This document shows, one piece after another, positions 1 through 13,879 of a stretch of DNA of 13,879 nucleotides; the first letter of the stretch is position 1, and every line of letters starts with the position of its first letter. The translations under genes were made by a program, and so were the position numbers. Below the pieces are notes generated by a model. That model was not told the DNA's origin, made no database searches, and saw nothing but the letters and a program-made list of their open reading frames with translations. The stretch is from an uncultured archaeon. Its GTDB lineage: Archaea > Asgardarchaeota > Lokiarchaeia > Sigyniarchaeales > SOKP01. The stretch spans positions 1-13,879 of the forward strand of contig CAZALK010000035.1 of the NCBI GenBank assembly GCA_964486045.1. The letters are read 5' to 3'.

Positions 1-1
1 A

Positions 2-76
2 TTACAAGTATATTTAATTGGCAGTTCTAATTACACCGATTTTTATCTTTCAGGTTTTTTAAATTGCAATTTCTAA
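2..76 (+). CDS. Possible 3' end of a gene running in from the left edge (LQVYLIGSSNYTDFYLSGFLNCNF*)
   Basis: Frame 2 is open from the window edge to TAA at 74-76. Too short to confirm. Confidence 0.3.
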   Translation, partial: LQVYLIGSSNYTDFYLSGFLNCNF

Positions 77-153
77 CCTATAATCGATTAATTATCTTTA
101 TTATTTATAAAAATTAAGGAGTCAGATTTTCAAATGTCAGAGTCTAAAATGCA

Positions 154-290
154 TAAATTTATTCTATTTTTCTTAGAAATTCCATCTCATCTTCAAACTT
201 AGTATTTAAAAGTTATCCATGAATTTGAGATAAGTTTTAAATTAGCCATGTATGGAAAAAATTAAATGTCAGAAATGCAAACTTATCTAA
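154..290 (+). repeat. 137-bp direct repeat, copy A (promoter + first 8 codons MSEMQTYL)
   Basis: Manual alignment with 1941-2077 shows no gaps and 4 mismatches. Confidence 0.97.
209..241 (+). promoter_or_regulatory. Candidate operator AAAGTTATC-N11-GATAAGTTT abutting a TATA-like TTTTAAA (copy A)
   Basis: 8/9 inverted repeat at 209-217/229-237. TTTTAAA at 235-241 lies ~25 nt before the ATG at 266, the spacing expected for a leaderless archaeal transcript. Confidence 0.5.
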
Positions 291-349
291 TATCTGTATT
301 GATTGTCTTTTTCATCATTGTGCTTTATTTATATTTAACTTTAGTTTGA
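266..349 (+). CDS. Candidate 27-aa single-TM micropeptide MSEMQTYLISVLIVFFIIVLYLYLTLV
   Basis: Starts at the duplicated ATG and has an uninterrupted ~20-residue hydrophobic stretch. Its 3' end overlaps the stop of the convergent 341..1183 gene. Confidence 0.35.
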   Translation: MSEMQTYLISVLIVFFIIVLYLYLTLV

Positions 350-1183
350 TTCCTTTCTCTTTCCGCAAAACCTACAGAATTGAGCAAATGGTTCCAAAAA
401 TTCACCACATTTTCCACAATATTCATCATTTGATATCTCCAGATTATTAAGATCTTTATCTAGTAATGCCTTATATCTTTGTTTTGGAACGATTTCATAT
501 TTATCTAATAAATCCCCCCAAGCATGTAATTCATGATACCCATTCAACCATTTATTAGTTTGATTTAGTATAAAAAAGGATGAGATATTTAAAGGGACAA
601 AGAAAATCAAAATAAATATTATCCAAATATTAAAACCAGACATTATTATCGGGGGTAAGAGAATGGTAGTCATAAATATATTGTATAATACATAATACTT
701 TTCATGTTTCAAAATTAATCCCACTTTTACTGTCATTGATACATTATTATCTTGAAATAAGGGATCCCGCAGTTTGCGCCATTTAACAAATCTAGATTTG
801 GTTGTATAAATCTTGACCATCATCAAGATTTCTTCAGATAAGTAATTTAAATTCTGTTTTTCTTTTAAAAAATATTCTCGACGAATAACAATTGTCTTCT
901 TTATAAACCTAATTAAATTGTATAAAACAAAACTTACAAGTCCAATAAAAGGAGGAAGTGTGAAAAATAAGAATACAATAGAAAATAGCATAGATCCTAA
1001 TATCAGAGAAAATAGCATAGATCCTAATATCAGAGGAAATATCAGAGAAAATACCAACATCAAACCAAATATTTGCTGAAGTATTAAAAATGTTTGGGTC
1101 TTACGGATTTGTCTTGAGAGAAGATTATGATTTTTCTTCAATTTTTCATCAATTTCATCAGGAATTTCTATTTGTGGATTCAT
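341..1183 (-). CDS. Membrane protein (~4 TM) with C-terminal zinc ribbon
   Basis: 280-aa ORF with two hydrophobic hairpins and a C-terminal CGKC-x10-CRFC motif. Confidence 0.9.
   Translation of the reverse strand: MNPQIEIPDEIDEKLKKNHNLLSRQIRKTQTFLILQQIFGLMLVFSLIFPLILGSMLFSLILGSMLFSIVFLFFTLPPFIGLVSFVLYNLIRFIKKTIVIRREYFLKEKQNLNYLSEEILMMVKIYTTKSRFVKWRKLRDPLFQDNNVSMTVKVGLILKHEKYYVLYNIFMTTILLPPIIMSGFNIWIIFILIFFVPLNISSFFILNQTNKWLNGYHELHAWGDLLDKYEIVPKQRYKALLDKDLNNLEISNDEYCGKCGEFLEPFAQFCRFCGKRKESN
980..1035. repeat. Perfect 27-bp in-frame tandem duplication (LILGSMLFS x2)
   Basis: AGAAAATAGCATAGATCCTAATATCAG occurs at 980-1006 and 1007-1033, with a partial third match at 1038-1053. Confidence 0.95.
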
Positions 1184-1223
1184 AAGTAAAATAGTAATTT
1201 TGAGTATATAAGCAAATATGGAA

Positions 1224-1767
1224 CTAAGGTCCTTCTGTTCCTATTATTGAAATTTTATCCTTTAGTAGAAGTAATGCTATTAAAAAATAAAATATTAAAA
1301 ATCCTAGAGAAATCCAAAAGAAAATAAAAACACTGTTAGAAAACCAGACTAACAGGAATATAAAAAAAAAAGGCAATAAAATCATTTGAACAATTAAAAT
1401 TTCAAAGATAATTGTTTTAAAATCTTTTTTGTCTTCCGTTTTTTTGTATTTGTCTTTTTCACTTTTGATCTTGCTCTTTTCCTTATGAAGAAAAAATTAT
1501 TGCCCAGATGAATTTAGAGAACTTGTTCCATTGTTTACAGAAATGTTAAAAGAGATTTCTTGATTAAATGATCTCCATGGAAAAATAACATATTGTAATG
1601 TTCCAGTATGCTGATCTAGATGTCGAGTCTCTTGATTTCTCAGGAGGATTAAAATAAAAAAAACCAATAAGTAGTGATGCGATACCAACAATTATCAGGT
1701 TTAGGTTAATTGCCGTACTAAAAAATGGGTATAAGTTGGAGACATGATTGATAAGTATTCGAGACAC
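1224..1767 (-). pseudogene. Disrupted membrane protein gene
   Basis: ORFs 1564..1767 and 1497..1691 can be joined by a frameshift at the A8 run (1656-1663). After the TAA at 1497-1499 the same frame stays open for 90 more codons (FFLHKEKSKIKSEKDKYKKTEDKKDFKTIIFEILIVQMILLPFFFIFLLVWFSNSVFIFFWISLGFLIFYFLIALLLLKDKISIIGTEGP*). Confidence 0.65.
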
Positions 1768-1940
1768 TAATGTTATTTTTTATCTCAATATAGTAATCTT
1801 GAGTTTTTATAGAATTTAGGTTTATTATTCTCCTCTCCTTTAGTATTATTTTATGATAAATTCGTAATAAAATTTTTTTAAAAAAAAAAATAGTTAGAGT
1901 ATTATTTTAACCTACAATGTCATCAGAATCCATAATATCT

Positions 1941-2077
1941 TAAATTTATTCTATTTTTCTTAGAAATTCCATCTTATCTTCAAAGTTAGTATTTAAAAGT
2001 TATCCATGAATTTGAGATAAGTTTTAAATTAGCCATATATAGAAAAAATTAAATGTCAGAAATGCAAACTTATCTAA
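1941..2077 (+). repeat. 137-bp direct repeat, copy B (promoter and start of 2053..2682)
   Basis: 133/137 identical to 154-290. Confidence 0.97.
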
Positions 2078-2682
2078 GGAAAGAAATTAATATTGACAGA
2101 AATGGTTTCAATATGGATTCATCAGAAGTAGATATTCCAATAATAAAAATACATCTTAAAACACATTGGTATTTAGTATTACTATTGTCTTTAATACCAA
2201 TGATCCTTTTGGTGTTTCCCCCCTTTTTTTTACGATATGAGTTATGGTATTATATATTTATGGGAACACTGGGAACCATATCTTTTGTTATTGGTTTATT
2301 ATGTAAAAATATAGAATTGATTTTCAAGATTGATAACGCCAACAATATTTTAATTTATGAGAGATTTTGGACTAATTTACGTATCAACCAGAGATCATTT
2401 AAATTGCATGATATCAAAAGGTTTAATGTTTTCACCCGTAATATTCCTTACACGGGAGGAATTAATTTTTTAACAGGAGAATATAATTTTTTAGCCCTTG
2501 AATTTATTTCTCAAAAACCAAAATATCTTTCATACTTAAGAGACTCTCCATTTACAGTTGATTATGCGCAACGATTGAACCATTTTTTAGAATCATTCAC
2601 CTCATTAAATAAAATTGATTTAAACAACCCAATAATACCATCTAAGTACTCAAGTGCAAAAAAAATGAGGATATTTAATTAA
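2053..2682 (+). CDS. Hypothetical membrane protein: 2 N-terminal TM + soluble beta-rich (possibly PH-like) domain
   Basis: 209-aa ORF with a TM pair at aa ~39-84. The segment FKIDNANNILIYERF...RSFKLHDIKRF resembles bacterial PH-like membrane proteins (inference). Confidence 0.85.
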   Translation: MSEMQTYLRKEINIDRNGFNMDSSEVDIPIIKIHLKTHWYLVLLLSLIPMILLVFPPFFLRYELWYYIFMGTLGTISFVIGLLCKNIELIFKIDNANNILIYERFWTNLRINQRSFKLHDIKRFNVFTRNIPYTGGINFLTGEYNFLALEFISQKPKYLSYLRDSPFTVDYAQRLNHFLESFTSLNKIDLNNPIIPSKYSSAKKMRIFN

Positions 2683-2739
2683 GAATTTCATAATCTATTC
2701 CTATATTAACTATATTGTTAAGATTAGCTAAATTTTTAG

Positions 2740-3378
2740 ATGGGATCAAGAATGGGAAGGAATAAAAAGGAAATTAGTGAAATAAAGAAATTTAGAAAGA
2801 AATACAATGAAGATCATGCAGATAAATATGATAACGAATGGTGGAATGATGAAAATGCTTTAGAAGAATTTGAAGGTTTTAGAAAATTTGTCAAAATAAA
2901 ACCTGGTGAAGTTATTTTGGATATTGCGACAGGAACAGGGACTTTCTTAATCGAGATGGCAAAAATGGGTGCTATTTGTTATGGACTTGATCAATCTCCC
3001 AGAATGCTCGAGAAACTGAAATTTAAGGTAAAAAAAGAGAAAATTGAGGGAAGAGTAGAGAATATCAAAGTAGGCACTGCGGATAAATTACCTTACCCTA
3101 GTGACATTTTTAACTGGATTGTTTGTATAGGGATGTTTGAATATTACCCCTTAGAATATGTGGAAGTTGTTTTATCAGAAATAATTAGGGTCCTCAAACC
3201 TGAAGGAAAGTGTTTCATGGATATTCCAAATCCCAATAACTCTTATGCTCAAGAAAGAGGCTATATATTTAGTTTTGATCTTGAAGAATTTGAAAAATTA
3301 GTAAAATCTTTGAGTATAAGAATTTTAACTACAAATAGTGCAGGTTACATGCTTCAATATCTCCTGGTTAAACTCTAG
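2740..3378 (+). CDS. Class I SAM-dependent methyltransferase (UbiE/Methyltransf_11-like)
   Basis: Motif I VILDIATGTG, followed by GLDQSPRML, ADKLPYPSDIFNWIV and EIIRVLKPEG. Confidence 0.95.
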   Translation: MGSRMGRNKKEISEIKKFRKKYNEDHADKYDNEWWNDENALEEFEGFRKFVKIKPGEVILDIATGTGTFLIEMAKMGAICYGLDQSPRMLEKLKFKVKKEKIEGRVENIKVGTADKLPYPSDIFNWIVCIGMFEYYPLEYVEVVLSEIIRVLKPEGKCFMDIPNPNNSYAQERGYIFSFDLEEFEKLVKSLSIRILTTNSAGYMLQYLLVKL

Positions 3379-3570
3379 TTTTTTATGACCAAAATATCAG
3401 AAAAATTTAGCAGTTGAGGATATAAAATTTATTTACCTTTTTTATGCGTGTACTGTTCATTTTACTTCCAATTTTAAAGGTAAAGAGAGCTGAAGAGATA
3501 AAATGTTATTTTAGGAATAAGAATTAATTTATTTACTCTTCTTCTTTGTTATTTGTAACATAAAAATCAG

Positions 3571-3786
3571 ATGGTCATCATTTTAAAAAAGACAAAATAT
3601 ATAATAGGATTGGAAGTAATATTCGGAATTGTAAGCTTAGTCTCGATTTATACTGCTAATACCAGCTTAGCATGAGGAACAAGACGACCAATAGAATTTG
3701 ATTATGTAGCAGGTATAAGTTTTATAATCATGGCAATGATACTATTAATATATCTATTATCAGAATATTTAAACCGAGAAAAATGA
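3571..3786 (+). pseudogene. Small 2-TM membrane protein gene with one in-frame TGA
   Basis: Translates as MVIILKKTKYIIGLEVIFGIVSLVSIYTANTSLA*GTRRPIEFDYVAGISFIIMAMILLIYLLSEYLNREK*. The TGA at 3673-3675 lies in the loop between two hydrophobic segments. Confidence 0.6.
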
Positions 3787-4028
3787 TTCCAATAAAACAA
3801 ATTTTAGTTATTGGATGATTATCCCGGCAAAGGACTCGGAAAATTTGTTTCGTTTTTAGATTGGGAGTTATATCAAATTGATATAGGTGTAATAATGAAG
3901 GTATATATTAGATTGCTGATTTAAGCGATTACGTTATTGATCAGAAAAGTTACGAACTTCTTTGGCATAGACGGTATGATAATCTACATAAAGAATTAAT
4001 GAAGAAGAGGGTTAAGAAAAAGAATTGA
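3783..4028 (+). pseudogene. Decayed gene remnant
   Basis: ATG overlaps the previous stop (ATGA). Protein-like pieces lie in different frames: LLDDYPGKGLGKFVSFLDWELYQIDIG and NNEGIY*IADLSDYVIDQKSYELLWHRRYDNLHKELMKKRVKKKN*. Confidence 0.4.
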
Positions 4029-4037
4029 TCCTGAATC

Positions 4038-4760
4038 CTATTGTACCGATAGACTTGCTCCAGGAATATAAACAACCATAATTTGGAAATTCGAATTAAA
4101 AATTAAGTATTGTTCAATTGTTAGATGTTCAGATTCCCAAAAATTATAAGCAAAATTATATTTTAAATTCATTTTAACTAGAAAAATATTGCTTAATATA
4201 ATCGTAGAGTTATAATTAACAGTAGAGGGTATTTCTGTAAAATTTAAATACCAATTTCCCGACCAAAATGAAGGTCTATCTCCCCAGTGAGTCCACTCAG
4301 CGGCAAATATCTCTGTGTGGTCTGCATACTCTGCTTTAATGATTGCATCATTGTTATAGTTCAGATATATCAAAGATTCATTGGTGACTTCTAATGAATA
4401 AATAAAATTTTGCTGATAATTTGAAACTAAGTGAAATTTTGTTTTATCTTTATCAATTTTCAGCTTTAAGGATTCTATGAATCCTCTGTCGATATGATAT
4501 TTATAATTATGAAAAGATCCACTTAAGTTTTGAATTTCACCCCAAATGTCGCGAGATTTACAATACTTTAGATAATCAAACAATTCACTTTTTTCTACTA
4601 TGCTCTCAAAATTTTGAATGTTTGCTCCATAAGTTATCTTATAGTAGATTCTAATAAGAATTAAGGAATTATTAACAAATAACGATAAAGGGGTGATTGT
4701 ACCTGTTAGAAAGATTATTATGATGGTAATTGTAAGTTTTCTTTTGATTTTCACTCTCAC
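4038..4760 (-). CDS. Hypothetical exported or N-terminally anchored protein
   Basis: 240 aa with a basic N-terminus and hydrophobic helix. The rest is Asn/Tyr-rich with several N-x-S/T sequons. Confidence 0.88.
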   Translation of the reverse strand: MRVKIKRKLTITIIIIFLTGTITPLSLFVNNSLILIRIYYKITYGANIQNFESIVEKSELFDYLKYCKSRDIWGEIQNLSGSFHNYKYHIDRGFIESLKLKIDKDKTKFHLVSNYQQNFIYSLEVTNESLIYLNYNNDAIIKAEYADHTEIFAAEWTHWGDRPSFWSGNWYLNFTEIPSTVNYNSTIILSNIFLVKMNLKYNFAYNFWESEHLTIEQYLIFNSNFQIMVVYIPGASLSVQ

Positions 4761-4803
4761 CTTTTATTGGAATAAATTGCTCTTACATCTTTTATATTTT
4801 ACA

Positions 4804-5664
4804 TTAATTTTTAAGAGTTTTTATCGATGTATCCCATTCTCTCAAAGCTGATACAATGTTTAAGAAATGCTCTTTAAAATTAATTGGAGTTGAGTATTCA
4901 TAGAAATACAAATATTTTTTTATATTATATGTTGAACGAGTAAATCTTCCCTTTCTGGGAAGCCATCTTTTTTCTGATATCTCTTTATGGATTTTGAATC
5001 CTGAATCATTTGATTTTAAACATAATTTATCGGAAATCATAAAAATTCTTATCATTTGTGACTCCACTTCTCTCCGCTTTATTAGTTTACATTGTAGATC
5101 AAATTGCACGAAGTAAGGGGATTTTAATTTGATAATAAATTTATCATGTAATACTCCTAATAGGATTGGGATACTAATACTTGAAAAAATATAGATTAGC
5201 AGTAATCTAATATTGAGAGAAATAATCACATAATCTAGAGAATATGAAATCCCAATATTCATTACAATAAAGAAGATAAGAGAGAAACTATTAAACAAAT
5301 AAAAATTTAGTCTTGTTTTGTACTTTCTTCGCAATTCAAAACCTAAGTGATGCAATTCTTCCTTAAGAAAATTAACCAATGTTGGAGAAAACCTGTTGTA
5401 GGATAATAAGAAGAAGTGGATGAATAAAAAGATTAAGAAAAGAAACCAAAAAACAATTTGATCAGATAAATATTTTCCAGAACCTTGCTCATAAGGTATC
5501 ATAAATAATTGGTATATCATATATAAACCAATAAGTGTAATTATTAGAAGATATACCTTAAGTAGATTCTTTAAATATTCAGTTTTGATAATCGCAAAAA
5601 AGTTTGGACCCAGATCATTGCTCTCAAGGTTTAATTCGCCGTGTGTGTCATTTAAATCTTTCAC
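4804..5664 (-). CDS. Hypothetical 4-TM membrane protein with soluble C-terminal domain
   Basis: 286 aa with four hydrophobic segments. Its GTG start overlaps the TGA of the upstream gene (GTGA, 5661-5664). Confidence 0.9.
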   Translation of the reverse strand: MKDLNDTHGELNLESNDLGPNFFAIIKTEYLKNLLKVYLLIITLIGLYMIYQLFMIPYEQGSGKYLSDQIVFWFLFLIFLFIHFFLLSYNRFSPTLVNFLKEELHHLGFELRRKYKTRLNFYLFNSFSLIFFIVMNIGISYSLDYVIISLNIRLLLIYIFSSISIPILLGVLHDKFIIKLKSPYFVQFDLQCKLIKRREVESQMIRIFMISDKLCLKSNDSGFKIHKEISEKRWLPRKGRFTRSTYNIKKYLYFYEYSTPINFKEHFLNIVSALREWDTSIKTLKN

Positions 5665-6122
5665 TTTTTATCACCCCACACTTTTGTTTTATTTTTTTCT
5701 TCCTCTGGGGATGTCCAAAACTTTTGAATAATTTCCCGAAATAACTCAAAATCGGGATTATCTTTTTCATTCAATTTAACCATATGAAACTTACTTGTTT
5801 TTTTCTTGATTTCAATATAGTTTTGCTCTAACAAAAAATCAAAAGCATGGATTAATTTTTCGTGTCTATCTATATTTAAACATTTCATTATATCAGTCTT
5901 AGATATAATTTCTTCAGAAGCTTGTAACTTTGCTAAGCTCATTAATACTTGACCCCCTCTTAGAGAAAACACAGTTGTTAGTTTATCAAAAATTCTACAA
6001 ATAGTAGTCATTAAAGCCTCTAATTCATTATAAAAACTGATTTTATCGCGATTTTTAAGCTCTAAGGCTTCGTCAAAACGATCTAAGCCATATTTCTTAA
6101 TAAAATCATTTATTGAATTCAT
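5661..6122 (-). CDS. Probable winged-helix DNA-binding protein
   Basis: The pattern QVLMSLAKL...ISKTDIMKCLNIDRHEKLIHAFDFLLEQNYIEIKKKTSKFHMVKL fits three helices plus a beta wing. The family is not identifiable. Confidence 0.75.
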   Translation of the reverse strand: MNSINDFIKKYGLDRFDEALELKNRDKISFYNELEALMTTICRIFDKLTTVFSLRGGQVLMSLAKLQASEEIISKTDIMKCLNIDRHEKLIHAFDFLLEQNYIEIKKKTSKFHMVKLNEKDNPDFELFREIIQKFWTSPEEEKNKTKVWGDKK

Positions 6123-6203
6123 CTTAAATATAAATCATGGAATAAAAATTATTAAAACCTTCTATACTGAATTTTTGTGATTTAATCTATATATTTTGAT
6201 TAT

Positions 6204-6273
6204 ACATGATTCATGTTTAATATTACATACTTCTTGTATTACATAACAAGGATTAGTGCTGAATCTTTATAAA
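6204..6273. promoter_or_regulatory. Divergent promoter region with candidate operators
   Basis: Palindrome ACATGA-T-TCATGT (6204-6216), direct repeat TATTACATA (6221-6229, 6237-6245) and palindromic TATA-like TTTATAAA (6266-6273), all between divergent genes. Confidence 0.45.
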
Positions 6274-6363
6274 CTAACTAAACTATTTAGGATTATCAAA
6301 GTTTTAACTGAAATTTAACACTTAAAAATACATTTAATAACGGTAGGTAATTAAATACTAAAG

Positions 6364-7662
6364 ATGAATACAAAAAGACTTATTCTCATTTTATTTTTTA
6401 CCATTATTATATTTGGGAATCCTTTTCTTATTATTGAAGGTTCTGCATTAACTTATTCAAATCCTTCTACAACTCCAGTATGGTCATATTCAACAGGAAA
6501 TAGATATATTTCTGCGGTTGCTATTTCTTCAGATGGTAGCTATATTGCAGCTACAGATGAAAATTTAGTATATGATATTTCAATAAACGCAAATGGAACA
6601 TTGTTTTTATTTGATAATTCAAACTCTTCGACAAAGCTTCCATTATGGAATTATTCTATTTCAAATAGTTTTTCTTCTCTAGCAATTTCTGGAAATGGTT
6701 CTTATATTGTAGCAGGGGGAAGTTACATAGATAAAACAGTTTACTTGTTTAATAGTTCAATTCCTACACCTGAATGGGCTTATTCTGCCAATGGAAGGAT
6801 TTATGATGTAGCGATTTCAGATGATGATGATTATATTGCTGCTGCAAGCGGTCCACGGTATAAATCTTTTATTTTTAATATTACTGAATCTACCCCTATT
6901 AAGGGCTACTCAACAACGGGATTAACGCTTCGAGTTGCGATCTCTTCAAATGGGAGTTTTATGGCGGCAACCGATAATGCTGGAAAGCTTTATTTCTTCA
7001 ATACTACTAATAATTCACCTGAATGGACCTTTTCTCTATCTGGAGATATGAGTACTTCCCTATCTATATCGGCTGATGGTAATTATATAGCTTCGGGGGG
7101 TGATAAAGTGTATTTTTTTAGGAGACAAAGCTCAATTCCATTATGGACCAACAATGCACCGGATCACGTTAGTTCCATAAAAATTTCTCAAGATGGAAAT
7201 TATATAGTCGCTGGTGGTGACTATCGTGATACAAAAGTATATTTTTTTAATCGAAATAATTCAATTCCCGAATGGACATATTCAACAAAATCAGAAATTA
7301 CCTCAGTTGCTATCTCATCTAATGGGGATTATATAGTTGCCCTAACCAGAAATTATCGGATTTATTTATTTAATAAATATAGTTCAACACCAATATGGAG
7401 GTATAGATTGGATGGATATACTAATGCAAATTATGATTCTGGTTTAGATATTTCTTCAGATGGTAAATATATTGTAGTAGGAGGGAGACACAGGATTTAT
7501 TTATTTGATCGAGATATCGTTACTGCTCCTAAATTAATTATCCCGGGATATAACCTTTTTGTCATAGTTTTGATGATAGGTATCATGCTTCTAAGCAGTG
7601 TAATATCTTTATTTTTTAAATTTAGAAAAAATAAAGCAACCTTTCTAATCAATTCAAAATAA
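6364..7662 (+). CDS. Cell-surface WD40/PQQ-like beta-propeller with Loki-CTERM-type sorting tail
   Basis: Signal peptide, then eight P-x-W-x-Y / AISxDGxYI repeats. The C-terminus has IPGY + TM helix + KFRKNK. Confidence 0.92.
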   Translation: MNTKRLILILFFTIIIFGNPFLIIEGSALTYSNPSTTPVWSYSTGNRYISAVAISSDGSYIAATDENLVYDISINANGTLFLFDNSNSSTKLPLWNYSISNSFSSLAISGNGSYIVAGGSYIDKTVYLFNSSIPTPEWAYSANGRIYDVAISDDDDYIAAASGPRYKSFIFNITESTPIKGYSTTGLTLRVAISSNGSFMAATDNAGKLYFFNTTNNSPEWTFSLSGDMSTSLSISADGNYIASGGDKVYFFRRQSSIPLWTNNAPDHVSSIKISQDGNYIVAGGDYRDTKVYFFNRNNSIPEWTYSTKSEITSVAISSNGDYIVALTRNYRIYLFNKYSSTPIWRYRLDGYTNANYDSGLDISSDGKYIVVGGRHRIYLFDRDIVTAPKLIIPGYNLFVIVLMIGIMLLSSVISLFFKFRKNKATFLINSK

Positions 7663-7682
7663 TAACAATTCAAAATTAATGG

Positions 7683-9170
7683 ATGTTTCATATGGAAGAG
7701 AATGAAAAAAATAAACCGATTATAAGCAGTTCTCAATTAACGTTGTTTAAATTTGAACTAAGTCGTTCACAGGTCAGTTTATTCCTAGTTTTATCTGTTA
7801 TGGGTATCTTTATGGTCTCATTCCTTATATCTGGAGATATTTTCATCAATTTATTCCAATTTATATTCTCTACAGTCCCACGTTATTTAGAAAATCCAGG
7901 AGTCTATCATGAAGACTATCTATTCTATAATTCTATACCAATCATTATACGAATAGTTGTCAATATCATATTTATTTCCTTGAGTCTGTATAGTTTGAAA
8001 AGAATTCTAAAAAATAGAACAAGTGAAAATAGACCTAAACAGAAAATTATTTCACAAAAGAGAGTTGTAAATTGGTTTGGTTTAAAAATTTCTCACGGTC
8101 AATCCTTATTTATTTTCAGTGCATCCTTCGCAGGATTAATCTTCATGATACAACTTATTTTGGAACATTTTATATATCCTTTCTCCATGTTTAACCTCCT
8201 GACATCTATTAGTACGATTCCAACCGGTCCAAATCAAGGGATAGGGAGTACCCTATTATCAGACAATATTCCTCTTATAATACAATCAATATTTTTGATA
8301 GTATGTCTTTACAGTCTCTTTATAACTCGAAGAGGTAAACCTATAACTCCTTCAACAAAGGTTACAAAGAATTATGCTCTCCTTATTTTTATTGGTTCGT
8401 TTATCGTATTCATAATCTTCTCAGCCAGAATCTTTTCCCACCTTGCTCTATTCAACAATTTTGTATCGAATCTTTTAGGGATGTCATATACTGCTCCTAA
8501 TTCATATCAAAATAATGACTTTATTAGAACAGTACTATTTGTTAGTGTATCTCTAGTTCTTATGATCTCTAGTTTTTTTCTTAAAGAAAGAAATCATAAA
8601 GATAGGAAAACTCTTGATGAGTTCTCATGGATTCGTATAAAATTAAGCCCCCATAGAACCACAATCTTACTCTCGTCAGCTCTTATCTGTGCTGTTTTTT
8701 TTACTCATTTTTATCTGACTTATGTTTTTATGGTTGGAGATCTGCTTTTCTTCTCAATTCTTGATATTTCATTTCATGTTGTTTTTATTCCGATAATCAT
8801 TTTTTCCTATTATCCAATTGGGAAAATATTAGCAAACCATCGTTTTGAAAAAGCTGTAGAAAGTATTAATAATTCTGGGGAATTTAAGACTAAATGGTTT
8901 AAATTTCGCTTAGACAAAATAAATTCAGTTATCTTACTTTCTGCTAGTAGTGCATTAGTTGTTTTTTATCTTATTGAGCTAATATCCATGAATATGAGTG
9001 CTCAAATATTTTACTCGAACATTGACCTATTTGAATCATATACACTATTTAGCTTTCCCTTTATTATCATTTTTATATTCCTAGCGATTATTGTTAATAT
9101 TTATACTATAATAAAAACACTTCCTTCAATTAAGGACTCTAAATCACAAAAAATAGAAAAAGTAGATTAA
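7683..9170 (+). CDS. Polytopic membrane protein (~10 TM) built of repeated 2-TM units
   Basis: 495 aa with a recurrent motif preceding TM hairpins: TLFKFELSRSQVSLFLVLS, NWFGLKISHGQSLFIFSAS, SWIRIKLSPHRTTILLSSA, KWFKFRLDKINSVILLSAS. Confidence 0.9.
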   Translation: MFHMEENEKNKPIISSSQLTLFKFELSRSQVSLFLVLSVMGIFMVSFLISGDIFINLFQFIFSTVPRYLENPGVYHEDYLFYNSIPIIIRIVVNIIFISLSLYSLKRILKNRTSENRPKQKIISQKRVVNWFGLKISHGQSLFIFSASFAGLIFMIQLILEHFIYPFSMFNLLTSISTIPTGPNQGIGSTLLSDNIPLIIQSIFLIVCLYSLFITRRGKPITPSTKVTKNYALLIFIGSFIVFIIFSARIFSHLALFNNFVSNLLGMSYTAPNSYQNNDFIRTVLFVSVSLVLMISSFFLKERNHKDRKTLDEFSWIRIKLSPHRTTILLSSALICAVFFTHFYLTYVFMVGDLLFFSILDISFHVVFIPIIIFSYYPIGKILANHRFEKAVESINNSGEFKTKWFKFRLDKINSVILLSASSALVVFYLIELISMNMSAQIFYSNIDLFESYTLFSFPFIIIFIFLAIIVNIYTIIKTLPSIKDSKSQKIEKVD

Positions 9171-9176
9171 TAGGAA

Positions 9177-9196
9177 CCATCATCCGGTTTTGATGG
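9177..9196. other. Short intergenic hairpin CCATCA-N8-TGATGG
   Basis: 6-bp perfect stem just after the 7683..9170 stop. There is no downstream U-tract on the + strand. Confidence 0.3.
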
Positions 9197-9217
9197 AAGA
9201 GAAAAGGTAAGAATAAA

Positions 9218-9634
9218 ATGAACATAATCACTGAACTCTTGCGTTATATTATTATCATAATAATAGGGATAATACTTATCAGATGGTATGAGAGAAAAAA
9301 AGGGTGGAACCCTCGATTTAGAACCTCTCTCCTTTTTATTCTTGGTTGGAGAACTCTAATATTCATCTTTGTATTAATTATAACCTTTTATCTTGATCTG
9401 GCTTTTTTGAATGAATTTAGCCTTTATTTTATTTATTCGATTATTTTGGTAATCTTATCGTTTTTTATAAGCATCTTTCTTGGAGTGAAGATTTTTAATC
9501 TTGTTTTTAGACAAAAAATGCAGGAATCCATAGTCATTATTCTCATAATCACCATCATAGAAATGATCCTTGAGAATTTTATTTTATATTCTATCTTAAT
9601 TCCTGAAGCTATAATCTTTAGCTTTAATCTCTAA
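9218..9634 (+). CDS. Small 4-TM hypothetical membrane protein
   Basis: 138 aa with four hydrophobic segments separated by basic loops. Confidence 0.85.
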   Translation: MNIITELLRYIIIIIIGIILIRWYERKKGWNPRFRTSLLFILGWRTLIFIFVLIITFYLDLAFLNEFSLYFIYSIILVILSFFISIFLGVKIFNLVFRQKMQESIVIILIITIIEMILENFILYSILIPEAIIFSFNL

Positions 9635-9827
9635 CTGCGCACAGCGCTAAATACGCTATATAATTCAGATTTTATACTTCCCATTAATAATGAGGAGAGA
9701 TGCTAGAAGAGATAAGAAATCTTCTGTTTGATACGGTATAAGCTCTGAGACTTAAAAATGAGGACTAGTAAATTTTTAATTATTCTAATTCTAATATAAT
9801 TAGGTTTTATTTTTATCTATTCCAGCA

Positions 9828-10343
9828 ATGTACGAAATTAAAAAGAGTACTATAAAAGGAAAAGGCGTGTATGCAACACGAGATATTGTGAAGAATGAAC
9901 ACTTATTCCATATTGACTTAAATCAACTTCCGAGTTATACTTTGGATGAAATCGCTGGAAATCCGAAGTTAGATGCTAAAGGTGATCATTCAGATTATGT
10001 TGGTAATGGAAGGTATGTTATTGATTTTTCTCCACCATCATATATTAATCATTCTTGTTCTCCGAACTGCTATGAAAAAATGAAGACAATTGTTATAAAA
10101 GACATTTATGCACTAAGAGATATTAAGAAAGGTGAGGAATTAACTACCGATTACACATTAACCGCTTTAGACCAATTTGCCGGTAAAGGTTTTTGGGTGA
10201 TGGATTGCAAGTGTGAAAGTAAAAACTGTCGAGGAAAGGTTACTGGTGACTTCTTCACCCTATCAAAGGAGATTCAACGAAAATTTTATGGCAACCTTCC
10301 ATCATCAATAATTAAAAAATATAAAGATCTTTTAATAAGTTAG
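9828..10343 (+). CDS. SET-domain protein-lysine methyltransferase with post-SET zinc motif
   Basis: Motifs KGKGVYATRDI, YINHSCSPNC and ALRDIKKGEELTTDY, plus post-SET CKCESKNCRG. Confidence 0.96.
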   Translation: MYEIKKSTIKGKGVYATRDIVKNEHLFHIDLNQLPSYTLDEIAGNPKLDAKGDHSDYVGNGRYVIDFSPPSYINHSCSPNCYEKMKTIVIKDIYALRDIKKGEELTTDYTLTALDQFAGKGFWVMDCKCESKNCRGKVTGDFFTLSKEIQRKFYGNLPSSIIKKYKDLLIS

Positions 10344-10397
10344 TAAATCAAAAATAGAAATTAATCCTAGATTTATTTAACTACTCGTAAAAGACAG

Positions 10398-10504
10398 AAA
10401 GGTAGTGATCTCTGCCCAGAGTCTCAAGAGGAGACTAAGCCAATACAAAATGTGAGATTAAATTAGCGTATGGAAAACCATACTACCAAAAGACAAAAAT
10501 CCAG
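10398..10504. ncRNA. Structured dispersed element, copy 1 (candidate ncRNA or non-autonomous element; minus strand slightly favoured)
   Basis: Homologous to 13395-13497: 31/38 identity in the first block and an identical final 23 nt. Hairpins are AGTCTC-N5-GAGACT and GTATGG-AAAA-CCATAC. The repeat itself is certain; RNA status is inference. Confidence 0.55.
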
Positions 10505-10634
10505 ATTGAAAAATGAATAAATTCACACCAAATTGAGAAGATTTAAAAAGAATTAATACTATATAACATACAATATTAGTAAATAAATAGTATAAGATTC
10601 TCACTATTTTAAGAATTTAAAGTTGACATAAAGA

Positions 10635-11189
10635 TTGTTAAAGCAAATTAAAGATTTCAATCCAAAAGCGTTAATTAATTCTGAGATATACAGGCAGTAT
10701 GTAGAGAATTTTGAATCAGAAATCTTAAGAGGGATCTCTAAGTTAATTACATTACATACTATCAAGCAGAAGGGGGAAGAGGGAATTTATGGTTACAAAT
10801 TAGCTCAAGATTTAAAGAAGGATCTGAAGAAGGCACTAATTATCAAGGAAGGGACATTATATCCCATTCTACGAAAGTTGAGAGCAGATGGATTACTTTT
10901 TTCAAAAAAGAAAGAATTTAATGGGCGACTCCGGAGCTACCATATAATTACTCCCAATGGGATAGATATATATAATCATTTAATGGGTTTTTTGACGAAT
11001 TTAATCTCTTCTCTTTCCCAAATTGTAGAAATTGAAATAGAGTTGAATAATGATAATTATCTCATTTGTCCTAATTGTTTTAATCGTATCGAGAGTAATA
11101 AAAACAGTATAGGATATTGTAAAGCGTGTGGATTGAATTTGGATCATTTTCAACATAAAGAAAAAAAAATAGGACTTGATAAGAAATGA
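10635..11189 (+). CDS. PadR-family transcriptional regulator with C-terminal zinc ribbon
   Basis: Motifs EILRG, IYGYKLAQDL, IKEGTLYPILRKLRADGLL and GRLRSYHIITPNG, plus CPNC-x13-CKAC. Confidence 0.95.
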   Translation: MLKQIKDFNPKALINSEIYRQYVENFESEILRGISKLITLHTIKQKGEEGIYGYKLAQDLKKDLKKALIIKEGTLYPILRKLRADGLLFSKKKEFNGRLRSYHIITPNGIDIYNHLMGFLTNLISSLSQIVEIEIELNNDNYLICPNCFNRIESNKNSIGYCKACGLNLDHFQHKEKKIGLDKK

Positions 11190-13117
11190 CTATTAAAGAA
11201 GCTGAAATCATAAGTAATTACCTAGGTTTAATCAAAAAAAACCTCCCTTTATCCATTAAATTGAAGAAAAATGAGATGAGAGACATTTTAGATGAAATCG
11301 AGGAACATATATGGGAAAAAGTTATTGAAAGTGCAGGTGATAAAGAACCAACTGAAATTGATATTCAAATTACACTCTCTCAAATGGGAGAGCCAAAAGA
11401 AATAGCAACCAGCTTCGTAAGTAAAAGTACTCCCTATGTTTATATTAGCGAGGAGTTATATCCCACCTATAAAAGATACCGTAAAACGGTTTTTTGGTCA
11501 TTTCTTTTATGGGTAATCTTGTTTTTCGCACCACGGCCAATGGGTGTTGGATATATGTACTTATATGAATTGGTAGAAAATCCCTTGTATAATTATATTT
11601 TGATTATGCCCATAGTAGTAATTTCTATTTTAATAATAATAGGAATCATATTTTGTTATTTATCAATCACCGGATACGTCCCGTATGAAATAAGAGCATC
11701 TAAACTAAAAAAAAGATATATAAACCATAAATATTGGCATAAACTTGTTTTCAAACCATATTTTCAAAATGCAATCTCAATTTTATTTTTAACATTTTTA
11801 TTTAGTGCATTGTCCATTTTTCTAGTGAGATTTTCAATTTTTACGATTCTATTTGTTGTGCTTTCTATAACCAAATTTTTACGAGGATTTTATAGTAGAA
11901 AATCTGTAAATTGGCAAAAATTACTAATCGTAATTGATATATTTCTTATAAGTGTTGTTTTTCTGGATCTGCTTCTTTTGAGGAGTGATTATTATTATCA
12001 CATTCAGAATTTTCTAATTATATGTTTGTTCTTCTATATTTACTATGAAATACTCACATTTACAACATTTAGAGATAGAAAAGATCTTTATTTAAAGGAA
12101 TTGAGTATTGTTGATCGGTTACGCAAAAAGGAAAGTTTAATCGGGGATTTAAAAAGTAATATTATCCCTAATACCCAAAAATTTTCAGATTCAAATAATG
12201 CTTTTGGTTTGGAACTTGAAGAAAAAATAAGAACCTTCTTGAAAAAAGCAAGAAGGAAACTCCCTTTATGGCTGAAAATGTCAAAAAAAGGTGAAATAAT
12301 TCATAATCTCGATGATGAAATAAGAGAAAACATTCAAGAATTTGAAGCAACCAAAACCCTTACTGAAGAGAATTTGAATCAATTAATTTCGGAATTTGAA
12401 ATCTATATCTCAACTGAAGTATGGCCTTGGTATGTCAAAACAACTCCAAGAATTTATATCTCAAAGGAAGTATGGCCTTGGTTTGTAAAAACATTAAAAG
12501 CGATTTTTGTATACTTCATAATTCTCACAATCTTTGTAGTTGCTTTGTCAAGTCTAGTACTCGTGGTGATTTCTTTATTTATTAGGATTTTATTAATTTT
12601 GTTGACATGCACAGTGATTTTAATTACCAGAGCCTTTATATTTTTCTCACTGAATGGTTTCAATTTTAGAAGAAAAGAATCTTTACGAAAAGTTAGTATT
12701 TATCGTTATCCTATCTGGGAAACTCTCTTTGCAGTAATTTATGTAACAAGTGGTATAATAATACTTTCTAGTGAAATTAATTCAGGAGAATTATTTACAA
12801 ACTCTCGGAGTTTTACTTTAATCCTTATAATTGTTGTGTCTCTTTTGTTATTAGGGCTAGTAAAATCATTAAAAATGGTTTTTAAAAAAAAGGGACTAGT
12901 ATTAAAGTCATTTCTAATAATTTCTAGCCTTATACTTGGTCTAGTTATAAATTTTCTTATTGAATATCAATTCAGCACCTTTAATCCCTTTATTCGTTCT
13001 TATCATAGTATGTATGTGTTCTCCTTCCTATTTCTTCCAATTAATATAGAAATAATATACGAAATCTTCCATCTTTTCTTCCAAATAAAACCTTTGGAGA
13101 AGAAAGTATTTAAATAG
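11186..13117 (+). CDS. Membrane protein with two tandem HAAS-like + multi-TM modules
   Basis: N-terminal ISNYLGLIKKNLP...DILDEIEEHIWE...MGEPKEIA is the HAAS signature. A second copy starts at aa ~345 (IRTFLKKARRKLP...NLDDEIRENI). ATGA overlap with PadR. Confidence 0.9.
   Translation: MTIKEAEIISNYLGLIKKNLPLSIKLKKNEMRDILDEIEEHIWEKVIESAGDKEPTEIDIQITLSQMGEPKEIATSFVSKSTPYVYISEELYPTYKRYRKTVFWSFLLWVILFFAPRPMGVGYMYLYELVENPLYNYILIMPIVVISILIIIGIIFCYLSITGYVPYEIRASKLKKRYINHKYWHKLVFKPYFQNAISILFLTFLFSALSIFLVRFSIFTILFVVLSITKFLRGFYSRKSVNWQKLLIVIDIFLISVVFLDLLLLRSDYYYHIQNFLIICLFFYIYYEILTFTTFRDRKDLYLKELSIVDRLRKKESLIGDLKSNIIPNTQKFSDSNNAFGLELEEKIRTFLKKARRKLPLWLKMSKKGEIIHNLDDEIRENIQEFEATKTLTEENLNQLISEFEIYISTEVWPWYVKTTPRIYISKEVWPWFVKTLKAIFVYFIILTIFVVALSSLVLVVISLFIRILLILLTCTVILITRAFIFFSLNGFNFRRKESLRKVSIYRYPIWETLFAVIYVTSGIIILSSEINSGELFTNSRSFTLILIIVVSLLLLGLVKSLKMVFKKKGLVLKSFLIISSLILGLVINFLIEYQFSTFNPFIRSYHSMYVFSFLFLPINIEIIYEIFHLFFQIKPLEKKVFK
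12401..12493 (+). repeat. Diverged 51-bp-period in-frame duplication (IYISTEVWPWYVKT / IYISKEVWPWFVKT)
   Basis: Units start at 12401 and 12452. GAAGTATGGCCTTGGT is identical in both. Confidence 0.93.
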
Positions 13118-13394
13118 ATTAGGGTTTTTGCAATTTTAAGTTCAGAAACATACATTTAAATTAAGTATGATAATATTACTCTTAAAGGATTCATTTTGAA
13201 AAGATGCAGGGTTAGGCAGTGAGCACCATAATTGTCTGTAAATTCTTGTCTAATATACTAAAAATATGAAGCCTATTTATTTGCTTGTTTTTAAAAAACA
13301 ATTACGAAAAATCTGGACTTTAAAACTCTCTCCTGTAAACAAAAAATCTTCTAAAAAATTCAGAATCTTTAATAAATCAATCTTTGAAAATGTT

Positions 13395-13497
13395 AAAGGT
13401 GATGCTCACTACCCAGAGTCTCAATAAGAGACAAACCAATATAAGGGTGAGAAATTGTAAGTGTAACAAGTTACACTACCAAAAGACAAAAATCCAG
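13395..13497. ncRNA. Structured dispersed element, copy 2
   Basis: Same orientation as copy 1. Hairpins are GTCTC-N5-GAGAC and AGTGTAA-CAAG-TTACACT; the invariant block is ACTACCAAAAGACAAAAATCCAG. Confidence 0.55.
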
Positions 13498-13604
13498 GGG
13501 CGGATAGTGAACATCATATTTGATTTTAAATCTTTGTCTATGCATTATATACGCCTTAATTATTTAATTCCTTGCATTTTAAAAAATAATGGGAATATTC
13601 ACCC

Positions 13605-13790
13605 TCAGAAATCTGTGTGCTCCTTAAATTTTTTCACTTTAGAGAGATATTCAGTGCAGAGCACTCGACAATCGGGAACTTTGCATAGAAACCTATGTTT
13701 TGGAAGGGTACATAAATTAACCAGTGGACATTTTATCAACTCTATTTCGGGGACAAAAATTGGTTTTGATTCATTTGAGTCAATTGTCAT
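13605..13790 (-). CDS. Small Cys-rich putative metal-binding protein
   Basis: 61 aa with an ATG start and C-x5-C-x4-H-x3-C-x4-C-x3-C. AT-rich TATA-like sequence lies upstream. Confidence 0.7.
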   Translation of the reverse strand: MTIDSNESKPIFVPEIELIKCPLVNLCTLPKHRFLCKVPDCRVLCTEYLSKVKKFKEHTDF

Positions 13791-13879
13791 TATAACTATC
13801 TTTTATTGAGGGAGTTTTTAAATAAAAAATTATTTTGAATCCTTTAAAACAGAAGGGGGTAATAAATTAGTTAGCAATC

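Follow-up and report, generated by a model that had tools for sequence, protein, structure and literature searches.

A family of small structured non-coding RNAs with an invariant junction strand in Lokiarchaeia

Two similar repeats in a stretch of 13,879 nt from an uncultured Lokiarchaeia archaeon (contig CAZALK010000035.1, hereafter the window) are genes of a small structured non-coding RNA family that is listed in no catalogue. The element, of about 125 nt, folds into a three-way junction, in which a closing stem of 13-17 bp formed from both ends (P1) is joined to two hairpins (P2 and P3), with an invariant single strand of 22 nt between P3 and P1. With a GC content of ~40%, it is a stem-rich island within intergenic DNA of 31% GC, and its unpaired strands are rich in A and G on the plus strand. 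A sequence-only reading of the window had noticed the repeats and supposed that selection acted on their structure rather than their sequence, which is borne out by covariation. It had recognized no known RNA family, and Rfam 15 gave the same answer: a scan of both strands of the window, with E values up to 10, showed no match on the element, and ten copies searched alone with lax filters returned only a chance match of 12.6 bits.

The match between the two window copies is far above chance. As first described, both contain the 23-mer ACTACCAAAAGACAAAAATCCAG (10482-10504 and 13475-13497), the hairpin GTCTC-N5-GAGAC (10421-10435 and 13418-13432) and a second hairpin whose arms pair in each copy (GTATGG/CCATAC, 10468-10483; AGTGTAA/TTACACT, 13460-13477). 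Because the exact 23-mer recurs in the genome (12 occurrences, and two more with one mismatch) and a covariance model gives 18 copies there, the repeats are not chance matches, and the description as a two-copy element falls far short. The intact copy (copy 2, 13396-13520), a member of subfamily A that probably lies on the minus strand together with all the parts given here, scored 151.9 bits with the covariance model and 126.5 bits with a second model. One arm of its P1 (13400-13414), whose pairs covary, is matched by the other at 13502-13516, after which the plus strand carries a conserved CAT; two C.A mismatches of this stem on the plus strand are G.U pairs on the minus strand. P2 (GTCTC, loop AATAA, GAGAC; 13418-13432) and P3 (AGTGTAA, loop CAAG, TTACACT; 13460-13477) were defined from the sequence and from covariation. 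The junction strand (13478-13499) reads ACCAAAAGACAAAAATCCAGGG on plus and CCCUGGAUUUUUGUCUUUUGGU on minus; it is unchanged among the aligned full-length copies of this genome and nearly so across the sequences of the family, and an exact 20-mer of it was found in at least 117 Asgard contigs. The length of ~105 nt given earlier was too short, as copy 2 runs to 13520. Nor do the outer stems proposed then (ATCTC/GAGAT and CTCAC/GTGAG) close the structure, since pairing within a copy was no better than pairing between copies (p=0.25 and 0.50).

Compensatory changes maintain the fold. In the first alignment, 93.4% of the cells were paired, versus 67.2% after shuffling, and double changes were seen at 23 of the 26 pairs. 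In an alignment of 98 sequences (A8), the figures were 90.2% and 61.5%, with double changes at 26 of 26 pairs, and controls in which the structure was slid reached 31-39%. Every one of the 18 pairs with the highest mutual information fell within P1, P2 or P3, and the same scan revealed neither extra helices or pseudoknots above the known pairs nor a covarying partner for the invariant strand. P2 shows compensatory changes at all five of its pairs across the family. Thus, instead of a scaffold that stays fixed around one variable hairpin, as had been thought, all three helices vary and covary, and the fixed part is the 22-nt junction strand only.

The RNA is probably read from the minus strand. 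This assignment relies on the asymmetry of G.U pairs, a leader pairing that is complete only on minus, the conservation of the flanks and the orientation of a copy found in a virus. Wobble-type pairs in the interior of P1 amount to 37 G.U on minus versus 7 on plus (48 clusters at 88% identity), those of P2 and P3 to 29 versus 9, and those of the 98-sequence alignment to 113 versus 50; the hints at the minus strand noticed earlier in the window agree with these family-wide counts. Of 114 sequences examined, 82 fold more stably as the minus strand. In subfamily B', flank conservation extends over at least 115 nt, on the minus-upstream side only. In subfamily A, a 13-nt flank (13527-13539, minus), a putative 5' leader, is complementary to the invariant strand with 13 of 13 pairs when read as minus RNA. 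It is present in all eight copies of the subfamily (8/8), in four variants that differ by A or G opposite U only, whereas the same pairing on plus contains 3-4 A.C mismatches; a 13-mer of this type also accompanies the other window copy (13239-13251, minus). Only in subfamily A is masking of the invariant strand by the leader clear; across the whole family, the complementarity that would allow it was no better than that of DNA further upstream (p=0.06). One complete virus-like genome of 225 kb carries a copy, placed between unrelated small ORFs inside a run of minus-strand genes. Matches to a 16-mer in 87 other viral contigs are not real copies: the model scored only two of these contigs, weakly, and one match that was read lies inside a coding frame. 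Of the TTTAAA boxes previously pointed out on the minus strand, the one at ~10542 lies inside inserted DNA and the one at ~13525 is too near the stem for a TATA box.

That the same family, with the same fold, is transcribed from the plus strand is a possibility that we regard as unlikely but serious. P1 would then be preceded, at a distance of ~25 nt, by a promoter and followed immediately by an oligo-U terminator, and the invariant strand would read ACCAAAAGACAAAAAUCCAGGG, an A-rich sequence that would make tertiary contacts or serve as a site for a ligand or protein. Runs of at least five T occur within 20 nt after P1 in 47% of the copies on plus, versus 17% for the minus side, and the same region on plus is depleted of A-runs; an archaeal terminator of a gene read from plus would give such T-runs. 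The tRNA genes of our calibration likewise have T-runs downstream and rarely A-runs upstream, although these were 12 genes, too few for a firm calibration. There is, in addition, a weak A/T peak at -27 to -19 upstream on plus, the unpaired regions are purine-rich on this strand, as is usual in folded RNAs, and both genes adjoining one of the main loci (type II) are on plus. TATA-box position scans gave no peak on either side. As a plus transcript, however, P1, P2 and P3 would contain A.C in 2- to 5-fold excess over G.U, a P1 of 16 bp would include three mismatches in some copies, and the flank pairing of subfamily A would be interrupted as described above. Moreover, the only flank kept by subfamily B' would be the downstream one, past a T6 that would end the transcript, and the virus copy would be antisense to its own gene cluster. 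Among public RNA data, only one metatranscriptome run matched the stretch, with a single contig of 151 nt and depth 2 that spans 13460-13500 before passing into the copy of a relative, and that reveals neither strand, ends nor level.

Homologs of the element are close to universal within one family of Lokiarchaeia. Covariance-model matches were obtained in 23 of the 24 genomes of the genus sampled first and in 119 of the 126 genomes of the same GTDB family, versus one of 13 in the sister family and none of 11 in the other families searched. Synteny of the two main loci extends across genera, two closed genomes have single copies, and conservation is sharply bounded inside syntenic spacers that have otherwise diverged. 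Some genomes have extra copies, and those of the genome studied here are contained in segmental duplications that are 90-95% identical between contigs. They are often found at contig ends, and most are solitary, although tandem copies separated by 288 nt of gene-free DNA also occur; the repeated units reach past P1 on one or both sides.

The other window copy (copy 1) is incomplete, contrary to how it had been presented. Its model match (80.9 bits) loses one arm of P1. The larger fragment (10399-10504, minus) comprises the other P1 arm, both hairpins and the invariant strand as far as ...ATCCAG, and is 93% identical to an uninterrupted copy on contig 14 (3678-3816). The absent arm (GGTTAGGCAGTGAGCACCAT), together with GG, was located 2.7 kb away at 13210-13229 (minus), where the sequence aligns to the 3' end of the contig-14 copy; it is the sole orphan P1 arm in the genome. 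The 2.7 kb between the two fragments (10505-13209, plus) begin exactly after the invariant ...TCCAG, and CAG is found at each junction. This insertion encodes, on plus, a PadR-family regulator (10635-11189; Pfam PF03551, E 2.9e-12) and a HAAS-domain protein of 643 aa (11186-13117; Pfam PF22564, E 1e-7), the start of the second gene overlapping the stop of the first. No second copy of the insertion exists elsewhere in the genome. The interruption of copy 1 by these genes had been missed by the sequence-only reading. Copy 1 is a pseudogene inactivated by the PadR-HAAS insertion, and its intact twin on contig 14 dates the event as recent relative to that copy. The annotation of the window is corrected to one intact RNA gene and one split pseudogene.

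A signal acting at the DNA level, that is, a folded single-stranded recombination or integration site or a MITE-like module whose invariant stretch is the target of a recombinase, had been contemplated from the outset and is now very improbable. In its favor, three copies of this genome have breaks inside the invariant stretch or at its border; besides copy 1, the copy at 36640-36770 of contig 22 is broken directly after CCAG and that of contig 4 is broken 6 nt earlier. The element is multi-copy and frequent at contig ends, and the strand asymmetry of the wobble pairs would be compatible with folded DNA as well, since G.T is tolerated there. Against such a role are the synteny of the main loci across genera, the single copies of the closed genomes and the placement of the extra copies within segmental duplications. 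The neighbors that were clustered or Pfam-scanned included no TnpA/TnpB or other transposase, IS110, integrase or RT, and terminal inverted repeats were not found for the insertion, whose best match was of 9 nt and not significant (p=0.22). The junctions of the insertion also lack the second half-element that would be expected from site-specific integration between two such sites. For the 30-nt insertion in the contig-4 copy, a bulge-helix-bulge intron was considered and not seen.

A cis-acting leader, riboswitch-like or an attenuator, is less probable still. Its target would be either of two genes of locus I, for the small membrane protein or the radical SAM protein, or else the genes that follow locus II. 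At locus I, the plus strand encodes, ~255 nt downstream, a protein of ~130 aa with four transmembrane segments, while a radical SAM gene (tes-like) lies ~360 nt away on minus; this adjacency is kept in 36-37 loci, and conserved strands at a three-way junction are a usual trait of aptamers. The start codons, however, are 250-500 nt away, which is a long distance, and the type II locus and the other 16 copies of the genome have unrelated neighbors. The surroundings of the virus copy, as well as the tandem copies, are equally at odds with a leader. Pfam-scanned neighbors were radical SAM, membrane protein, MarR, Ldh_2 and PadR. Two neighbors of 281 aa and 130 aa, which resemble a longin/roadblock-like protein and a four-transmembrane membrane protein, were rejected as partners of the RNA because they are not similar to RNA binders. 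Finally, a short protein gene on minus, such as a 14-aa peptide ending in LDFCLLVV, can practically be dismissed: most copies have an ATG after P1 on minus and a frame of 14-15 codons is open in the commonest types, but the reading frame that links the ATG with the invariant stretch splits 47/27/14 across copies, 25 copies have no ATG, and the 22-nt stretch is devoid of synonymous variation while the helices covary.

Several known classes were also compared with the element and set aside. ARAGORN found no tRNA or tmRNA genes in the window or in the virus loci. The 5S rRNA model (RF00001) was silent in this genome and gave weak matches at other loci of genus relatives, and the arms of P2 and P3 are hairpins of 5-7 bp with long junction strands, unlike those of 5S rRNA. 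No box C/D model matched; such RNAs have a C box (RUGAUGA) near the 5' end and a D box (CUGA) near the 3' end that form a K-turn, whereas by inspection subfamily A has AUGAUGU on minus, with no CUGA adjoining the terminal stem, and other subfamilies have AUGACUC. Ends of IS200/IS605 and guide RNAs of TnpB or IscB were rejected, as the Rfam models IS605-orfB and HEARO were silent, scanned neighbors included no genes of the tnpA, tnpB or iscB type, and the stretch that varies beyond the invariant strand belongs to the P1 helix rather than being a free guide. MITEs and other non-autonomous transposons do not keep with the orthologous positions across genera or with units that extend past P1. Integron attC sites were discarded given that inspection of the ends showed no R''/R' boxes (RYYYAAC ... 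GTTRRRY), the crossover-like break is ~20 nt inside the element and most copies are solitary. Riboswitches were discarded because different copies are followed by different genes and no start codon is closer than 250 nt. A CRISPR repeat or tracrRNA was set aside as well, since the only clear CRISPR-like array found (contig 32, 23 repeats) is built from a repeat unrelated to the element.

On balance, we lean toward a previously undescribed structured RNA that is probably transcribed from the minus strand, acts in trans and exposes its U-rich strand as a putative binding site. Action in trans seems the most likely mode; the helices may hold out the invariant strand, CCCUGGAUUUUUGUCUUUUGGU on minus, to a conserved partner, for which an Sm-like (Lsm) protein would be the obvious candidate, and in subfamily A the putative 5' leader could mask this strand by 13 base pairs. 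Between P1 and P3 the probable minus strand reads GGAUUUUUGUC, an invariant sequence with U at the last position. The Sm-site consensus is RAU(4-6)GR and the U7 site is AAUUUGUCUAG; the U-rich motif of the element, GAUUUUUGU, resembles them, but the consensus ends in a purine. No convincing long antisense target of the invariant strand was encountered on either strand of the genome, even with wobble pairs allowed, and a literature search by sequence and keywords returned nothing on this RNA.

Similar traits can be recognized in other small RNAs. If read from minus, the element shares with Sm-class snRNAs and Lsm- or Hfq-bound sRNAs a single-stranded U-tract of the AUUUUUG type between helices, a small size, several paralogues and a short U-rich 3' end; it differs from snRNAs in having no sequence or Rfam relation to them, in the final U of its motif, and in its long closing stem, formed by the paired ends and absent from snRNAs. 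Like the Ro60-bound Y RNAs and other end-paired small RNAs, it is ~100-130 nt long, forms a long stem with a bulge from its ends, has a U-rich 3' end, pyrimidine-rich internal strands (on minus) and several paralogues, and occurs in a virus genome. However, its conserved part is the junction strand and not the stem, a TROVE/Ro60 gene was not found in this genome, and the Rfam Y RNA and YrlA models did not match it. The GC-rich small RNAs of AT-rich archaea reportedly found by Klein and co-workers in 2002 (the HgcC/E/F/G class) are also GC-enriched orphan non-coding RNAs in AT-rich DNA, but the element has no Rfam match to them and differs in fold and taxon. In common with tRNA and tmRNA genes, it encodes a small structured RNA, is carried by virus-like genomes and has been interrupted by foreign DNA at a fixed point; unlike in those insertion targets, the gene is left unrebuilt and no integrase is brought in.

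Asgard archaea are the closest prokaryotic relatives of eukaryotes, and to our knowledge almost nothing has been described of their non-coding RNAs beyond rRNA, tRNA and the RNase P and SRP RNAs. The bolder view that the element represents an Asgard snRNA-like family, bound by Lsm proteins through an Sm-site-like U-tract, masked by a leader in some paralogues and borrowed by a virus, is a doubtful conjecture; if true, it would add a new type of small RNP to those of archaea. What is at hand is a well-defined RNA family in which every helix has been rewritten while a strand of 22 nt stayed unchanged, and which offers a precise target for experiments. Its near-universal presence in the family, its multiplication in some genomes, its carriage by a large virus-like replicon and its invariant strand point to an important trans-acting function.

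Alignment of the genomic copies showed that the element extends beyond the ~105 nt of the sequence-only reading, its two ends forming a closing stem (P1) of 13–17 bp. In copy 2 of the window, P1 pairs positions 13400–13414 with 13502–13516. Within it, the P2 hairpin (13418–13432; 5 bp, with a loop of 5–8 nt) is followed by a junction strand, the P3 hairpin (13460–13477; ~7 bp), and an invariant 22-nt strand, ACCAAAAGACAAAAATCCAGGG (13478–13499), which returns to P1. Past P1, the plus strand has a conserved CAT and then T-rich DNA. This three-helix fold was recovered for every copy folded singly. The outer stems proposed earlier (ATCTC/GAGAT and CTCAC/GTGAG) are not P1 and pair no better within copies than between them. 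The sequence blocks reported as shared are present in both stretches, including an identical 23-mer at 10482–10504 and 13475–13497. Because this 23-mer has 12 exact and two one-mismatch occurrences in the window's own genome (5.18 Mb, 31% GC), always within the same larger element, its sharing is not due to chance.

Copy 1 ends at ...ATCCAG (10504), without the second arm of P1. Its twin on contig 14 (about 3655–3783, minus strand) is complete and 93% identical, and since the continuation of the twin past the invariant strand (GG, stem arm, and downstream flank) resumes in the window at 13210, the stretch 10505–13209 is a 2.7-kb insertion. This insertion has CAG at both junctions and carries a PadR-family gene (10635–11189) and a HAAS-domain gene (11186–13117); no significant terminal inverted repeats and no second copy elsewhere in the genome were found for it. 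On contig 14, the two elements are 288 nt apart, which is the ancestral arrangement. In two further copies of the same genome, damage likewise affects the invariant stretch or its edge. The one at contig 22:36640–36770 is broken after CCAG, while the one at contig 4:180954–181073 (L061, the orthologue at a syntenic position, locus II) has a 30-nt insertion in the otherwise invariant strand, which starts with TTCTGACG, ends with AAATCGG, and forms a small hairpin of its own, with no bulge–helix–bulge motif seen.

The helices are well supported by covariation. In 45 distinct sequences, standard pairs occupied 93.4% of the cells, against 67.2% after shuffling, changes on both sides occurred in 23 of the 26 pairs, and pairings slid by 1–3 columns gave 30–46%, although these shuffle and slide controls leave phylogenetic relatedness in. 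A second model, with 98 sequences, gave 90.2% paired cells (61.5% shuffled) and double changes at all 26 pairs. The top 18 pairs by mutual information all fell within P1, P2, or P3, and none beyond these helices stood out. Because each helix has been rewritten several times and still pairs, neutral decay is ruled out, and the selection on structure that had been suggested from two copies holds.

With a covariance model trained on six copies, 18 copies were found in the window's genome, in place of the two first recognized, a count which may be inflated because the bin may hold duplicated or two-strain sequence. Window stretches 1–1352, 1932–2724, 3856–4771, and 4072–9636 are 92–99% identical to contigs 37, 16, 7, and 22 and, together with the estimated contamination of 7.8%, suggest either that segments were recently duplicated or that the bin combines two close strains. 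Other repeated sequences in the window are a ~150-nt repeat (137–290 and 1923–2077; 94% identical, also on contigs 16 and 37) and 1636–1758, with an 84% copy on contig 2. The latter includes a weak C/D-box-like match on the minus strand (1691–1756; 29 bits, E 4.8; CUGA near the 3′ end), which could represent a genuine box C/D sRNA. Upstream of the element are genes for a WD40 beta-propeller protein and a SET-domain protein (6364–7662 and 9828–10343), and repeat families D1, D2, D4, and D5 are internal DNA repeats of the WD40 gene.

In the genus, which was sampled first, 23 of the 24 genomes have 1–6 copies, with a single copy in each of two closed genomes. With the covariance model, matches came from 119 of the 126 genomes in the GTDB family of the window's genome (12 of 13 genera) and from one of 13 in the sister family; the 11 genomes searched from other families of the class had none. 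At least 117 contigs from metagenome-assembled Asgard genomes, mostly labelled Promethearchaeota, carry an exact 20-mer of the element. Two positions are orthologous among species and genera. Locus I is a ~750-nt spacer flanked on one side by the gene of a small 4-TM membrane protein and on the other by a radical SAM gene that has an HMPTM-type zinc ribbon, an arrangement found again for 36–37 elements; locus II is 60–90 nt after the gene for a 281-aa hypothetical protein. At both, sharp borders separate the conserved element from freely diverged flanks. A divergent but complete single copy is also present at 102474–102589 of the virus-like record IMGVR_UViG_3300029288_000001 (G155; loci L212 and L213; complete, 224,826 bp, direct terminal repeats), between tightly packed minus-strand ORFs and ~370 nt from a 212-aa HNH endonuclease gene. 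The 16-mer matches in other viral contigs did not prove to be real copies.

The evidence on the strand is conflicting, but the element is probably transcribed from the minus strand. At non-Watson–Crick helix positions, A·C on the plus strand, equivalent to G·U on the minus strand, is far commoner than G·U on the plus strand: 37 against 7 in P1 (the total for 48 clusters formed at 88% identity), 29 against 9 in the unique stems of P2 and P3, and 113 against 50 in the model alignment. Read on the plus strand, some copies would have three mismatches within a 16-bp P1, and the minus-strand fold was more stable in 82 of 114 sequences. Moreover, in subfamily A (8/8 copies), a 13-nt segment located 9–10 nt outside P1 pairs, when read as minus-strand RNA, with the invariant strand at 13/13 positions; its four variants differ solely by A or G opposite U, which on the plus strand would be A·C mismatches. 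In subfamily B′, the sequence that the copies have in common extends for at least 115 nt on the minus-upstream side only, and the viral copy sits within a long series of minus-strand ORFs. A serious rival is a plus-strand RNA whose functional strand would be A-rich: T-runs of at least 5 follow P1 within 20 nt in 47% of the copies (17% on the other side), A-runs are depleted at that place, the unpaired strands are purine-rich on the plus strand, and both genes neighbouring locus II are plus-strand. TATA scans favoured neither strand, and a single metatranscriptome contig gave no strand signal.

As first thought, the element is not a known RNA family: Rfam searches of both strands gave no match, even when isolated copies were scanned with lax filters, and no publication on it was found. 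Cis-regulation as a leader is unlikely, because the downstream genes vary among copies. The element is not a coding gene (the frame linking the minus-strand ATG to the invariant stretch varies among copies, 47/27/14, and the ATG is absent from 25 of them), nor a tRNA by ARAGORN, nor, by the Rfam model, 5S rRNA. That model gave nothing in the own, 99%-complete genome, 23–28 bits (sub-threshold) in three genus relatives (G002, G006, and G023, two being closed genomes), and 54–64 bits in two sister-family genomes; 5S rRNA may be unusually divergent in this genus, or unassembled here. The one clear CRISPR-like repeat of the genome (contig 32:502–1956; an array of 23 repeats containing CCGGTACACCCCCACGTG) is unrelated. 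No transposase, integrase, or reverse transcriptase was found among the neighbours clustered or scanned, which does not bear out the mobile-element association contemplated earlier. The element comes closest to Sm/Lsm-bound small RNAs, to small RNAs with paired ends such as Y RNAs (no Ro60 gene turned up in the own genome), and to the orphan, GC-rich RNAs known from AT-rich archaea, but it belongs to none of these groups.

The element would display its invariant strand on a three-way junction. This strand is unchanged while the helices vary, has no covarying partner within the RNA by mutual information, and no convincing long antisense target across the own genome; it would be the working part, recognized by a conserved partner. 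Because the GAUUUUUGU and CUUUUGG of its minus reading resemble Sm-type sites, the leading candidate for that partner is an Sm-like protein. In subfamily A, the leader (the flank 5′ of the minus-strand RNA) could mask the invariant strand. Locus I flanks of several species (e.g., L066, L067, L068, and L071) contain a block, CCTATTTTG(T)TT, located ~45 nt outside P1 on the plus side and complementary to AAACAAAATAGG of the P2–P3 junction; it may form another pairing of the leader type or be left over from an inverted partial copy. The virus-borne copy is compatible with a trans-acting cellular function that would be worth carrying along.
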